Source: Oscillospiraceae bacterium
GTDB taxonomy: Bacteria > Bacillota > Clostridia > Oscillospirales > JAAYXM01
Direction: 5' to 3'
NCBI GenBank assembly: GCA_015067485.1
Contig: SVMJ01000002.1
Span: 15,401-79,400, forward strand
DNA length: 64,000 nucleotides
The notes under the pieces were generated by a model. The model did no database searches. It had not been told where the DNA came from and saw only the letters and a program-made list of their open reading frames with translations. The stretch's first letter is position 1, and each line of letters starts with the position of its first letter. This document shows positions 1 to 64,000 of this stretch, piece by piece. Made by a program: the position numbers and the translations under genes.

Positions 1-1
1 T

Positions 2-331
2 CCGTACCAACTCTCGGGCGGTCAGCAGCAGCGCGTCTCGATTGCACGCGCCATGGCACTCCACCCCGAGATCCTGTTCTTTGATGAGCCCACAAGCGCG
101 CTCGACCCCGAATTGGTCGGCGAGATCTTAAAGGTCATCCGCTCGCTCGCGGAAGAGAATATGACCATGGTCATCGTTACCCACGAAATGGCATTTGCCC
201 GCGATGTGGCAGACCGCGTGATCTTCATGGATGACGGTTTCATCGTGGAACAGGGCACCCCCGAACAAGTCTTCGGAAACCCGCAAATGGAGCGCACCCG
301 TCAGTTTTTGCTCCGCTATTCAAATCAATAA
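2..331 (+). CDS. Polar amino-acid ABC transporter ATP-binding protein, C-terminal part (5' end outside window)
   Basis: Translation from nt 2 reads [37 protein letters not shown]...VIVTHEM. This gives the ABC signature LSGGQ, Walker B and H-loop of GlnQ/HisP-type ATPases. Stop TAA at 329-331. Confidence 0.85.
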
Positions 332-340
332 CGTCTCTCA

Positions 341-374
341 CTCCGCAGGAAGTTATTTCCTGCGGAGTTTTTTT
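341..374 (+). terminator. Rho-independent terminator after the ABC ATPase gene
   Basis: Perfect 10-bp stem CTCCGCAGGA/TCCTGCGGAG (341-350/358-367) followed by a T7 run. Confidence 0.7.
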
Positions 375-477
375 ATATTTTTTTAACAAAATGATTGCCG
401 AACCGCAATATATAGTGTAAAATAGAGAAAAGGATTCTACCTGTAATCCAACGGAATGAAAAGTGAGGTAATCGAAG

Positions 478-3400
478 ATGCTGAAAAACACAAAAAGATT
501 GTTCGCGCTCGTTTTATCTGTCGCGATGCTGGTCAGTCTGTTGCCGTCGGTTTCCGCGGCGTCCCTTTCTGACATCAAAGGGCATTGGGCGGAGGACTAC
601 ATCGAATACGGTGTCAGTACCGGCTACATCTCGGGCTATACCAACGGCACATTCCGTCCCAATAACACGGTAACCCGTGCGGAGTTCTCGAAAATGGTGA
701 ACACCGCGCTCGGCATCAATCACTCGGCGACCATCGGCTTCACCGATGTTTCGTCAAGCGACTGGTTCTACCAGGAAGTCAAGAAGGCGGTCTCTGCCGG
801 CTACATCTCGGGCTATTCGGACAACACCTTCGGCGCAAACCGTAACATCACCCGTCAGGAAGCAGCGGTTATGCTCGCACGTATCGTAACCGAGCCGGAA
901 ACCACAGGCTCCACCACTTTCGGCGATGCTTCCACCATCGACTCGTGGGCGCTCGCCTCGGTCTCCAAGATGGTCGCAAAGACCTACATGATGGGCGATC
1001 AGAAGGGTAACTTCCGTCCGAAAGCAGCACTCACTCGTGCAGAAGCGGCAAAGATTTTATATGAAGTACTCAAAAACGAGATCATCGCATCCAATAACCA
1101 GTCCTTCTCGGTTTCAGGGAGTTCGTATTACAACACCATCTACCCGAACAATGTAACAGTTACCGAAGGCGTGGTAAACGGTGCGATCTCCTTTAACTCC
1201 TGCCGCATCCTTGGCACGCTGACCGCAAGCGGCGGTGTGGATAGCGCAGTCAACCTGTCCAACACAGGCGTCAATACTCTGGTTGCGGCGAGTGCATCGG
1301 GTGAAGCGAAAGTTACTCTTTCCGGTTCTTCCTATGTTACCAAAACCACAGTCAACAACGGCGTTACCCTTTCGGGCAACGACTTCAATACCGTGTTCCT
1401 TTCCGGTTCGAGCCTTTCCAGCGACACCGTCCGCTTAAACGGCGACTTTGAAACCGTCAATGTGGACACCGACGCGGTCATCAAAGCGACCGGCACCATC
1501 GACCAGTTCACTGTCTATGACCGCGCGACCCTGATGCTCCAGTCGGGTTCCATCACCCGTTTGGATGTGGAAGCAGATGCGAAAAACTCGATGATCTCGC
1601 TCGCAGGCGGGGTAACGGTCGGTACCGCATACATCAAAACTTCCGCATCGTTCACGGGAACCGGCTCCATCACCACCGCATACGAAGGAATCGGTACCGT
1701 CTCTTACGAGACCCGCCCGCTCTCGGTAGTCGGCGGCAGCGGAAACTATGACGATGAAGACGAAGATAACACTTACGACGATGAAGAAACCTCCTCTTCT
1801 CTCGTTCCGCGCTTCTACCCCACCACTCGCTCGACCGATGTCTCGCTTGAGCCCACCATCCGTTTGTACTTCGACACTCCCATCTACCGTTCTTCTTCCA
1901 AGACTTCGATGACCACATCCTACATCGAAAACTACGCGGTGGAACTCCGTGAAGGCAGCACTTCCGGCTACTCGGTACCGTTTACCGCTTCTCTCAACAC
2001 TTCGGATACCACGGTTACCATCTCTCCGGATGAAGAACTCGAACCCGATACCACCTACTACATCGTGGTAGTCGCAGGAAAGATTTATGACGCAAGCGGC
2101 GAAAGCAACGGTCGTTCGTATGCATACTTCACCACCGAAGACGATTATAGCGGAAACTATGATGACGATGATTACACAGGAAGCGGCACTTTGAAGCCGT
2201 CCTTCTATCCGTCCAACGGTCAGACCAGCGTGGCTCGCACCCAGACCGTCCGCATCTCCTTTGGTGATACGGTCTACCGTTCTTCCGGCTCGACATTGAG
2301 TGAATCCTATGTGGAAAACAACTGCATTGAAGTCTACAAAGACAACTTAGACGGAAACCCGGTCTCGTTCAATGCTTCGCTCAACTCCTCGAAGACCATC
2401 ATCACACTCACCCCGGGGGCAAACTGGGAGACTAACACCACATACTATGTGGTCATCCCGGCAGGCACGCTGAGTGACCGCAACAACAATCTCAACAGCC
2501 GTATCGTGTCCCGTTTCTCCACGGGTGCTACCATTGACGGCGGCGACATCCTGTTCCATCCGTCAAACGGCGCAACCGACGTCGCGCTCGACGGTGAACT
2601 TTCCATCTCCTTCGAATCCCCGATCTATCAGTACGGTGGCGGCACGGTTACCGCACGTTATCTGGAAGAATCCGTACTCACTCTGCGCCGCAACAGCACC
2701 TATGGCAACTCGGTCTCGTTCACCGCAGAGATCAGTTCGAACAAGCGCTCCATCACCATTCTGCCCGATGAACCGTTAGATTCGAACACCACCTACTATC
2801 TCACTATCAACAACAATACCCTGCAGTATTCTTCTTCCAACAGAATCACCACGGTTACCAGCCAGTTCAAGACTTCCGACGGCACACTCCGTCTCTCGGA
2901 TCTCTCGCTCGGCGATGTAACATCCTCCACCGCAGACATCTATGTAACATCCAACACCTCGGGTAGCGTTACGGTTACCTTGTCTTCTTCCAAGGGTGCA
3001 CCGATTTCTCAAACCGTTTCGGTTACCGCAGGCCGTCAGACTTCCATGACCTTCACAGGTCTTGAGTCCAACACCGCATACACGGTTACCGCGGTCGCAA
3101 AAGACGCGGCGGACAGAACCTCCCAGGAAAAGAAGCAAACCTTCCTCTCCGGCTCACTCACGTTTGAACTCACCGCAAACGACATCACCAAGAACTCCGC
3201 AAACGTGGAAGCATCTTTCAACTCCATCGGTTCCATCTCGATCTCCTACAAGAAGGAAGGCGCGGCAAACTCCACTTCGCTTCTTTCTAACTTCACTCCG
3301 AACCGTGTGGGCAGTAAGACCGTCGCACTCACCAACCTGGATAGCGGCGCAACCTACCACGTTACCGCGACCTTTGAAGATGCAAGCGGAAACGTCGTGA

Positions 3401-3756
3401 CCCGTACCATCTCGTTTAAGACCGACGCGGTCTCCACCGAATCCGCACTCAAGAGTTTGCGTATCAACGGTGGCGACGGCAGTTATGAAGTGGAACTGAA
3501 GCCCGATGTCTACACCTACGATGTATCCATCGCAAACACCACCAGCATCACGGTAACCCCGGTTGCCGCGGCAGGTGATCGCGCGACCATCAAGGTCAAC
3601 AACTACATCGTCCATAGCGGTCAGATCTCCAACGAAATCTACGTCCGTGCAAACTCCAATGTGGCGTACACCACACAGATCCGCGTCACCGTCCAGCCGG
3701 AAAGCGGTCCGATCAAGACCTACACCATCAACGTCAAGGTCGCCCCCGCACTCTAA
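478..3756 (+). CDS. Large SLH-domain cell-surface (S-layer-associated) protein
   Basis: 1092-aa ORF with a signal peptide (LLPSVSAAS). Three tandem SLH repeats lie near the N-terminus (GHWAEDYIEYGVSTGYISGY.., SSDWFYQEVKKAVSAGYISGY.., IDSWALASVSKMVAKTYMMGD..). Three ~110-aa Ig-like repeats (FYP..T.VS....I.L.FD.PIYRSS) follow, separated by acidic GNYDD linkers. Fn3-like modules and a cadherin-like C-terminal module (ALKSLRINGG) complete it. Confidence 0.85.
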   Translation: MLKNTKRLFALVLSVAMLVSLLPSVSAASLSDIKGHWAEDYIEYGVSTGYISGYTNGTFRPNNTVTRAEFSKMVNTALGINHSATIGFTDVSSSDWFYQEVKKAVSAGYISGYSDNTFGANRNITRQEAAVMLARIVTEPETTGSTTFGDASTIDSWALASVSKMVAKTYMMGDQKGNFRPKAALTRAEAAKILYEVLKNEIIASNNQSFSVSGSSYYNTIYPNNVTVTEGVVNGAISFNSCRILGTLTASGGVDSAVNLSNTGVNTLVAASASGEAKVTLSGSSYVTKTTVNNGVTLSGNDFNTVFLSGSSLSSDTVRLNGDFETVNVDTDAVIKATGTIDQFTVYDRATLMLQSGSITRLDVEADAKNSMISLAGGVTVGTAYIKTSASFTGTGSITTAYEGIGTVSYETRPLSVVGGSGNYDDEDEDNTYDDEETSSSLVPRFYPTTRSTDVSLEPTIRLYFDTPIYRSSSKTSMTTSYIENYAVELREGSTSGYSVPFTASLNTSDTTVTISPDEELEPDTTYYIVVVAGKIYDASGESNGRSYAYFTTEDDYSGNYDDDDYTGSGTLKPSFYPSNGQTSVARTQTVRISFGDTVYRSSGSTLSESYVENNCIEVYKDNLDGNPVSFNASLNSSKTIITLTPGANWETNTTYYVVIPAGTLSDRNNNLNSRIVSRFSTGATIDGGDILFHPSNGATDVALDGELSISFESPIYQYGGGTVTARYLEESVLTLRRNSTYGNSVSFTAEISSNKRSITILPDEPLDSNTTYYLTINNNTLQYSSSNRITTVTSQFKTSDGTLRLSDLSLGDVTSSTADIYVTSNTSGSVTVTLSSSKGAPISQTVSVTAGRQTSMTFTGLESNTAYTVTAVAKDAADRTSQEKKQTFLSGSLTFELTANDITKNSANVEASFNSIGSISISYKKEGAANSTSLLSNFTPNRVGSKTVALTNLDSGATYHVTATFEDASGNVVTRTISFKTDAVSTESALKSLRINGGDGSYEVELKPDVYTYDVSIANTTSITVTPVAAAGDRATIKVNNYIVHSGQISNEIYVRANSNVAYTTQIRVTVQPESGPIKTYTINVKVAPAL

Positions 3757-3764
3757 CAAAACAA

Positions 3765-3794
3765 AAAGCCGAGCATCAATCGATGCTCGGCTTT
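3765..3794. terminator. Bidirectional terminator between convergent SLH gene and galU
   Basis: 13-bp perfect stem AAAGCCGAGCATC/GATGCTCGGCTTT with a 4-nt loop, flanked by an A-run on the left and T-rich sequence on the right. Confidence 0.7.
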
Positions 3795-3803
3795 CTGTTT
3801 CAC

Positions 3804-4661
3804 TTACAAATTCTTCAGATAATCTCTAAACCAGTCGCCTACTTCGGGATGCTGGAGCGCGATCTGAACCGTTGCGTGCAGGTATCCACGGAGATTTCCC
3901 GTATCATATCGTACCCCTTCATACTCCACGCCAAGCAACTTCTGTGTCTGACAGAGCGCGTTGAGCCCGTCAGTCAGCTGAATTTCGCCGCCGTACCCTG
4001 CCGACAGATGCTCCAGCATATTGTAGATTTCGGGGGTGAGAACATATCGTCCCAAAATCGCGTAGTTGGACATAATCTGATCGAGTCTCGGTTTTTCGAT
4101 GAGTTTATGGACTTCCATCACGCGCTCTTCCACCGGAGTAACATCCAGCGAGCAGTACTTGCTGATTTGGTCGTTGGGGACGTAACTGACCCCAACGGTT
4201 GCGCAACCTGTTTTTTCATATACATCCAAAAGCTGGCGGGTAACAGGGGTCTTGCCCACCATGACATCGTCGCCGAGCAATACCGCAAAGGGTTCCGAAC
4301 CCGTAAATGCCTTCGCGCACAAAATCGCATGACCCAGCCCGTGCTGTTCTTTCTGACGGATGAATGTGATATCCGCCATATCCGCGATGGCACGGAGTGC
4401 GTCTGCCTCTTCTTCACGGCCGGATGCGCGTAGTTTCGCCTCGAGTTCGGGCGAATAGTCAAAATAGTCGCAAAGTTCTTCCTTGCCACGGCTGGTGATG
4501 ATTAAAATTTCGGAAATCCCTGATTTCACCGCTTCTTCCACAATGTAGTGGATGCTCGGGCGGTCGACCAACGGGAGCATTTCTTTCGGAATCGCTTTGG
4601 TCGCGGGCAGCATACGGGTGCCAAACCCCGCGGCAGGGATAACAGCTTTCTTTACTTTCAT
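3804..4661 (-). CDS. galU: UTP--glucose-1-phosphate uridylyltransferase
   Basis: MKVKKAVIPAAGFGTRMLPATKAIPKEMLPLVD... is the canonical GalU N-terminus. ATG at 4661 lies 8 nt after AGGAG, so the GTG at 4670 in the track is too close to the RBS. Confidence 0.9.
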   Translation of the reverse strand: MKVKKAVIPAAGFGTRMLPATKAIPKEMLPLVDRPSIHYIVEEAVKSGISEILIITSRGKEELCDYFDYSPELEAKLRASGREEEADALRAIADMADITFIRQKEQHGLGHAILCAKAFTGSEPFAVLLGDDVMVGKTPVTRQLLDVYEKTGCATVGVSYVPNDQISKYCSLDVTPVEERVMEVHKLIEKPRLDQIMSNYAILGRYVLTPEIYNMLEHLSAGYGGEIQLTDGLNALCQTQKLLGVEYEGVRYDTGNLRGYLHATVQIALQHPEVGDWFRDYLKNL

Positions 4662-4672
4662 CCTTTTCACTC

Positions 4673-5152
4673 CTATTTCAGTTTTAGTTTTCTCAGAACT
4701 TTCAATAAGGGAATGCCAAAGAGATACAAGACTATCGTTTCGCTTGCACCGACCGTCAAAATGTTATATCCCCACACGGCATACGGCATCCCGGGGGTGA
4801 ACACCGCGGTCAGCATTGTGCCGACGATGATGGTGTTGCAAACGACGGGCGGGATGGGCGCGGTCCAGTCCGACTTACACTTTTTCGTCCACAATGCGGC
4901 AAGCAGTGTCGCAATCGATCCGAACACCATATCCCACGGGGTGGTGAGACCAATCCCCATACCGATACAGTTTGCGGCAAAGCACCCGACAAACAGACCC
5001 CACACCGATTCCGCATACAAGAGCGGAAGCAGGCAGAGCGCTTCGGACAGACGGAACTGGATGGGTCCGAACCCAAACGGGAGCAAGAGATTTAATACGA
5101 CGTAGACCGCCGCGATCAATCCTGCGCGTGCAAGACGAGAGGTTTTCATCAT
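4673..5152 (-). CDS. queT: QueT-family (queuosine precursor, ECF S-component-like) membrane protein
   Basis: MMKTSRLARAGLIAAVYVVLNLLLPFGFGPIQFRLSEALCLLP resembles the QueT family, with about five hydrophobic helices. GGAGG lies 6 nt upstream of the ATG at 5152. Confidence 0.7.
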   Translation of the reverse strand: MMKTSRLARAGLIAAVYVVLNLLLPFGFGPIQFRLSEALCLLPLLYAESVWGLFVGCFAANCIGMGIGLTTPWDMVFGSIATLLAALWTKKCKSDWTAPIPPVVCNTIIVGTMLTAVFTPGMPYAVWGYNILTVGASETIVLYLFGIPLLKVLRKLKLK

Positions 5153-5221
5153 GGTTTTCCTCCAAACATGTTTTTTTAATGATAACATACTTTCTTACAT
5201 TTGGCAAATTTTGAATTTTAC

Positions 5222-5249
5222 TTGACATTTTCGGTAGATTCTGTATAAT
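5222..5249 (+). promoter_or_regulatory. Sigma-A type promoter of rpsF-ssb-rpsR
   Basis: TTGACA (5222-5227), 16-nt spacer, TATAAT (5244-5249), about 60 nt upstream of rpsF. Confidence 0.55.
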
Positions 5250-5311
5250 ATTATTTTGTATCCTTGCCCCTACGACAGTTGGGGCCAAAAGTCCAAAAGG
5301 AGGTGTAGAAA

Positions 5312-5614
5312 ATGGCAAAAATCACTGCTAAGTACGAAACCATTATGATCCTGGATGTCGATCTGGGCGAAACCGCTATCGCGGAACTGGTTGCAAAGTT
5401 CAAAGCATTGATCGAAGCAAACGCAACTCTTACCAACATCGATGAATGGGGTAAGCGCCGTCTCGCTTATGCGATCAATGACAAGCCGGAAGGCTACTAT
5501 GTCTTTGCAGAGTTCGAATGTGCTCCGTCTTTCCCGGCAGAATTGGACCGTAACTACAAGATCACCGAAGGTGTTATGCGTTCCATCATCGTCTGCCAGG
5601 ACGAAGCGAAGTAA
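5312..5614 (+). CDS. rpsF: 30S ribosomal protein S6
   Basis: MAKITAKYETIMILD...WGKRRLAYAINDKPEGYYVFAEFE. Sits in the rpsF-ssb-rpsR order, with GGAGG RBS. Confidence 0.95.
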   Translation: MAKITAKYETIMILDVDLGETAIAELVAKFKALIEANATLTNIDEWGKRRLAYAINDKPEGYYVFAEFECAPSFPAELDRNYKITEGVMRSIIVCQDEAK

Positions 5615-5626
5615 GGAGGGCTTTTC

Positions 5627-6079
5627 ATGTTAAACAAAGCAATCCTGATGGGTCGTCTCACCAAAGACCCCGAACTGCGTCATACCCAGTCCAACATCCC
5701 GGTCGCATCCTTTACCCTTGCGGTAGACCGTGGGTACTCCAAAAACAATGCGGAAGGTCAGCAGACGGTTGACTTCATCAACATCGTCGCATGGCGCGGC
5801 ACCGCAGAGTTCGTATCCAAATGGTTCCGCAAAGGTCAACTGGTGGCGGTTTCTGGGCGGATCCAGGTCCGCAACTGGACAGATCGGGACAACAACAATC
5901 GGACTACTTGCGAAATCGTGGCAGACGAATGCTTCTTCGCAGAGTCCAAGCGTGATTCCGCGCCGAGCGCGGATGCGTTCCCCTATGGCGGCAACTCCGC
6001 ACCGGCAGCAGCGCCCACCATGCCGAACATGGCACAGTTTGAGGAACTGCTCGACGGCGACGAAGACTTGCCGTTCTAA
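5627..6079 (+). CDS. ssb: Single-stranded DNA-binding protein
   Basis: MLNKAILMGRLTKDPELRHT.. OB fold, with the acidic C-terminal tip DGDEDLPF. Confidence 0.95.
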   Translation: MLNKAILMGRLTKDPELRHTQSNIPVASFTLAVDRGYSKNNAEGQQTVDFINIVAWRGTAEFVSKWFRKGQLVAVSGRIQVRNWTDRDNNNRTTCEIVADECFFAESKRDSAPSADAFPYGGNSAPAAAPTMPNMAQFEELLDGDEDLPF

Positions 6080-6109
6080 GCCCCAAATCAATTAAAGGAG
6101 GATTCCGTA

Positions 6110-6337
6110 ATGGATCGTAACAGAAGCCGTAAGCGCAAAAAAGTTTGCTCTTTCTGCGTTGATAAAGCCGGACAGATCGATTACAAAGATACCGCAAAAC
6201 TGCGCCGTTATCTTTCCGATCGTTCCAAAATCCTGCCGCGCAGAATGACCGGTGTTTGTGCAGAGCATCAGCGTCAGTTGACCGTCGCAATCAAGCGTGC
6301 ACGTCATATCGCTCTGCTCCCGTACATTACCGACTAA
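6110..6337 (+). CDS. rpsR: 30S ribosomal protein S18
   Basis: [63 protein letters not shown]. Confidence 0.95.
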
Positions 6338-6350
6338 GTAAAAACCAAAA

Positions 6351-6379
6351 CAGGTGTGAGAAAACTCACACCTGTTTTT
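6351..6379 (+). terminator. Terminator after rpsR (overlaps the spoIID stop codon)
   Basis: Stem CAGGTGTGAG/CTCACACCTG with an AAAA loop, followed by TTTTT. Confidence 0.75.
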
Positions 6380-7349
6380 CTATTTTCACTTTCCCCAAAG
6401 TCGCCCCCTGATAGTAATGCGCCAAAATCCCGCGGTAGTCCATCCCCTTCTTCGCAAGCCCCTGCGCCCCGTACTGGCTCATGCCAACCCCGTGCCCGTA
6501 TCCACGGGTGGCAAAGGTAATGTTGCTTTCATCCACATCCACGGTAAAATGTGTGCTCCGCAACCCGAACATCACGCGCAAATCGCGTCCGCTGATGTTG
6601 ACGCCCCCCACGCAAACCGTCTTGACCCCGCCTGCATCGCTCCGTACAAAATCGGAAAACCATGTTTTGGGCGCGGACGAAAAATCCGCATTTCGGTATG
6701 TCTCTTTCACCTTAGCGATAAACGTTTCTTTCGGCACGGTTACGGTACTCTCAAAATTGGGCGCCGCGTCATCCCCCACCGTCTCAACACTCTGCAGATA
6801 CGGCACGTCGCGCCCCCACACATCCGCCGCCCGCTCGGTCTTCCCGTCGCTCGACGAATGGAACACCGCGCTGATGGGCTGATTCTCATAGAGTAAAATC
6901 TCCCCGTCGGTGTCATGAACCGCCTTTTGAATCTTCTCGGTGTAACTCTCCCCGCTCGTCCCCCAATGCGCGGCAAAAGATGAAATGGGCTGATACGCTT
7001 TGCAGTGGTCGGGGTTTGCACACACCATCGCGCCCTTATGGCTTGCATCCGCTTCTTCCGCCGCGCGCTTCATGGTATACGTCCGCGCCGCGACCGCCTG
7101 GGCTTTCAGCGCTTCTTCGGGGAAGAGTGCGGGCATCTCGGCCGCCACCACGCCTTGGAGATAGGTTTCCAGACTCATTTCCTCCACCACCCCGTCCCGC
7201 AGGACCGTGACCGTGGTGTTGGCATCGATCGCCTCTTCTTCCTGTACCTGCGGAGTGGGCAGAATCGCCCTTTCCCCCCCAAGGCAGACCAGCGGCAAGG
7301 CAAAGGTCGCAAGCCACAATCCCAGACAAAGCAGAAAAAATCGTTTCAT
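6366..7349 (-). CDS. spoIID: Stage II sporulation protein D (SpoIID/LytB-domain lytic transglycosylase)
   Basis: Motifs AQAVAARTY, ISAVFHSSSDGKTE and RGYGHGVGMSQYGAQGLAKKG. ATG at 7349 lies 6 nt after AGAGGTG. Confidence 0.85.
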   Translation of the reverse strand: MKRFFLLCLGLWLATFALPLVCLGGERAILPTPQVQEEEAIDANTTVTVLRDGVVEEMSLETYLQGVVAAEMPALFPEEALKAQAVAARTYTMKRAAEEADASHKGAMVCANPDHCKAYQPISSFAAHWGTSGESYTEKIQKAVHDTDGEILLYENQPISAVFHSSSDGKTERAADVWGRDVPYLQSVETVGDDAAPNFESTVTVPKETFIAKVKETYRNADFSSAPKTWFSDFVRSDAGGVKTVCVGGVNISGRDLRVMFGLRSTHFTVDVDESNITFATRGYGHGVGMSQYGAQGLAKKGMDYRGILAHYYQGATLGKVKIEKQV

Positions 7350-7436
7350 CCTGTACACCTCTGTTCTTTTGATTTGACTATTTGTTCAATTTCGTGTAAA
7401 ATAGTAGTAACTATTCCCAACAAGGAGGACTTCGCC

Positions 7437-8807
7437 ATGTCTGATATGAATGTTGCAAAGTCAAACTTGGTCATTGCAAGTTTATGTGAAGAATTCAAGA
7501 AAAATAACCATATCCCGCAGGAAGCGTATTCCCGTCTGAATGTGTGCCGCGGTCTGCGTAATGCAGACGGTACGGGCGTACTTGCAGGCCTCACGCAGAT
7601 TGGTAACGTCCGCGGTTATTCTATGGTGGATAATGAACGCCAGCCGATGGAAGGTCAGCTCTTCTATCGCGGCATCAACGTGGAAGACCTTGTCCGCGGT
7701 GTTGTAGAAGACGACCGTTTCGGCTTCGAAGAAGTGGCATATCTCATCCTGTTCGGTCAGCTTCCCACCAAAAACCAGCTCGCCGTGTTTCAGGACCTGC
7801 TCCACGAAAACCGCGAGCTCCCCAAAAACTTCACCGAAGATATGATCATCAAGGCGCCGAGTTCGGATATTATGAACAAATTGGCGCGCTCGGTGCTCGT
7901 TATGTACTCGTATGACACTGACCCGGACAACTGCTCGCTTGAAAATATGCTGCGCCAGTCCATCGCGCTCATCGCGCAGATGCCCATCATTGCGGCACAG
8001 GCGTACCAAGTCAAGCGCCACTATTTTGAAAATAAGAGTATGTACCTGCACATCCCGCCCGCAGGTCTGTCCACCGCAGAAACCCTGCTCTACTGTATCC
8101 GCAAGGATAAAAAGTACACCGAAGAAGAAGCAAAACTGCTCGACTTGTGCCTGATCCTTCACGCAGAGCACGGCGGCGGTAACAACTCGGCATTCTCCTG
8201 CCGCGTGCTTTCCTCTTCGGGTACCGATACTTATTCCGCGATCGGCGCGGCACTCGGCTCGCTCAAGGGTCCGCTCCACGGCGGCGCCAACCTGCGCGTG
8301 TGCAATATGTTCGCTGACATTGAAAGAAACGTTAAAAACTGGAAGGACGATGAAGAAGTCGCAAACTACCTGCGCCGTATCATCCGCCGCGAAGTGGGGG
8401 ACCAGAGCGGCAAGATCTACGGCATGGGGCACGCGATCTATACCATGTCCGACCCGCGCGCAGTCCTGCTCAAAGACTATGCGCGCGCACTCGCGAAGAA
8501 GACCGGCTTCATCGACCGTTTCGAGCTCATCGAATCGGTGGAACGCTTGACCCCGCAAGTCTTCCTGGAAGAAAAGGGCAACACCAAACCCCTTTGCGCA
8601 AATGTCGATATGTACTCGGGTCTGATTTACGAAATGCTCAACATCCCGAAAGACCTGTACACCCCCATCTTCGCCATCGCGCGTATGGTCGGCTGGTGTG
8701 CACACCGCATTGAAGAAGCAACCCTTGGCGGGCGCATCATCCGTCCCGCATATAAGTCCCTTGCGGCGGCAGAGTCCTACATCCCGCTCGCGGACCGTAC
8801 CGAATAA
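7437..8807 (+). CDS. Citrate synthase
   Basis: LILHAEHGGGNNSAF...GPLHGGAN...GHAIYT...DPR are citrate-synthase family catalytic motifs. ATG at 7437 follows AAGGAGG. The 7005 start in the track is a spurious 5' extension. Confidence 0.85.
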   Translation: MSDMNVAKSNLVIASLCEEFKKNNHIPQEAYSRLNVCRGLRNADGTGVLAGLTQIGNVRGYSMVDNERQPMEGQLFYRGINVEDLVRGVVEDDRFGFEEVAYLILFGQLPTKNQLAVFQDLLHENRELPKNFTEDMIIKAPSSDIMNKLARSVLVMYSYDTDPDNCSLENMLRQSIALIAQMPIIAAQAYQVKRHYFENKSMYLHIPPAGLSTAETLLYCIRKDKKYTEEEAKLLDLCLILHAEHGGGNNSAFSCRVLSSSGTDTYSAIGAALGSLKGPLHGGANLRVCNMFADIERNVKNWKDDEEVANYLRRIIRREVGDQSGKIYGMGHAIYTMSDPRAVLLKDYARALAKKTGFIDRFELIESVERLTPQVFLEEKGNTKPLCANVDMYSGLIYEMLNIPKDLYTPIFAIARMVGWCAHRIEEATLGGRIIRPAYKSLAAAESYIPLADRTE

Positions 8808-8815
8808 GGAGTGGT

Positions 8816-9598
8816 ATGATGAAACGCTGGTTTCCGTTTGTGCTTCTCCCCCTGTTTTTGGGACTTTGCGGCGCACTCCTGCGCGCAACCGAACTCGCCT
8901 ATTCATTTGACCGGCACACAGGTCTCTTTGTAAACCAACTTGCGGTAACACCCGTACTCATGACGGTTTCGCTCGTGGCCCTTGCAGTCTTTGTCTTCCT
9001 GTCCTTCCGTCTGCCCGCAGCGGAAGACTCCGCCCCCTCCCCGTTCGTCCTGATCGGCGGCGTGGTGTCCGCAATCTCTCTGCTTGCCACGGTCGGTGTT
9101 GTCATTCTTTCTATCATGAACTCCACCTTCGCACTCACCGCACTCATCCAGGCCCTGCTCTCGGTGTATGCGGCAACCGCGGTGCTGGTGATGGTGAAAT
9201 ACGGATTCAAAAAATCCGACGGCGGCGCATACGCGGTGCTGGTCTCCGCTCCCGTGTTCTGGCTTGCCTACACGCTGATTCTGATCTTCCGCGATCGAAT
9301 CGCAGACCCCATTTTGTTGGATTATGCGTATCTTCTGTTTGCCTGCACTTCCGCGCTCATCTTCCTGTATACGGTAGTTGGCGTGCTATTCGGCAAAGGG
9401 AAACCGCGCGGATGCGCTCTCTTCGGCTCGCTCGCGCTCTTCTTCTCAACCACCGAACTGTTCGGCCACGTGTTTGCAACCCTGCTCCCGATGAGTTTGA
9501 GCGGCTTTTCGCTCTCACTCACCGAAGCGCTCACGCTGATTTTCGTGGTGGCGTTCACGCTCACCGCACTCCCCGAACTTCTCAAAAACAAAGAATAA
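8816..9598 (+). CDS. Hypothetical polytopic membrane protein
   Basis: 260-aa ORF with about 7 hydrophobic segments and an AAGGAG RBS. I recognise no family. Confidence 0.55.
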   Translation: MMKRWFPFVLLPLFLGLCGALLRATELAYSFDRHTGLFVNQLAVTPVLMTVSLVALAVFVFLSFRLPAAEDSAPSPFVLIGGVVSAISLLATVGVVILSIMNSTFALTALIQALLSVYAATAVLVMVKYGFKKSDGGAYAVLVSAPVFWLAYTLILIFRDRIADPILLDYAYLLFACTSALIFLYTVVGVLFGKGKPRGCALFGSLALFFSTTELFGHVFATLLPMSLSGFSLSLTEALTLIFVVAFTLTALPELLKNKE

Positions 9599-9606
9599 TA
9601 AAAACT

Positions 9607-9640
9607 GCCCAAGTGTTCTAAAGAACACTTGGGCATATTT
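9607..9640. terminator. Terminator between convergent genes
   Basis: 12-bp stem GCCCAAGTGTTC/GAACACTTGGGC, followed by ATATTTTTTT. Confidence 0.65.
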
Positions 9641-9711
9641 TTTTATTGTGAGAACAACAAGGTTCCGGGGCACCCGACCGCAATCTTCGATTGCGATGTC
9701 GGGTCGGGTTC

Positions 9712-10284
9712 TTATTCCATTTCATCCAAGGTGAGTTCGAGTGCGGGGGCAAATTCACGCAGGAAGTAGTCCACTTCGGGCATCTGCATATCCCGCAGCG
9801 CGGCTTCGGTCTGCTCCTTCGCGCATTGGAATTCGCGGTTTCCCGCAAACACTTCTTCCACACACTTGAGATACGCGGATAGCTTATCCGCCGCGTGGAC
9901 GATATCGGAAACTTCTTTGTCGGTAAAGAGCACGCGCTCCCACTCACCGCGCATCGTATCGGGCAGGTGCGACAGGAGTTTTTCATTGGACACCCGCTCG
10001 ATCTGATGATATGCATCACGGATGGCGGGATTAAAATACTTGATGGGGGTTGGCATATCCCCGGTCATGATCTCGGAGATATCGTGATAAAGCGCACTCA
10101 GCGCAAACTGCTCAGGCTCACACGGCACACCGAACACATCCCGACGGATGACCCCCAGCGCGTGGGCAAGCACCGCAACGTAGTACGAATGCTCCGCAAT
10201 ATTCTCTTTCTTGGTATTACGCATGAGCGCCCAGCGCTCGATATGTTTCATACGATACAAAAACGCAAAAAACTTTCGGCTCAT
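9712..10284 (-). CDS. HD-domain 5'-deoxynucleotidase (YfbR-like)
   Basis: FLYRMKHIERWALMRNTKKENIAEHSYYVAVLAHAL...YHDISEIMTGDMPTP matches the YfbR-type HD phosphohydrolase pattern. Confidence 0.75.
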   Translation of the reverse strand: MSRKFFAFLYRMKHIERWALMRNTKKENIAEHSYYVAVLAHALGVIRRDVFGVPCEPEQFALSALYHDISEIMTGDMPTPIKYFNPAIRDAYHQIERVSNEKLLSHLPDTMRGEWERVLFTDKEVSDIVHAADKLSAYLKCVEEVFAGNREFQCAKEQTEAALRDMQMPEVDYFLREFAPALELTLDEME

Positions 10285-10348
10285 ATCATTCCCTTGCTTT
10301 CTCAAATAGTCTGTGTTACCATTATATCATACAAAAGGAGTGATTTCT

Positions 10349-11248
10349 ATGAAAGTTCAAAAAATTGATATTCACAACCACGTGGTTTTGCAAAAAGGCA
10401 CTCCGCGTTTCTATTCCGCAAAACGCGGCGACTGGCTGACCCCGGAAGAAACCTTCCGTTTCTTTGATTTGCAGGGTATTGAAAAAGGGGTGCAACTCCC
10501 GTTCATCTCGCCCGAATGGGGCACGCACACGATGACCAACGAAGAATCCATGGAACTGGTGCGCCGCTATCCCGACCGTTTCGAGTGGTTCTGCAACATT
10601 GACCCGCGAAACATCATCAATGACCCGTCTGCCGACTTCACCCCCATGCTCGAATACTACAAATCCATGGGCGCAAAGGGCGTGGGCGAAGTCACTGCCA
10701 ACCTGTATTTTGACGATCCGCTCGTTTGGAACCTGTTCTCCCACTGCGAAAAGTGCGATATGCCCGTGCTCTTCCACGTTGGGAACTTAGGGCTCGACTA
10801 TGGCTTGGTCGATGATCTTGGACTGCCCCGTTTGGAAAAATCCTTACAGCAGTTCCCGAACCTGATTTTCATCGGGCACTCCCAGAAATACTGGGCGGAA
10901 ATCAGCGGTGACTGCAACGCGGAAGTCCGCGACGGCTACCCCACCGGCAAAGTCGTCCCCGGGGGACGTGTGGTGGAACTCATGCGCAAATACAAAAACC
11001 TCCACTCAGACCTTTCGGCCGGCAGCGGCGGAAACGCAATCATGCGTGACCCGGAATTCGGCTACGCATTTTTGGAAGAGTTCTGTGACCGTTTGTACTT
11101 CGGCACCGACATCTGCCACCCCGACCAGATTGAAGACGATTTCAAACTCTCCTTCTTCCTGGACGATGCGGTGGAATCGGGTAAAATCTCACAGACCGCC
11201 TACAACAAAATCTGCCGTGAAAACGCACTCAAATTACTCAATCGATAA
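10349..11248 (+). CDS. Amidohydrolase-family metal-dependent hydrolase
   Basis: MKVQKIDIHNHVV (HxH metal motif), later HVG, GHS and a C-terminal D. AAAGGAG RBS precedes the ATG at 10349. Confidence 0.7.
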   Translation: MKVQKIDIHNHVVLQKGTPRFYSAKRGDWLTPEETFRFFDLQGIEKGVQLPFISPEWGTHTMTNEESMELVRRYPDRFEWFCNIDPRNIINDPSADFTPMLEYYKSMGAKGVGEVTANLYFDDPLVWNLFSHCEKCDMPVLFHVGNLGLDYGLVDDLGLPRLEKSLQQFPNLIFIGHSQKYWAEISGDCNAEVRDGYPTGKVVPGGRVVELMRKYKNLHSDLSAGSGGNAIMRDPEFGYAFLEEFCDRLYFGTDICHPDQIEDDFKLSFFLDDAVESGKISQTAYNKICRENALKLLNR

Positions 11249-11250
11249 AG

Positions 11251-11286
11251 AAAAACTCCGTTGCTTTTGCAACGGAGTTTTTTTCT
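11251..11286. terminator. Bidirectional terminator
   Basis: AAAAACTCCGTTGC-TTTT-GCAACGGAGTTTTT between convergent genes. Confidence 0.75.
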
Positions 11287-12684
11287 TTAGTCGTCCAAGC
11301 CGCGCTTGCTCACTTCTGCCCACAAATCCAATTCACGGGAATACGGGCCGTCGCTCATATAAATACCGCGGTTGCGGAAATCCTCGATTACCTTCTGAAT
11401 GTTTTCATACTCTGCAAGAAGTCTTTCATCGCTCATCTTGTATGCCGGGGTGAGCGAGCCGTACCATTCCGGATGTTTTCTGTAATCTTCCGGCGGATTC
11501 GGGTCGAGTTTCATGCTGGTAACCGTCTGGGTTGCAGCCTTGGTCAGGCTGGTGATCAGGCTGGAGTTGTCCAGCGGAGTCACGAAATAACGGTGCAGGA
11601 AGGTTACGATCTGTGCACGGGTGCAGGTCGCGTTCGGGGAGAAGGTGGTGCCGCCGGTGCCGTTGGTGATACCCTTGCGGAGTGCCCAGGAAACCGCCTT
11701 ATCCAATGTGCTGTTTTCCGCTACATCCGAGAACGGAACACGGGTTGCGGACGGAGAACCTGCATAACGCCAGAAGTATTCAACGGTAGCACCGCGCGTT
11801 GCCGGGGTGTTCGGACCAAACGTGTTTCCGCTCGGAGCATAAATGCCCTTTTCCTTTGCCCACAGTGCGACATTGTAGTAATAGTCGCTTGCCTTAACGT
11901 CTTTATACGGGTTTGCGATGCTCGGCATCGGAGAACCTGCCGCACGCCACAGGAAGGTCAGAATCTGCGCACGGGTGCATGTGCTGTTCGGTGCGAAAGT
12001 GGTTGCACTGGTGCCGTTGGTGATACCCTTGGAAACCGCCCAGTTGACCGGGGTGAAGAAGTAGTCTGCCTTCTTGACATCCTTAAATTCCGGGGTTGCC
12101 GGCACATTGCTCTTGAGCGTGCTGAATTTGCCGTAGTCGTTACGGCCGGTTGCAGATGCGAAACGGATGGTGCCGTTCTTCACTTCGAGTACCATGAAGA
12201 GGTTGTCCGGGTAATAGTGTCCGCCGTAGTAAGTCCACAGATAGAAATAATACGTCTGGTTGGTATTCAGCGGAATGTCGCCCTGATCGAAGTAGAGCTC
12301 TATGCTGTTGGTCTTGCCGTATTCCATCTTCTGCTCATCGGTGTAGTAGAGCATACCGAAACTGCCTGCATTGCCCAAAACTTCGTTCCAGGACTTGAAT
12401 GCACTGCCGTAGTAGCCAAGGTCGGTGAAGTCGCCGTAGTACTTGTCGGTACCGCTTTCCCCTTCCGAGCGCAAGCGCTTGGTCATCACGGTCAGGCGGC
12501 TGCTTGCGGATGCAGTGTCCCAGCCAAAGTTGATGTTCAGGCTCTTGACATCGCCATTGCCATAGTACGCAGCCGAGGTAACCGAAACATTGTTCGCTGC
12601 TGCAGATGCAGTAAACGGAACCAAAGTTACCAACATGCAAACCAAAAGCAGCATACTCAGGATTCTTCTGTTTGTTTTCTTCAT
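11287..12684 (-). CDS. Secreted SLH-domain protein (three central SLH repeats)
   Basis: Signal peptide MKKTNRRILSMLLLVCMLVTLVPFTASA. Three repeats follow of the type F.DV....YF..V.WA..KGITNGT...TF.PN..CTRAQI.TFL.R. ATG at 12684 lies 9 nt after AGGAGG. Confidence 0.75.
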   Translation of the reverse strand: MKKTNRRILSMLLLVCMLVTLVPFTASAAANNVSVTSAAYYGNGDVKSLNINFGWDTASASSRLTVMTKRLRSEGESGTDKYYGDFTDLGYYGSAFKSWNEVLGNAGSFGMLYYTDEQKMEYGKTNSIELYFDQGDIPLNTNQTYYFYLWTYYGGHYYPDNLFMVLEVKNGTIRFASATGRNDYGKFSTLKSNVPATPEFKDVKKADYFFTPVNWAVSKGITNGTSATTFAPNSTCTRAQILTFLWRAAGSPMPSIANPYKDVKASDYYYNVALWAKEKGIYAPSGNTFGPNTPATRGATVEYFWRYAGSPSATRVPFSDVAENSTLDKAVSWALRKGITNGTGGTTFSPNATCTRAQIVTFLHRYFVTPLDNSSLITSLTKAATQTVTSMKLDPNPPEDYRKHPEWYGSLTPAYKMSDERLLAEYENIQKVIEDFRNRGIYMSDGPYSRELDLWAEVSKRGLDD

Positions 12685-12810
12685 CGTTTTCATCCTCCTA
12701 AACTGATTCGTTTCAAGGGAATCCTCCCTTTTCTTCATTCTACATCGTACCCAAGGGTACGATGCAATACTTTTTTAATATTTTATCGGTTTTTTGGAAG
12801 AAAAAGAAAA

Positions 12811-12845
12811 AGCACCGAAAATCCTGACGGATTTTCGGTGCTTTT
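12811..12845. terminator. Bidirectional terminator
   Basis: AGCACCGAAAATCC-TGAC-GGATTTTCGGTGCT, flanked by A/T runs. Confidence 0.7.
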
Positions 12846-12854
12846 AATTTTCAA

Positions 12855-13949
12855 TTAGTCGATGACCTTGCCGAAGTAGTCTTCGAAGTTGATGCCGACA
12901 GTAGCACCGATCTTCTGCATTTCGCCAATAGTCTTTTCGTTTGCCGGGAGACCGTCTCTCAGTTTTTCCTGAGTAGATTCGAGTTCCTTTTCGCCGTGGG
13001 TGTAGATACGGGTCTGGCCTTCTGCCTTTGCGCTGTTGCGGAGTTCTTCGAGGAGAACCGAGCAGTTCTTACGCATGGTAGCCTTGTCGCCGAACATACC
13101 GTAGTCGATTGCCCAGAATGCTTCGGAGGTGTCGCCGTTACCGCAGTGGGAAACATGGTTGGAGGTTACGCCGCCTGCCATGATCGCGGTCAGGATCTCA
13201 ACGATTGCGCCAAGACCGTAACCCTTGTGGGAACCGGTTGCTTCGGAGGAACCGCCGATCGGCAGAATGCCGCCGCCTGCTTTGTTGATGATGTTCTGGA
13301 TGACTTCGCCTGCGTTGGTGGTGTCGAGGCCGTTCGCGTCAACGACCCAGCCCATCGGCAGCGGAGCGCCCTTCTTGTTGTAGACTTCCAGCTTACCACG
13401 CGGAACAACGGTGGTAGCAACGTCGTAAAGGAACGGAGTCGGATCAGCCGGCATGCCGAATGCGATCGGATTGGTACCCAGCATTGCGTTCTTGCCGTTG
13501 GTCGGGATCGCGATTGCTTCGGTGTTGGTGAAGCAGAAGCCCATCATATCCTGTTCGACTGCCATTCTGGTATAGTAACCTGCGATACCGTAGTGGTTGG
13601 AGTGGTTGACAACGACAGCACCAAAGCCGTGTTCTTTTGCTTTGTCGATCGCCATCTGCATTGCCATTTTGGAAACAACCTGACCCATTGCCATCTTTGC
13701 ATCGATGACAGCGGAGAGTTTGGTTTCATGGGTAATGACCGGCTCTGCCTTCGGGCAGATGAGCCCTTCCTGGATACCGTCATGATAACGGATCAGGCGC
13801 TGAATGCCGTGGGACTCGATGCCGTACAGGTCAGCCATGAGCAGAACGTCTGCAATATCGATCGCCTGCTGACGGGTGAAGCCGTAACCCTCATACAAAT
13901 CTTCAACGAATTTTCTGGTTGCTTTTTCCGGTAATTTATAATATGCCAT
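12855..13949 (-). CDS. Ldh_2 family oxidoreductase (malate/L-lactate/sulfolactate dehydrogenase type)
   Basis: LLMADLYGIESHGIQRLIRY...HSNHYGIAGYY...GSHKGYGLG are typical Ldh_2 family motifs. Confidence 0.8.
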   Translation of the reverse strand: MAYYKLPEKATRKFVEDLYEGYGFTRQQAIDIADVLLMADLYGIESHGIQRLIRYHDGIQEGLICPKAEPVITHETKLSAVIDAKMAMGQVVSKMAMQMAIDKAKEHGFGAVVVNHSNHYGIAGYYTRMAVEQDMMGFCFTNTEAIAIPTNGKNAMLGTNPIAFGMPADPTPFLYDVATTVVPRGKLEVYNKKGAPLPMGWVVDANGLDTTNAGEVIQNIINKAGGGILPIGGSSEATGSHKGYGLGAIVEILTAIMAGGVTSNHVSHCGNGDTSEAFWAIDYGMFGDKATMRKNCSVLLEELRNSAKAEGQTRIYTHGEKELESTQEKLRDGLPANEKTIGEMQKIGATVGINFEDYFGKVID

Positions 13950-14017
13950 CTTGAAAAAACTCCTTTCTCAAACTCCCATCATAATATCACTTTTCGACAG
14001 AACTGTCAACTTTTTCC

Positions 14018-14422
14018 TTACTTTTTCGGGTTGACGATATCGCGCCATGCGAGATCGCCGTTTTCCAGCCCGCGGACCAAAACTTCCGCGGTTGCCACGT
14101 TGGTCGCGACAGGGACATTATTCTGATCGCACAGCCGCAAAATGTTCAAGGTATCGGGTTCGTAGTGGTTTGCGGAGAGCGGGTCGCGGAAAAAGAGCAT
14201 CAAGTCGATCTCGTTGTATGCGATGCGCGCGCCGATCTGCTGGTCGCCGCCCTGCGGTCCCGACAGAAAGCGTTTGACATCCAAACCCGTCGCTTCGCTG
14301 ATGAGTTTCGCTGTGGTGCCGGTGCCGCAAAGACTGTGCTTGGATAAAATCCCGCAATATGCGATACAAAACTGCACCATCAGTTCCTTTTTCTTGTCGT
14401 GTGCAATGAAAGCAATGTTCAA
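14018..14422 (-). CDS. mgsA: Methylglyoxal synthase
   Basis: (M)[17 protein letters not shown]...GTGTTAKLI...[12 protein letters not shown]...LFFRDPL. Proposed TTG start at 14422 lies 7 nt after AAAGGAG. The ATG at 14476 would overlap the upstream gene by 38 nt. Confidence 0.85.
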
Positions 14423-14438
14423 CTGTCTACTCCTTTCT

Positions 14439-15173
14439 CTATCGTACCGTGCGCAGCAGGGGTACTTCGCAGCCATTTAAGCGCTGCGCCATGTTGCGGA
14501 AAGCCTTTGCCGCAGGTGTTCTCTTCGAGAGAATCAACTCCCCACGGTTATAGCATGAAATCACACGTTTATCTTCAGGCACGGCACCGAGCAAACGGAT
14601 GCCCGTGCGATCGATCGCTTCATCTAAACTCACGCCATCCACGCCACCGCGCACACGGTTGACGACAAGGCGGAGATCTTCTACCCCACGTTCAGATAGC
14701 GCGTGGCGAGTCATCTGCGCATCACGCAGACTGGTCTGATCGGGTGTGCACACCACGATCGCGCAGTCGGCGACACTTGCCGCCTGCGAAAACCCTTCCC
14801 CAATGCCTGCGGGGCAGTCTAAAATGCAAATATCATAGGTCTGCTTGACGGTCTCACAAAAGCCTTTGAGCGCATCCGACGTGATCGGCTCTTCCGGGAT
14901 GCCGAGCGGTGCGGCGAGAAAGAACAGTCCTTCGCAATTCGGATGGGGTGTTACCGCTTCTTCCAATGTCGTGCGCTCAAGCAGTACATCGGTAAAATCA
15001 AAGAGTGCCGAATCGGTCAGTCCCAACACCAAATCAAGATTTCTGAGCCCAATGTCGAGATCCACCAGCAAGACGGTCTTGCCCAGTTCCGCAATCGCTG
15101 ACGCAAGCCCTGCTGCAAGCGCGGTTTTGCCCGTGCCGCCTTTGCCGGATGCGATACAAACAGTCTTTCCCAC
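14439..15173 (-). CDS. MinD/ParA-type P-loop ATPase
   Basis: (V)[37 protein letters not shown] has the deviant Walker A. GTG at 15173 follows GAGGGGG. The C-terminus ([14 protein letters not shown]) lacks an obvious amphipathic membrane-targeting helix. Confidence 0.7.
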
Positions 15174-15237
15174 AATCTTCCCCCTCTCGTTTTTTGCACC
15201 TATCATTATATCGGATTTTGCGTGTCTTCGCAAGAAT

Positions 15238-17313
15238 TTATTGCACCAAAAGGTTCTCATCCTGTGTGAGACTCTGATTCGATTTATCAAAGAAGTATGC
15301 ATCGAATACCTGCTTTGCCACTTCGGTCACGCGACTGCCCTGACCGCCGTTTTCCACAACCACCGCAACCGCGATCTCAGGATCGTCAAACGGTGCAAAC
15401 GCGATGAAGAGCGCGTGCGAGCCACCGGGTGCCTGTGCAGACCCGGTCTTCGCCCCAATTTTAATGGGATAATCCTTGAACTTCGAATACGCAGTCCCGT
15501 CCGGCTCATGTGCCGCGCGGTACATTCCACCCAGCACCGCATCCCAGTACGACTCCTTGTAAGTTGCTTCGCGTGCCACTTCGGGCGTTGCGGTATAAAG
15601 AATGTCGTTGGTGTCTGCATCACGCACGCTCTCGAGCAGGTATGGCTTGTACTGTACCCCACGGGTTGCAAGCATCGCGGTATAGTTTGCAAGTTGAAGC
15701 GGAGTAACCAGTGTATCCGACTGTCCGATCGCGGCGCCCAAGGTATCGCCGTCATACCATATCCCACCTGCTTTTTTACGGGTCTCATATCCTGCCACCT
15801 GCCCGCTCAGTTCCCCGGGCAGACCCAGCTCGGTCTTCACACCAAACCCGAACTTCTCTGCGGTCTCGGTGATGGCATTGATTCCCACAATCCGTCCCAC
15901 ATCATAGAAGAAGTAGTTACACGAAACCTTGAGCGAATCGCTCACGTTCACGCTGCCGTGGGTCTTTCCATACGTCTTGTAAATATCACAGCGCGGCTGA
16001 TAGCCTTTGTAATAGGTGTAGATCCCCTTGTCCACAATCGCGGTGTACGGGGTAATCGTGCCGGCTTCCAGCGCGGCAAGCGCGGTAACAGGCTTAAACG
16101 TGGACCCGGGCGGGAAATACGCCGCAATCGCGCGGTTGACCATGGGTTTTAACGGGTCTTCGAGCATCGCGTTGTAGTTTTCGGTAAATTTGGTCAAATC
16201 ATAAGTCGGGTTGGACGCCATCGCAAGCACCCCGCCTGTCTTGACATCGATTGCAACAACCGCACCGCCTTTGGCGTTGTTTCCGCCCCAACGCGGATTG
16301 GTCTGTCCTTCACGGCGCAGTTTGGGAATGATCTCGGCAAGGGCTTTTTCTGCCGCTTCCTGCACCGCGACATCGATGGTCAGCGTACATTCCTTGCCGG
16401 AAATCGGCGCAACTTCACTCACCACATTGGTAATTCTGCCGCCCGTGGTGGTCTCAATGGTCTGCGTGCCGTCCATCCCGCGGAGCCAGTCTTCCAAGAT
16501 ACGCTCCATCCCGTCTTTGCCGATCTGGTCGTTGCGGGTGTAGCCCTTTTCTTTGAGTTCATCGTACTCTTCCGCATAGATATTACCCACGCGCCCCAAA
16601 AGATGCGCGGCGTACCGGGTCTGATACTGGCGGATGGGTTCCACCGTGATACGCACGCAGGAGAACAAGCGGTTGCGCTCCTGGATTTTGGTAACAAGTG
16701 ATACGTCAATATCTTCCGCAAACAAGAACGGAACGGTGGTGGAAAACTGACGGATCTCCATTTCATAGCGCACGCCCACAATCGCGCGGACCTGCTCTTT
16801 GGTATAGGTCTCGGGCACTTCATAGCGCTCCGCCATGTTCGAAATCAAATCATCTGCGGAAATCTCCGCATCATATTTGCGCTTTTTGATGTATGCGGAA
16901 AGGTTTCCTTCCGCTTCCGTGCCCCCGTCTTTCACATAAGTATAGGTAAAAGGCACCGTATCGGACACGGGCAAGGTATCGATATGCTTCTGCCCGTTTG
17001 CATTACACAACGCAATGAGTTCCCAAATCAGTTCTGCGCGTGTCCCGCTTTCCACCTTGCGCCAACTCACCGCGTCAAACTCGATCATAAAACTCGTGCG
17101 GTTGGACACCATGGTACGCCCGTTGCGGTCCAAAATCTCCCCACGGGGTGCGGACAGGGTAACCGAGCGGGTCAGTTTACTCTCCGACTGACGCAGATAC
17201 TCTTCCCCGTGCACCACTTGGAGCGAATACAGCCGCCCGATCCCGATCGCCATGACCAAAACCAGTAACACAACAAGCAGGATCGAGCGAATTTTGAGTG
17301 ATTCTCTGTTCAT
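15238..17313 (-). CDS. mrdA: Penicillin-binding protein 2 (peptidoglycan D,D-transpeptidase)
   Basis: N-terminal TM anchor, PBP dimerisation region, and transpeptidase motifs STFKP, SCN and KTG(S). Its ATG overlaps the mreD stop (ATGA). Confidence 0.9.
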   Translation of the reverse strand: MNRESLKIRSILLVVLLVLVMAIGIGRLYSLQVVHGEEYLRQSESKLTRSVTLSAPRGEILDRNGRTMVSNRTSFMIEFDAVSWRKVESGTRAELIWELIALCNANGQKHIDTLPVSDTVPFTYTYVKDGGTEAEGNLSAYIKKRKYDAEISADDLISNMAERYEVPETYTKEQVRAIVGVRYEMEIRQFSTTVPFLFAEDIDVSLVTKIQERNRLFSCVRITVEPIRQYQTRYAAHLLGRVGNIYAEEYDELKEKGYTRNDQIGKDGMERILEDWLRGMDGTQTIETTTGGRITNVVSEVAPISGKECTLTIDVAVQEAAEKALAEIIPKLRREGQTNPRWGGNNAKGGAVVAIDVKTGGVLAMASNPTYDLTKFTENYNAMLEDPLKPMVNRAIAAYFPPGSTFKPVTALAALEAGTITPYTAIVDKGIYTYYKGYQPRCDIYKTYGKTHGSVNVSDSLKVSCNYFFYDVGRIVGINAITETAEKFGFGVKTELGLPGELSGQVAGYETRKKAGGIWYDGDTLGAAIGQSDTLVTPLQLANYTAMLATRGVQYKPYLLESVRDADTNDILYTATPEVAREATYKESYWDAVLGGMYRAAHEPDGTAYSKFKDYPIKIGAKTGSAQAPGGSHALFIAFAPFDDPEIAVAVVVENGGQGSRVTEVAKQVFDAYFFDKSNQSLTQDENLLVQ

Positions 17314-17834
17314 ATACTTTCTTCCTCAACCAAAAATCTGCGGCTGATTTTCCAAACCGCAAAAAACAGGATCGGGGTAAACAACACGGTGGTCAACCCC
17401 TCGCCGAGAAAACGGGTCCAAAACGCACCCCCAATGGGTCTGCCCCAAAGCAAAAAGCGGATGACATAGTAAAGTCCGTTGGTGACCAACATACTTGCCA
17501 GCCAGTAGAGCAGGGATGCGAAATAGTGCTTCTGAAACAGAAGATGACACAAAATCCCGACCACAATCCCGCAGAGTACAAATGTGGTTGTATAAAATCC
17601 CGCAAGGCCCGGCACCATCGCATCGGTGATGATGCCCGCCATCAGTCCGATCCCTGCCGCGCCCGCGATGCCTTCCCGCATCGCGATCGCCGCAACCAAA
17701 TACGGCACAAAAGACGGGGATGCCGAAAAGATTGTGAACCTGTATAAAATTGTGCTGGATGCGATCATTGCCGCCGCAATCAGAATGCCGTAGGACACCC
17801 ATTTGTAAAACGCGCGCGAACTTCTGTCCATCAT
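17310..17834 (-). CDS. mreD: Rod shape-determining protein MreD
   Basis: 174-aa polytopic membrane protein located directly after mreC. Confidence 0.7.
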   Translation of the reverse strand: MMDRSSRAFYKWVSYGILIAAAMIASSTILYRFTIFSASPSFVPYLVAAIAMREGIAGAAGIGLMAGIITDAMVPGLAGFYTTTFVLCGIVVGILCHLLFQKHYFASLLYWLASMLVTNGLYYVIRFLLWGRPIGGAFWTRFLGEGLTTVLFTPILFFAVWKISRRFLVEEESI

Positions 17835-17839
17835 AATAT

Positions 17840-18679
17840 TTACTCCGTGACTGTAAAGGATTTGAGCACCAAAACCTGTGTGATTTCGGAAATATTTACC
17901 GCAGGGGTGATGACCGCGTACTTGGACGCGCCATGGGTCTCGCTCTTAATTTCCCCAACCGAGCCAATGACAAGCCCTTTCGGGAAGAGTCCGCCAAACC
18001 CCGCGGTTTCCACCGTGTCGCCCTGCACCACCTTGGTCTCATTGTCGAGATAGGTGAGTTTTAACTGATTTTTCCCCATGAGTTCGAAACTGCCTTCCGC
18101 AGTCGCCACTTCACGGGTACGAGACGCGATAGCGGAGATTTGCGAATCCGTATCTACAATGGTGGTTACCATCGCCCAGGTAGTTCCCACTTCGCTGATG
18201 TATCCCACCAGCCCGTCCACCGTGAGCACGCAGTTGTCGAGTTTGATTCCACTGAGTGTTCCCTTATCGATGGTGAAACTGCGCGACCAAGTCTCATGAC
18301 TGCGTGCGATGATTTCCGCCGATTCGAATTCGAAACTGCTGTTTCGCGCTTTCATGTCGAGTGCGGCACGCAGTTGTGTATTTTCCTGAATCGCGCGATC
18401 CGCATCACGCAGAGCGCCGCGGGTGTCCGCAAGATCCTGACGGAGCGTACGGTTTTCTTCCATGAGCACGTCATATTCGGTGTAGTGATCCACCACCGAC
18501 TGCACCCCGTTTGTTACCGCGGTTACACCGCCCTGAATCGGGGTGAGCAAAATGTTCACCAGATTGGTCGCGGGGGATGCGTGGCTGGGCGAAAGTGCCG
18601 ACCAGATCATCGCGACCAAAGACAGCAGTATCGCAGAGAGCAGGATCAGTACCCATTTCTTTTCAAAAACATCTTTCAT
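17840..18679 (-). CDS. mreC: Rod shape-determining protein MreC
   Basis: N-terminal TM, a coiled coil (LRQDLADTRGALRDADRAIQENTQLRAALD), then a beta-rich C-terminal domain. Context is maf-mreC-mreD-pbp2. Confidence 0.85.
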   Translation of the reverse strand: MKDVFEKKWVLILLSAILLSLVAMIWSALSPSHASPATNLVNILLTPIQGGVTAVTNGVQSVVDHYTEYDVLMEENRTLRQDLADTRGALRDADRAIQENTQLRAALDMKARNSSFEFESAEIIARSHETWSRSFTIDKGTLSGIKLDNCVLTVDGLVGYISEVGTTWAMVTTIVDTDSQISAIASRTREVATAEGSFELMGKNQLKLTYLDNETKVVQGDTVETAGFGGLFPKGLVIGSVGEIKSETHGASKYAVITPAVNISEITQVLVLKSFTVTE

Positions 18680-18691
18680 CTCTTCACCTCA

Positions 18692-19261
18692 TCAAAGGGT
18701 GGTGTACCCCATCAAATGCAGCATTTCACACAGACGGCAAATCGGAAGCCCCACCACGTTGAAGTAGTCGCCGTCAATCTTGCGTACCAATTGCGCGCCC
18801 TTTTCCTGGATGCCATACGCACCCGCCTTGTCCATCGGCTCCCCGCTTGCGATGTAGCGGGAGATCTCATCGGCACCAAGCTCGCGAAACCAAACACGGG
18901 TGGTCTCATGCTCCACGATGGTCTTCCCGTCTTTGCAAACAGCAATTCCCGTATACACTTCATGGGCGCGCCCCGATAAATCGGAGAGCATCTGGAACGC
19001 ATCGTCCCCATCTTTCGGTTTTTCCAAAATCTTGCCGTCAAGTGCGACCACGGTGTCCGAACCGATCACCAAACAGTCAGCCCCCACACGCGACGCGACT
19101 TCTTCTGCCTTGGCTTTTGCAAGCGTTTTTACATACTCATCAGGCGAAGTTTTTGCCGCAACTTCTTCTGCAAACGACGGAACCACGTCAAAAGAAGAAA
19201 ATACACGCGAGAGCAACTCTCTTCTGCGTGGGGACTGGGATGCCAAAATCACTTTTTCCAT
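18692..19261 (-). CDS. maf: Maf-like nucleoside-triphosphate pyrophosphatase
   Basis: MEKVILASQSPRRRELL...DKAGAYGIQ. Confidence 0.9.
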   Translation of the reverse strand: MEKVILASQSPRRRELLSRVFSSFDVVPSFAEEVAAKTSPDEYVKTLAKAKAEEVASRVGADCLVIGSDTVVALDGKILEKPKDGDDAFQMLSDLSGRAHEVYTGIAVCKDGKTIVEHETTRVWFRELGADEISRYIASGEPMDKAGAYGIQEKGAQLVRKIDGDYFNVVGLPICRLCEMLHLMGYTTL

Positions 19262-19272
19262 CTCGCTACCCC

Positions 19273-19722
19273 TTACTTCGTCCCGGTCGAGCCAAACCCG
19301 CCCGCACCGCGCGCGGTGTCAGACAGATTGTCTACCAGTTCCAGTTCGGGCTGGACCACGGGCATCACTACGAGTTGTGCGATCCGCTCGCCCGGAGAGA
19401 TGACAAAGTCCGCTTCCCCCTGATTGATAAGCCCCACCGCGATTTCGCCGCGGTAGTCGCTATCAATGACACCAACCCCGTTGGAAAGCGCCAGCCCGTG
19501 TTTGATGGCAAGCCCGCTGCGCGCAAACACGAGTGCGACATAGTCTTTCGGGAGTTCGATCGCGATCCCACTCGGAATGAGCACACGTCCGCCTGCTTTC
19601 ACAGTAATTTTCTCATCAATACACGCACGCAGATCCAGCCCCGCCGACCCTTCGGTCGCATACGCGGGGAGCGGAATTTCATTTCCAATCATGGGAGAGA
19701 CCGCTTTGACTTTGAGTTTCAC
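19273..19722 (-). CDS. dut: dUTP diphosphatase
   Basis: GSAGLDLRA, RSGLAIKHG, GVIDSDYRGEI and a C-terminal GGFGSTG. Confidence 0.9.
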   Translation of the reverse strand: MKLKVKAVSPMIGNEIPLPAYATEGSAGLDLRACIDEKITVKAGGRVLIPSGIAIELPKDYVALVFARSGLAIKHGLALSNGVGVIDSDYRGEIAVGLINQGEADFVISPGERIAQLVVMPVVQPELELVDNLSDTARGAGGFGSTGTK

Positions 19723-21818
19723 TATTCAACACCTCGGTAATATAGGCCGCGCGTGTAAATGGGCGGCTTAAAATCGTTCATGCCAAGATACCGCTCGTAA
19801 ACGTTCACACATTCCTTGGGATGCTCGGTGGTGAACATCAGTCTCGCATACGAGATACCGATCTTGGTATAGTCGCGCTTTTTATCCGCAAGGAAAAGTT
19901 TCTGCGCATTTAAGATCACGTTGCGGTGGGTATCCCCATCGCGCACGAGCGGAAACGCGGTTCCCGTGCGGTCGGTCAGATGCTGGGGTGTCGCGCACGC
20001 ACAGTTCCCCAGCGTATTTTTCACCACACAATGCTCCAGCAGCATCAGTTGCAGTCTGCCGTATGCCAAAATCTCGGTGTGGATCCCCTTGGAAATATCG
20101 CGAATCTGTGCAAACGAGAGTTCGGGAGAGAGTGTCAGGCTCTCAAACCCGTCTTGCTTGAGCTCACGCACAGTTTGGGAGTTAAATACATTCAGCCCAA
20201 AATCCCCGTGCAGGGTAAATCCGAATTTTTGCACCAGGTCGATATGCCCGATGTTCCCCACCATCGCGTGGCGCACCCCGCGGTCATACACCGCCTGCAA
20301 CTGCTTTGCCACATGCTGGGTCTCGTGTTCGCGGATGATACGGGGGAGCATCGCACACAGTTTGGTATACGCGCTCCACTTCCCGAGTTTTCCCAGATTT
20401 TTTACCATCTCGGAGAGCGGAACCATCAAAAACTCGGGCTGGTGGCGCAGGAGTTCTTCGGTTACCTGCTCTGCCGTGAGCACCGACACCGTGTACTTCA
20501 CCGGGAGATCCTCGTTCACCAAACGGATGCCCGGACGGAAGGGTTCACACGGACGGCGCGGCGGGTACATCCGCTGGCGCATCAGTTCTTCGGTACACTC
20601 GCGGCGCATCGCGTTGAGCGCGGAAAGCGGAAGCATCAGCCCTTCATCGAGCAGGACTTTTGCGGACTGATAGCCAAACGGGGTTCCGCCCGTCTTACGC
20701 AGTTGTTCACGCACGGTCTGTGCATCGAGCGGGTGGTTGACCGCAACTTCCGGCACAGGCCCTTGCACAATATGGCGCAACCCTTCGGTGTCTTCCGCCG
20801 CCAAAATCGTGGGCTTGTCTTTTTTGATGACACAGTAGAAGCGAATGCCGAGTGTCGGCTTTTCGCCCTGATAGGTTTTTCTGAGATCTTTATACATCGC
20901 CTGGGTATGCGCGGCATTTTCTTCAATGCGTGTGCCGAACATCTCCGCATCCACGTGGTTGGTGTAATACCCGTCGGTAAATCCTTCGCGGGAGAATACG
21001 CGCTCCAAAAATTCCATTTCATCGCGGGACGGTGCGCGGTCTTCCCGCAACAGGTTTGCATAGGTGCGAATGACCGCCGCCACGTACTCGGGGCGCTTCA
21101 TACGACCCTCGATCTTGATACTGCAAACTCCCATCTCACGCAGTTCGTGCAGGTATTCGGCAAGGCACAAATCCTTCAAGCTGAGCAAGTGTGCATCGTC
21201 CATACGGTCGCCCAGGCGGTAAGAGAGACGGCACGGCTGAGCGCAAAGCCCACGGTTTCCGCTGCGTTTTCCCACCACGCCCGAGAAATAGCACTGCCCG
21301 GAATAGCACATGCAAAGTGCGCCGTGGGCAAATACTTCGATCTCGATCGGGCTTTCCGCACAAATCTTGCGGATCTCATCACGCGAGAGTTCGCGTGAGA
21401 GTACCACGCGGGTAAATCCGTGTTCTGCCGCACGCTTCACCCCGTCTAAATTATGCACCGTCATCTGAGTCGACGCATGAATGGGAAGGTCGGGCACCAT
21501 CTGACGGATCATCCGCGCGATCCCGAGGTCTGCCACGATGATCGCATCCACCTGCAGATTGTTTAACTTCCGAACCGTCTTTTCCACCTCGAGCAGTTCA
21601 CGGTCGGTAACCAACGTGTTTAAGGTAACGTGAACTTTCACCCCGCGCGCACGGCAGTACTTCACCGCTTGCTCGAGTTCTTCCTCTGTAAAATTTTTCG
21701 CATTGCGGCGGGCGTTGAAATCCCCCACACCCAAATACACCGCATTTGCGCCGTTTTGCACCGCGGCGACCACCGCTTCGGGCGAGCCCGCAGGTGCCAA
21801 AAGTTCCAGCGTTTTCAT
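19722..21818 (-). CDS. U32-family peptidase-like protein (collagenase/RlhA-TrhP type)
   Basis: MKTLELLAPAGSPEAVVAAVQNGANAVYLG...E.F.HGA.C..YSG.C matches the U32 signature region. Confidence 0.85.
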   Translation of the reverse strand: MKTLELLAPAGSPEAVVAAVQNGANAVYLGVGDFNARRNAKNFTEEELEQAVKYCRARGVKVHVTLNTLVTDRELLEVEKTVRKLNNLQVDAIIVADLGIARMIRQMVPDLPIHASTQMTVHNLDGVKRAAEHGFTRVVLSRELSRDEIRKICAESPIEIEVFAHGALCMCYSGQCYFSGVVGKRSGNRGLCAQPCRLSYRLGDRMDDAHLLSLKDLCLAEYLHELREMGVCSIKIEGRMKRPEYVAAVIRTYANLLREDRAPSRDEMEFLERVFSREGFTDGYYTNHVDAEMFGTRIEENAAHTQAMYKDLRKTYQGEKPTLGIRFYCVIKKDKPTILAAEDTEGLRHIVQGPVPEVAVNHPLDAQTVREQLRKTGGTPFGYQSAKVLLDEGLMLPLSALNAMRRECTEELMRQRMYPPRRPCEPFRPGIRLVNEDLPVKYTVSVLTAEQVTEELLRHQPEFLMVPLSEMVKNLGKLGKWSAYTKLCAMLPRIIREHETQHVAKQLQAVYDRGVRHAMVGNIGHIDLVQKFGFTLHGDFGLNVFNSQTVRELKQDGFESLTLSPELSFAQIRDISKGIHTEILAYGRLQLMLLEHCVVKNTLGNCACATPQHLTDRTGTAFPLVRDGDTHRNVILNAQKLFLADKKRDYTKIGISYARLMFTTEHPKECVNVYERYLGMNDFKPPIYTRGLYYRGVE

Positions 21819-21829
21819 TCTCTATCTTC

Positions 21830-22117
21830 CTATCTTGCTTTCAATCGTTCAATTTCCGCTCTCATGCGAGCAATCTCTTCCACATTGCTTTTGATGGTCG
21901 CTCGCAAATCTTCCGCTGTTTCGAGCACTTTGTAATATTCATCGCCAATATTCATCCCCGCGAGGATCGCGGCTTCGACAATGGGAATGTTCCCCGCGCG
22001 CAGGATCTCTCCGATTTTGTAATCGAGATGCGCGGCAACCTTTTTAGTGTACTCCGCGTCTTCCGCACGGACGGTATATTCCGCCCCCGCGACGGTAAAA
22101 GAAACCGTTTCTTTCAT
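21830..22117 (-). CDS. zapA: Cell division protein ZapA
   Basis: MKETVSFTVAGAEYTVRAEDAEYTKKVAAHLDYKIGEI... with a C-terminal coiled coil. ATG at 22117 lies 8 nt after GGAGGG. Confidence 0.75.
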   Translation of the reverse strand: MKETVSFTVAGAEYTVRAEDAEYTKKVAAHLDYKIGEILRAGNIPIVEAAILAGMNIGDEYYKVLETAEDLRATIKSNVEEIARMRAEIERLKAR

Positions 22118-22252
22118 ATCAAAATCCCTCCGTTTTTTGAGGTGATACTTTCCCTTTTCTATCATACCAAATTTTTTGTCTCTTTTCCACCGTATCGAAA
22201 ACTTTTTTTGATTTATTTTTCATTTTGTTGTAAAATAATTTTTGGAAAATAC

Positions 22253-22327
22253 GCCGCTTTAGTTAAATGGATATAACAGCCCCCTCCTAAGGGGCAGTTG
22301 AGGGTTCGATTCCCCCAAGCGGTGCCA
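22253..22327 (+). tRNA. tRNA-Arg (anticodon CCT)
   Basis: Hand-folded cloverleaf: acceptor GCCGCTT/AAGCGGT, D stem GTTA/TAAC, anticodon stem GCCCC/GGGGC with loop CTCCTAA (U33, CCT, A37). T arm is GAGGG-TTCGATT-CCCCC with one A:C mismatch. The CCA is encoded. Confidence 0.8.
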
Positions 22328-22330
22328 GAA

Positions 22331-22360
22331 AAAACCTCGTTCTTCAAAACGAGGTTTTTT
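22331..22360 (+). terminator. Terminator after tRNA-Arg
   Basis: CCTCGT/ACGAGG stem preceded by an A-run and followed by T6. Confidence 0.65.
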
Positions 22361-22361
22361 C

Positions 22362-22508
22362 AATGATGTTTGCCTTTGGCAAATGATGACGCTTACGCTA
22401 ATGATGTTTCCTTCGGAAATGATGTCGGATTTGCCCAATTTTTGAAGTAAACATCGCATCATTGCGAGTAAAGCGAGCAACATCATTATGCTGAGCATAA
22501 CATCATAT
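22362..22508. repeat. Heptamer-repeat imperfect palindrome (AATGATG x4 forward, CATCATT x3 reverse)
   Basis: AATGATG at 22362, 22382, 22400 and 22418 (18-20 bp spacing). CATCATT at 22457 and 22481, and CATCAT at 22501. Mini-hairpins lie between copies (TTTGCC-TTT-GGCAAA, TTTCC-TTC-GGAAA, ATGCT-G-AGCAT). The reverse arm aligns unit by unit with the forward arm. Confidence 0.7.
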
Positions 22509-22578
22509 CGCCATCGACGATGCTTCTTACATGACCGGTCAGTCCATCGCGGTCGACGGCGGTTACACCACCCTGTGA
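22501..22578 (+). pseudogene. 3'-terminal remnant of a short-chain dehydrogenase/reductase gene
   Basis: The frame reads ..IDDASYMTGQSIAVDGGYTTL*, the conserved C-terminus of classical SDRs. In-frame stops lie immediately upstream (TGA 22492, TAA 22498). No N-terminal part is present, and its own terminator follows. Confidence 0.6.
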
Positions 22579-22595
22579 TTCTCTCATCTAACACA

Positions 22596-22627
22596 AAAAG
22601 CACTTGCGAAAGCAAGTGCTTTTTTTC
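22596..22627 (+). terminator. Terminator belonging to the SDR remnant
   Basis: AAAAAGCACTTGC-GAAA-GCAAGTGCTTTTTTT. Confidence 0.75.
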
Positions 22628-22679
22628 TTGAAAAACCTTATCACTTCCTGTAAAATGAAATTATATTGGAGGTGGTCTC

Positions 22680-23156
22680 ATGCAAACGGTCTATCAAAAA
22701 GCATATGCGCATCTTGCAAATGTCACCCCCATCCCCGCGGACTGCGGGATACTCTGCTCCTCCCGCTGCTGCAAGGGCGACAACAACCAAGGCATGATTT
22801 TGTTCCCGGGTGAAGCCGAATTTTTGGGCATCTCCGCACAAAAGCGTACCATGGGCGACACCGAAGTAGACTTCTTTGTGTGTGACGGCACGTGCAACCG
22901 CGCCCGCCGTCCGCTCTCCTGCCGCATCTTCCCGTTTGCACCCTATCTCAAAGATGGAGAACTCTCTGTCATTCCCGATCCGCGTGCACGCTTTTTGTGT
23001 CCGCTCCTGGAGGAAGAAGCGCTCCCGTTTGTGCAAAAAGAATTTATCACCGCGATCAAAACCGCGTTTACACTTCTTTGCGAAGATGCATCGATCCGTG
23101 GAATGCTCATCCAATATTCCGCAATGCTCGATGAATACAAACGGTTTACAAAATAA
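22680..23156 (+). CDS. Cysteine-cluster protein (YkgJ/UPF0153-like, putative Zn/Fe-chelating)
   Basis: 158-aa ORF with a GGAGGTGG RBS. Contains DCGILCSSRCCKG (C-x3-C-x3-CC) plus later CDGTC and C..FPF motifs. Family assignment is from memory of the CxxCxxCC domain only. Confidence 0.5.
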   Translation: MQTVYQKAYAHLANVTPIPADCGILCSSRCCKGDNNQGMILFPGEAEFLGISAQKRTMGDTEVDFFVCDGTCNRARRPLSCRIFPFAPYLKDGELSVIPDPRARFLCPLLEEEALPFVQKEFITAIKTAFTLLCEDASIRGMLIQYSAMLDEYKRFTK

Positions 23157-23171
23157 TTTTTAAAAAAACTG

Positions 23172-23200
23172 TTGACAAGTCAAAAATACAAGCGTATAAT
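23172..23200 (+). promoter_or_regulatory. Consensus sigma-A promoter of the T-box operon
   Basis: TTGACA (23172-23177), 17-nt spacer, TATAAT (23195-23200). Confidence 0.7.
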
Positions 23201-23206
23201 ACATTA

Positions 23207-23480
23207 CAAATTTGAATATCACAAAAAGACTGCGACGAAGACGGTCGGTTCGTGATGCTTTTAGAGAGTTGCCGGATGGTGCAAGGCAATAGCGGAGCGT
23301 TCCAATGGCTTATCACTTCTGAGTCGAAGGACCGAAAGCGAAAGTGAGTAGACTCCTTCCGTATTGCTGCGTAAAGGCAAAGGGCTTGTCAGAGCCCGGT
23401 GAGTGACGGATTTTCCGTAACTTGAGTGGTACCGCGGGTTGTAAGGCTCGTCTCAAGAAGATCTTGAGACGGGTTTTTTT
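23207..23480 (+). promoter_or_regulatory. T-box riboswitch leader (tRNA-sensing transcription attenuator)
   Basis: AG-bulge AGAGAG (23263-23268) is followed directly by hairpin TTGCC-GGATGGTGCAA-GGCAA carrying the distal-loop GGTGCAA motif. T-box core GAGTGGTACCGCGG lies at 23424-23437. Terminator CGTCTCAAG/CTTGAGACG plus T7 lies at 23447-23480. The terminator 5' arm CTCAAG can instead pair with CTTGAG of the T-box, forming the antiterminator. Confidence 0.85.
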
Positions 23481-23534
23481 GTTTTATTCAAATTCGTAAC
23501 TCATACTTGCGAAAATGAAAGGAGACAATCGAAA

Positions 23535-25829
23535 ATGGACTACAATCTGAAAGATGTTGCTGAGCGCATCAAGAATCTGCGTGAAGCGAAGGGCTTCAGC
23601 CCGGAAGAACTTGCAAAACTCACTGATATTTCCACCGAAGACTACTTGGTACTGGAGCAGGGTGAAACCGATTTCAGTTTCACTTTCATCTACAAATGTG
23701 CAAGAGCGTGCGGTGTCGACGTGGTCGACCTGCTCGAAGGCACCAGTTCTACCCTGTCGTCTTTCACCGTTACCCGCAAAGGGCAGGGTGCAAAGATCCT
23801 CAAAAAGCACGGGGTGGTCTACGATAACCTCGCCCCCAAGTTCAAAGGCAAACTCGCAGAGCCGTTCCTTGTCACCTTCCCCTATTTGGAAGAAGAGCAG
23901 AACGCGCCCATGAAATTAAACTCCCACAAGGGTCAGGAGTTTGACGTCATCGTCAAAGGCTCGCTCAAAGTCCAGGTGGGAAACCATGTGGAAGTCTTAA
24001 ATGAAGGCGACTCCATTTTCTATAACAGTACGCTTCCGCACGGCATGATCGCGGTAAGCGAAGGCGGCTGCGAATTCTACGCGGTGGTCTTAAACCCGAA
24101 AGACGGCTCGATCGAAGAAGATCCCGAAACCCCGTTCATCGTCTCCAAGTCTGCGGAAAAAGTCGTAATGAGAACCGTTGCGGATGATTTTGTGGAGTCT
24201 TCTTACGATGAAAACGGCGTTTTCTCCGGCATTTCTTTCAAAAACGATGACAAATTCAACTTCGCATTTGACTGTGTGGACGCAATCGCGGAAAAAGACC
24301 CCGACAAACTCGCAATGATGTGGGTGGCAAACGACAAGTCCGACCGCAAGTTCACCTTCTCGGACATGAAGAAATACTCGGCAAAGACCGCAAACTACTT
24401 TGAATCCCTCGGCATCAAAAAGGGCGACACGGTTATGCTGGTCTTAAAGCGTCACTACCAATTCTGGTTCTGTATGCTCGCATTGCATAAGATCGGCGCA
24501 ATCGCGATCCCCGCAACCAATCAGCTCGTCGAACATGACTTCACCTACCGTTACAAAGCGGCAAAAGTTAAGGCAATCGTCTGTACTGCAGACGGATCTG
24601 TCTCGGACGAAGCAGAAAAAGCAGCAGCAGAATTCCCGGGTATGGTCAAAGTTTTGGTCGGCGGCAAGAAAGACGGTTGGAACGACTTTAACGTGGAAAT
24701 GGAGCGTTTCAGCACCAACTATCCGCGCAAAGCAGACTCTCCCTGCGGCAATGACCCCATGCTCATGCTCTTTACATCCGGCACTACGGGCTATCCGCGC
24801 ATCGCGACCCATTCGTATAAATACGCGCTCGGTCATTATCCCACTGCAAAGCATTGGCACAACGTAAACCCGAACGGGCTGCACTTCACCATTTCGGATA
24901 CCGGCTGGGGCAAGGCGCTCTGGGGCAAACTTTACGGACAGTGGCTGTGCGAAGCGGCAGTCTTCACCTATGACTTTGACCGTTTCCACTCGGATGACAT
25001 CCTGCCCATGTTTGCAAAATACAACATCACCACATTCTGTGCACCGCCCACCATGTACCGCTTCTTCATCAAGGAAGACCTGTCCAAGTATGACTTGTCC
25101 TCCATCGAATATGCGACCACCGCGGGTGAAGCGCTCAACCCGGAAGTCTTCAATCAGTTCAAGAAAGCCACCGGACTCACCATCATGGAAGGCTTCGGGC
25201 AGACCGAAACCACCCTTTCTATCGCAAACTTTGTGGGCTCTACATCCAAAGTCGGTTCCATGGGCAAGCCCAGCCCGCTCTATGACGTTGCGATCTTAGA
25301 CCCGGATGGAAACGAATGCAAGACCGGTGATACCGGTGAGATCTGCATCCGCACCAAAGACGGCGCACCCTGCGGTCTGTTCATCGGCTATTATCTGGAC
25401 GAAGAAAAGACCAATGAAGTCTGGCACGACGGCTACTATCATACCGGTGACCAGGCAACCATGGACGAAGACGGATACCTTTGGTATGTCGGTCGTATCG
25501 ACGACGTCATCAAATCCTCGGGTTACCGCATCGGTCCGTTTGAGATCGAAAGCGTCATCATGGAACTCCCCTACGTACTCGAATGTGCGATCACCCCTGT
25601 CCCCGACGAAGTCCGCGGACAGATCGTCAAAGCCACCATCGTACTCACCAAGAACACGGTCGGCACCGACGACCTCAAAAAGGAAATTCAGGAATATGTC
25701 AAAACCCACACCGCGCCGTACAAGTACCCGCGCATCGTGGAATTTGTTGACGAACTCCCGAAAACCATCAGCGGCAAGATCCGCCGCGTCGAGATCCGCA
25801 AGAAAGACACCGAAAATCTGGGTAAATAG
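23535..25829 (+). CDS. Fusion protein: XRE-type HTH + cupin domain + AMP-forming acyl-CoA synthetase (ANL superfamily)
   Basis: N-terminal HTH (LKDVAERIKNLREAKGFSPEELAKLTDISTEDYLVLEQG). Cupin (HKGQEFDVIVKGSLKVQVGNHVEVLNEGDSIFYNSTLPHGM). ANL motifs LMLFTSGTTGYPR, YGQTE-like GFGQTET, YHTGD, SSGYRIGPFEIE and PKTISGKIRR. AAAGGAGA RBS. Confidence 0.8.
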   Translation: MDYNLKDVAERIKNLREAKGFSPEELAKLTDISTEDYLVLEQGETDFSFTFIYKCARACGVDVVDLLEGTSSTLSSFTVTRKGQGAKILKKHGVVYDNLAPKFKGKLAEPFLVTFPYLEEEQNAPMKLNSHKGQEFDVIVKGSLKVQVGNHVEVLNEGDSIFYNSTLPHGMIAVSEGGCEFYAVVLNPKDGSIEEDPETPFIVSKSAEKVVMRTVADDFVESSYDENGVFSGISFKNDDKFNFAFDCVDAIAEKDPDKLAMMWVANDKSDRKFTFSDMKKYSAKTANYFESLGIKKGDTVMLVLKRHYQFWFCMLALHKIGAIAIPATNQLVEHDFTYRYKAAKVKAIVCTADGSVSDEAEKAAAEFPGMVKVLVGGKKDGWNDFNVEMERFSTNYPRKADSPCGNDPMLMLFTSGTTGYPRIATHSYKYALGHYPTAKHWHNVNPNGLHFTISDTGWGKALWGKLYGQWLCEAAVFTYDFDRFHSDDILPMFAKYNITTFCAPPTMYRFFIKEDLSKYDLSSIEYATTAGEALNPEVFNQFKKATGLTIMEGFGQTETTLSIANFVGSTSKVGSMGKPSPLYDVAILDPDGNECKTGDTGEICIRTKDGAPCGLFIGYYLDEEKTNEVWHDGYYHTGDQATMDEDGYLWYVGRIDDVIKSSGYRIGPFEIESVIMELPYVLECAITPVPDEVRGQIVKATIVLTKNTVGTDDLKKEIQEYVKTHTAPYKYPRIVEFVDELPKTISGKIRRVEIRKKDTENLGK

Positions 25830-25836
25830 GGTATTG

Positions 25837-25868
25837 TTAAGCCGCAAGGAAAATTCCTTGCGGCTTAA
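25837..25868 (+). other. Intercistronic 13-15 bp stem-loop between the two T-box operon genes
   Basis: TTAAGCCGCAAGG..CCTTGCGGCTTAA is a perfect inverted repeat. It is not followed by a U-tract. Confidence 0.5.
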
Positions 25869-25888
25869 TTAAAAGAGAGGTGATTTCT

Positions 25889-27328
25889 GTGAAAAAAACA
25901 TATGTAACGTCTATGCCCAATCATATCGGGGCATTTTTGAAAGCAAGCACGTGTTTTTCTCGGCTGGGCATCAATATTACACGCGTAAGTTATAACAAAG
26001 CAGTTGATTCACACACGTTGTTTATTGATGCCGAAGGATGTGACGAGCAACTGAAAAAAGCAGATGAAGAACTCGAAAAAATCGGCTATCTGCCGACCGG
26101 GGTCAGCAAAACGAGCATTGTTTTAATCGAGTTTTGTCTCCCGGATGTTCCGGGGAGCGTAACCAACGTCCTGGAACTCATCAATCAATTTAACTTCAAC
26201 ATATCCTACATCAGTTCGCAGGAAAACGGAACCGATTACCAGTATTTCAAAATGGGGTTATACGTTGAAGCGTACGATAAAATAGCAGAGTTCTTAAAGG
26301 AAGCAGAAAAACTTTGCAAAGTTCGCGTGATAGATTACAACAGTTCGGAAAAAGTGTATGATAACAGTATTTTTTATAATACCTACGTTTTGGGTCTGTC
26401 CAAAGTTGTGGGGCTTTCCGAAGACATGAGCCGTGAACTTTTGGTGCAAGTAAACCTTGCAATGCAAACGTTGGATGAACAAGGGCTGTCTCCATACCGT
26501 ACATTTGACAGTATCAGTAAATTCGCAGAACTTTTGGGTGCTTCTCAAGGCAAAAATTTCAGTCCCCGCACGAGTGTACATAAGATAACCGACCAAACCG
26601 AAATAACGCTCATAGAACCGCCTTGCGGAAGCAACACACTCATCATCAACAGTTGCGGCAAAGTTCTGTTTGTCGATAGCGGATATGCCTGCTATCGATC
26701 GGAGATGCTTGAAATTTTCAAAAAACTCATGCCCGATTTTGACCATATGGAAAAAACCGTTCTCATTACGCACGCAGATGTGGATCATTGCGGACTGCTG
26801 CCGCTTTTCGATACTGTGATCGCAAGCAAAAAAACGGCACGCTGTCTTGAAAATGAGTATCTGGGAAAAAACGGATATCGAGAAGAAAATCCACTCCACA
26901 AGCCGTATATCAACATTTGCAAGATTCTCACATCATATGAGGCGGTGAACCCGAACAAACTCAAGCCTATGTGGAACGATACCGAGACACCGACCGAGCC
27001 GCTGACGCAAATCGGATTTTTTGATTTCGGAGAACTGCATTTTGAAGTTTATGAAGGGAAAGGCGGTCATCTCCCGGGCGAGATCGTTCTGATCGATTAT
27101 GCAAAGCATCTTGCGATCACGGGCGATATTTACATCAATACCCATGGTCTCACCGCAAAACAAGCGGAATACAATCAGTATGCCCCGATCCTGATGACCT
27201 CGGTCGACACAGACCCAAAACTGTGTTCCGAAGAGCGAACTGCAATTCTTGAGCGCCTTGGTGTAGGGAATTGGCAGATCTTTGGTGCACATGGATTCAA
27301 AAAGGACTACTCGGTCAAATTCCAATAA
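25889..27328 (+). CDS. Tandem ACT-domain + metallo-beta-lactamase-fold protein
   Basis: Two ACT-like modules (MPNHIGAFLKASTCFSRLGINITRVSY.. and LPDVPGSVTNVLELINQFNFNISYISS..). These are followed by an MBL fold with ITHADVDHCG (HxHxDH) and later H/D ligands. GTG at 25889 lies 8 nt after AGAGAGG. Confidence 0.7.
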   Translation: MKKTYVTSMPNHIGAFLKASTCFSRLGINITRVSYNKAVDSHTLFIDAEGCDEQLKKADEELEKIGYLPTGVSKTSIVLIEFCLPDVPGSVTNVLELINQFNFNISYISSQENGTDYQYFKMGLYVEAYDKIAEFLKEAEKLCKVRVIDYNSSEKVYDNSIFYNTYVLGLSKVVGLSEDMSRELLVQVNLAMQTLDEQGLSPYRTFDSISKFAELLGASQGKNFSPRTSVHKITDQTEITLIEPPCGSNTLIINSCGKVLFVDSGYACYRSEMLEIFKKLMPDFDHMEKTVLITHADVDHCGLLPLFDTVIASKKTARCLENEYLGKNGYREENPLHKPYINICKILTSYEAVNPNKLKPMWNDTETPTEPLTQIGFFDFGELHFEVYEGKGGHLPGEIVLIDYAKHLAITGDIYINTHGLTAKQAEYNQYAPILMTSVDTDPKLCSEERTAILERLGVGNWQIFGAHGFKKDYSVKFQ

Positions 27329-27366
27329 AAATATCCCCGATCAGAAATGATCGGGGATATTTTTTA
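27327..27366. terminator. Bidirectional terminator shared by convergent genes
   Basis: ATATCCCCGATC-AGAAAT-GATCGGGGATAT, flanked by A5 and T5. Confidence 0.75.
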
Positions 27367-28197
27367 TAAATCTTGTAAAAACGGTTCAAATGCCACGCCT
27401 TCAAGCGGCGGAAGCTTGTGTTCAAATGAATAGCGAATGGTTTTTGCGACAAAATCGGATGTTTTTTCAAGTGCTTCCCGTAAATCCATCCCCGCGGTGA
27501 GATATCCGCAGAGCGCGGAAGCAAAGGTGTCGCCCGTGCCGCAATATTCGCAGGAAACGTGCTCGCTTTCCACAACAAATCGAGTGTTTTCGGTGCGGTC
27601 GACCACCACGTTTGCCACGTGGTCCCCTTTTTTCACACCCGTGATGATCACCTGCTTGGGTCCCATGTCCGCAAGCGTCTCTGCAAGCGCAAAGATTTTG
27701 TCATACCCCTCGGTTTCGATATGCCCGTGATAGGATTCGCCCGTGAGCAGACACGCTTCGGTCAAATTCGGCGTAATCACATCCGCATGACAGACCAAAT
27801 CACGCATTTTATCCACAAGTTCCGCGGTGCAAGTGGTATAAAGTTCGCCATGATCCGCCATCGCAGGATCTACGAAGAGCAGCGTATCTGCCGTGCGGAA
27901 CTGTTCCACGAATTCCAAAATCGCCTCCACCTGCTTCTCACTGCCGAGAAATCCGGTGTAGATCGAGTCAAACTCCAACCCAAGGCGGCTCCAATGCGAT
28001 GCATATTCACGCATACGGTCGGTATAGTCTTCAAAATAGAAATGTTCAAACCCGGTGTGGTTGGATAAAATCGCGGTCGGGAGTGCACACGCCTGAATCC
28101 CAAGCGCGCTGAGAACAGGAATTGCCACGGTGAGCGAGCAACGCCCAAAGCCGGACAGGTCATTGATGACCGCACAGCGTTTGATCGGCTGATTCAT
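27364..28197 (-). CDS. pdxK: Pyridoxal/pyridoxamine kinase (PdxK/PdxY family)
   Basis: RCAVINDLSGFGRCSLTVAIPVLSALGIQACALPTAILSNHTGF... with a C-terminal GTGDTFASAL. ATG at 28197 lies 8 nt after AAAGGAG. Confidence 0.8.
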   Translation of the reverse strand: MNQPIKRCAVINDLSGFGRCSLTVAIPVLSALGIQACALPTAILSNHTGFEHFYFEDYTDRMREYASHWSRLGLEFDSIYTGFLGSEKQVEAILEFVEQFRTADTLLFVDPAMADHGELYTTCTAELVDKMRDLVCHADVITPNLTEACLLTGESYHGHIETEGYDKIFALAETLADMGPKQVIITGVKKGDHVANVVVDRTENTRFVVESEHVSCEYCGTGDTFASALCGYLTAGMDLREALEKTSDFVAKTIRYSFEHKLPPLEGVAFEPFLQDL

Positions 28198-28252
28198 ATT
28201 CCCCACTCCTTTCGTCTTACCACATTATACAACAGGAATCTTAGAAACACAA

Positions 28253-28280
28253 GAAAAACGACGGCAGAGCCGTCGTTTTT
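28253..28280 (-). terminator. Terminator after the M23 peptidase gene
   Basis: On the minus strand: ACGACGGC-TCT-GCCGTCGT followed by TTTTT. Confidence 0.7.
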
Positions 28281-29906
28281 TTACGAAATGTAGCGCCACG
28301 GGTTGACGCTCTTGCCGTTTTTACGCACTTCGAAGTGACAGTGCGGACCCGTACTGTTCCCGGTGCTGCCAACCGCACCGATTTTCTGACCGCGCGAAAC
28401 TTTCTGCCCCACACGCACGTTGTTGGCCGAGTTATGTGCGTAATATGTGGTCAGCCCGTTTCCGTGGTTGATGATAATCAGTTTTCCGTAAGCACCCTTA
28501 TACCCCGAGAACGTAACCGTACCGCCGTCAGCCGCGTAGATCGGCGTGCCTGCACTGACTGCAAGGTCAACGCCGCTGTGGAATCCGCTCTTACGGTAGC
28601 CGTAATCCGAGTAGACGATCGCACCGCTGACCGGGCGAATGAAACTGCCGGTCGCAACCCCGTCTCCCGACGGACTCATGCGGCTCGCCTTAGGAAGCGG
28701 CTTTGTGCCAACCTGTACCACGCGGTCCACAGGTGCTTTCAGCATCTCATAGGACACCTGCTCACTTGCGACCGCCTGACCGTCACGGTAGGTGGTGTTC
28801 ACGGTCACGCGTGCATTGCCGCGCGCCCCGTTTTGAGTTACCTTTTGTGTTCCCACATACATGGATGCGTTTTTCTCTTCCACGGTCTTGTAATCAACCG
28901 ACTGAATATCGCTGGTCTGCACGATCGTTTCCACAGAGAGGAACGGGATCGCTTCACTCACCAAGAGTTGTTTTCCGCGACGCATCGGGGTCTCGGGATT
29001 CATTTCTTTCAGTTGTTCCACCGAAAGCCCGTGCTCATGCGCGATTTTCTCCCACGAATCTCCACGGACGATGGTGTAATACTGTTCTGTTTGAATTTCA
29101 CCCGAAAGGGTGGTTTTGAGTTCATCCGCAGAGCAGATGAGCGAGGTCTCCGCAACTGTTTTTTCAATCTTCACGTCACGGTTATACGAAGTTTTGAGTA
29201 CAGTACCGTTTGTTTTAAGCGCAGAAAATTCATTGAGCGCTGCGCGCAGGGTTTCTTCATTGTAACTTGCACCCACTGCTTTTCCGTCCACCGTGAGTAC
29301 GTAGAGATCGGAAATTTCACTCACTGCCGAAACCAACACCTGTTCAATTTCAGCACTGGTCAGCACCTTTTCACGTTCAACCACGCCGAACGACAACGTC
29401 ACGTTGGGGTTTAATCCATAAGGACGACCGAGTGCCGCACTCACCTGAGATTCCACGCTCTCGATCGCACGGGAGAGATCATCCGAATGCATCAAATATC
29501 CGACTTCCTGCCCGTTTACCCGAAGCGAGAAGCCAAGACCAAAGAACGTGACCGAGATCGCAGCCGCGGTAACCGATGCCATGATGCTCGCCGCGGTGAT
29601 GCGATTCGCCTTGAGGCGCCCTGCGGATACACGCACGGTATGCGCAAGGCATACGGTTTCAAACCAAAGGCGACGCGCGCATCGCGCACTCACATCTGCG
29701 AGTGCAAATAAATACAAAACAGAAGGGATGAGAACATCCTTCTTGGCACGCGCGCTAAATTCGACTGCCCATTCGGACAAACGGTAACTCTGGCGGGCAA
29801 ACCAATCCCACGCCTTTGTCCACAAACCCGACCCGATGCGCGGGATAGTACGGACCGACGGGACGGTATAAACGCCTACATCCTCTCTTGCGGATTTCCG
29901 TGCCAT
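28281..29906 (-). CDS. M23-family metallopeptidase with LysM and G5 domains
   Basis: LysM (YTIVRGDSWEKIAHEHGLSVEQLKEMNP). G5 (VEEKNASMYVGTQKVTQNGARGNARV..VQVGTKP). M23 catalytic motifs HSGVDLA and GSTGNSTGPHCHFEV. An N-terminal membrane anchor is present. Confidence 0.85.
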   Translation of the reverse strand: MARKSAREDVGVYTVPSVRTIPRIGSGLWTKAWDWFARQSYRLSEWAVEFSARAKKDVLIPSVLYLFALADVSARCARRLWFETVCLAHTVRVSAGRLKANRITAASIMASVTAAAISVTFFGLGFSLRVNGQEVGYLMHSDDLSRAIESVESQVSAALGRPYGLNPNVTLSFGVVEREKVLTSAEIEQVLVSAVSEISDLYVLTVDGKAVGASYNEETLRAALNEFSALKTNGTVLKTSYNRDVKIEKTVAETSLICSADELKTTLSGEIQTEQYYTIVRGDSWEKIAHEHGLSVEQLKEMNPETPMRRGKQLLVSEAIPFLSVETIVQTSDIQSVDYKTVEEKNASMYVGTQKVTQNGARGNARVTVNTTYRDGQAVASEQVSYEMLKAPVDRVVQVGTKPLPKASRMSPSGDGVATGSFIRPVSGAIVYSDYGYRKSGFHSGVDLAVSAGTPIYAADGGTVTFSGYKGAYGKLIIINHGNGLTTYYAHNSANNVRVGQKVSRGQKIGAVGSTGNSTGPHCHFEVRKNGKSVNPWRYIS

Positions 29907-29926
29907 GTTCTCACCTGCCTCTCAAA

Positions 29927-29956
29927 GTAACAATCTGTAACAATTAGTAACATTGT
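29927..29956. repeat. Three tandem 10-bp repeats GTAACAAT(N2) in the divergent M23/feoA control region
   Basis: GTAACAATCT GTAACAATTA GTAACATTGT occupy 29927-29956 at one helical-turn spacing. Confidence 0.5.
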
Positions 29957-30066
29957 ACAATAATTACCAGCTGATGTCAAGTGTTTCGGGCGAGATACTT
30001 ACGCACAGAATTCAGAAAAAAACATATAGTGAAAACAGGAACTTTCTTTATCATTGGAGCGATCAT

Positions 30067-30300
30067 ATGAAACCCTTGTCTACTCTTCCGATGGGAGCGC
30101 GCGCGCGAGTGATCTCGGTAGTCGGACGCGACTCTCTAAGGCACCGATTGCGGGATTTCGGACTCATTTTCGGGACCGAGATCATTCCACTCCACCGCGC
30201 GCCGTTTGGTGACCCAATCGCATATCTGATACGCGGAGCGGTAATTGCACTTCGCGGCGAAGATGCTGAAAATATACTCGTTTCTCCTATCAATCAGTAA
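30067..30300 (+). CDS. feoA: Ferrous iron transport protein A
   Basis: MKPLSTLPMGARARVISVVG...LRDFGLIFGTEIIPLHRAPFGDPIAYLIRGAVIALRGEDA is a FeoA SH3-like domain. TGGAG RBS lies 8 nt upstream. Confidence 0.8.
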   Translation: MKPLSTLPMGARARVISVVGRDSLRHRLRDFGLIFGTEIIPLHRAPFGDPIAYLIRGAVIALRGEDAENILVSPINQ

Positions 30301-30314
30301 AAAGGAGTGGTTTT

Positions 30315-32144
30315 TTGGATGAATTTGTAACACTTCCGACCGTGGCTCTCGTGGGAAATCCCAACGTTGGAAAGAGTACGGTATTCAATGCACTCACAGG
30401 ACTCAAACAGCACACAGGCAACTGGACGGGGAAAACCGTGGATAGCGCAGTCGGTACGGTGTCATACCGTGGCGACCGCTTCCGACTGGTGGACCTGCCC
30501 GGTACATACTCACTCTCTCCCGCATCCCCTGAAGAAGAAGTCACGCGCGATTTTCTGTATCACGCGTCTCCCGACGCGGTAGTCGTGGTGGCGGACGCAA
30601 CTTGTTTGGAACGCAATCTCGCACTGGTATTGCAAGTGCAGGCGGTTACAAACTCTGTAATCTTATGTATCAATTTACTCGACGAAGCACAAAAAAAGAG
30701 CATCTCCATCGATCTGGAAGGACTCTCAAAAACACTTGGGATTCCGGTTGTCGGCACATCCGCACGCGATGGATGCGGGCTTTGTGATCTGATGCGTGAA
30801 GTGAAAACCGTTTGTTCTCTTCCAAACGCTAAGCCGTCCACAAAAACCCAAACCGACCCCGCCGACTTTACCCGCCATGCGGAAGAAATTTACAAAACCT
30901 GCGTCACGCAATCTCCATCCCGTCGTGCGAATCTCGACCGTACGGTCGACCGACTTCTCACTTCCAAATACACAGGCATTCCGCTGATGGTGTTGTTTCT
31001 CGGTGTGATTTTATGGCTCACCGTAGTAGGTGCAAACTACCCGTCCGCACTCCTTTCCCATCTCTTCACCGCACTCGAACCTAAGTTTGCCGCACTTCTC
31101 ACTGCACTTCATTTACCGCAAATCGTTGTGGATGCTCTCTCAGCCGGAATGTTTCGCACCACGGGCTGGGTGGTTGCGGTCATGCTCCCTCCCATGGCAA
31201 TCTTCTTCCCGCTCTTTACCTTGCTGGAAGACGTGGGCTATCTCCCGCGCATCGCGTTTAATTTGGACCATTGCTTCCACTGCGCCCGCGCACACGGCAA
31301 GCAAGCGCTCACCATGTGCATGGGGTTTGGCTGTAACGCGTGCGGCGTGGTGGGGTGTCGCATCATCGACTCTCCCCGTGAGCGCATGATTGCGATTTTG
31401 ACCAACGTCTTTGTCCCGTGCAACGGACGTTTCCCAACGCTCATTACACTTATCACAGTATTTTTTGCAGGATCAAATGCACTTTTTTCTTCCTTTTTAC
31501 TGATACTTCTTATTGTTTTTGCGGTTTTGATTACTTTTTTGGTATCATACTTTCTCTCAAACACCGTTCTGCGCGGAATGCCATCATCCTTCGTTTTAGA
31601 GCTTCCCCCGTATCGCCGCCCGCAGATTGGAAAAGTACTGGTCCGCTCGCTGCTTGACCGCACGCTCATCATTCTGTGGCGCGCGATCACGGTCGCTGCC
31701 CCATTTGGACTGATTCTTTGGATTTTTGCAAATGTCCGTGTGGGCGATACTTCCATCCTGCTTCATCTTGCGAATTTTCTTGACCCGTTCGGGCATCTCA
31801 TCGGACTTTCCGGCGTGATTTTGGTGGGGTTTTTACTCGGTTTCCCCGCAAATGAGATCGTACTCCCCATTATTTTGATGTGTTATCTTGCGGGAAGCGG
31901 GCTTTCCGAATATGAATCCATGTCGTCGCTCCATACAATTTTGGTGCAAAACGGATGGACGTTTTCCACCGCGCTTTGCACCATACTCTTCTCATTATGT
32001 CATTTTCCGTGTGCGACCACCTGTCTCACCATATGGAAAGAAACCAAAAGCATCCGTTGGACACTTCTTTCCATCCTGCTCCCCACCTTGGTCGGCATCA
32101 CGCTCTGTCTGACGGTGTCCACCTTATTTCGCCTATTTACCTAA
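30315..32144 (+). CDS. feoB: Ferrous iron transporter FeoB
   Basis: G-domain VALVGNPNVGKSTVFNALTG, DLPG, then a polytopic permease region. TTG start at 30315 lies 7 nt after AGGAG. Confidence 0.9.
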   Translation: MDEFVTLPTVALVGNPNVGKSTVFNALTGLKQHTGNWTGKTVDSAVGTVSYRGDRFRLVDLPGTYSLSPASPEEEVTRDFLYHASPDAVVVVADATCLERNLALVLQVQAVTNSVILCINLLDEAQKKSISIDLEGLSKTLGIPVVGTSARDGCGLCDLMREVKTVCSLPNAKPSTKTQTDPADFTRHAEEIYKTCVTQSPSRRANLDRTVDRLLTSKYTGIPLMVLFLGVILWLTVVGANYPSALLSHLFTALEPKFAALLTALHLPQIVVDALSAGMFRTTGWVVAVMLPPMAIFFPLFTLLEDVGYLPRIAFNLDHCFHCARAHGKQALTMCMGFGCNACGVVGCRIIDSPRERMIAILTNVFVPCNGRFPTLITLITVFFAGSNALFSSFLLILLIVFAVLITFLVSYFLSNTVLRGMPSSFVLELPPYRRPQIGKVLVRSLLDRTLIILWRAITVAAPFGLILWIFANVRVGDTSILLHLANFLDPFGHLIGLSGVILVGFLLGFPANEIVLPIILMCYLAGSGLSEYESMSSLHTILVQNGWTFSTALCTILFSLCHFPCATTCLTIWKETKSIRWTLLSILLPTLVGITLCLTVSTLFRLFT

Positions 32145-33500
32145 AAACGGAAGGTATCCCAAAATCAACACCACACCGAGCAAAATCGGTAAGATGAATT
32201 TCAGATAGAAGTACGCGATTTTGGGGAATTTTATCCCATCACCCGCATTTGCTTCTTCTAAAAATTTGGAATATCCCCATCCGCGTTTGGAGACACACAA
32301 CCACAAAAAGCACAGACAACCAAGCGGCAGGAGTGTGTTTGACACCAAAAAGTCCTCTAAATCCAAAATGTTACTTCCGCTTCCAAGCGGTTGGAATTTG
32401 CTCCACGCGGTAAAGCCGAGCACGCACGGAACAGACAGAAGCGGGAGCAACACCGCGTTGATGATCACCGCGCGGCGGCGGGACACCCCCTTGAGATCCA
32501 TCCAGAAACGGATGATGTTTTCAAACACCGCAATCACGGTGGAAAGTGCCGCAAAACTCATACAAAGGAAGAAAAGCGTGCCCCAAATCCGCCCGGATGT
32601 CATCTTTTCAAACACATTCGGCATGGTTACAAAGAGCAGTCCGGGTCCTTGCCCCGCATCCAGTCCGAATGAGAAACATGCCGAGAACACGATCACGCCT
32701 GAAAGAAGCGCGATGAGCGTGTCCATCGCGGTAATGCGTACCGCTTCCCCGAGCAGTCTGTGCTCGCGTCCGATGTAACTGCCGAACACCGAGACCGAAC
32801 CCACACCCACGCTGAGTGTAAAGAGCGCTTGCCCCATTGCTGCGGAAAGCACCGTGCCCCAGCCATGCTCACGCACACGGGAAAAATCGGGCAAAAGGTA
32901 AAATCCAAGACCTTTTTCCGCATTCGGAAGGCGCACACAATGCACCGCAAGCAAAATCATCAGCACAAACAGCGCGACCATCATGACTTTTGTTACTTTC
33001 TCCACGCCCTTTTCCAAACCGAATGCACAGACCAAAAGCCCGATGGCGACTGAAAGAAACATCCATCCGATCATCTCCGCGGTGTTCCCCTTGAGTGCGG
33101 AAAACACATTTGCAATTTCTGCACTTTCCATCCCGGAAAAGCCGCCGCTGAATGTTTTCCAAAGGTATGCAAGCACCCAGCCGCACACCGTGGTGTAAAA
33201 CATCATGAGCAGATAGTTGCCTGCAATCGCGATGACGGGCTGGAGTTTTGACACGGTTTTATCGGAACTCAGCGCGGAAAACGAGGTCGCCGCGCTCTTT
33301 CGGCTTGCACGCCCCACCGAAAGTTCCATCACCGCAAGCGGGATCCCGATGAGTGCAAGAAACATCAGATACAAAAGCAGTACTACCGCGCCACCGTATT
33401 CCCCGATGACATACGGAAAACGCCATACGTTTCCAAGCCCGATGGCGCAACCCGCAGTAATGAGCAGAAACCCGAGACGGGTGGAAAATTGTTCTCGCAT
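32133..33500 (-). CDS. Sodium-dependent transporter, NSS/SNF family
   Basis: FLLITAGCAIGLGNVWRFPYVIGEYGGAVVLLLYL is the hallmark NSS N-terminal motif. About 11-12 TM segments. Confidence 0.85.
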   Translation of the reverse strand: MREQFSTRLGFLLITAGCAIGLGNVWRFPYVIGEYGGAVVLLLYLMFLALIGIPLAVMELSVGRASRKSAATSFSALSSDKTVSKLQPVIAIAGNYLLMMFYTTVCGWVLAYLWKTFSGGFSGMESAEIANVFSALKGNTAEMIGWMFLSVAIGLLVCAFGLEKGVEKVTKVMMVALFVLMILLAVHCVRLPNAEKGLGFYLLPDFSRVREHGWGTVLSAAMGQALFTLSVGVGSVSVFGSYIGREHRLLGEAVRITAMDTLIALLSGVIVFSACFSFGLDAGQGPGLLFVTMPNVFEKMTSGRIWGTLFFLCMSFAALSTVIAVFENIIRFWMDLKGVSRRRAVIINAVLLPLLSVPCVLGFTAWSKFQPLGSGSNILDLEDFLVSNTLLPLGCLCFLWLCVSKRGWGYSKFLEEANAGDGIKFPKIAYFYLKFILPILLGVVLILGYLPFLGK

Positions 33501-33545
33501 ATTCTTCCTCCAAAAAAAGAGACGGGGTTGCCCGTCTCTATTTTT

Positions 33546-33980
33546 CTATTCGTGGTGATGCCCGCAGCACTGCGCACAGTTGCCGCCGCAGCCCAGAATG
33601 CCTGTGGTGTCAAGACCCTGTTTTTCGTAATAATCCGCAATCGCGGCTTTGATGGCTTCTTCCGCCAAAACCGAGCAATGAATCTTTTCGGGCGGAAGTC
33701 CGTCAAGCGCTTCCACGACCGCCTGATTGGTGAGCTTCAGCGCGTCTTCCACGGATTTGCCCTTGACCATTTCGGTCGCCATACTGGAGGTCGCAACCGC
33801 CGCACCGCATCCAAAGGTTTTGAACTTGGCGTCCGTGATGATCCCGTCTTCGATTTTGAGATACATTTTCATAATATCGCCGCATTTGGCGTTACCGACT
33901 GTTCCAACCGCGTTTGCACCGTCGAGTTCACCCACGTTGCGCGGATTGGAGAAGTGGTCGAGTACTGCTTCACTATACAT
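33546..33980 (-). CDS. nifU: Fe-S cluster assembly scaffold NifU/IscU
   Basis: VLDHFSNPRNVGEL...GNAKCGDIMKMYL...FKTFGCGAAVATSS. Confidence 0.9.
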   Translation of the reverse strand: MYSEAVLDHFSNPRNVGELDGANAVGTVGNAKCGDIMKMYLKIEDGIITDAKFKTFGCGAAVATSSMATEMVKGKSVEDALKLTNQAVVEALDGLPPEKIHCSVLAEEAIKAAIADYYEKQGLDTTGILGCGGNCAQCCGHHHE

Positions 33981-33992
33981 GGTTTTTCCCCC

Positions 33993-35177
33993 TTATTCGG
34001 CGTGCCACGCCGGTTTTCCGTTTTCCCAAACCGGCGACATATTGCGCAGATGGGAAACCACTTGAGGCAGAGCCTCTAAAATATGATCCACGTCTGCATC
34101 GGTAGTCATCTCCCCGAGCGACAAACGCAGAGAGCCGTGTGCAATGTGATGCGGAAGCCCGATTGCGAGCAACACGTGCGACGGGTCGAGATCCCCAGAT
34201 GAGCACGCAGACCCGGACGATGCACACACGCCCGCCTGATACAGATTCAGAAGAAGTGCTTCCCCTTCGATCCCCTCAATGCAGAAACTTGCAAGCCCGG
34301 GCAGACGGTTCTCACGCGGTCCGGTCAGGAAAGTATACGGGAGTTTTTCAATTTCCTCGATCAAACGGTCGCGCATTTTGGAAAGTCGCGCAGCATTTTC
34401 GGAAAGATGTTCTTTTGCAAGACGTGCCGCCTCGCCAAGCCCCACGATGTACGGGACATTTTCGGTGCCCGCACGTTTTCTGCGCTCCTGCCCACCGCCG
34501 TGGATGAGCGAGCCAATGCGCACACCTTTTCTCATATACATCGCGCCAACACCCTTGGGGGTGCCGAATTTATGCCCCGACAGGGAGAGAAGATCGATTT
34601 TCATCGCTTCTACATCGATTTTCACGTGTCCGACGGCTTGTACCGCGTCGGTATGGAACAAAATCCCATGCTCACGTGCAACCTCACCGATTTCCGCAAT
34701 CGGCTGAATGGCACCGATCTCATTATTTGCAAACATGACAGAAATTAACACGGTTTCCGGGCGGATTGCGGCTTTCAGCTCGTCCAAAGAAATAAGCCCC
34801 TGCGCGTTTACACCAAGATAAGTAACTTCCGCCCCGCGCTTTTCCAGCGCCTGGCAGGTGTGAAGCACTGCATGATGCTCAATCGCGGTGGTGATGATGT
34901 GCGGTTTTTCGGTTTTGCTCGCATCCACCGCACCTTTGATCGCCCAGTTGTCGGATTCCGAACCGCAACTGGTGAAATAAATTTCTTTTTCGTTTGCACC
35001 GAGCAGGTCCGCTACCTGCTTGCGCGCGGTATCGACCGCGATTTTTGCCTTGTAGGCAAACGGATATAAACTGGACGGGTTTGCGTAGTTTTCCGCCAGA
35101 TACGGAAGCATTGCTTCCAAAACCTGCGGCTTGACAGGTGCTGTCGCCGCGTGGTCTGCATAAACAAGATTTGGCAC
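33993..35177 (-). CDS. nifS: Cysteine desulfurase NifS
   Basis: VYADHAATAP...SLSGHKFGTPKGVGAMY (PLP lysine)...SSGSACSSG (active-site Cys). Confidence 0.9.
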   Translation of the reverse strand: MPNLVYADHAATAPVKPQVLEAMLPYLAENYANPSSLYPFAYKAKIAVDTARKQVADLLGANEKEIYFTSCGSESDNWAIKGAVDASKTEKPHIITTAIEHHAVLHTCQALEKRGAEVTYLGVNAQGLISLDELKAAIRPETVLISVMFANNEIGAIQPIAEIGEVAREHGILFHTDAVQAVGHVKIDVEAMKIDLLSLSGHKFGTPKGVGAMYMRKGVRIGSLIHGGGQERRKRAGTENVPYIVGLGEAARLAKEHLSENAARLSKMRDRLIEEIEKLPYTFLTGPRENRLPGLASFCIEGIEGEALLLNLYQAGVCASSGSACSSGDLDPSHVLLAIGLPHHIAHGSLRLSLGEMTTDADVDHILEALPQVVSHLRNMSPVWENGKPAWHAE

Positions 35178-35192
35178 GCCGGTTCTTCCTTT

Positions 35193-35648
35193 CTACTGAT
35201 GCTCGCTTTTCAGATACGCTTGGGACTGTGCGACCGCAAGCGCATCGCAACGGTTGTTGTACGGATTTTCCGCATGACCCTTAACCCACATAAATTCGCA
35301 CTCGTGTTCTTCGAGCAGATGTAAGAGTTTTTCCCACAGATCCGGGTTGAGTGCGCGGTCTTTTTTGTTCCGCATCCAACCGTTTTCACGCCATCTGATT
35401 GCCCATCCCTGGTTGATGGCGTCTACCAAATACCGACTGTCGCTGTATACCGTAACGGCGCAGGGTTCTTTGAGACGGGAGAGCCCTTCGATGACCGCAA
35501 GAAGTTCCATCCGATTGTTGGTGGTCATCTCCTCGCCGCCCGAAAATTCACGCTCAACTTCGCGATATACCAAGATCGCACCCCAGCCGCCCGGCCCGGG
35601 ATTCCCCGAGCAGGCGCCGTCGGTGTATAAGGTTACTTGCTTTTTCAT
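35193..35648 (-). CDS. rnhA: Ribonuclease HI
   Basis: MKKQVTLYTDGACSGNPGPGGWGAIL...TTNNRMELLAVIEGL...VYSDSRY...WVKGHAENPYNNRCDALA. ATG at 35648 follows AGAGGAAA, 10 nt after the gyrA stop. Confidence 0.85.
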   Translation of the reverse strand: MKKQVTLYTDGACSGNPGPGGWGAILVYREVEREFSGGEEMTTNNRMELLAVIEGLSRLKEPCAVTVYSDSRYLVDAINQGWAIRWRENGWMRNKKDRALNPDLWEKLLHLLEEHECEFMWVKGHAENPYNNRCDALAVAQSQAYLKSEHQ

Positions 35649-35658
35649 AGGATTTCCT

Positions 35659-38124
35659 CTAAGCCTGCGGAGTATCCGTACTTTCTTCCGCTTCTTCCTT
35701 TTCGGTGGAAGCGACCGAGATGACATGGACATCTTCACTCAGGCGCATCAGGATAACACCCTTGGTAACACGACCGTAACGGCTGATACTGTCTGCCGCC
35801 ATACGGATGATGATGCCGTCGTCCGAGATCATCATCACGTCCACGCTGTCATCCACCATCTGGATCCCCGCGACTTTGCCGGTCTTATCGCTCAGGTTGT
35901 AGTTGGTGATACCCTTACCATAACGGTTCTGCAGGCGGTATTCTTCTACGGGAGTCCGTTTTCCGAAGCCGTTTTCGGTAACCGTGAGCAGATCCTTTCC
36001 TGCTTCCACAACTGCCGCGCCAACCACATAGTCGCCATCCGCCAGATCGATACCCGAAACACCTGCCGCGGTACGACCGGTGGAGCGGACATCGGTTTCC
36101 GCAAAGCGAATCGCCTTACCTTCGTGGGTTGCCAGCATGATCTCCTGCTCGCCGTCGGTGAGCATAACTTTGATGAGTTCGTCGTCATCGTTGATGGTGA
36201 GCGCACGGATACCACTCTTGCGTGCGGTGTCGAGCTTGTCAAGATCGATTCTCTTAACAGTACCTCCGCGGGTCGCCATCACGAGATATTTCCCTTCTTC
36301 AAACTGCTGGATCGGGATCATCGCCGCGATCTTTTCTTCGGGTTCGAGCGGGAGCAGATTGATGATGTTCATGCCGCGTGCGGTACGCGATGCTTCCGGA
36401 ATCTGGAAGCCACGGACGCGGTACATCTGACCACGGTTGGAGAAGAACAGAATGGTGTCGTGCGAAGATGCGATAAACAGCGTTTCCACAAAGTCTTCTT
36501 CACGGGTACTCATACCGGAAATGCCCTTACCGCCGCGGTTTTGCGCGTGGTAGGTCGCACTCGGGAGACGCTTGATGTAGCCAAAGTGCGTCATCGTGTA
36601 AGCACATTCTTCCACCGGGATCAAATCTTCAATATCGATTTCATCATCCACCGGGACGATTTCGGTACGGCGTTCATCCCCGTACTTGCGCTTGATTTCA
36701 AGCAGTTCGTCCTTGATGATCTGATAAACCAATGTTTCGGATTCCAAAATTTCGTTATAGTACTTGATTTTTGCCTGCAAATCATCGTATTCCGCATCGA
36801 TTTTTTCGCGTTCCAACCCTTGCAAACGGGCAAGACGCATATCCAGGATCGCCTGCGCCTGCAGTTCGCTGAGCGAGAACGCTTCCATGAGCTTTCCGCG
36901 TGCATCGTCATACGAACTGCGGATGATGCGGATGATTTCGTCGATATGGTCGAGTGCGATGCGAAGCCCTTCCAGAATATGAGCGCGTGCCATCGCCTTT
37001 TTCAGATCAAAACGGGTGCGGCGACGGATAACATCCTGCTGGAAGGAGATATACTGATCCAAAATCTCACGCAAAGACAGGGTTTTCGGCTTATTATCCA
37101 CCAAAGCAAGGTTGATGATGGAGAATGTGGTCTGCATCTGGGTATATTTGAAGAGCATATTGAGCACGACTTGCGGATTTGCATCACGCTTGAGTTCAAT
37201 GACCATACGCATACCCGAGCGGTCGGACTCATCACGCAGATCCGAGATGCCTTCAATGCGTTTATCCTTGACCAGATCTGCAATGCTCTCGATCAAACGT
37301 GCTTTGTTGACCTGATACGGCAGTTCTGTAACCACGATACGGAAGCGGTTACCATTGTGTTCTTCGATCTCGGTGCGTGCGCGCACTTTGATTCGACCGC
37401 GACCCGTTGCGTACGCCGCACGGATGCCCACTTTTCCCATCACGATACCTGCGGTCGGGAAGTCCGGACCCTTGATGTGTTCCATCAAATCATTGAGATC
37501 ACATTCGGGGTTATCAATCACCTCCACGATCGCATCGATGACTTCAGAAAGGTTATGCGGCGGGATGTTGGTGGTCATACCGACCGCGATACCGGAAGAC
37601 CCGTTTACCAAAAGACTGGGGATACGGGACGGGAGCACTTCCGGTTCTTTGAGTTTGTCGTCGTAGTTCGGCAGGAAATTGACGGTTTCCTTTTCAATAT
37701 CCGCAAGCATTTCGCCTGCGAGTTTGGACATTCTTGCCTCGGTGTAACGGTATGCAGCCGCCGGATCTCCGTCGACCGAACCGAAGTTCCCCTGCCCGTC
37801 GATCATGGGATAACGTAAGGAAAAGTGCTGTGCCATACGTACCATTGCATCGTAAACGGATGCATCCCCGTGCGGATGGTATCGACCGAGCACCGCACCG
37901 ACGGTGGTCGCACTCTTACGGTACGGCTTTTCCGCGGTGAGGTTGTCTTCGTACATCGTATACAGGATGCGGCGGTGAACAGGTTTTAAGCCGTCTCGCA
38001 CGTCGGGAAGCGCACGACCCACGATAACCGACATCGCATAGTCGATATACGCTTTCTCCATCTCCTTTTTCAGGTCGACATCCAGTATTTTTTCTATTTC
38101 CAAGTGGGTGTATTCTGTACTCAT
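35659..38124 (-). CDS. gyrA: DNA gyrase subunit A
   Basis: [31 protein letters not shown]...[15 protein letters not shown] (QRDR region), with a C-terminal beta-pinwheel and an acidic tail. Confidence 0.97.
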
Positions 38125-38148
38125 AATACCGAAACCTCTTCTTTCTGA

Positions 38149-40324
<2,176 letters not shown>

Positions 40325-40334
40325 AAAAACACCT

Positions 40335-41432
40335 CTATTCGGATAAAATTCCTTGTTTCATGGTAAAAATCTTCCCGGAACGGGAAAGTTTCTCGGCGGA
40401 TGGATCGCAACTCGTGATAAACACCTGTCCATTTGTGATTTGGTTGAGTACGAAATCTTGGCGTTTGCTGTCGAGTTCACTCAGCACGTCATCCAAGAGC
40501 AGAATGGGATATTCCCCCATCGCCTCGAAAAACAGATTTCGTTCGGCAAGTTTGAGTGCCAAAACCGCGGTTCGGGTTTGTCCTTGCGATGCAAACTGCC
40601 GCACCGAACTTCCGTTGATGAGACAGTCCAGATCATCACGGTGCGGACCGACAAGACAAATGCGACTGTCGATTTCCACAATTTTACGTTCGCAAAAATG
40701 CCGATAAATCGCTTCACTCACCGCTTTTTCATCACCAATCAAAGGTTCTGCATAACGGTCAGTCTGATAAACCGCGGTGAAATCTTCTTTTGTTTGCGAC
40801 ATTTCACCATGGATGGTTTTTGCGTGCGTTGCAAGATTTTCCAAAAATGCGGCGCGGTAAGAGATAACGCTCGCACCAAGAACCGCCAATCGCTCATTGT
40901 AAACATCAAGCAACATATCGGGAATTTCCGCTTGTTTTAGCAGTTTGTTTTTCTCATCCAAAACTTTTTGGTACTGCGAAAGCACTTGTAAGTACTTGGG
41001 TTTTAACTGAGAAAGTGCGATGTTCACAAACCGTCTGCGTGCGCTCGGACCGCTACGCATCAAATTCAAGTCCGAAGGCGAGAACAGTACAGTTTGCACC
41101 AGTCCTACGTAATCCAATAACTTGTTTTGCTTGATAGAGTTTACAAAAATCTGCCGTTTTTTGGTGGCGGAAAGATTGATTCTGATTTCAAAATCCCGTC
41201 TGTGTGAGAGAATATTCGCCAAAATCATCGCATCGGATTCACAAAACTTCACCAGTTCCGCTTCTTTTTTCGCGTGGAGAGACTTTACGCAAGAGAGAAA
41301 GAAAACCGATTCTAAAAGATTGGTTTTTCCCTGCGCATTGTCCCCGAAAATCACGTTGACTTTCGGATCAGCACGCATCGAAAGGGATGAAATGTTGCGA
41401 AAATTCTGTAATTTTAATTGACTAAGTACCAT
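40335..41432 (-). CDS. recF: DNA replication/repair protein RecF
   Basis: LKLQNFRNISSLSM..NVIFGDNAQGKTNLLE (Walker A)...FASQGQTRTAVLALKLAE...ILLLDDVLSELD. Confidence 0.93.
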   Translation of the reverse strand: MVLSQLKLQNFRNISSLSMRADPKVNVIFGDNAQGKTNLLESVFFLSCVKSLHAKKEAELVKFCESDAMILANILSHRRDFEIRINLSATKKRQIFVNSIKQNKLLDYVGLVQTVLFSPSDLNLMRSGPSARRRFVNIALSQLKPKYLQVLSQYQKVLDEKNKLLKQAEIPDMLLDVYNERLAVLGASVISYRAAFLENLATHAKTIHGEMSQTKEDFTAVYQTDRYAEPLIGDEKAVSEAIYRHFCERKIVEIDSRICLVGPHRDDLDCLINGSSVRQFASQGQTRTAVLALKLAERNLFFEAMGEYPILLLDDVLSELDSKRQDFVLNQITNGQVFITSCDPSAEKLSRSGKIFTMKQGILSE

Positions 41433-42545
41433 TTATTCGTCTGCTTTCAAGCGAACCGGCAAAATCAAATACAAATAGCGGTCTCCCTCTGTCGGTTTCA
41501 TCACGATCGGGGAAAGATGGGTATTGAGTTCAAGTTTTACTTCCGCATCCGGACACGCTTTCAGCGCATCGATGAGATAGCGGTTATTAAATCCGATCTC
41601 GAGTTTTTCACAGGGAGAGATTAGATTACAATCGTCCTGCGATTTTCCAAGCGGAGTGGTACAGCAAAGATGAATTTTGTTGTCTTCAAATTGCAGCCGT
41701 ACCGGGTTTTTGATGCGTTCGTTGATGAGAATGGAAACGCGCTCGAGCGAAGTAATGAATTCTTTGGTCATGACCGATGTGGTAAACACATTGGTCTTCG
41801 GAATCGCGTTTTTGTAATTTAAGAATTCGCCTTCCAAAATACGGGCGATGATGGTGGTCTGTCCGATAGAGAAGGTAATATGCTTTCTGCCGAGTGTGAT
41901 TTCAACCGGATCATCTGTGTCATCTATCAGTTTTTCCACTTCTCTGAGAGTATGTCCCGGGACAACAAACGAGAACGGTTCGGAAGAAGTGAGATTTTCA
42001 AAATGTTCGGTACGGATGGCAAGGCGGAAACCGTCAACCGACACCACATTGAGCTGATTTTGTTCCACTTCGAAGAGAGATCCTGTATGGATGGGTTTGT
42101 TGTCATTGGTACTGATTGCAAAAATGGTTTGGTTGATCATGGATTTGAGTGCAGACTGCGGAAGTGCAAGGGTTTGTTCGGTCTCAAACTCGGGGAGACT
42201 CGGATATTCTTCCGCAGAGAAACCAACGATTTCATAGCGTGCGTTGCCGCAAGTGAGTAAAACCGTCTGTGTTTCGGTTACGGTAACGGTTACCACATCA
42301 TCCGGGAACAGACGAATGATATCACTGAGCAGTTTTGCCGAGATGACGATTTTGCCCGGAGTGATGATATTTGCATCGATGGTGGTACGAATCCCGGTTT
42401 CCAAGTTATAGCCGGTTATGGTGAGCCCGTTTTTTGCTTCCAGCAGAAGGCCTTCGAGTGCCTGAATGGAACTTTTGGAAGAGACAGCCCAGCTGGTGGT
42501 GCTGATTGCCGCTGCAAGCAGGGCGCGTTCACAAGTAAATTTCAT
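41433..42545 (-). CDS. dnaN: DNA polymerase III beta sliding clamp
   Basis: MKFTCERALLAAAISTTSWAVSSKSSIQALEGLLLEA... 370 aa from the ATG at 42545. The track ORF (to 42752) is a read-through of the oriC spacer. Confidence 0.93.
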   Translation of the reverse strand: MKFTCERALLAAAISTTSWAVSSKSSIQALEGLLLEAKNGLTITGYNLETGIRTTIDANIITPGKIVISAKLLSDIIRLFPDDVVTVTVTETQTVLLTCGNARYEIVGFSAEEYPSLPEFETEQTLALPQSALKSMINQTIFAISTNDNKPIHTGSLFEVEQNQLNVVSVDGFRLAIRTEHFENLTSSEPFSFVVPGHTLREVEKLIDDTDDPVEITLGRKHITFSIGQTTIIARILEGEFLNYKNAIPKTNVFTTSVMTKEFITSLERVSILINERIKNPVRLQFEDNKIHLCCTTPLGKSQDDCNLISPCEKLEIGFNNRYLIDALKACPDAEVKLELNTHLSPIVMKPTEGDRYLYLILPVRLKADE

Positions 42546-42767
42546 AAGCCAAACCCTTTCTGACTGATAGTAAATAAAAATAATAAAATATTTTGTAGTA
42601 GTTGTAGTACTGTGGAAATTATGGAAATCTTCTCTTTTCCTTATGCTTCTAAGAGATGCAAGTCCACAGTCTTTTGTTGACACACAAAACTTGTTTCCAC
42701 AGGTTTTTTCTACACTTATTTTTCCACAATGTGCTCCATGTGGATTCCACAACGCTTCTGTGGAAAA
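42546..42767. other. oriC (dnaA-dnaN spacer: AT-rich DUE, DnaA-trio-like repeats, DnaA-box cluster)
   Basis: AT-rich tract at 42568-42595. TAG TAG TTG TAG TAC at 42596-42610 abuts box TGTGGAAAT (42611-42619). Six further (T)CCACA-core 9-mers lie at 42660, 42693, 42720, 42739 (reverse), 42743 and 42759 (reverse). Confidence 0.75.
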
Positions 42768-44063
42768 CTACATTTCCAAAATGTTTTTACGGATGTCTTT
42801 GATCTCGTTTCGCAGTTCTTCGTTTACGCGAATTTCGTCTTCAATTTTATTGACCGAATGCATGACGGTAGAGTGGTCTCGGTTAAAATACCGCCCGATT
42901 TCAGGGAAGGAAGATTGGATGAGTTCGCGGATGAGATACATCGAGATCTGACGCGGGAGTGCCACTTCTTTGGATTTGTTCTTTCCTACAATCGTGGGTT
43001 CTTCCACCTGAAAGTATTTTGCCACTTCGCGTACAATAATCTCAGGCGTGGGATTGAGCCCCGGATGTTCGTGGAACATATCTTTGATGGCACGCTCCAC
43101 AATGTCCTGGCTGATGTCATTGCCCAAGAGATTGCTGTACGCGTGGATTTTTTTGATGGTACCTTCGATCTGACGGACGTTGGAAGTTACGTTATTTGCG
43201 ATGATTTCGCGTTGTGCTTCGGAGAGATCCAGCCCTAAACGCTTACATTTGAGCGAAATGATTGCCATACGGGTTTCGTAGTTTGGAGGCTGAATGTCCG
43301 CCATCAGACCCCATTCAAAACGGGTTCTGAGTCGCTCTTCCAAATTCACCATTTCCTTGGGCAGGCGGTCGGATGTCAGAACAATCTGTTTTTTGCTTTC
43401 ATAGAGCGCATTGAACGTATGGAAAAATTCTTCCTGCGTTTGCGCTTTGCCCGCAATAAATTGAATATCGTCGATCAGAAGCAAATCCGCCTCGCGGTAT
43501 TTTTCACGGAATTCATCGCCTTTGTTGGCTTGGATGCTCTCGATGAATTCGCTGGTGAAGTCGCCGCCCTTGACATAGTTAATTTTCGCGTTCGGGTTGT
43601 TCTTTTTCACCGTGATTGCAATCGCATTGAGCAGATGGGTCTTCCCCAACCCGCTGCCGCCGTAAATAAAGAGCGGATTGTACGATGCTCCCGGTGCCTG
43701 TGCGACCGCTTTTGCCGCGGCGTAGGCAAGGTCGTTTGATTTACCCACGATGAACCGTTCAAACGAGAGTTCTTCCGAGAACTGGGAAATCTCTTGCTGG
43801 ACTTCCGAATTTTCCTGTGCGGTGATGACAAGGTCGATATCGGATGAAAACAAGAGTTTGAGCGCTTCTTTGATGCGCCCGGTATACTGTTGCTCCACCG
43901 TAGACCGCTTAAACGGGATTTCGATGAAAAGTGTCAGTGAGTTATCCGAAAAAGAAAGCGCTTTTGTATCGTCAAACCAGGTATTGATGGTTGTTTTGGA
44001 AAGACCGAGTTCACGCTCCATAATTTCAAGCGTTTTTGCCCAGATCTCCTGTGCATATTGCAT
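42768..44063 (-). CDS. dnaA: Chromosomal replication initiator DnaA
   Basis: [15 protein letters not shown]...[17 protein letters not shown] (Walker A)...LLIDDIQF...RTRFEWGL...C-terminal DNA-binding HTH (DHSTVMHS). ATG at 44063 lies 7 nt after GGGGGA. Confidence 0.95.
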
Positions 44064-44103
44064 TCGTATATCCCCCAAAAATTCGTTACTGATACGTAAA
44101 TCC

Positions 44104-44132
44104 ATTATAGCAGATTTCGAATCAAAATTCAA
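44104..44132 (-). promoter_or_regulatory. Candidate dnaA promoter
   Basis: On the minus strand: TTGAAT, 17-nt spacer, TATAAT, about 40 nt upstream of the dnaA ATG. Confidence 0.45.
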
Positions 44133-44196
44133 CATCTTACATTATAAAAAAGAAAATAAAAAATTCCTTTGTTTTTGAAAAAATATACAAAGATAC

Positions 44197-44226
44197 TTGA
44201 CAGATTCAAAAAGGTTAAGATATAAT
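44197..44226 (+). promoter_or_regulatory. Candidate rpmH promoter
   Basis: TTGACA (44197-44202), 18-nt spacer, TATAAT (44221-44226). Confidence 0.6.
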
Positions 44227-44331
44227 ATGCGATGAACCCGTATCCGGCGGTATTACCAGCGACAGGAGTCTGAGCCTGTTCGGGGTTCTGTCAGTGGTAA
44301 TGCTGCAAATAGAAATTTGGAGGTGTCACGA

Positions 44332-44466
44332 ATGCTTCGTACCTATCAGCCGAAAAAGCGTCATCGTGCGAAAGTCCACGGTTTCCGCGCGAGAATGCAG
44401 ACCAAAAACGGCAAGAAAGTTCTTGCAAGAAGACGTGCAAAAGGCAGAGCGAGATTGACGCACTAA
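44332..44466 (+). CDS. rpmH: 50S ribosomal protein L34
   Basis: Not in the ORF track (44 aa). Hand translation: [54 protein letters not shown]. Confidence 0.9.
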
Positions 44467-44590
44467 TCATACTTTTGCGTGAGACACAAGCGGTAAGTGG
44501 TAAGCGGTAGTGAGTGGTTTGAGGGTTCGCCCTTTTGCCATGCTTTGATACTGCTTATGGCTTACCTTTTTGTTTGTCAGGAGAAATTCC

Positions 44591-44938
44591 ATGATACACA
44601 CAGTCGCTATCAAAGAAAACTATGTGTTTCGCAGATTGTACCGCCAAGGGAAACATGCAGTGAGTCCACTCCTTGCGGTCTACTGTAAGAAAAACCGATT
44701 GGGCTGTAACCGTTTGGGGGTTACCGTCAGCACAAAAGTCGGAAACGCGGTTACCCGAAACCTTGTCCGCCGTCGGATCAAAGAAGCTTACCGCATCCAC
44801 GAGAGCGAGTTTCGTCTCCCTTATGATGTGGTGATCGTTTCCCGTGTCCGTTGTGCGGGAGCGTCGTTTCAGGAGATCGAGCGTGCGCTTTTGGCGTTGT
44901 TTTCATCGTTACGGCTCATGGAAAATGGTGAAGAATGA
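44591..44938 (+). CDS. rnpA: Ribonuclease P protein component
   Basis: [15 protein letters not shown]...[27 protein letters not shown] (RNR motif). AGGAG RBS precedes the ATG at 44591. Confidence 0.9.
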
Positions 44939-45147
44939 AACAAATTCTCATTCGGCTCATTCGTTTCTATCAAACAAATATCTCCCCGCGGAAAACACCG
45001 TGCTGTCGGTTCGTCCCGACCTGTTCGCAGTACGCGGTGGAAGCGCTGACCAAATACGGGGTCTTAAAGGGCGGATATTTATCGATCCGCCGGATTTTGC
45101 GCTGTCATCCGTTTTCGGGGAAATCCGGGTATGACCCGGTGGAATGA
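44935..45147 (+). CDS. yidD: Membrane protein insertion efficiency factor YidD
   Basis: [53 protein letters not shown]. Confidence 0.9.
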
Positions 45148-45180
45148 GCCTCTCAAAAACTTTTAAGGAGAAACTACTGT

Positions 45181-46008
45181 ATGTTCAGTTTTATCGCTAA
45201 ACCGTTCGGTTGGGTTTTGGCACAGTTATATTCCCTCATCGGGTCCTACGGTGTCGCGCTCATTGTTTTTACCATTTTCGCAAAACTCATCTTGCTCCCC
45301 TTCCAGATCAAGAGCAAAAAAAGCACGGTTGCCATGCAGCGGATCCAACCGCGTCTCAAAGAACTCGAAAAGAAGTATAAGAACAACAAAGAGGCATATG
45401 CAACCGCAGTTCAGAAGCTTTACAAAGAAGAAAATGTCAGCATGGCAGGCGGGTGCTTGCCGCTACTCATTACCCTTCCGATCATGTTGGGTCTCTACGC
45501 GGTTGTCCGTCAGCCGCTTACTTACATGTTCGGCGTCAGCGCAGAAAATATTGCAAAGCTCGCAGAACTGGTAAACGTTACGGTTCAGGGCAATGTTTCC
45601 AACCACGAGATTCAGATCGCATCCCTGCTCAGCCAAAAGGCGGTCGAAGCACAGGCAATCGTTCCGAATCTCCCGATCGTAGACTTTTCGTTCCTTGGAA
45701 TCAACCTGGCGGCAGTCCCCTCTTTTGCGAGACTGGATGCGCTGTGGCTGATTCCGCTTCTCTCCGGGCTCACTTCGTATGCATATTCCTGGATGATGAA
45801 GAAAAAACAGCCGCAGATGAGCGGCGACCAGGCGGCAGGTATGAATGGCATGATGACCTACATGATGCCGCTCATGTCCGCATATATCGCTTTTATTGTT
45901 CCGGCAGGCTTGGGTCTCTACTGGATTTTCAACAACATTCTGATGTTCGCACAAGAGCCCCTGTTGGATCTTTATATCAAAAAGCAGGAAAAAGGAGGAA
46001 CCAAGTAG
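45181..46008 (+). CDS. yidC: Membrane protein insertase YidC/SpoIIIJ
   Basis: YGVALIVFTIFAKLILLPFQIKSKKST..MQRIQPRLKELEKKYKN...GCLPLLITLPI. Confidence 0.9.
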   Translation: MFSFIAKPFGWVLAQLYSLIGSYGVALIVFTIFAKLILLPFQIKSKKSTVAMQRIQPRLKELEKKYKNNKEAYATAVQKLYKEENVSMAGGCLPLLITLPIMLGLYAVVRQPLTYMFGVSAENIAKLAELVNVTVQGNVSNHEIQIASLLSQKAVEAQAIVPNLPIVDFSFLGINLAAVPSFARLDALWLIPLLSGLTSYAYSWMMKKKQPQMSGDQAAGMNGMMTYMMPLMSAYIAFIVPAGLGLYWIFNNILMFAQEPLLDLYIKKQEKGGTK

Positions 46009-46692
46009 ATGGCACAGTTTGAAGGATACGGCAAGACCATCGACGAAGCGGTCTCTAACGTCCTGGCAGAACAACTGCCCGGTGTGGACCGTGATCTGGT
46101 CTCTGTCGAAGTACTCGAAAATCCGAAATCCGGTTTCCTTGGAATCGGTTCGACTCAGGCAAAAGTCCGCGTTACCTACGATCTCCCGTGCGACAACTCG
46201 GCAGAAGGCTTTTTAAGCGGTCTTTTTGCGCAGATGGGGCTTACGGTATCGGTTGATATTACCGAGCAGGAAGACGGCTCTCTCGCAATCAATTTATCCG
46301 GCGAGAACATGGGTCTGCTCATCGGTCGCCGTGGCGAAACGTTGGATGCGATCCAGCACATCACCAATCTGGTGGTCAACCGCGGTGAAGGAAAGCACGT
46401 TCGTATTACCATGGATACCGAAAATTATCGCGCAAAGCGCGAAGAATCTTTGGTTCGCTTGGCAAAGAAGGTCTCTTCCCAGGTGGTCAAGTACAAACGC
46501 AACCGTACCTTGGAACCGATGAACGCATACGAACGTCATGTGATTCACACCGCTCTGCAGGAAGTGGAACACGTGAACACCTCTTCGGTCGGCACCGAGC
46601 CGAACCGCCGTGTGGTCATCTCCTACACCGGTCCGGATGCAGGAAGACACGGTGGCAGCTACCGCCGCGGCGGCTACGCTTCTCAGTACTAA
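46009..46692 (+). CDS. jag: Jag/KhpB RNA-binding protein (Jag-N, KH, R3H)
   Basis: GLLIGRRGETLDAIQHI (KH) and LEPMNAYERHVIHTAL (R3H). Position directly after yidC. Confidence 0.85.
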   Translation: MAQFEGYGKTIDEAVSNVLAEQLPGVDRDLVSVEVLENPKSGFLGIGSTQAKVRVTYDLPCDNSAEGFLSGLFAQMGLTVSVDITEQEDGSLAINLSGENMGLLIGRRGETLDAIQHITNLVVNRGEGKHVRITMDTENYRAKREESLVRLAKKVSSQVVKYKRNRTLEPMNAYERHVIHTALQEVEHVNTSSVGTEPNRRVVISYTGPDAGRHGGSYRRGGYASQY

Positions 46693-46700
46693 ACAAAATA

Positions 46701-46740
46701 AAAAAATCCCATCACCAATCGGTGATGGGATTTTTCTTTT
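46701..46740. terminator. Bidirectional terminator between jag and serS
   Basis: AAAAAATCCCATCACC-AATC-GGTGATGGGATTTTT. Confidence 0.75.
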
Positions 46741-46742
46741 AT

Positions 46743-48017
46743 TTATCGGATGACTTCCAAGCCCTTCATGTACGGGCGAAGTACGGTCGGGACGGTAATG
46801 CTTCCGTCTTCGTTCTGGTAGTTTTCCAAAATCGCGGCAACGGTACGGCCGATCGCGACACCTGAACCGTTTAAGGTGTGAACGAACTGGGTCTTCCCTG
46901 TTTCCGGATTCTTGTAGCGGATGTTTGCACGTCTTGCCTGGAAGTCTTCAAAGTTCGAGCAGGAAGAGATTTCAAGATAACGGTCGTAAGACGGCATCCA
47001 AACTTCAATGTCATAAGTCATTGCAGACGAGAAGCCAAGATCGCCCGCGCAGAGCTGAACCACACGGTACGGGAGTTCGAGTGCCTGAAGCACCGCTTCC
47101 GCATCATTGGTCAAACTTTCGAGTTCCCCATAGGAATCTTCCGGTTTTGCAAACTTGACCAATTCAACCTTGTTGAACTGATGCTGACGGATGAGTCCGC
47201 GTGTATCGCGTCCCGCACTTCCCGCTTCCGCACGGAAGCAAGCCGAGTATGCACAGTACTTGATGGTTTCGGAGAAGTTATCCAAAATGGAATCACGCAG
47301 CATATTGGTAACCGGGACTTCTGCGGTCGGGATCAGGAAATAATCCTCACGTCCGAGATGGAATGCATCTTCCTCAAACTTGGGCAGCTGACCGGTTCCG
47401 GTCATGGATGCGCGGTTGACCATAAACGGCGGGAATACTTCGGTATACCCCTTTTCCATGTGCGAATCCAAGTAGAAGTTGATGACCGCGCGCTCCAGGC
47501 GTGCGCCCGCTGCTTTGTAGAAATGGAAACGTGCGCCGGTAACCTTTGCGGCGGTTTCCGGGTCGAGAATATCCAGATTCTTGCCCAGGTCCCAATGAGC
47601 AAGCGGAGTGAAATCAAAGGTACGCGGAGTCCCCACCTTGCGGATCTCCTTGTTCTGATCGCTGTCCAACCCGTCCGGAATGGAGTCGTTCGGGCAGTTC
47701 GGCAGGCAAAGAATGGTCTGACTTAGTTCGGTTTCTACTTCACGCAGAGCCGGATCAAGTTCCTTGATCGCGTCTGCCAACTCTTTCATCTTTGCAAAGA
47801 TGGGAGAGGTGTCCTCCCCTGCCTTCTTCATTGCGGGAATTTGCTTGGAGACCGCGTTCTGTTCAGCTTTCATCGCTTCGGATTTCTGCAAAATCTCACG
47901 GCGACGGGAATCAAGTTCCAAAATACGGTCGATTTCTGCCGAATAATCTTTGTTACGGCGTGCAAGCGCCGCTTTCACCTTTTCAGGATTTTCTTTGATG
48001 ATTTTCAGGTCCAACAT
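46743..48017 (-). CDS. serS: Seryl-tRNA synthetase
   Basis: [21 protein letters not shown].. N-terminal coiled coil. Class II motifs [24 protein letters not shown] and [12 protein letters not shown]. Confidence 0.95.
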
Positions 48018-48022
48018 ATTGG

Positions 48023-48493
48023 TTACGCTCCTTTGAATTTGGATTTGATACGAGTATATTCTGCAAACCCTGTTTCAGAGAGCAGAGTTTCCATGTCAAG
48101 TTCAGATGCCTGTTTGAGATAGGACCGGCACGCCGCCTTGTCCCCATCGTCTTCCGCTTTGATGAGCTTCCACAAAATCTCATATGCGTAAGACGTTTCG
48201 CTCAGTGTGGTCTTCGATACCTCGAGTTCTTCATTCAATGCTTTTACCTGTTCTTCCAGCATTGCATTTGTTGCACTCACCTGCTCAAGTCGGCTTTCAA
48301 AGCCTGCCGCGACCTCAGTCTTTTCGGTGAGTTGCTGTTTTGCTTGGTCAGCCTCACGAGAAAGGCGCGCTTGCTGCAGATATGAAAACAAAATCAAAAC
48401 ACTTGCAAACAAGAACAAAGCGATGGTGTATCCGACCAAAAAGCGCTTATTTTTCTTTTTTCTTGAACGTTTCTTGGGAGTTTGCTGATCCAT
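48023..48493 (-). CDS. Hypothetical membrane-anchored coiled-coil protein
   Basis: 156 aa with a basic N-terminus ([11 protein letters not shown]), one TM helix, then heptad-rich sequence. Lies 5 nt upstream of serS and 20 nt downstream of parB. No family recognised. Confidence 0.5.
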
Positions 48494-48513
48494 AATTTAC
48501 TTCCTTTCCCGCG

Positions 48514-49383
48514 TCAGCGCTTTTTCATAATCTGTTCCAATTGACCGATCAACTGTTCCAGATCGTCGTTTCCGTAGTATTCCAATTCGATGCGACCTTT
48601 TTTACGACCGCTCACCAAAGTAACCTTACGTCCCAAACGTGACGTCAGTTTACGCGCCACTTCGTCTAAGTAATTTACAGTCACACCGGTCGGTTTCTTC
48701 TTTTCGGGTATGCTCTCCTGCTGAATTTTTTTCACCAAAAGCTCGGTTTGGCGCACGCTGAGCCCATTTTCCAAAATCTGCTTTGCGAGCGCTTCCTGCT
48801 TTGCGGAATCTGTGATTGCAAGCAGTGCGCGTGCGTGTCCTGCGCTCAAAGATCCGTCTGCCACCCAAATACGGACTTTATCGCTGAGTGCGAGAAGACG
48901 AAGCGCATTTGCAACCGCGGGTCGGGATTTGCCAACGCGTTCTGCCACGCCTTCCTGCGTGAGCTGATACTGTTCAATCAGAGTCTGATATCCTTCCGCT
49001 TCTTCAATGGGGTTTAAGTCCTGACGTTGCAGGTTTTCCACAAGCGCCAGTTCCATCACCGCACGGTCATCCGCATCCACAATGTGCACCGGGACCTGCT
49101 TGAGCCCTGCTTCACGCGCCGCACGCCAACGGCGTTCCCCTGCGATGATCTGATAACGGCCACTCGGCAGTTTTCTTACTGCAAGCGGCTGCAAAATGCC
49201 ATGTGTCTGAATGGAAATCACCAATTCCTGAAGTGCTTCCGGCTCAAAGGTTTTACGCGGTTGCGCCGCATTCGGTTCTACTTCGGATAAATTGACCAGA
49301 AGCGGTGAAGTATTCTCGAATTTTGCCTGCGCGTCGCTGGAAAACAACGCGGAAATCCCCTTGCCAAGTCCTTTGGAACTCAT
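48514..49383 (-). CDS. parB: Chromosome partitioning protein ParB/Spo0J
   Basis: MSSKGLGKGISALF...PRKTFEPEALQELVISIQTHGILQPLAVR...IIAGERRWRAA (CTP-binding GERR motif)...HTH LTQEGVAERVGKSRPAVANALRLL. Its ATG overlaps the parA stop (ATGA). Confidence 0.9.
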   Translation of the reverse strand: MSSKGLGKGISALFSSDAQAKFENTSPLLVNLSEVEPNAAQPRKTFEPEALQELVISIQTHGILQPLAVRKLPSGRYQIIAGERRWRAAREAGLKQVPVHIVDADDRAVMELALVENLQRQDLNPIEEAEGYQTLIEQYQLTQEGVAERVGKSRPAVANALRLLALSDKVRIWVADGSLSAGHARALLAITDSAKQEALAKQILENGLSVRQTELLVKKIQQESIPEKKKPTGVTVNYLDEVARKLTSRLGRKVTLVSGRKKGRIELEYYGNDDLEQLIGQLEQIMKKR

Positions 49384-50156
49384 TTGGATTCCTCCCTTAG
49401 CGTATTTTTCGCAATCAATTCTTCTGCCAAACTCATATAGGATGCACAACCCTTGGAAAAACGGTCATACGCCAGCACGGGTTTGCTATGGCTGGGTGCT
49501 TCCGCAAGGCGTACATTGCGCGGAATCACGGTAGAAAACACCTTTTTGGGGAAGAACCGCTTAATTTCCTGCGCAATTTGAATTGCAAGATTGGTGCGCG
49601 AGTCAAACATGGTGAGTAAAACGCCCTCGATATCCAAATCCGGATTCAGCTCCTTTTTCAGCATAGAAATCGTTGTAGTGAGTGAACTCAGTCCTTCCAA
49701 AGCGTAGAATCCACAGTCGATCGGCACGATGACCGAATGTGCCGCACATAACGCATTGATGGTGAGCTGCCCCAAAGACGGCGGACAGTCAATCAAGACA
49801 AAATCGTACATATGTTCGATTTTCTGCAATACATTGCGGAGCAAGTAGTGGCGATCATCGATTCCCAAAAATTCAACTTCTGCACCGACTAAGTTGGTGT
49901 TTGCGGGCAAAAGATCGCCATATTCAGTGTTTCTGATCGCAGCTTCCGCGTCGCATTGACCAATCAAAAGATTATAAATTGTGGCAACGTCGTCCTTTTT
50001 GTCATACCCAAGACCAATGCTTGCATGACCTTGTGGATCCATATCACAAAGCAAAACGCGTTTGCCGCTCATGTGCAAAGCCGCCGCCAGGTTCACGCAA
50101 GTCGTGGTTTTTCCGACACCGCCTTTTTGGTTTGCGATCGCAATCATTTTTGCCAT
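49380..50156 (-). CDS. parA: Chromosome partitioning ATPase ParA/Soj
   Basis: MAKMIAIANQKGGVGKTTTCVNLAAAL...VLLCDMDPQGHAS...IDCPPSLG. Confidence 0.9.
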   Translation of the reverse strand: MAKMIAIANQKGGVGKTTTCVNLAAALHMSGKRVLLCDMDPQGHASIGLGYDKKDDVATIYNLLIGQCDAEAAIRNTEYGDLLPANTNLVGAEVEFLGIDDRHYLLRNVLQKIEHMYDFVLIDCPPSLGQLTINALCAAHSVIVPIDCGFYALEGLSSLTTTISMLKKELNPDLDIEGVLLTMFDSRTNLAIQIAQEIKRFFPKKVFSTVIPRNVRLAEAPSHSKPVLAYDRFSKGCASYMSLAEELIAKNTLREESK

Positions 50157-50238
50157 GGAGACACCTGCCTTTTGTTGGTTTTCAATCAATGTATTTATCA
50201 TACCACATTCTATTCCAATTTTCAACAAATAAATCGCT

Positions 50239-50254
50239 GTTTCACGTGAAACAG
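50239..50254. promoter_or_regulatory. parS site (perfect palindromic 16-mer)
   Basis: TGTTTCACGTGAAACA matches the Firmicutes parS consensus TGTTNCACGTGAAACA. It is embedded in a 28-bp perfect palindrome AATCGCTGTTTCACGTGAAACAGCGATT (50233-50260). Confidence 0.85.
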
Positions 50255-50257
50255 CGA

Positions 50258-50737
50258 TTATTTTTTATGCACATGTAAATGGATGGTAATCATCGCAGGA
50301 CCGCCATGTTCTGTGATTTCAACCAAATGCCCGTTTGACTGCAGATTTTTTGCCGCTTTGTGGATGCTCTCATAGATCGGAAGAAGTTCTTTGCACACGG
50401 CAGGAACGGTTTTCGGCGCAGAAAGCAGAAGTTCGTCGATATACGCTTCGGTGGTGCTCACGTTATACCGATGTAAAATAATATGTTTAAGCGCGATCTC
50501 GCGCCGTTCTTCGGGCAGGCGCAGGAGAGCGCGTGCATGGCGCTCGGTCAGATTGGATGCAAGAATTTTCTCCTGCAGAACGGGCGAGAGCTGCAGAAGA
50601 CGCAATTTATTGGAGAGCGCGGATTGCGTAAAACCTAAGCGTTTTGCCGCATAAGTTTGTGAAAATCCTTGTAATTTTATCGTTTTTTTGAGTGTTTTTG
50701 CTTCTTGAAAGAAATTCCGTGTTTTTTCTGCCGACAC
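50258..50737 (-). CDS. ParB/Noc-like HTH protein lacking the N-terminal ParB/CTPase domain
   Basis: 159 aa. GFSQTYAAKRLGFTQSALSNKLRLLQLSPVLQEKILASNLTERHARALLRLP aligns by eye with the HTH block of the ParB encoded at 48514-49383. No GERRxRA-type block is present. It occupies the noc slot upstream of parA. GTG start. Confidence 0.6.
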   Translation of the reverse strand: MSAEKTRNFFQEAKTLKKTIKLQGFSQTYAAKRLGFTQSALSNKLRLLQLSPVLQEKILASNLTERHARALLRLPEERREIALKHIILHRYNVSTTEAYIDELLLSAPKTVPAVCKELLPIYESIHKAAKNLQSNGHLVEITEHGGPAMITIHLHVHKK

Positions 50738-50834
50738 ACAACATCACCGCCCTTTGATTATTATCATAACAAGATATAGTGGTTTATGCAAGAAAAGTCG
50801 TGCGACAGAACCGGGCAAATTCACCTGATTTTTG

Positions 50835-50875
50835 CAGAAAAAAAGAAGAAGCGACCGAGATACTGTCGCTTCTTC
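50835..50875 (-). terminator. Terminator after rsmG
   Basis: On the minus strand: GAAGAAGCGAC-loop-GTCGCTTCTTC followed by TTTTTTT. Confidence 0.65.
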
Positions 50876-50903
50876 GAAGAATCAAACAATCTGTGCGATA
50901 AGT

Positions 50904-51596
50904 TTAGAGCGGAGACTTTTGGATTTTCGCAAATCGCCGCGGATATTTTTCGGGAGTGGGTGCGATTTTCTCGATCACGATCAAACTCCGTGCACAGTCA
51001 CTGCCCGGGAAAGAATACACTTTTCGATCTGCCAGCGTTCCGCCAAGGGTCGTGATTGCGTTTTCCGCCGATTGCAGTTCTTCTTCACAGTTTTCTGCTT
51101 TCATGGCGAGAAGTTTCCCGCCGACTTTCAAAAACGGCAGGCACAGTTCGCAAAGCATGGGAAGTGCCGCAACCGCGCGGGAAACCGCGAAATCATAGGA
51201 TTCGCGTGCATCTGTGTGTGAAAATTCTTCCGCGCGTCCGTGAATGCAGGAAACATTGGGAAGATTCAATTCTTCACAAACCGAAGACAGGAAACGGATG
51301 CGTTTTTCCAAACTATCCAGCAATGTCAAGGATATGGACGGGTTTGCGATCTTCAAAGGAAGCCCGGGAAAACCTGCACCGCAACCGACATCAATTACAC
51401 GCGCATTTTCCAAAGAGAAAAACTGCATCAACGCAAGAGAATCGTAAAAATGGCGGGAATATACGTCTTCCGGGGTTTCGATCGCGGTCAGATTCATCAC
51501 GCGATTGGTCTCAAGCAACATGGAACAATAGGTGGAAAACCGTTCTTCTGCCTGCTCGGGCATGGGTTTTTGCAGAAAATCAAACATTCTTTGCAT
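50904..51596 (-). CDS. rsmG: 16S rRNA (guanine527-N7)-methyltransferase
   Basis: NLTAIETPEDVYSRHFYDSL...VIDVGCGAGFPGLPLKI (SAM motif). Confidence 0.9.
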   Translation of the reverse strand: MQRMFDFLQKPMPEQAEERFSTYCSMLLETNRVMNLTAIETPEDVYSRHFYDSLALMQFFSLENARVIDVGCGAGFPGLPLKIANPSISLTLLDSLEKRIRFLSSVCEELNLPNVSCIHGRAEEFSHTDARESYDFAVSRAVAALPMLCELCLPFLKVGGKLLAMKAENCEEELQSAENAITTLGGTLADRKVYSFPGSDCARSLIVIEKIAPTPEKYPRRFAKIQKSPL

Positions 51597-51606
51597 GAGA
51601 AACCTC

Positions 51607-53469
51607 CTATACGCCCATATAAAGCAGCAGAGCGGTGATATCTGCAGGGCTGACGCCTGAAATACGGGAAGCCTGACCGATAGAGCGCGGACGGATCTTA
51701 TTTAACTTTTGCCGCGCTTCGATGCGGAGCATCTTGAGTTCATCGTAATTGATGTCTTCGGGGAGTGTGAGCGCTTCCATGCGCTTGAATTGCTCAATTT
51801 GTGCTTCCTGACGCTTGATATATCCCTCGTATTTCAAGGAAATTTCCACCTGCTCACAAACGTCTTCGGGGAGAATGGGGCGAGACGGGTCAAACGGCGC
51901 GAGCAGCGCATAGGAAAGTTGGGGTCGGCGGAGCAAATCCGCGAGTGAAACACCCGACTTCATCGGGGATGTTTCACGTGAAACAAGAAGTTCATCCAGT
52001 TTGGGCGACGGGGAAACGTGTTGCTTTTCCAGTCGCGCGATCTCTTGGTCTACTTTGCGGTATTTTTCCAGCACGGATGCATGGCGTTCTTCCGAAATCA
52101 AGCCGACATCCCGACCGATTGCGGAAAGGCGCAAATCCGCATTGTCCTGACGGAGCACCAAACGGTATTCCGAACGCGAAGTCATCATGCGATAAGGTTC
52201 ATTCGTGCCTTTTGTCACCAAATCGTCGATCAAAGTGCCCAGATACGAGGTTTCACGCCCTAAAATAATAGGTTCTTTTCCGTCGATTGCGCGGGAAGCG
52301 TTGATACCTGCAATCAAACCTTGACCTGCCGCTTCTTCATAGCCCGAAGTGCCGTTAAACTGCCCGGCGCCGTAAAGTCCCGGGACTGCCTTGGTTTCGA
52401 GCGATGCGTGCAGCGCAAGTGGATCAATGCAGTCGTATTCGATCGCGTAAGCGGTGCGCATAATTTCTGCTTTTTCCAAGCCGGGAATCGAGTGGATCAT
52501 TTGAATCTGAACGTCTTCGGGAAGCGAAGATGACATGCCTTGGATATAGAGTTCTTCGGTGTTCAGCCCCATCGGCTCGATGAAGAGTTGATGGCGCTTT
52601 TTCTCGGGGAAACGCACGATTTTATCTTCGATGGACGGGCAGTAGCGCGGTCCGATGCCTTCAATATTGCCCGAGAACAGCGGAGAACGGTGTAAATTAT
52701 CGCGGATGATCTGATGAGTTTCGTCGGTGGTGTAGGTGAGATAGCACATTGCGCGGTTTTGCGGTTTTTCCTTGGTGGTAAAGGAGAACGGCTGTGTATC
52801 AACATCCCCATATTGCGGTTCCATCTTGGAAAAATCCACCGAACGGCGGTTGATGCGCGCGGGAGTGCCGGTTTTGAAGCGAAGCAGGGGAAGCCCCAGT
52901 TCGCGCAGAGAATCGCTGAGATCGTATGCGGCAAACATCCCGTCGGGACCGCTGTTTTGAGTGATTGGTCCCACAATGGTTTTTCCGGAAAGATATGTAC
53001 CCGAGCAGATGATCGCGGCTTTGACCGGGAAACGTGCCCCTGTGCGGGTCTGTACATAGGAAACGCGACCGTTTTCCGCGCCGATCGCAACCACTTCGGC
53101 TTGGCGCAAGGAAAGGTTTTTCTGCGCTTCCAGCGTATGCTTCATGTACGCCTGATAAGCACGGCGATCTGCCTGTGCGCGCAGAGAATGGACGGCAGGA
53201 CCTTTTCCGCGATTGAGCATCCGATACTGGATGCAGGTCGCATCTGCGGCTTTGCCCATTTCGCCTCCGAGCGCGTCGATCTCGCGGACCAAATGCCCTT
53301 TTGCTGTACCGCCGACCGCGGGGTTGCAAGGCATATTGCCCACCGCGTCCAAATTGATGGTAAAGCAGATGACGCGTTTGCCCAGACGTGCGGCACTGAG
53401 CGCGGCTTCGATCCCGGCGTGACCTGCGCCGATGACCGCAATATCAAATGTTTCAGCGATGTATTCCAT
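51607..53469 (-). CDS. mnmG: tRNA uridine-5-carboxymethylaminomethyl modification enzyme MnmG
   Basis: [23 protein letters not shown] (FAD motif)...[24 protein letters not shown]...[11 protein letters not shown]. Confidence 0.95.
51970..51985. promoter_or_regulatory. parS site (perfect 16-mer) inside the mnmG coding sequence
   Basis: TGTTTCACGTGAAACA, translated as ..VSRETS.. in MnmG. Confidence 0.8.
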
Positions 53470-53478
53470 AACAAGACC

Positions 53479-54048
53479 TCATTGGGATAATTTTGCGCGC
53501 GCAAATTTTGAGCGCGATTCGGGGACAAGAGAAAACCGCGTGGCGAGAAGTGCGCCGAATGCTTCGAGTTCTGCCTTGGTACCGCGTTTGAGTTCGAGTT
53601 CCAGTTCGCAAAACGGGAGAGTTCCGAGCGTTCCCACATCGATGCACAGTTCAAATTCGGTTTGCTCGGAGACCGAAATCCGCGTCATGCGACGGAGAAA
53701 CCGCGCGGTTGCACACGGAATATACGGGGGAGGCGGAAGCGTGGGTGCGCCAAGAGATGCGAGCGCGGGGAGCGCTTCATCGATGGTTTCGGCAGAAACT
53801 TCCCATTCACCGCGCTCGTGTTCCCCACGCGGGGTTTTCACGGTGAAGCGGGTTTCTTCGTTTTCTTTTCGCATACGGAATGTAATGCGCGCATCCTGTA
53901 AAACACGCGCGGGGGTGTCAAAATAGGTGCTTTCCATGCGGAGCTCATGAAAATCTGAGACGAAAAAAGAGGAAAGCCACGCATCCAACATTACGTCGGG
54001 AATCTTTGATTCTTCCAAACGGAACTTGAGTTCGATTTCCTTGCTCAT
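53479..54048 (-). CDS. CYTH-domain protein (triphosphate tunnel metalloenzyme)
   Basis: MSKEIELKFRL begins with the ExExK signature of CYTH/CyaB-ThTPase proteins. 189 aa. Its ATG overlaps the ATPase stop (ATGA). Confidence 0.7.
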   Translation of the reverse strand: MSKEIELKFRLEESKIPDVMLDAWLSSFFVSDFHELRMESTYFDTPARVLQDARITFRMRKENEETRFTVKTPRGEHERGEWEVSAETIDEALPALASLGAPTLPPPPYIPCATARFLRRMTRISVSEQTEFELCIDVGTLGTLPFCELELELKRGTKAELEAFGALLATRFSLVPESRSKFARAKLSQ

Positions 54049-56639
54049 TTTTGCACCTTCAAAGCCGCTTTTTTGATGAGATAGACAAGTTCGTGCACCA
54101 AGACGGGCGCGAGAGAAAGTGCGAAAATAAAGAGCAAATGCGCACCGCTCGGAAGCACGGTGTCGAATACGAGCGAAAGCGGCGGAATCAAAATGACCAG
54201 AGCAAGCGAGACCACGCCGAACAGAAACGCCAAAAGCAGGGTTTTATTCTTGTGGATATCGCTCTGAAAGACCGAGGAGTTATGCGCGTGAATGCCGAGA
54301 GAATGGAACAACTGACTGAGTGCCAGGGTCAAAAATGCACAGGTGCGCGCCAAAAGCAGGTCGTTTGTGGAGACCAGAACGGTCTGATACGCGATCAAAG
54401 TGATTACCGCGATCAAAATCCCGTAGCCGCCGACAAGCCCCCAACCGCCGTTGGCGAACAAGCTTTCTTTCGGGGAGCGCGGGGGATGCTGCATCACGTC
54501 GGCATCTGCTTTATCGATGCCGAGCGCGAGTGCGGGGAGTGAGTCGGTGAGCAGGTTGATCCACAAAATATGCAAGGGAAGAAGCGGGGACTGCCAGTTG
54601 AGCAGTACCGCGATCAAGACTGTGAACAGTTCACCCATGTTGGAGGCGAGCAAAAATACGATTGCTTTGCGGATGTTGGTAAAAATGGTACGACCTTCGC
54701 TCACCGCGTGTGCGATGGTATCGAAACGGTCATCGGTCAGCACGATATCCGATGCTTCCTTCGCGGCATCTGTACCTCCCTGACCCATGGCAACCCCGAT
54801 ATCCGCGGCTTTGAGCGACGGTGCGTCGTTGACCCCGTCCCCCGTCATGGAAACCACGTGTCCACGTGCTTTGAACGCATTGACAATACGGACTTTGTGG
54901 CGCGGATCGACACGGGCAAACACCGTAACATCTTCGATGATCTCATAGAGTTCTTCGTCGGAAAGTGCGTCCAGTTCAACGCCGGAAAGTACGCGGTCAT
55001 CCTTGCGGAACAAGCCGAGTTCTTCGCCGATCGCGGCGGCGGTGATCTTATGGTCGCCCGTGATCATCACGACTTTGATGCCAGCTTCGTGGCACATACG
55101 GATGGAATCGGAAACTTCGGTACGGGGAGGGTCGATCATGCCAGTAAGCCCCAAGAATACCATGTACTGTTCGCGCGGTGTCGCATCGCCTGCACGCATC
55201 GCATACGCAAGCACGCGGAGCGCATTGTTTGACATGGAAAGTGCTTGTGCATCAATCGTTGCGCGGTCTTCGTCGGTCATGGTACGGATGCCGTCGCGCG
55301 TCCAGATATGACTGCAGTTGGGGAGCAAAACATCCACCGCGCCCTTGGTATAGGAAACCGTGGAATCGCCTGCCGCGTGCAGCGTGGTCATGGTTTTGCG
55401 GATCGAATCAAACGGGATTTCACCGACACGGGGGAAGGATTTTTCGAGCGTTTCTTTGGTGATTCCGTGCTTTTTGGCAAATTCGAGCAGTGCAAGCTCG
55501 GTCGGGTCTCCAATACGGGAATCGGAAACGGTGGCATCGTTACAAAGCACCATATTATGGAGCATCGGGCGAAGCACATCAGTATCGCCGCCGTTTTCAA
55601 ACAACGTTCCGTCAATATAGGAAGAAACGACCGTCATACGGTTCTGCGTAAGCGTTCCGGTTTTGTCGGTACAAATCACGGTAACCGAGCCGAGCGCTTC
55701 TACCGCGGGAAGACGCCGCACGATCGCGTGTTTTTGCACCATACGGGTAACGCCGAGCGCCAAAACAATGGTAACAATGGCGGTAAGACCTTCGGGAATG
55801 ACCGCGACCGCAAGGGAAACCGCGGTGAGCAGTAAATCCATCGTGGGAAGGCGGTGTAAAAATCCAATCAAAAGAATCAAAGCACACGCGGAAACCGCGA
55901 AAATCCCCAAAACTTTGCTCAGCCACACGAGTTTTTTCTGAAGCGGGGTCTTTTCGGTCTCTTGTTCGTTCATCATCGCCGCGATTCGACCGACTTCGGT
56001 GGAAATCCCGGTCGCGATAACGATGCCCCGTGCGCGACCCGCGGTTACAATGGTGCCTTGGAATGCCATGTTTTTGCGGTCGCCCAGCGGGAGATCGCCT
56101 TCCGCAAGAAATGACGCGTCCTTCTCTACCGGAACAGACTCGCCTGTGAGCGCGGATTCGTTGATCTGGAGATCGGAAGTCTCAATCAAACGCAAATCTG
56201 CGGGGACGCTGCGACCCGCATCGAGCAGGACGATGTCGCCCACCGCGAGTTCTTCCGCGGAAATCTCAAGCTGGACCCCATCACGAATCACGATACAATG
56301 CGTAACCGTGAGTTTTCGGAGCGCTTCCAGCGAATGTTCGGCTTTTTGCTCCTGCACGGTACCGATCACCGCGTTGAGTACCACGATGGCAAGGATGACC
56401 AGAGAATCCACCCATTCGCCGAATGCGGCGGAAATGACTGCCGCGACCGCGAGAATATAAATCATCGGCTCGTTGAGCTGGTGTAAAATCGACTGGAACA
56501 GGGAAACAGACTTCTGTTCCTGCAGGGAATTTGCACCGGATTCCGCCACGCGCGCCTGCGCGCTCTCGGATGTAAGCCCATGCGCTAAGTCAGAATTCAG
56601 GCGTTTCGCCGTATCGATTGCGGAAAGTTTGGAATACAT
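54045..56639 (-). CDS. Cation-transporting P-type ATPase (Ca2+-ATPase-like, P2 type)
   Basis: TGES, ICTDKTGTLTQN (phosphorylation site), MITGDH, GDGVNDAPSLKAADIGVAMG, and about 10 TM helices. Confidence 0.9.
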   Translation of the reverse strand: MYSKLSAIDTAKRLNSDLAHGLTSESAQARVAESGANSLQEQKSVSLFQSILHQLNEPMIYILAVAAVISAAFGEWVDSLVILAIVVLNAVIGTVQEQKAEHSLEALRKLTVTHCIVIRDGVQLEISAEELAVGDIVLLDAGRSVPADLRLIETSDLQINESALTGESVPVEKDASFLAEGDLPLGDRKNMAFQGTIVTAGRARGIVIATGISTEVGRIAAMMNEQETEKTPLQKKLVWLSKVLGIFAVSACALILLIGFLHRLPTMDLLLTAVSLAVAVIPEGLTAIVTIVLALGVTRMVQKHAIVRRLPAVEALGSVTVICTDKTGTLTQNRMTVVSSYIDGTLFENGGDTDVLRPMLHNMVLCNDATVSDSRIGDPTELALLEFAKKHGITKETLEKSFPRVGEIPFDSIRKTMTTLHAAGDSTVSYTKGAVDVLLPNCSHIWTRDGIRTMTDEDRATIDAQALSMSNNALRVLAYAMRAGDATPREQYMVFLGLTGMIDPPRTEVSDSIRMCHEAGIKVVMITGDHKITAAAIGEELGLFRKDDRVLSGVELDALSDEELYEIIEDVTVFARVDPRHKVRIVNAFKARGHVVSMTGDGVNDAPSLKAADIGVAMGQGGTDAAKEASDIVLTDDRFDTIAHAVSEGRTIFTNIRKAIVFLLASNMGELFTVLIAVLLNWQSPLLPLHILWINLLTDSLPALALGIDKADADVMQHPPRSPKESLFANGGWGLVGGYGILIAVITLIAYQTVLVSTNDLLLARTCAFLTLALSQLFHSLGIHAHNSSVFQSDIHKNKTLLLAFLFGVVSLALVILIPPLSLVFDTVLPSGAHLLFIFALSLAPVLVHELVYLIKKAALKVQK

Positions 56640-56676
56640 GAAAACCCTCCCGATTGAATAAAATTGTGTACCTTAT

Positions 56677-56706
56677 ATTATACCGCCAAGTAAAAAACAT
56701 TGTCAA
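56677..56706 (-). promoter_or_regulatory. Candidate promoter of the ATPase-CYTH-mnmG-rsmG unit
   Basis: On the minus strand: TTGACA, 18-nt spacer, TATAAT, about 35 nt upstream of the ATPase ATG. Confidence 0.55.
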
Positions 56707-56753
56707 GGCAAGTGCGAGTCCCGTAAAAAAACCTGCAAATTTTTGGAAAATTC

Positions 56754-56782
56754 TTGACAGTAGAGCGGAAAAACAATAAAAT
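56754..56782 (+). promoter_or_regulatory. Candidate rny promoter
   Basis: TTGACA (56754-56759), 17-nt spacer, TAAAAT (56777-56782). Implies a ~135-nt 5' UTR. Confidence 0.55.
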
Positions 56783-56923
56783 AGAAGTAACGTGCGATAG
56801 TTTGCGCATCGCCGGACTGTGATTGGGACTTGCAAAATAGCAGGTTAGATACATAATGACAACCAAATACAAGAAGGTATGACGCGGACCGCACTGAAAA
56901 TATATTTTGGAGGTGGTCCTCGA

Positions 56924-58465
56924 ATGGAATGGATTATTTGGATCGCATCGAGTGCGGTTTTGATGATCGTAGCATTCGCTTTCGGCATTTTCTACCGCAA
57001 AAGAATCGGTGAAAAGGAAATTGCCAGTGCAGAAGAAGAAGCAAAGCGCATTATCAATGAAGCAATCAAGACTTCTGAGAACAAAAAGCGCGAAGCATTG
57101 ATCGAAGCAAAAGAAGAAATTCACAAAAGCCGAGTCGAATTCGACAAGGAAGTCAAAGAACGCCGCAGTGAAGTGCAGAAACAAGAGCACCGCATTGCAC
57201 AGAAAGAAGAAGCGCTCGACAAAAAGTACGACGCAATCGAGAAAAAAGACGAACTTCTCTCAAAGAAAATCAAGGAAACCGATGCTCTTGCAGAAGAAGC
57301 ACGTCAGCTCAAGAAAAATCAGCTTGAACTTCTTGAACGTATTTCCGGTTACACCGCGGAAGAAGCAAAGCAGTACTTGATCGCGAACCTCGAGAGCGAA
57401 GTCAAGCACGAATATGCGGTTCGCATCCGTGAGATCGAAGCGCAGTTCAAGGAAGAATCCGATCAGAAGGCACGCGAACTCATTTCGCTGGCCATTCAGA
57501 AATGTGCGGCTGACCATGTCGCAGAAGCGACCGTGTCGGTCGTTCCGCTCCCCGGCGATGAAATGAAGGGTCGCATCATCGGCCGTGAAGGCAGAAACAT
57601 CCGTACCCTTGAAACCCTGACCGGGGTAGACCTTATCATTGACGATACACCGGAAGCGATTACGCTTTCGAGTTTTGACCCGGTTCGCCGTGAAGTGGCT
57701 CGTCTCTCGCTGGAAAAACTCATCGCAGACGGACGAATCCATCCGGCAAGAATCGAAGAAATGGTGGAAAAGGCACGCCGTGAAGTGGATGCAACCATCA
57801 AGCAGGAAGGCGAACGCGCCACCTTTGACACCGGGGTTCACGGCATCAATCCGGAACTCATCAAGATCTTGGGCAGATTGCGTTACCGTACCAGTTACGG
57901 TCAGAATGTGCTCAAACACTCCATCGAAGTTGCTCATATCGCGGGTCTGCTTGCAAGCGAACTCGGCGAAGATGTCATGATGGCAAAGCGCGCAGGTCTC
58001 TTGCATGATATCGGTAAAGCGGTCGACCATGAAGTGGAAGGCTCCCACGTCACCATCGGTGTCGATCTTGCTCGTAAGTATAAGGAAAACGAGGACATTG
58101 TCCACGCGATCCATGCGCACCATGGCGATGTCGAGCAGAAGACCGTGATTGCATGCTTGGTCCAGGCGGCAGACGCGATTTCCGCAGCACGTCCGGGCGC
58201 GAGACGAGAGAACTTGGAAAACTACATCAAGCGTTTGGAAAAACTCGAAGAGCTTGCAAACACCTTCAAGGGTGTTGAACGATCCTTCGCGATCCAGGCA
58301 GGTCGTGAGATCCGCATCATCGTAAAGCCCGATGAGGTAACCGATGACGATATGATCTTGCTCTCCCGCGATCTTGCAAAGAAGATCGAGGAAGAACTGG
58401 ATTATCCGGGTCAGATCAAAGTTCATCTCGTGCGTGAAACGAGAGCAATCGAATTTGCAAAATAA
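56924..58465 (+). CDS. rny: Ribonuclease Y
   Basis: N-terminal TM ([23 protein letters not shown]), a long charged coiled coil, KH ([15 protein letters not shown]) and HD ([12 protein letters not shown]). GGAGGTGG RBS. Confidence 0.93.
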
Positions 58466-58476
58466 AACGAAAGCCG

Positions 58477-58527
58477 AAGGGCGTAACGAAAGGCGGTACA
58501 ACCAAATTCGTTGCGCCCTTTTCTCTT
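58477..58527 (+). terminator. Terminator/attenuator after rny
   Basis: 14-bp stem AAGGGCGTAACGAA/TTCGTTGCGCCCTT (one G:U) with a 16-nt loop, then TTTCTCTT. Confidence 0.55.
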
Positions 58528-58551
58528 AGTCTGTGAAAAAAGGGGCGACTT

Positions 58552-59331
58552 ATGTTGAAAATCTTAGCGATAGGCGATATCGTGGGCGAAATCGGTGTTC
58601 GTGCAGTCGAGCGCACACTCCGTACACTCCGAAACGAGTACGAAATCGATTTCACGGTTGCAAACGGGGAAAACGCATCGGGCATCGGCATCACTCCGCA
58701 TCAGGCGCAGCGCCTGTACACCGCGGGGGTAGACGTCATCACGCTCGGAAACCACGTTTGGGGCAGACGCGAAATCGCGCAATTTTTGGACGATGACGGC
58801 TACATCTTGCGCCCTGCAAACTTAGCAGACCTTGCCCCGGGTCGCGGTTATGGAATTTTCTCGGTGAAAAACAAATTACTCGGCGTGGTAAATCTCATCG
58901 GGCGTTGCGAAATGCACTTCGGTCCCGATAACCCCTTCCACGCGGCAAGTAAAATCGTAAAAGAGATCGCAAAGCAGACCAATTTGTGCGTGGTGGACTT
59001 CCACGCAAACGCAACCAGCGAAAAAGCCGCACTTTGCTATCATTTGGACGGAAAAGTCTCCGCCGTTTGGGGGACGCACACCCACGTCCAAACCGCAGAT
59101 GAGCGCATCTTCCCGCAAGGTACGGGCTTCTTGACCGATCTCGGTATGACAGGACCCATCGATTCGGTGCTCGGTGTGCGCGCGGAGCAGTCGGTACGGA
59201 TGTTCCGTGGGGAAGTCCCGTCCCGTTTTGAAACCGCGGACGGGGCTTGCGCGATTTGTGGTGCGGTATTTATCATCGATGAAGTGAGTGGAAAATGTGT
59301 CAGCGTGGAACGCATCCGTCGGGAGGGATGA
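58552..59331 (+). CDS. ymdB: YmdB-family metallophosphoesterase (2',3'-cyclic-nucleotide phosphodiesterase)
   Basis: MLKILAIGDIVGEIGVRAV...DFTVANGENASGIGIT...DFHANATSEK...GTHTHVQTAD. Conserved position after rny. Confidence 0.85.
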   Translation: MLKILAIGDIVGEIGVRAVERTLRTLRNEYEIDFTVANGENASGIGITPHQAQRLYTAGVDVITLGNHVWGRREIAQFLDDDGYILRPANLADLAPGRGYGIFSVKNKLLGVVNLIGRCEMHFGPDNPFHAASKIVKEIAKQTNLCVVDFHANATSEKAALCYHLDGKVSAVWGTHTHVQTADERIFPQGTGFLTDLGMTGPIDSVLGVRAEQSVRMFRGEVPSRFETADGACAICGAVFIIDEVSGKCVSVERIRREG

Positions 59332-59335
59332 CCAA

Positions 59336-60424
59336 ATGGTAAAAATCTTACACGCGGCAGACTTGCATCTGGACAGCGCATTCGTGGGTCTTTCGCCCGA
59401 AGCCGCGCGCGCCCGCCGTGCAGGTCAGCGAAAACTCCTTGAAACCATTGTAGAAAAGGCAAATGAACTGCAGGTGGATATTCTGATGCTTGCAGGTGAT
59501 ATTTTAGACGGGAAAAACGCATATTATGCAACCGCGGCGGCACTTTCGGGTTCTCTGAGCAAGTGTAACGCCAAAGTTTTTCTGGTCGCGGGGAACCATG
59601 ATCCGTTTGATGCGGCATCCCCCTATCGCACCGTGCGCTTCCCGAGTAATGTGCACTTTTTCCAAAGCGAACAGATCAAAAACGTAGAACTTCCCGAACT
59701 CGATTGCGTGGTATACGGGGCAAGTTTTTTGGATTCTGCGTGCGAAGCTCCGCTTCTTTCGGGATTTTCCGTCCCGAATGACGGAAAACTCCATGTCATG
59801 GTTCTGCACGGGGAATGCACCGAAGGCGCAAGTAAAAACAATCCCATCCGTAAACAGGATCTGGAAGCGAGCGGACTGCACTATGTCGCACTCGGGCACA
59901 TCCACAAACGCTCGGAACTCATGCGCGCGGGCAATACCGTGTACGCATACCCGGGTTGCCCGGAAGGTCGCGGGTTTGACGAATGCGGCGAAAAAGGCGT
60001 ACTGTTTGTTACGGTCAGCCGTGAAACGGTAAACGCCGAGTTCATTCCGCTTGAAGGCTTCCGCTATGAACAAACCGAACTTTCGGTAGAAAGCACCGAA
60101 GACGCGCGGGAAAAACTTGCAAACATCCTTGCTGAAGAGGATGAAAAACTCAATCTCCGTGTGATTTTGGTGGGAACGAGTGAAACGATTGACTTAAGCT
60201 CGCTCCAAACCGAATTTTCTGCGCGCGTGGGTCGTTTGGTTTTGGTTGACCACACCACTCCGCTTCGCTCCCCGTGGGAGGGCGAAGACGCGGAAAACTT
60301 AAAAGGCGCATTCCTGCGCAAATTACACATGGCTTATAACGCCGCGGATGCAGAAGAGCAGAACCTCATTCTGCAAGCGGTCAAATACGGCGTTGCGGCG
60401 CTTGAGAATCGGGAGGAAGCATGA
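59336..60424 (+). CDS. DNA repair exonuclease, SbcD/YhaO-like metallophosphoesterase
   Basis: MVKILHAADLHLDSAF...LAGDILD...GNHD...LHG...GHIH are calcineurin-like motifs. Confidence 0.8.
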   Translation: MVKILHAADLHLDSAFVGLSPEAARARRAGQRKLLETIVEKANELQVDILMLAGDILDGKNAYYATAAALSGSLSKCNAKVFLVAGNHDPFDAASPYRTVRFPSNVHFFQSEQIKNVELPELDCVVYGASFLDSACEAPLLSGFSVPNDGKLHVMVLHGECTEGASKNNPIRKQDLEASGLHYVALGHIHKRSELMRAGNTVYAYPGCPEGRGFDECGEKGVLFVTVSRETVNAEFIPLEGFRYEQTELSVESTEDAREKLANILAEEDEKLNLRVILVGTSETIDLSSLQTEFSARVGRLVLVDHTTPLRSPWEGEDAENLKGAFLRKLHMAYNAADAEEQNLILQAVKYGVAALENREEA

Positions 60425-62412
60425 TGATCTATCGAGAACTAAATGCGACTTTCGGTGCGCTCAGCAATGCAAAACTGGAACTGAAAGAGGGTCTGAACAT
60501 CGTTTACGGACCCAATGAATCGGGAAAATCCACCTGGAGCGCATTTCTGCGCGCCATGCTCTACGGAATTTCCACCCGCGAGCAAAGCAAAATCGGATTT
60601 TTGGCGGACAAAGAAAAGTACAAGCCCTGGTCGGGTGCGCCCATGTACGGGCGTTTGCGTCTGACGGTGGACGGTCGCCCGGTCTGCATTGAGCGCACAT
60701 CGGCACGCACCGGGATTTTGCAGAAAGCCACCGTAACTTATGAAGACACGGGTCTGGATGCAGGGATTCCTGAACCCCCGGGCGAAACCCTGCTTGGGGT
60801 CAAAAAAGAAGTGTTCGAGCGCAGCGCACTCACGCCGCAGGGCGCACTTGCGGTAACCGGGGACAAAGACGGGGAACTTGTGCGCAAAATCACCTCTTTG
60901 GTACAAACGGGGGATGATGAAACGAGTTTTTCCACCGCAAAAGCACGTTTGGAAAAGTGGCGCCGCGCCCGTAAATATAACAGAAGCGGAACCATCCCGA
61001 CCACCGAAGAAAAACTCGCACAGGATCTCTCCGAACTTGAGCGTTTGCGCGCGCAAGCAGCGGTTCTCGGCGAGCAGATTGCGAAAAAGAACGAATATCA
61101 GGAAGAAGCCGCGAAATTGGGCGAACTTCGTACTGCTTGGGAATCCCACCAAGCGGCGCAGAAACTTTCCGAGATCCGTGCGGCCGAAAAAAATCTTGAA
61201 ACCGCGCAAAGTCGTGTAAAACCATTGCCCGATGAAGCAAAACTCACGCGGGTATTGGAATTGGAACATATGTGGAAAGAAGCGCTTAGGAATCAAAATC
61301 AGCCCATGGAGACGGTGGATGTTTCTCGTGAAACAATTTCCTCGGTACTGCTCGGGGTGGCAGTTGGGGTGGTCTCGTTTGCCGCAGTCGGTGCTTTGTT
61401 TGGATCGATTCTGACTTGGAATATTGGTCTGATTTGTGGCGGGTTTGCAGGAATTTTGGCGTTTTGTGCCGGATTTATCATCGGTTCAGTTCGAAAAAAC
61501 AAAAAACTGCGTGAACTTGAGCGGCTGGATGTCGCGCAAAAAGAGGCGGCAGTTGGAAATGCCGAGCAAGCACTTGCTTCCACTTTGCATGAACTTGATG
61601 AAACTGCACGCATAGAAGAAGCATCTGTTGTGGTAGAGCGTATTCGTCGCGGTGCGGCAGAGATCCATCGCGCGATGTCGGATGTCGCAGTGGCAAATGA
61701 GCGCCTTTCCCTGCTCATGCGCGGGGTGGACCTTGCGGAACTGGAGCGGAAAGCCACGCTGTCCGGCGAAATCCCGCCCGAACTTGATTTGGAAGTCGCG
61801 ATGCAGCGTGTGGGATTTCTCACACGTGCCATTCATGATTTGGAACTCGATTGTACTGCCCGTCAGGCCGCGTTGGAAGCGAAAGGATCGATTGCGGAAC
61901 TCACCGAGCGCGCGGTAGAAGAAAAGAAAATCATTATGACTGCAGAGCGTGAATATTCCGCGCTTACCTTGGCACTTGACACACTCGCGGAAGTAAACGG
62001 GGAACTGGAACGCAGATTTGCGCCCGTCCTGGAGAAAAAAGCGGCAGAAATACTGAAAGATGTAACAAACGGACGGTTTGATACGGTGGATCTGCGCGGA
62101 ACCGAACTGGAACTCTCGGTGCATGAAAATCCGTCCGCGCCCCCGCGGAGTATTTTATCCCTTTCGGGCGGCACGCTGGATGAACTGTACCTGTGTCTGC
62201 GCCTTGCCATCTGCGATACCATCTTCGAAAAACCTGTTCCCATCATTTTGGACGATGTATTTGTCAACTATGATGACACGCGCCTTGCACGAATGCTGGC
62301 TCGCCTCAAAGAAATCGCAAAAGAGCGACAAGTTATTTTATTTACCTGTCATAAACGCGAAACCCTTGCACTGCAAGGTGATGCGCAGGTAAACTGCATC
62401 GAACTCGGATAG
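60421..62412 (+). CDS. SbcC/Rad50-like AAA ATPase (YhaN-like) with central hydrophobic hairpin
   Basis: Walker A GPNESGKST. Long coiled-coil regions. Two hydrophobic helices (VLLGVAVGVVSFAAVGALFGSIL / IGLICGGFAGILAFCAGFIIGSV). Signature LSGGTLDELYLCLRLAI and Walker B PIILDDVF. Start overlaps the upstream stop (ATGA). Confidence 0.75.
   Translation: MMIYRELNATFGALSNAKLELKEGLNIVYGPNESGKSTWSAFLRAMLYGISTREQSKIGFLADKEKYKPWSGAPMYGRLRLTVDGRPVCIERTSARTGILQKATVTYEDTGLDAGIPEPPGETLLGVKKEVFERSALTPQGALAVTGDKDGELVRKITSLVQTGDDETSFSTAKARLEKWRRARKYNRSGTIPTTEEKLAQDLSELERLRAQAAVLGEQIAKKNEYQEEAAKLGELRTAWESHQAAQKLSEIRAAEKNLETAQSRVKPLPDEAKLTRVLELEHMWKEALRNQNQPMETVDVSRETISSVLLGVAVGVVSFAAVGALFGSILTWNIGLICGGFAGILAFCAGFIIGSVRKNKKLRELERLDVAQKEAAVGNAEQALASTLHELDETARIEEASVVVERIRRGAAEIHRAMSDVAVANERLSLLMRGVDLAELERKATLSGEIPPELDLEVAMQRVGFLTRAIHDLELDCTARQAALEAKGSIAELTERAVEEKKIIMTAEREYSALTLALDTLAEVNGELERRFAPVLEKKAAEILKDVTNGRFDTVDLRGTELELSVHENPSAPPRSILSLSGGTLDELYLCLRLAICDTIFEKPVPIILDDVFVNYDDTRLARMLARLKEIAKERQVILFTCHKRETLALQGDAQVNCIELG
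61320..61335. promoter_or_regulatory. Near-consensus parS (15/16)
   Basis: TGTTTCTCGTGAAACA differs from the perfect sites at one position (A to T at position 7). It lies inside the YhaN-like gene (..DVSRETI..). Confidence 0.45.
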
Positions 62413-62506
62413 GCGAAAATGTGAAATTTCTGTGTTTTACTTGAGTTTTCGGAGAAAATGAAGTATAATTGATAGAAGAATTTGCTTTTCGATAAGGAGG
62501 TTCACA

Positions 62507-62854
62507 ATGACCATTCAAAACGAAAAAGGCACAATTGAAATTACAAATGAAGTTTTTACGATGATCAGCGGCAACGCGGCAACCAACTGCTTCGGAGTCA
62601 AAGGCATGGCATATCGCAATGTCAAAGACGGGATCGTCGGGCTTTTGAAGCGTGAGAATATTGCCAAAGGCGTGAAAGTCTCATTCGAAGACGATGAGGC
62701 GGTGATTGACTTGCATATCGTAGTGGAACACGGGGTCAACATCGCCACGGTCAGCAGTTCGATCATGACCGAAGTGAAATATATTGTGGAGCAGATGACG
62801 CGCGTGAAAGTCAAAAGCGTCAATGTCTTTGTCGATTCCATCATGGTCGGCTAA
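62507..62854 (+). CDS. Asp23/Gls24-family envelope stress protein
   Basis: GTIEITNEVFTMISGNAATNCFGVKGM...VIDLHIVVEHGVNIATVSSSIMTEVKYIVEQMT. AAGGAGG RBS. Confidence 0.85.
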   Translation: MTIQNEKGTIEITNEVFTMISGNAATNCFGVKGMAYRNVKDGIVGLLKRENIAKGVKVSFEDDEAVIDLHIVVEHGVNIATVSSSIMTEVKYIVEQMTRVKVKSVNVFVDSIMVG

Positions 62855-62869
62855 TCGGAGGTGCTTTGA

Positions 62870-64000
62870 GTGAAAGAGAAGATTACCGCTGCGGAATTTC
62901 GACAAATGATCCGGTCTGCCGCAGCAGCGATCGAGAACAACCGTCAGGTTCTCAATGAAATGAATGTTTTCCCGGTCCCGGACGGGGATACCGGAATCAA
63001 TATGTCCATGACCATCAATGCGGCGGACAAAGCGGTCGCATCCTTGCAGGCAGATAAAATTTCTGTAGTGGCAGATACCGCGGCATCCGCACTCCTTCGC
63101 GGCGCACGCGGAAACTCGGGCGTTATTTTGTCCCTGTTATTCCGTGGTTTCTCCAAATCCTGCGCGGGCAAAACCGAGCTGAATGCAAAAGACTTCGCCG
63201 AAGCGCTCAAATCCGGTGTGGATGCGGCATACCGCGCGGTCATGAAACCTGCGGAAGGTACGATCTTGACCGTCTCTCGTCTCGCGGCGGAAGCGGCTAT
63301 GGTTACCGCGGAAGAAAATACCGATATCGAAGTCGTTTTTGCGGACGCAATCGCTGCGGCAAACGTCGCACTTGCTGATACGATGAACGTAAACCCGGTT
63401 CTCAAGAAGGCAGGCGTGGTAGACGCCGGCGGCAAAGGCTGGGTTTTGGTGCTGGAAGCGATGGACGGATCCGTCAAGGGCAATCCCGTCGTGCGCGAAG
63501 CACCGTCGGAAGAGACCGAGAGTGCAGCATCTTTCTCAGAAATCGCAGACGAAGACATTGTATTTGCATATTGCACCGAATACATCATCAACCGTAGTGA
63601 CGCCGGCAAGAAGAAAGACCCGAAGATTTTGCGCGCAATGCTGGAATCCATCGGTGACTGTGTCGTCGTGGTCGACGATGAAGAAATCATCAAAGTCCAC
63701 GTGCATACCAATCAGCCTGACCGTGCGCTCAAAGAAGCGCTCACCTACGGAGATTTGGTCAATATCAAAATTGAAAATATGCGCGAGCAGCATACCCAGA
63801 AGGTGATTGACGAGCAGAAAAAAGGCGAACGCAAGATCGCGGCTCCCGAAAAGCCCTATGGCTTCGTAGTGGTCGCGGCAGGCGCGGGCATCTGCAGTGC
63901 GTACCGTGATCTGGGCGTGGATGAAATCGTGGAAGGCGGGCAGACCATGAACCCGTCCACCGAAGACATCCTGTCTGCAATCGATGCGACCCCGGCAGAA
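62870..64000 (+). CDS. DAK2-domain protein (YloV-like), 3' end outside window
   Basis: Not in the track because the ORF is open-ended. Hand translation from GTG 62870 (7 nt after GGAGGTG): VKEKITAAEFRQMIRSAAAAIENNRQVLNEMNVFPVPDGDTGINMSMT...RGARGNSGVILS. Follows asp23 as in other Firmicutes. Confidence 0.85.
   Translation, partial: MKEKITAAEFRQMIRSAAAAIENNRQVLNEMNVFPVPDGDTGINMSMTINAADKAVASLQADKISVVADTAASALLRGARGNSGVILSLLFRGFSKSCAGKTELNAKDFAEALKSGVDAAYRAVMKPAEGTILTVSRLAAEAAMVTAEENTDIEVVFADAIAAANVALADTMNVNPVLKKAGVVDAGGKGWVLVLEAMDGSVKGNPVVREAPSEETESAASFSEIADEDIVFAYCTEYIINRSDAGKKKDPKILRAMLESIGDCVVVVDDEEIIKVHVHTNQPDRALKEALTYGDLVNIKIENMREQHTQKVIDEQKKGERKIAAPEKPYGFVVVAAGAGICSAYRDLGVDEIVEGGQTMNPSTEDILSAIDATPAE

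Follow-up and report, generated by a model that had tools for sequence, protein, structure and literature searches.

A palindromic array of short hairpins beside a tRNA-Arg gene of an Oscillospiraceae bacterium is one copy of a recurrent Gut-1-like element of Clostridia

REP/BIME elements of Enterobacteria are extragenic mosaics of small imperfect palindromes, which alternate in orientation and carry conserved short flanking motifs. The Avd protein binds nucleic acid. Proteins of the PF05635 family resemble Avd, the accessory protein of DGRs, and are encoded within 23S rRNA intervening sequences, to which the Pfam name of the family refers (PMC10053308). Gut-1 (RF01706) entered Rfam in 2010 as an sRNA that has no assigned function and comes from uncultured gut bacteria; it was rated "RNA? 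Y" by Weinberg et al. (2010, Genome Biol 11:R31, PMC2864571). In the alignment of that study a predicted terminator was placed upstream of the motif on the same strand, and the flanked seed BAAZ01025322.1 carried a tRNA, a terminator, forward units, a centre and inverted units in this order (PMC2864571). A mini-hairpin DNA motif, GCGNAGC/GCGNNAGC, has been reviewed (PMC13037366). A literature search on Gut-1 and on the function of PF05635 returned nothing past Weinberg et al. (2010) and the DGR review (PMC10053308).

The window analysed here was a 64-kb stretch (64,000 nucleotides) of contig SVMJ01000002.1 from an Oscillospiraceae bacterium. It carried a block of inverted heptamer repeats between a tRNA-Arg(CCT) gene and a ykgJ-like gene (Table 1). 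An earlier sequence-only reading had placed a tRNA gene and its terminator immediately 5' of the block, and both were confirmed by ARAGORN, Rfam, the inverted repeat and the terminator scan. The terminator T1 was potentially bidirectional, because an A-run and a T-run were both present. Its T-run adjoined the first AATGATG, as in every copy of the family with a readable left flank, and the terminator before the block of locus L311 was nearly identical to it.

Table 1. Features of the repeat block and its flanks (positions in the window)
Feature	Position	Strand	Basis or remark
Promoter-like site of tRNA-Arg(CCT)	22208-22236		Promoter scan
tRNA-Arg(CCT), upstream anchor	22253..22327	+	ARAGORN; Rfam tRNA 59.5 bits
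Intrinsic terminator T1, GAAAAAACCTCGTT/AACGAGGTTTTTTC	22328..22361	+	Inverted repeat of 14 nt, 100% complementary; terminator scan
Left arm, four AATGATG linkers	22362..22424	+	Weak Gut-1 match, 18 bits at 22361-22430
Left-arm spacer TTTGCCTTTGGCAAA	22369-22383	+	
Left-arm spacer ACGCTTACGCT	22389-22399	+	
Left-arm spacer TTTCCTTCGGAAA	22407-22419	+	
Centre TCGGATTTGCCCAATTTTTGAAGTAAACATCG	22425..22456	.	Includes family-conserved AAACATCG; AAACAT invariant in alignment of copies
Right arm	22457..22528	+	Alignment with other copies; blastn
Right-arm hairpin GCGAGTAAAGCGAGC	22464-22478	+	After CATCATT (22457)
Right-arm hairpin TTATGCTGAGCATAA	22486-22500	+	After CATCATT (22481)
Right-arm hairpin ATCGCCATCGACGAT, fourth of arm	22507-22521	+	After CATCAT (22501)
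Degenerate last linker GCTTCTT	22522-22528	+	End of right arm
SDR gene 3' remnant (..IAIDDASYMTGQSIAVDGGYTTL*)	22507..22578	+	Pfam adh_short_C2; frame closed upstream by TAA at 22498
Terminator T2 of SDR remnant	22590..22629	+	Inverted repeat
Native promoter of ykgJ-like gene, TTGAAA-17-TAAAAT	22628..22656	+	Promoter scan, 10/12 matches

AATGATG was found on the + strand at 22362, 22382, 22400 and 22418 in the left arm, facing CATCATT at 22457 and 22481 and CATCAT at 22501 in the right arm. These positions bore out the earlier count of four heptamers against three, and the array is not a chance pattern. The pattern ATGATG-N8-24-ATGATG matched five times within the block, while 0.12 matches were expected for the entire window; the window total of six was reached by 0/100 shuffles. 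Outside the block, AATGATG showed no enrichment in the window (11 seen vs 12 expected, with 6 of the 11 inside the block). As had also been described, the centre was AT-rich and the spacers between the heptamers were mini-hairpins (TTTGCCtttGGCAAA, TTTCCttcGGAAA and TTATGCtgaGCATAA); the folding of GCGAGTAAAGCGAGC involved a tandem G.A mismatch. The AAACATCG segment of the centre was complementary to GATGTTT of unit 1, and this long-range pairing between unit 1 and the centre (GATGTTTGCC/GGCAAACATC) was conserved, with no convincing compensatory change found in it. The last unit was identical at 19/20 positions to the last unit of the L235 block (ATCGCCATCGGCGATGCTTCAT), so the block reaches about 22528 and overlaps the first SDR codons.

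Reading the units as mini-ORFs (ATG ATG ... TGA) was rejected, as unit lengths ranged over 17-21 nt and frames were not maintained. A C/D-box or K-turn resemblance (UGAUG) was also rejected, the snoRNA matches being weak (10-19 bits). The heptamers bear some resemblance to WATCACW, the heptad sites of the omega repressor; the spacing of the block does not fit such sites.

The motif had not been recognised in the sequence-only reading; it proved to be a sub-threshold relative of Gut-1. Positions 22361-22430 scored 18 bits (E = 2.7) against the Gut-1 covariance model, below the 50-bit gathering cut-off, and a gathering-threshold Rfam scan of the whole window returned the tRNA only, with no family at threshold for the block. 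Gut-1 was the best Rfam match for each arm of AATGATG blocks, and the arms of L240 scored 35.2 and 24.5 bits, the former being the best of the AATGATG subtype. Bona fide Gut-1 copies were present on contigs carrying AATGATG blocks (L271, 72 bits; L267, 58.8 bits), and a score on the opposite strand revealed a further, inverted arm in L271. Since true Gut-1 copies share the two-arm layout, the AATGATG block is a new linker variant. Both groups come from gut Clostridia and consist of tandem short GC-rich hairpins, each after a purine-rich linker with a UGA core (GUGAAAU/GUGAUAU vs AAUGAUG). The window block had the Gut-1 architecture of three or more tandem hairpins, each after a linker, with AAUGAUG where the Gut-1 consensus has GUGAAAU, and the subtype scored at most 35 bits against the 50-bit cut-off. 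The published model also describes a single arm as an sRNA, whereas a two-armed DNA palindrome is indicated here. The block thus resembles Gut-1 without qualifying as a member.

Genome and metagenome scans, in which loci were retrieved with AATGATG-biased patterns throughout, recovered 88 copies from gut and rumen Clostridia, built of 4 + 3-4 units. By blastn, window positions 22355-22523 were 88% identical to L308, 85% to L275 and L278, and 83% to L235; left-arm units 2 and 3 were identical in L278 and L308. The linkers were invariant across the alignment of copies, and the centre of the window copy had GTAAAC where GGCAAAC stands in most copies. The window block had the layout that defines the family, with the T-run, four AATGATG-hairpin units, the AAACATCG centre and 3-4 hairpin-CATCATT units. 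It therefore represents one copy of a palindromic element, built as a hairpin array, that recurs in Oscillospiraceae and Ruminococcus-like Clostridia and is named here the AATGATG subtype of a Gut-1-like superfamily. The variants ATGAAA, GTGAAA and ATGAAG were found as linkers in neighbouring blocks on contigs carrying AATGATG blocks. A unit-by-unit homology of the two arms, as had been proposed for the window copy, was not general in the family.

The edges of the copies were functional signals. On the left, the edge was a terminator T-run (..TTTTTT(G/C)A|ATGATGTTTGCC) in 76/76 copies with a readable left flank. A tRNA ended 35-65 nt upstream in at least 29 of 71 evaluable copies, with 21 different anticodons; less often the terminator was that of a protein gene. 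The suggestion of a dispersed, recurrent element tied to tRNA 3' flanks was upheld, about 90 copies having been found in all. On the right, a rightward promoter lay within 100 nt of the block in 40/80 copies, and in 27 of these 40 (about one third of copies) its -35 box started at -1 to +5 nt relative to the final CATCAT. Leftward promoters occurred in 7/80 copies at scattered positions, and promoters inside the block were almost absent among the 80 copies.

In the window, the right flank was made up of an SDR fragment and a terminator, where the canonical module has a promoter and often a PF05635 gene. The peptide HHIAIDDASYMTGQSIAVDGGYTTL matched adh_short_C2 (PF13561) with E = 1.7e-4 and 21.7 bits at profile positions 217-236 of 236 and was followed by a stop codon, while the other ~215 profile positions were missing. 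The profile search thus showed a genuine C-terminus of a truncated gene, not a chance match. The SDR tail and terminator proposed earlier were genuine, and the remnant comprised the last ~17-21 codons with the terminator; however, positions 22507-22521, which had been read as SDR codons, are the fourth hairpin of the right arm. The junction between block and SDR gene falls within 22507-22528, where the sequence is compatible with both. The core of T2 (22596-22624) was 100% identical by blastn to terminators preceding blocks in other genomes (L263, 29/29; L322, 25/25; L258; L234). As the right flank has neither the promoter nor the PF05635 gene, and no PF05635 ORF was found in the 64-kb window, the window block is an orphan copy: the partner gene usual on the right is gone, and the block runs directly into the tail of a dehydrogenase gene of which the rest has been deleted.

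Homology to the relatives L009-L012 started again at the ykgJ promoter, which sets the right limit of about 300 bp of strain-specific DNA. In relatives with 98%, 82% and 72% identical ykgJ, the block was absent from the tRNA-ykgJ interval and other genes were present; the comparison that had been proposed for this interval therefore revealed a variable hot spot. Eight contigs with an identical ykgJ protein had a 100% identical interval and, being of the same strain, were uninformative.

The sequence-only reading had suggested a cargo-less relic or MITE-like derivative of a mobile element, which targeted the tRNA 3' flank, deleted most of the SDR gene and kept its subterminal repeats as putative transposase or integrase binding sites. 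The block does have terminal inverted repeats (AATGATG...CATCATT), as MITEs and transposon ends have, and its inverted arms carry 3-4 subterminal repeats each. Copies occur downstream of many different tRNAs, several contigs have two or three copies with single small genes between them, and the tRNA-ykgJ interval is hypervariable among close strains. Two copies in L325 shared an identical terminator, left arm and centre and differed in the right arm, which means that copies are mosaic, and the copies in L186 and L247 were truncated at the centre. Large serine recombinase genes adjoined the module in L150 and L369. However, no target-site duplication was present: the left flank was always TTTTTT(G/C)A, and the variable right flanks did not repeat it. 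The edges were the terminator T-run and, in many copies, the -35 box, not arbitrary target DNA. No transposase or integrase was found between the arms where flanks were inspected and where the genes or ORFs of five loci were listed; the 88 copies had only the short centre there, with no full-length relative carrying a transposase between the ends. The neighbouring genes of inspected copies were PF05635 genes or unrelated small genes. The layout of a tRNA-targeting integrative element, an integrase gene together with a direct repeat of the tRNA 3' end that bounds the element, was not seen: no second copy of the tRNA-Arg 3' end was present in the 64-kb window.

Some tRNA contexts were shared between species (Thr-Tyr in L205 and L370; Leu-GAG in L235, L240 and L303; Ala-GGC in five loci), a recurrence that points to ancient sites maintained by vertical descent. 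Among L368-L377, a series from one species, variation was confined to the DNA left of the terminator and block: the tRNA is the insertion site of mobile islands, which carry a large serine recombinase or defence genes, and the block keeps its place. The recombinase crossover lies in the T-arm and acceptor of the tRNA, to the left of the terminator and block. The unit stems also vary within one element, unlike the binding sites of a single transposase. Nothing marks the block as a transposon end, att arm site or MITE, and we regard descent from such an element as unlikely. The alternative that the sequence-only reading had offered, a protein-binding platform or structured RNA, was close to the reading favoured by the evidence below.

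The hairpins were analysed in fixed-length per-unit alignments, as they were out of register in the whole-block MAFFT alignment. Of 175 distinct units, 114 formed at least four perfect pairs, where shuffles predict about 11. Among the 12-nt units 81.7% of cells were paired and 29 cells had both sides changed; among the 14-nt units the values were 93.3% and 40 cells. Values of this size were reached by 0/500 shuffles for each length. The hairpin stems covary, and the hairpins are under selection. On the CATCAT strand the loops were GNA (61), GNNA (19) and TNC (1), so C(GNA)G or C(GNNA)G accounted for 80/135 loops, and the closing pair was C-G in 117/135 unit hairpins. The better-folding strand was the - strand in the left arm (67 vs 8) and the + strand in the right arm (49 vs 6); the C(GNA)G loops lie on the strand that runs outward from the centre. 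G-U pairs made up 19/1362 pairs in the block hairpins and were three-fold rarer than in the neighbouring terminators (+ strand 52/1267, - strand 21/1225; Fisher p = 2e-5). This rarity could also arise from mutational "perfecting" of palindromes, a point against the DNA-level reading.

A structured RNA of the Gut-1 class would require that the block is transcribed, for instance by polymerase that reads through from the tRNA, or on the opposite strand with an end at the bidirectional terminator. Such an RNA could work as a multi-hairpin sRNA or a protein sponge, in which the AAUGAUG linkers would be single-stranded, or as a long imperfect hairpin cut by RNase III, as in the 23S rRNA intervening sequences that encode PF05635. 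The Gut-1 matches of both arms, a family typed as sRNA in Rfam, and the true Gut-1 copies on the same contigs are in line with an RNA, as are the published "RNA? Y" rating (PMC2864571), the covariation of the stems and the membership of PF05635 among genes of 23S rRNA intervening sequences (PMC10053308). The + strand of the window block folded at -49.3 kcal/mol (z = -3.9), and a highly transcribed tRNA adjoins it. Against transcription stand the strong terminator 0-2 nt ahead of the first linker and the lack of a conserved promoter for the block in either direction; in the alignment of Weinberg et al., too, a predicted terminator stands upstream of the motif on the same strand (PMC2864571). 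The two arms of a single transcript would also differ in their loops (GNA against UNC), and the low G-U content is not that of the adjacent terminators. We consider such an RNA possible but rather doubtful. Some points nevertheless weigh against a DNA-level interpretation: an RNA would be expected to show the same covariation, transcripts running on from the tRNA could cover the block, and Gut-1 is rated as certainly RNA by the Rfam curators and Weinberg et al. (2010).

The loop signature also links the block to mini-hairpin DNA of the type d(GCGNAGC)/d(GCGNNAGC) (PMC13037366), since C(GNA)G and C(GNNA)G dominate the units. The described cases are single hairpins at phage or plasmid origins (PMC13037366), whereas here there are eight per chromosomal intergenic element. 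A single-strand initiation or priming signal, or an array of hairpin promoters, would use the mini-hairpins as entry points for primase or polymerase on single-stranded DNA, after the models of ssiA/ssiB of RSF1010, the phage G4 origin and the phage N4 hairpin promoters. CCGAAGG and GCGAAGC, motifs known at those sites (PMC13037366), were among the C(GNA)G mini-hairpins, and the hairpin-bearing strand switches at the AT-rich centre. However, the setting is chromosomal, between a terminator and a promoter, and no replication or primase gene was associated with the block. Viral or plasmid enrichment was not seen either: blastn of a phage collection gave no match, the heptamer pattern in viral contigs gave microsatellite or coding matches only, and 3 of 38 viral contigs with the 16-mer core were true, which indicates that the element is not viral. 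A priming function is accordingly very improbable.

A gene for a PF05635 four-helix-bundle (Avd-like) protein started in about 25 of 75 right flanks, or about one third of copies. The MKENKLAELSMEFS.. clade sat behind ATGATG blocks and the MTENKLADMSTEFA.. clade behind ATGAAA/TTTCAT blocks (L276, L286 and L302). The PF05635 clade thus appears to track the linker type, the second clade being represented by these three loci in a retrieval biased towards AATGATG. About two thirds of the blocks had another gene or no gene on the right, so the protein would need to act in trans. The clade comprised at least 8000 clusters at 90% identity. As in the 23S rRNA intervening sequences, a PF05635 gene and a long inverted repeat are found together at a stable-RNA gene, which is rRNA there and tRNA here. 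Unlike in those sequences, the PF05635 gene is not enclosed by the inverted repeat and has a promoter of its own, the block is downstream of the terminator and not within the RNA gene, and the window copy has no PF05635 gene at all. DGRs differ in that no reverse transcriptase and no template or variable repeats were present at the block.

Like REP/BIME elements, the blocks are extragenic, lie just downstream of genes or terminators and form multi-copy clusters of small palindromes in both orientations, with short conserved motifs beside them; there are many sites, and changes in the stems are compensatory. The two are not similar in sequence, however, and the associated gene here is PF05635. 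No RAYT (TnpA_REP, Y1 HUH) was present among the called genes and Pfam assignments at the loci of encoding contigs, three more loci being covered as ORF lists only. The block is also built much more regularly (4 + 4 units), and its position relative to the promoter is fixed.

With moderate confidence, a DNA-level palindromic boundary element, possibly bound by PF05635 protein, is favoured over an sRNA or a transposon relic, on the grounds of the covarying stems, the outward-running C(GNA)G loops, the scarcity of G-U pairs and the lack of a promoter for the block. The canonical module begins with the intrinsic terminator of a tRNA gene, followed by four AATGATG and short-hairpin units, a centre with GGCAAACATCG and 3-4 inverted hairpin and CATCATT units, and ends in a directly adjoining sigma-70 promoter that most often drives a PF05635 gene. 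The block may act as DNA and not as a dedicated RNA: on unwinding or supercoiling of the duplex, very stable C(GNA)G mini-hairpins could be extruded from each strand, with the stable-hairpin strand switching at the centre. A bound factor would make its sequence-specific contacts at the invariant heptamer linkers; the best candidate for this factor is the co-inherited PF05635 protein, with clades that seem to follow the linker type. In that case the element may serve as a fixed boundary that separates the next promoter from a strongly transcribed tRNA unit, and as a platform upstream of that promoter; its palindrome may also be a preferred end point of rearrangements. In the window, a deletion ending in the last block unit probably joined the block to the last ~20 SDR codons and their terminator, by which the copy would have lost its own promoter and partner gene. 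More tentatively still, and on the doubtful side of possible, the Gut-1 class as a whole may represent, rather than an sRNA, a single arm of a DNA palindrome in the chromosomes of gut Clostridia. This palindrome would mark where tRNA and other transcription units end and would be read by the abundant Avd-like PF05635 proteins, with the linkers as specificity sites and the C(GNA)G mini-hairpins as scaffold.

As an orphan beside a gene remnant, the window copy has small biological weight in itself. The analysis ties together three things: arrays of the Gut-1 type as halves of a palindrome, their locked position between a terminator and a promoter, typically at tRNA ends, and an apparent correspondence of PF05635 clade and linker type. 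Two separate unknowns, Gut-1 and PF05635, are thereby brought into one testable protein-nucleic acid hypothesis, and the possible misassignment of a DNA element as an RNA family is flagged for Gut-1. For annotation, the element accounts for a recurrent unannotated 170-bp feature beside tRNA genes, and for deletions and islands that end at such features. Among small uncharacterised proteins, those of PF05635 ("23S rRNA-intervening sequence") are some of the most abundant. If the proposed relation is true, it would give PF05635 proteins outside DGRs a first cognate nucleic-acid target, and a mechanistic link to the inverted-repeat intervening sequences of 23S rRNA genes.

The palindromic hairpin array of the window (the block) and its flanks are listed in the table. 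The four AATGATG copies facing three CATCATT/CATCAT copies described in the sequence-only reading were confirmed at 22362-22424 and 22457-22506. The pattern ATGATG-N8-24-ATGATG had 5 matches within the block, against 0.12 expected per whole 64-kb window, and the window total of 6 was reached by 0 of 100 shuffles. Several spacers had been taken for mini-hairpins: TTTGCCtttGGCAAA, TTTCCttcGGAAA and TTATGCtgaGCATAA formed hairpins, and the fold of GCGAGTAAAGCGAGC included a tandem G.A mismatch. The proposed flanks, a tRNA gene with its terminator and a second terminator on the right, were also found, and the truncated SDR gene held, as the peptide ..DDASYMTGQSIAVDGGYTTL* matched the final 20 positions of the profile adh_short_C2 (E = 1.7e-4). 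However, the stretch counted as the start of the SDR codons includes a fourth right-arm hairpin, since ATCGCCATCGACGATGCTTCTT showed 19/20 identity with the final unit of locus L235.

Features of the block and its flanks (window positions)
Feature	Position	Orientation	Remark
tRNA-Arg(CCT)	22253-22327		left neighbour of block
T1	22328-22361		terminator of tRNA-Arg(CCT)
AATGATG linkers	22362, 22382, 22400, 22418	forward	from sequence
Reverse-complement linkers	CATCATT 22457, 22481; CATCAT 22501	reverse complement	from sequence
ATCGCCATCGACGATGCTTCTT	22507-22528		last right-arm unit, with the fourth hairpin
Open frame right of block	closed upstream by TAA at 22498		end ..DDASYMTGQSIAVDGGYTTL*
T2	22590-22629		second terminator, after SDR tail
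T2 core	22596-22624		AAAAGCACTTGCGAAAGCAAGTGCTTTTT
ykgJ-like gene	22680-23156		Cys-rich, 158 aa, no Pfam match
T-box leader	23223-23458		79.3 bits, E = 5e-17; below Rfam gathering score 93
Fusion gene downstream of T-box	23535-25829		HTH_3/Cupin_2/AMP-binding, 764 aa; unusual

When 185,579 species genomes were scanned for three AATGATG at the observed spacing, the matches included many microsatellite or coding sequences, plus Clostridia MAGs from gut and rumen (Oscillospiraceae, Ruminococcus, Faecousia and "Eubacteriales") that shared the block anatomy. A scan of metagenome contigs with the conserved centre AAACATCGCATCATTGCGA yielded 72 loci, of which almost all were true copies. The 88 copies gathered over both scans bore out a dispersed recurrence of the motif. 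The most frequent form had 4 forward and 4 reverse units; the window block belongs to a subtype with three CATCAT and a final unit ending GATGCTTCAT. Blastn of the window block (22355-22523) showed 88% identity to L308, 85% to L275 and L278, and 83% to L311 with the terminator included; window units 2 and 3 were identical in L278 and L308. Several contigs carried two or three blocks with one small gene between them, and blocks with different linkers lay close by on the same contigs. On L234 (minus strand, ~3120-2930), a further variant with ATGAAG/CTTCAT linkers came after a protein-coding gene and its terminator; an ATGATG block lay 650 nt upstream of it. On L267, two copies of GGTTCAAATCCCGCCACTCCGACCA (~5640-5660 and ~6230-6260), which resembles a tRNA 3' end, enclosed a pair of blocks, one of the ATGATG type and one true Gut-1 (GTGAAA); ARAGORN called neither tRNA nor tmRNA there.

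The only Rfam family resembling the arms was Gut-1 (RF01706), whose consensus has three hairpins with GUGAAAU ahead of each. The window block scored 18 bits against a gathering cut-off of 50 bits and so falls outside RF01706; with the same cut-off, L240 scored 35.2 bits in its forward arm and 24.5 bits in its reverse arm on the opposite strand. Bona fide Gut-1 copies were found on contigs carrying blocks (L271, 72 bits; L267, 58.8 bits), and the partner arm of the L271 copy scored on the opposite strand. Weinberg et al. (2010) described Gut-1 from 43 sequences, human gut only, and rated it certainly RNA and not cis-regulatory, with no function given. In their alignment, the flanked seed BAAZ01025322.1 contains a tRNA, a terminator, GUGAUAU-hairpin units, a centre and hairpin-AUAUCAC units, the same tRNA-terminator-palindrome order as in the block family, whereas the linker is GUGAAAU in Gut-1 and AATGATG in the window block. 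The window block is thus placed in a Gut-1-like superfamily as a linker variant, and the published motif is one arm of a palindrome.

At least 4 perfect pairs were present in 114 of 175 distinct units, against ~11 expected from shuffles. Pair-counting showed that 12-nt units were 81.7% paired, with both sides changed in 29 cells, and 14-nt units 93.3% paired, with both sides changed in 40 cells; for both lengths the observed values were reached by 0 of 500 shuffles, and slid controls were far lower. The unit stems are selected for pairing. This covariation is compatible with either RNA or DNA, and fits a structured RNA, the leading rival, equally well. Which strand folded better changed at the centre: left-arm units favoured the - strand (67 v 8) and right-arm units the + strand (49 v 6). 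Loops of the better-folding strand were GNA (61), GNNA (19) and TNC (1), and their closing pair was C-G in 117 of 135. Mini-hairpin DNA of the GCGNAGC/GCGNNAGC type is extraordinarily stable (PMC13037366), and the GNA/GNNA loops with C-G closure are its signature. A single transcript would have good loops in one arm only. The first linker directly adjoins a strong terminator, and a promoter serving the block is absent. G-U pairs were rare in the block hairpins (19/1362) compared with the adjacent terminators (+ strand 52/1267, - strand 21/1225; Fisher p = 2e-5), which served as an internal control since they must work in RNA. These four points favour, though not decisively, a DNA-level element over RNA.

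On the left edge, the end of the terminator T-run was the start of the block in all 76 readable flanks (..TTTTTT(G/C)A followed by ATGATGTTTGCC). The suspected link to tRNA 3' flanks was borne out: a complete tRNA ended 35-65 nt upstream in 29 of 71 evaluable copies, with 21 different anticodons. Fragments of tRNA 3' ends preceded many of the remaining copies and are ordinary attachment scars. The T2 core was 100% identical to block-preceding terminators of L263 and L322, on unrelated contigs, and near-identical terminators preceded blocks in L258 and L234; the terminators seem to travel with the hairpin-array module. Small genes between successive blocks ended in another conserved repeat, present twice in tandem and similar to CACCTTTTAGTCGYTCTTTC (L275, L271, L290, L287, L234, L302, L325, L293 and L310); in copies not preceded by a tRNA, this recurrent pre-terminator module was located ~60 nt ahead of the terminator.

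On the right edge, 40 of 80 flanks had a rightward sigma-70 promoter, and in 27 of those 40 the -35 box started -1 to +5 nt from the last CATCAT. Leftward promoters (7/80) were scattered, with nearly none within the block. About one third of the right flanks began one small gene (MKENKLAELSMEFS..), encoding a PF05635 "23S rRNA-intervening sequence" four-helix-bundle protein (E = 1e-15; closest solved structure 2RLD). PF05635 resembles Avd of diversity-generating retroelements (PMC10053308). This clade was very abundant (at least 8000 candidate clusters at 90% identity; best 120 all at least 90% identical), and at least 25 ATGATG blocks had a gene of this clade behind them, while a second clade (MTENKLADMSTEFA..) stood behind ATGAAA/TTTCAT-linker blocks (L276, L286 and L302). 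In L368-L377, L271 and L302, the PF05635 gene was the first of small variable two-gene units; one partner was a 145-aa protein with no Pfam match, its start overlapping the PF05635 stop, and others were a putative acetyltransferase (from N-terminal sequence, by eye) and a 159-aa protein. These units are reminiscent of cassettes or toxin-antitoxin-like pairs.

The same-species series L368-L377, loci encoding the identical PF05635 protein P0198, had a constant right side (block, PF05635 gene, 145-aa gene, usually an LRR gene) and a variable left side, with tRNA-Thr/Tyr directly adjoining in L370 and L372 and, in L375, a different terminator whose junction falls precisely at TTTTTTGA|ATGATG. This pattern indicates that islands integrate into the tRNA, left of the terminator and block. 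The cargo between tRNA-Tyr and block was a CAP12-PCTIR TIR protein in L374 and AAA_15 plus DUF3226 in L371, and the interval looks like a defence-island integration site. In L369 (802-2286) and L150 (~3027-4430), a large serine recombinase gene lay directly left of terminator and block; its 3' end overlapped a tRNA-like T-arm and acceptor (GGTTCGGATTTA..CACCA), which suggests an attachment core that coincides in part with the stop region of the recombinase gene and is directed at tRNA 3' ends. The block itself had been read as a possible transposon end or att relic. This reading fails its defining tests: target-site duplications were absent in the flanks compared, no transposase was seen beside the copies examined, and the islands enter the tRNA left of the block. 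The tRNA contexts recurring across species (Thr-Tyr, Leu-GAG, Ala-GGC, Gln-TTG and Ser-GGA) suggest old, vertically kept sites. Complete stability is contradicted by L325, whose two copies were identical in terminator, left arm and centre but had different right arms, and by L186 and L247, cut at the centre. The palindrome is evidently a preferred end point for recombination and deletion.

In the relatives compared (ykgJ-like protein 98%, 82% and 72% identical), ykgJ was preceded by an amidohydrolase, KAP NTPase plus TetR, or an XRE-type gene, and block and SDR fragment were absent between the tRNA (or surroundings) and ykgJ. Homology to the window resumed only at the ykgJ promoter (~22628); the strain-specific 300 bp are thus T1, block, SDR tail and T2. 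No PF05635 gene was found in the 64-kb window. In the simplest history we infer, the original order would have been tRNA-Arg, T1, block, promoter, at least one gene ending in SDR, T2 and ykgJ, and a deletion would have removed the DNA from the last block unit through to the final ~20 SDR codons. The junction lies within 22507-22528, which fits both partners and suggests microhomology. DNA directly upstream of the ykgJ promoter differed in every relative examined (L009-L017: amidohydrolase; KAP NTPase plus TetR; XRE HTH; DUF1295), and this interval is a strain-level hot spot. In L013, a scaffold gap (run of N, 2086-2095) interrupted an incomplete second copy of the 5' half of tRNA-Arg(CCT), which lay just ahead of the complete gene; either an assembly artefact or a genuine duplication at the hot spot could explain it. 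Downstream of ykgJ, a T-box before an acyl-adenylate-forming enzyme with N-terminal HTH-cupin is not the standard aminoacyl-tRNA synthetase context.

Overall, the recurrent, tRNA-linked element and the truncated SDR gene of the sequence-only reading stood, and its transposon or att interpretation did not. The best-supported reading is that the window block would be an orphan among Gut-1-like palindromic hairpin arrays acting at the DNA level, and that such arrays would normally serve as a boundary, with a tRNA terminator on one side and a promoter, often one driving a PF05635 gene, on the other.

Follow-up and report, generated by a model that had tools for sequence, protein, structure and literature searches.

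Why would a riboswitch that responds to tRNA stand in front of a gene for an acyl-CoA ligase? This question is raised by a locus in a 64,000-nucleotide stretch of DNA from an Oscillospiraceae bacterium (the window; all features described below lie on its plus strand). A sequence-only reading had claimed that a T-box riboswitch here controls a two-gene operon, and that the gated ligase falls outside the usual target classes of T-boxes. The latter point is upheld. Canonical transcriptional T-boxes (RF00230, for instance the Ile T-boxes before ileS in Firmicutes) control genes for aminoacyl-tRNA synthetases, biosynthesis or transport rather than for an acyl-CoA ligase, and the searchable literature yielded no report connecting T-boxes with acyl-CoA ligases.

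The leader and its conservation

The leader is preceded by a sigma-70 promoter (23172-23200) that matches the consensus at 12 of 12 positions, with the -35 box TTGACA at 23172-23177, a 17-nt spacer and the -10 box TATAAT at 23195-23200. Across the promoter alignment of 75 loci, TTGAC of the -35 box and TAtAAT of the -10 box are kept. Positions 23223-23458 match RF00230 from end to end (model positions 1-219), and all elements named in the sequence-only reading were recovered where it had placed them. The score of 79.3 bits (E=1e-17 for the leader alone, 1.6e-15 for the whole window) falls short of the curated gathering cut-off (93), and hence a default Rfam scan misses this leader. Orthologous leaders straddle the threshold, which distinguishes them from canonical T-boxes; 5 of the 10 scored lie above it, at 94.7-101.4 bits.

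According to the CM alignment, Stem I (23234-23325) contains a GA (K-turn) motif, a reduced specifier loop, the AG bulge AGAGAG (23263-23268) and the distal loop GGUGCAA (23278-23284), while its lower stem is formed by GAAG (23237-23240) pairing with CUUC (23316-23319). It is followed by Stem II (23326-23359), the Stem IIA/B pseudoknot region (23360-23381), Stem III (23406-23418) and the T-box core GAGTGGTACCGCGG (23424-23437). The antiterminator (23421-23457) presents the 7-nt T-box bulge UGGUACC at 23427-23433. It competes with an intrinsic terminator (23443-23486), which consists of a 16-pair hairpin (23443-23477) and a U-run. As had been proposed, the 5' arm of the terminator (23447-23457) doubles as the 3' arm of the antiterminator, and the two structures are mutually exclusive. 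These parts, including the UGGNACC form of the bulge and an NNC specifier, are shared with canonical T-boxes. The leader differs from them in its reduced specifier loop, which has 2 nt on the 5' side, N-NNN-R on the 3' side and no AGUA S-turn; the alignment shows a 4-nt deletion at that place. It also differs by an extra covarying hairpin ahead of Stem III (GGGCUU-GUCA-GAGCCC, 23382-23397), which is an insert relative to the Rfam model, and by a conserved inverted repeat that brackets the entire leader.

The same leader was found upstream of the same gene in all 78 related loci with upstream sequence. In an alignment of 50 leaders, 98.8% of the pair cells held standard pairs, compared to 34–54% when the partners were slid, and double-sided (compensatory) changes occurred in 23 pairs, compared to 4–8 in the slid controls. 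None of 500 shuffles reached the observed covariation values. In these 50 leaders, a pair of the lower Stem I is AU in 37 and GC in 13, and one distal-stem pair shows four pair types. The apical pair of Stem II varies too (CG:24, GC:19, AU:3, UA:3). Among the 76 leader sequences aligned for the specifier, the stem under it covaries (GAAG/CTTC 47, GAGG/CCTC 19). The IIB pairing UUGC/GCAA is swapped for ACGC/GCGU in L018 and for ACAC/GUGU in L074. The extra hairpin has double-sided changes in 4 of its 6 pairs, with 100% of cells paired, and Stem III shows AU:33/GC:17 and GC:35/AU:8/CG:2. The antiterminator helices are 100% and 98.8% paired, with one compensatory pair (UA:46, UG:3, CG:1) and a G.U that becomes A.C in 3 leaders. 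Compensatory changes are also seen in the terminator hairpin of the aligned leaders. Judged by this conservation and covariation, the RF00230 match far exceeds chance and the T-box is genuine.

The inverted repeat (P0) consists of the block AATTTGAATATCAC at the very 5' end of the transcript (23209-23222) and its reverse complement GTTTTATTCAAATT at 23481-23494. The block is present in 71 of 81 leaders and identical in 64. Its core of 8 bp is paired in 34 of 34 leaders, with one-sided, wobble-preserving changes only and no double compensation in these 34. The 3' core TATTCRRR occurs in 75 of the 81 leaders, and its sole changes are from A to G opposite U. Such variation fits pairing in RNA better than a site in DNA.

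Specifier codon and sister operons

The sequence-only reading had listed several candidate specifiers, among them AUC-A, and had picked none by eye. The CM alignment places AUC (23312-23314, followed by A at 23315) at the specifier positions of the model. This assignment complies with the TBDB rule, under which the specifier is the triplet at positions 2-4, counted from the bulge's 3' end, and ends in C. In the 76 leader sequences that were aligned (75 from orthologous loci and the window's own), ATC never varies; the 2 nt ahead of it do, and the next nucleotide can be A, C, G or T. Since AUC is an Ile codon, the leader is, by its specifier, set to isoleucine.

If the codon were read one base later, it would be UCA and the leader would sense tRNA-Ser. 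This frame has the attraction that every triplet it yields (UCA, UCC, UCG or UCU) encodes Ser, whichever nucleotide follows AUC. We nevertheless regard it as extremely improbable, because AUC is the codon given by the CM alignment and by the TBDB rule alike. Moreover, the codon always has the form NUC, and its first base is constant in a given operon family but changes from one family to the next: A with the MacS-like ligase, G with the Val paralogue, U with PaaK and C with LeuA. The UGGU of the antiterminator bulge (23427-23430), the pairing partner of the tRNA 3' ACCA, is present in all 76 aligned leaders and implies discriminator A73, whereas bacterial tRNA-Ser carries G73.

The sister operons indicate that the specifier follows the enzyme behind it. 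A distant genome (L092) has tandem HTH-cupin-ligase paralogues, one behind an AUC (Ile) T-box and the other behind a GUC (Val) T-box. At 30 positions where the Ile-associated ligases never vary, the Val-associated copy has a different residue; among these changes are G459A beside the pocket Trp and the replacement of TET by SES within the GFGQTET motif. Comparison of these copies suggests that the specifier tracks the ligase paralogue, Ile versus Val. In another genome (L091), the genes behind an Ile T-box encode a ligase, a ligase-like paralogue and, at the operon end, a class I/II aminotransferase. Within the same clade, Leu (CUC) T-boxes lie upstream of LeuA-like plus ligase genes at 15 of 17 loci, and Phe (UUC) T-boxes lie upstream of a PaaK-like ligase plus ACT at 7 of 8 loci. 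The latter arrangement resembles our locus in that the PaaK-like phenylacetate-CoA ligase of anaerobes is paired with a small ACT-domain protein and, in this clade, stands behind a T-box whose specifier matches the carbon skeleton of the acid. However, the ligase families differ (PaaK versus MacS-like), and the ACT protein paired with PaaK is a stand-alone protein of 143 aa, not fused to an MBL domain.

Predicted substrate and physiological role of the ligase

Gene 1 (23535-25829, 764 aa; Shine-Dalgarno AGGAG at 23520-23524) combines an XRE-type HTH (aa 9-65), a cupin (aa 128-184) and an AMP-forming acyl-CoA synthetase (aa 250-748) according to Pfam. The closest solved relative of the ligase is MacsMa, the medium-chain acyl-CoA synthetase of Methanosarcina acetivorans (PDB 3ETC), with 681 bits against 387 for the next match and 56% identity over 528 columns, that is, the whole ligase domain. 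Trp259, R490, K519, Y525 and Y527 are conserved between the two proteins, including the CoA-site residues, and both have the pocket Gly where Acs has a Trp that restricts the pocket to acetate. The window protein differs from MacsMa in being bacterial, in its N-terminal HTH-cupin module of ~235 aa and in its control by a T-box. MacsMa favours 2-methylbutyrate and completes both reaction steps with this acid (PMC10455477). By this kinship, gene 1 most likely activates 2-methylbutyrate, the carbon skeleton of Ile, although the substrate here is predicted.

MacsMa also forms adenylates with C3-C8 acids, from propionate to octanoate (PMC10455477), and hence the substrate of our ligase could differ. 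The resemblance to a 2-methylbutyrate enzyme might then be one of family only, with acetate or propionate as the actual substrate. The NCBIfam acetate--CoA ligase model PRK04319 gives the ligase 360 bits, and propionate would still make sense of an Ile specifier if it were converted to 2-oxobutyrate, which enters the ilv pathway to Ile. We give this option only a slim chance, as the Acs-restricting Trp is replaced by Gly, the MacsMa-specific Trp259 is kept, and 3ETC outscores every Acs structure by >400 bits. In addition, a paralogue behind a Val T-box would be explained by isobutyrate versus 2-methylbutyrate, but not by propionate or acetate.

Rumen organisms make Ile from 2-methylbutyrate via reductive carboxylation (PMC2812497, PMC10658910). 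It seems fairly likely that, at our locus, low charging of tRNA-Ile turns on the activation of 2-methylbutyrate for Ile synthesis, with the biochemistry predicted from homology. By the sequence analysis, transcription runs from the strong promoter into the transcription-terminating leader, in which, following the established T-box mechanism, Stem I would show AUC to the anticodon of tRNA-Ile(GAU). The free 3' ACCA of uncharged tRNA-Ile would pair with the UGGU bulge, stabilising the antiterminator (23421-23457) and permitting read-through; with charged tRNA-Ile the terminator (23443-23486) would form. Read-through would yield the MacsMa-like ligase, which would turn 2-methylbutyrate from outside the cell into its CoA ester, 2-methylbutyryl-CoA. 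Reductive carboxylation of this product to 2-oxo-3-methylvalerate could then be carried out by a 2-oxoacid:ferredoxin oxidoreductase whose gene lies elsewhere, and an aminotransferase could turn the 2-oxoacid into isoleucine. A shortage of charged tRNA-Ile would thus let the cell regain the Ile skeleton from a fermentation acid plentiful in gut and rumen. The locus thereby points to genes with which bacteria of these habitats may remake isoleucine out of a waste fatty acid.

The sequence-only reading had proposed much the same: scarcity of the cognate amino acid would lead to activation of a short branched or aryl acid, followed by reductive carboxylation. This proposal is supported by the closeness of the ligase to the 2-methylbutyrate-preferring MacsMa, the presence within a single genome of paralogous ligases under an Ile and a Val T-box, the aminotransferase closing an Ile-T-box ligase operon in another, and the PaaK-like ligases behind Phe T-boxes in this clade. 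Substrate and carboxylation remain predictions, and neither a 2-oxoacid:ferredoxin oxidoreductase nor an ilv gene was found in the window or recurring beside the ligase at 80 loci.

The same riboswitch and chemistry could instead serve the membrane, with 2-methylbutyryl-CoA priming anteiso branched-chain fatty acids when Ile is scarce. Such priming is the role of MbcS, the methylbutyryl-CoA synthetase of Staphylococcus aureus (NF047394), which supports branched-chain fatty acid synthesis using exogenous 2-methylbutyrate and isobutyrate (PMC10026030, PMC11167679). MbcS is the top NCBIfam model for our ligase, it shares the predicted conversion of a short branched acid to its CoA ester, and the T-box logic would be compatible with such a use since Ile scarcity would deplete the Ile-derived primer. 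However, the ligase scores 453 bits, well under the equivalog cut-off of 850, and MbcS has no HTH-cupin fusion and no reported T-box. The aminotransferase in the L091 operon, the Phe T-box that precedes a PaaK-like ligase in these genomes, for which there is no lipid-primer rationale, and an ACT (amino-acid-binding) protein within the same regulon also speak against it. We therefore consider a lipid role unlikely as the main function, but it and Ile synthesis are not mutually exclusive.

The HTH-cupin module and the second gene

The N-terminal 200 aa of gene 1 align with the entire HTH-cupin regulator 1Y9Q. The module, which is fused in frame to the ligase and strongly conserved, probably adds a second, ligand-dependent control, speculatively of its own expression or of partner genes. 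By analogy with the biotin ligase/repressor BirA, an adenylate-forming enzyme fused to a DNA-binding domain, catalysis and transcription might be coupled here; the folds are unrelated, however, and DNA binding by the HTH-cupin module is putative. Carried further, the analogy would make the fusion mainly a transcription factor, with the ligase as sensor or maker of an acyl-AMP co-effector and the T-box controlling a regulator. Stand-alone homologues of the module (~185 aa) are common, paralogue P0274 carries a degenerate P-loop, and the invariant 14-nt block at the transcription start, with its inverted copy ~275 bp downstream, could be taken for a binding site. Yet the ligase retains all its catalytic motifs and CoA-site residues, the aligned promoters of 75 loci revealed no conserved palindromic operator, and the repeat varies in the manner of paired RNA. 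Hence, a primarily regulatory function appears very improbable.

Between genes 1 and 2 lies a GC-rich 10-bp hairpin (25840-25865), followed by TAATTAAAAG rather than a U-tract and not flagged in the terminator scan. Gene 2 encodes 479 aa (25889-27328; two ACT domains and Lactamase_B in Pfam). The sequence-only reading had placed it at 25880, where the ORF indeed opens, but the start is most likely the GTG at 25889, judging from the Shine-Dalgarno sequence at 25876-25884 and from homologues that begin with MKKTYV. The protein has the layout ACT-ACT-helical linker-MBL fold with the motif H-A-D-V-D-H (secondary structure from an AF2 model), and neither an NCBIfam family nor a close PDB relative was found for it. 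Speculatively, it is probably an amino-acid-sensing hydrolase.

The domains of both ORFs are as first described, but an ACT-MBL gene adjoins the ligase in only about 12 of 80 genomes (~1 in 7). Judged by gene neighbourhood, the conserved unit is the T-box plus ligase and not a two-gene operon. In one lineage, stand-alone ACT-MBL copies sit directly behind the same Ile leader; on this evidence the ACT-ACT-MBL protein is, speculatively, an accessory partner within the Ile regulon.

The T-box leader and its specifier

Our comparison of sequences shows that the gene for the HTH-cupin-ligase fusion (Gene 1) is preceded by a predicted transcription-attenuating T-box with an isoleucine specifier, which would control a MacS-like ligase. 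When the sequence was read directly, all elements named in the sequence-only reading were in place: a sigma-70 promoter (23172-23200) with 12 of 12 consensus matches, the AG bulge AGAGAG (23263-23268), the distal loop GGTGCAA (23278-23284), the T-box core GAGTGGTACCGCGG (23424-23437) and a terminator hairpin of 16 pairs followed by a T-run (23443-23477). The T-box sequence GAGUGGUACCGCGG is present, and the UGGU bulge, at which the tRNA 3' end pairs, occurs in 76 of 76 aligned leaders. Positions 23447-23457 are common to the antiterminator and the terminator. Stem I contains the GA/K-turn motif, the AG bulge and the distal loop for docking of the tRNA elbow. Across the aligned leaders AGAGAG and GGUGCAA are invariant or almost so, the Stem I helices are 89–100% paired with compensatory changes, and compensatory changes are also present in Stem II and Stem III.

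Alignment to the Rfam T-box model (RF00230) agreed with this assignment. With permissive filters, the full model (1-219) matched 23223-23458 at 79.3 bits (E = 1e-17 for the leader alone, 1.6e-15 for the whole window), and this was the only T-box-like match in the window. The score lies under the curated Rfam gathering threshold of 93 bits, and the leader is therefore missed by routine annotation: a default scan of the window reported no T-box and a tRNA-Arg as its sole match. Orthologous leaders scored 81–101 bits, with 5 of 10 reaching the threshold. These modest scores are explained by a 4-nt deletion of the AGUA S-turn and by an extra hairpin at 23382-23397. Genuine T-boxes exist just under the Rfam threshold, unseen by routine annotation.

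Hundreds of homologues of the gene downstream of the leader, at about 85–88% identity, occur in MAGs of Ruminococcaceae, Acutalibacteraceae and Clostridia, which come mainly from the guts of ruminants and other animals. With each species represented by a single genome, a scan yielded 567 relatives, and 80 loci were kept. The pairing of leader and gene holds in these relatives as well, since a T-box core lies 5' of the gene in 77 of the 78 loci with upstream sequence; in the 78th, L075, the leader is present and its core has a single mismatch. RNAalifold recovered Stem I, Stem II, Stem III and the terminator from 50 aligned leaders, with double-sided changes maintaining 28 of 69 pairs. When the T-box structure, including the antiterminator, was specified by hand and scored on the same 50 leaders, 98.8% of the cells were paired, against 34–54% in slid controls, and 23 pairs showed double-sided changes, against 4–8 in these controls; the observed value was attained by 0 of 500 shuffles. 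Pairing of the IIA/B pseudoknot is kept where its bases change, from UUGC/GCAA to ACGC/GCGU (L018) or ACAC/GUGU (L074), and the extra hairpin has 4 covarying pairs. The minimum-free-energy fold joined the 5' leader to a variable portion of Stem I; that region is not conserved, and the pairing was rejected on this ground.

The specifier had been left unassigned in the sequence-only reading, and can now be given as AUC-A, one of the triplets it had listed. In the CM alignment, the specifier positions of the model are occupied by AUC (23312-23314), with A as the next base, just above the lower stem GAAG/CUUC. This agrees with the TBDB rule, by which the codon is found at positions 2-4 when the bulge is counted from its 3' end, with a 3' C favoured. 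ATC is invariant in 76 of 76 aligned leaders. Its flanks vary (TT, CC or CT before it; A in 66 leaders, or else C, G or T, after it), and the stem below it covaries (GAAG/CTTC in 47, GAGG/CCTC in 19). A specifier one base later would be UCN, which reads serine. This is unlikely, because the first base of the specifier is constant inside each operon family and different between families, and the UGGU bulge also speaks against it. The isoleucine reading fits this bulge, which implies a discriminator A73, that of bacterial tRNA-Ile. A tRNA-Ile gene was found neither in the window nor in 60 loci.

The specifier loop retains the codon and the following purine (AUC-A), and has shrunk to 2 nt in its 5' strand and 5 nt in its 3' strand. 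The S-turn AGUA/GAA is absent, with the deletion falling at AGUA and no GAA in the CM alignment. In contrast, Leu and Phe T-boxes of the same genomes retain AGUA...GAA.

An inverted repeat brackets the whole T-box. The invariant block AATTTGAATATCAC at the 5' end of the transcript (23209-23222) has its reverse complement, GTTTTATTCAAATT, just past the terminator (23481-23494). The putative helix formed by the two arms, P0, has a core of 8 bp that is paired in 34 of 34 leaders, and 95% of the cells of the full helix are paired, against 29–49% in slid controls. Double-sided covariation was not found in the 34 leaders, which show only A to G changes opposite U, and for this reason we do not claim P0 as a proven helix. 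The block is absent from the distant leaders of L092. The repeat may form an RNA helix only in read-through transcripts, or its arms may be DNA sites to which the HTH domain binds, and it may constitute a new accessory element of T-box control.

The fused ligase and its proposed substrate

Gene 1 (23535-25829) encodes a protein of 764 aa with an XRE-type HTH domain (aa 9-65; Pfam HTH_3/HTH_31), a cupin domain (aa 128-184; Pfam Cupin_2) and an AMP-forming ligase (aa 250-748). Its first 200 residues match the full-length HTH-cupin regulator 1Y9Q (residues 7-189 of 192). The whole architecture of an HTH and cupin regulator is present at the N-terminus, as a predicted DNA-binding module, and the fusion may be an enzyme and a transcription factor in one. 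If it is bifunctional, tRNA charging, a riboswitch and an enzyme-regulator would form a cascade. Less probably, the fusion protein would be mainly regulatory; the conserved residues of its ligase, described below, speak against this reading. As to an HTH site, no conserved palindrome was found at the promoter across the aligned loci, and a palindrome, TTGACAAGTCAA, over the -35 box of the window was rejected as operator, as it is not conserved in other loci.

The nearest solved structure to the ligase is MacsMa, the acyl-CoA synthetase of Methanosarcina acetivorans (PDB 3ETC), with 681 bits against 387 bits for the next structure and 56% identity across 528 columns. The preferred substrate of MacsMa is 2-methylbutyrate, with which it carries out both half-reactions, and two residues define its pocket, Trp259 and a Gly that takes the place of Trp416 of Acs (PMC10455477). 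Both pocket residues are conserved in Gene 1, where GFGQTET and KALW(463)GK align with the pocket Gly and W259. R490, K519, Y525 and Y527 are conserved as well, and the numbering offset of 23 between the two proteins was checked on five residues. An alternative is that the ligase uses another acid, such as propionate.

The best NCBIfam model was MbcS, the methylbutyryl-CoA synthetase of S. aureus, a 2-methylbutyrate/isobutyrate ligase; Gene 1 differs from this family in that its 453 bits lie under the 850-bit equivalog cut-off. Like MbcS, the ligase might instead supply a primer for anteiso lipids.

For a role in isoleucine supply, uncharged tRNA-Ile would stabilise the antiterminator and allow read-through, as is established for T-boxes. 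The ligase would form 2-methylbutyryl-CoA; a ferredoxin-dependent 2-oxoacid oxidoreductase, whose gene would lie elsewhere, may then carry out its reductive carboxylation, and transamination of the product would yield isoleucine. The route from 2-methylbutyrate to isoleucine via reductive carboxylation has been described in rumen organisms (PMC2812497; PMC10658910). Neither 2-oxoacid:ferredoxin oxidoreductase nor ilv genes were found in the window, and none recur beside the ligase in the 80 loci.

Branched-chain volatile fatty acids have long been known to be needed or used by rumen and gut anaerobes for branched-chain amino acids. To our knowledge, the genes for this acid-activation step are poorly assigned in Firmicutes.

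Specifiers of other ligase-associated T-boxes

Other ligase genes in these genomes are preceded by T-boxes with other specifiers. In 15 of 17 loci, a Leu T-box (GAA-CUC-A) with a score of 121–136 bits lies 5' of a LeuA-like gene and a TIM-barrel/AMP-ligase fusion (L009 1437-1684, L040 1452-1685, L012 1455-1697, L022 581-825 and 11 further loci). This unit, which consists of a short LeuA-like protein (462 aa) and a xylose-isomerase-TIM/AMP-ligase fusion (826 aa), is located directly upstream of the ligase with the Ile T-box. Isovalerate might be the substrate of the TIM/AMP-ligase fusion. In L012, the specifier position of the Leu T-box holds CCC, not CUC.

Similarly, a Phe T-box (GAA-UUC-A/C, bulge UGGU) precedes a PaaK-like phenylacetate-CoA ligase and a 143-aa ACT-pair protein in 7 of 8 loci. 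Phe T-boxes were located at L009 11029-11279, in L006, L013, L019, L042, L069 and L078, and on the minus strand near 13765 in L079. This unit is a second case of an acid-CoA ligase gated by a T-box.

Clustering at 50% reduced the whole clade to one representative, with two distant full-length fusions besides. The genome of P0251, a homologous protein with 55% identity, has two tandem HTH-cupin-ligase paralogues, each preceded by its own T-box, with the specifier AUC (Ile) at the first and GUC (Val) at the second (L092 3832-4102 and 6648-6903, on the same contig as L086). The specifier loop is reduced in the same way in the two leaders. The Val-associated copy shows 30 differences at positions where no Ile-associated ligase varies, including G459A, four residues before the pocket Trp, and a change of TET to SES in GFGQTET. 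The tandem paralogues of L092 are divergent from a LeuA-like and TIM-ligase pair, for which no T-box was detectable in this genome.

Given these pairings of leaders and paralogues, the specifier tracks the ligase: MacS-like ligases go with Ile or Val, and PaaK with Phe. This is expected if each ligase activates the acid that has the skeleton of the sensed amino acid. The specifier codon may thus name the substrate of each acid-CoA ligase: 2-methylbutyrate for Ile, isobutyrate for Val, phenylacetate for Phe and, possibly, isovalerate for Leu.

The riboswitch belongs to a familiar class. Four of its traits appear to be new: the class of its target, the small specifier loop, the additional hairpin and the regulator fused to the ligase. 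None of the four was found in the searchable literature (including Wels 2008 and TBDB); an earlier listing elsewhere, for instance in RegPrecise, is possible. Literature searches returned nothing relevant on a T-box with acyl-CoA synthetase, CoA ligase, phenylacetate-CoA ligase or reductive carboxylation. The earlier remark that neither gated gene is of a usual T-box target class is in line with this absence of the ligase from T-box targets in the searchable literature.

We consider it possible, if rather doubtful as a whole, that these observations jointly describe an 'acid-salvage' T-box regulon of Oscillospirales gut bacteria, with a bifunctional HTH-cupin-ligase and with the inverted repeat as accessory element. 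Such a regulon may have been previously unrecognised. It would make the long-known need of rumen bacteria for branched-chain volatile fatty acids accessible to genetics. The gated ligase itself adds a proposed salvage route, via reductive carboxylation, to the synthetases, de novo pathways and transporters under T-box control. The Ile T-box on a 2-methylbutyrate-type ligase, together with its Val, Phe and Leu counterparts, provides concrete, testable candidate genes, and the specifier can be used for substrate annotation of generic 'AMP-binding' enzymes.

Two further arrangements were observed. In L091, an Ile leader is followed by the fusion ligase, by P0274 (3001-5277), a ligase-like paralogue with 41% identity, and by a class I/II aminotransferase (5305-6486). 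The P-loop of P0274 is degenerate, with LQSYSYGMAK where FTSGTTGYPR is usual, and judging from this motif P0274 may be a pseudo-enzyme. In L036, a T-box with GAA-UAC-A (Tyr) lies 5' of a sodium:solute symporter of the SSF family (minus strand, near 4320); no T-box core was seen at the five remaining members of this transporter cluster among the loci.

The ACT-MBL gene and the surroundings

Gene 2 (25889-27328), most likely starting at GTG 25889, encodes an ACT-ACT-linker-MBL protein. Its metal motif, H-A-D-V-D-H, is invariant in 24 homologues and differs from the HxHxDH that is usual for MBL domains. NCBIfam and PDB searches gave no NCBIfam family and no close solved structure, and the AlphaFold model is of low quality (mean pLDDT 53.9).

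The position of the ACT-MBL gene varies. It lies 3' of the ligase in about 10 of the 80 loci, and also in L085; in L008, L041 and L075 it directly precedes the leader of the ligase; and in L081-L084, which form one lineage, it is a stand-alone gene that directly follows the same Ile leader. This adjacency and the stand-alone copies behind Ile leaders point to an accessory member of the Ile regulon. The sequence-only reading had described a T-box in control of a two-gene operon. The T-box and the ligase are indeed constant, but ACT-MBL is only accessory and the neighbourhood is highly variable. Between Gene 1 and Gene 2, the window has a GC-rich hairpin of 10 bp without a U-tract, AGCCGCAAGG-AAAATT-CCTTGCGGCT (25840-25865), which may be a remnant of a ligase terminator, or an mRNA-stabilising or processing element.

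Further downstream, 35659-56639 comprises the chromosomal origin (oriC) region, with gyrA, gyrB, recF, dnaN, dnaA (42768-44135, minus strand), serS (46743-48017, minus strand), parB, mnmG and a P-type ATPase gene. In Firmicutes, serS is often a T-box target; no T-box match was found 5' of serS in the window at E<=0.001. On the other side of the leader, a tRNA-Arg(CCU) gene (22253-22327) is directly followed by a terminator-like hairpin of 14 pairs (22328-22361), and the T-box promoter is closely preceded by an ORF of 158 aa (22680-23156) that matched no family.
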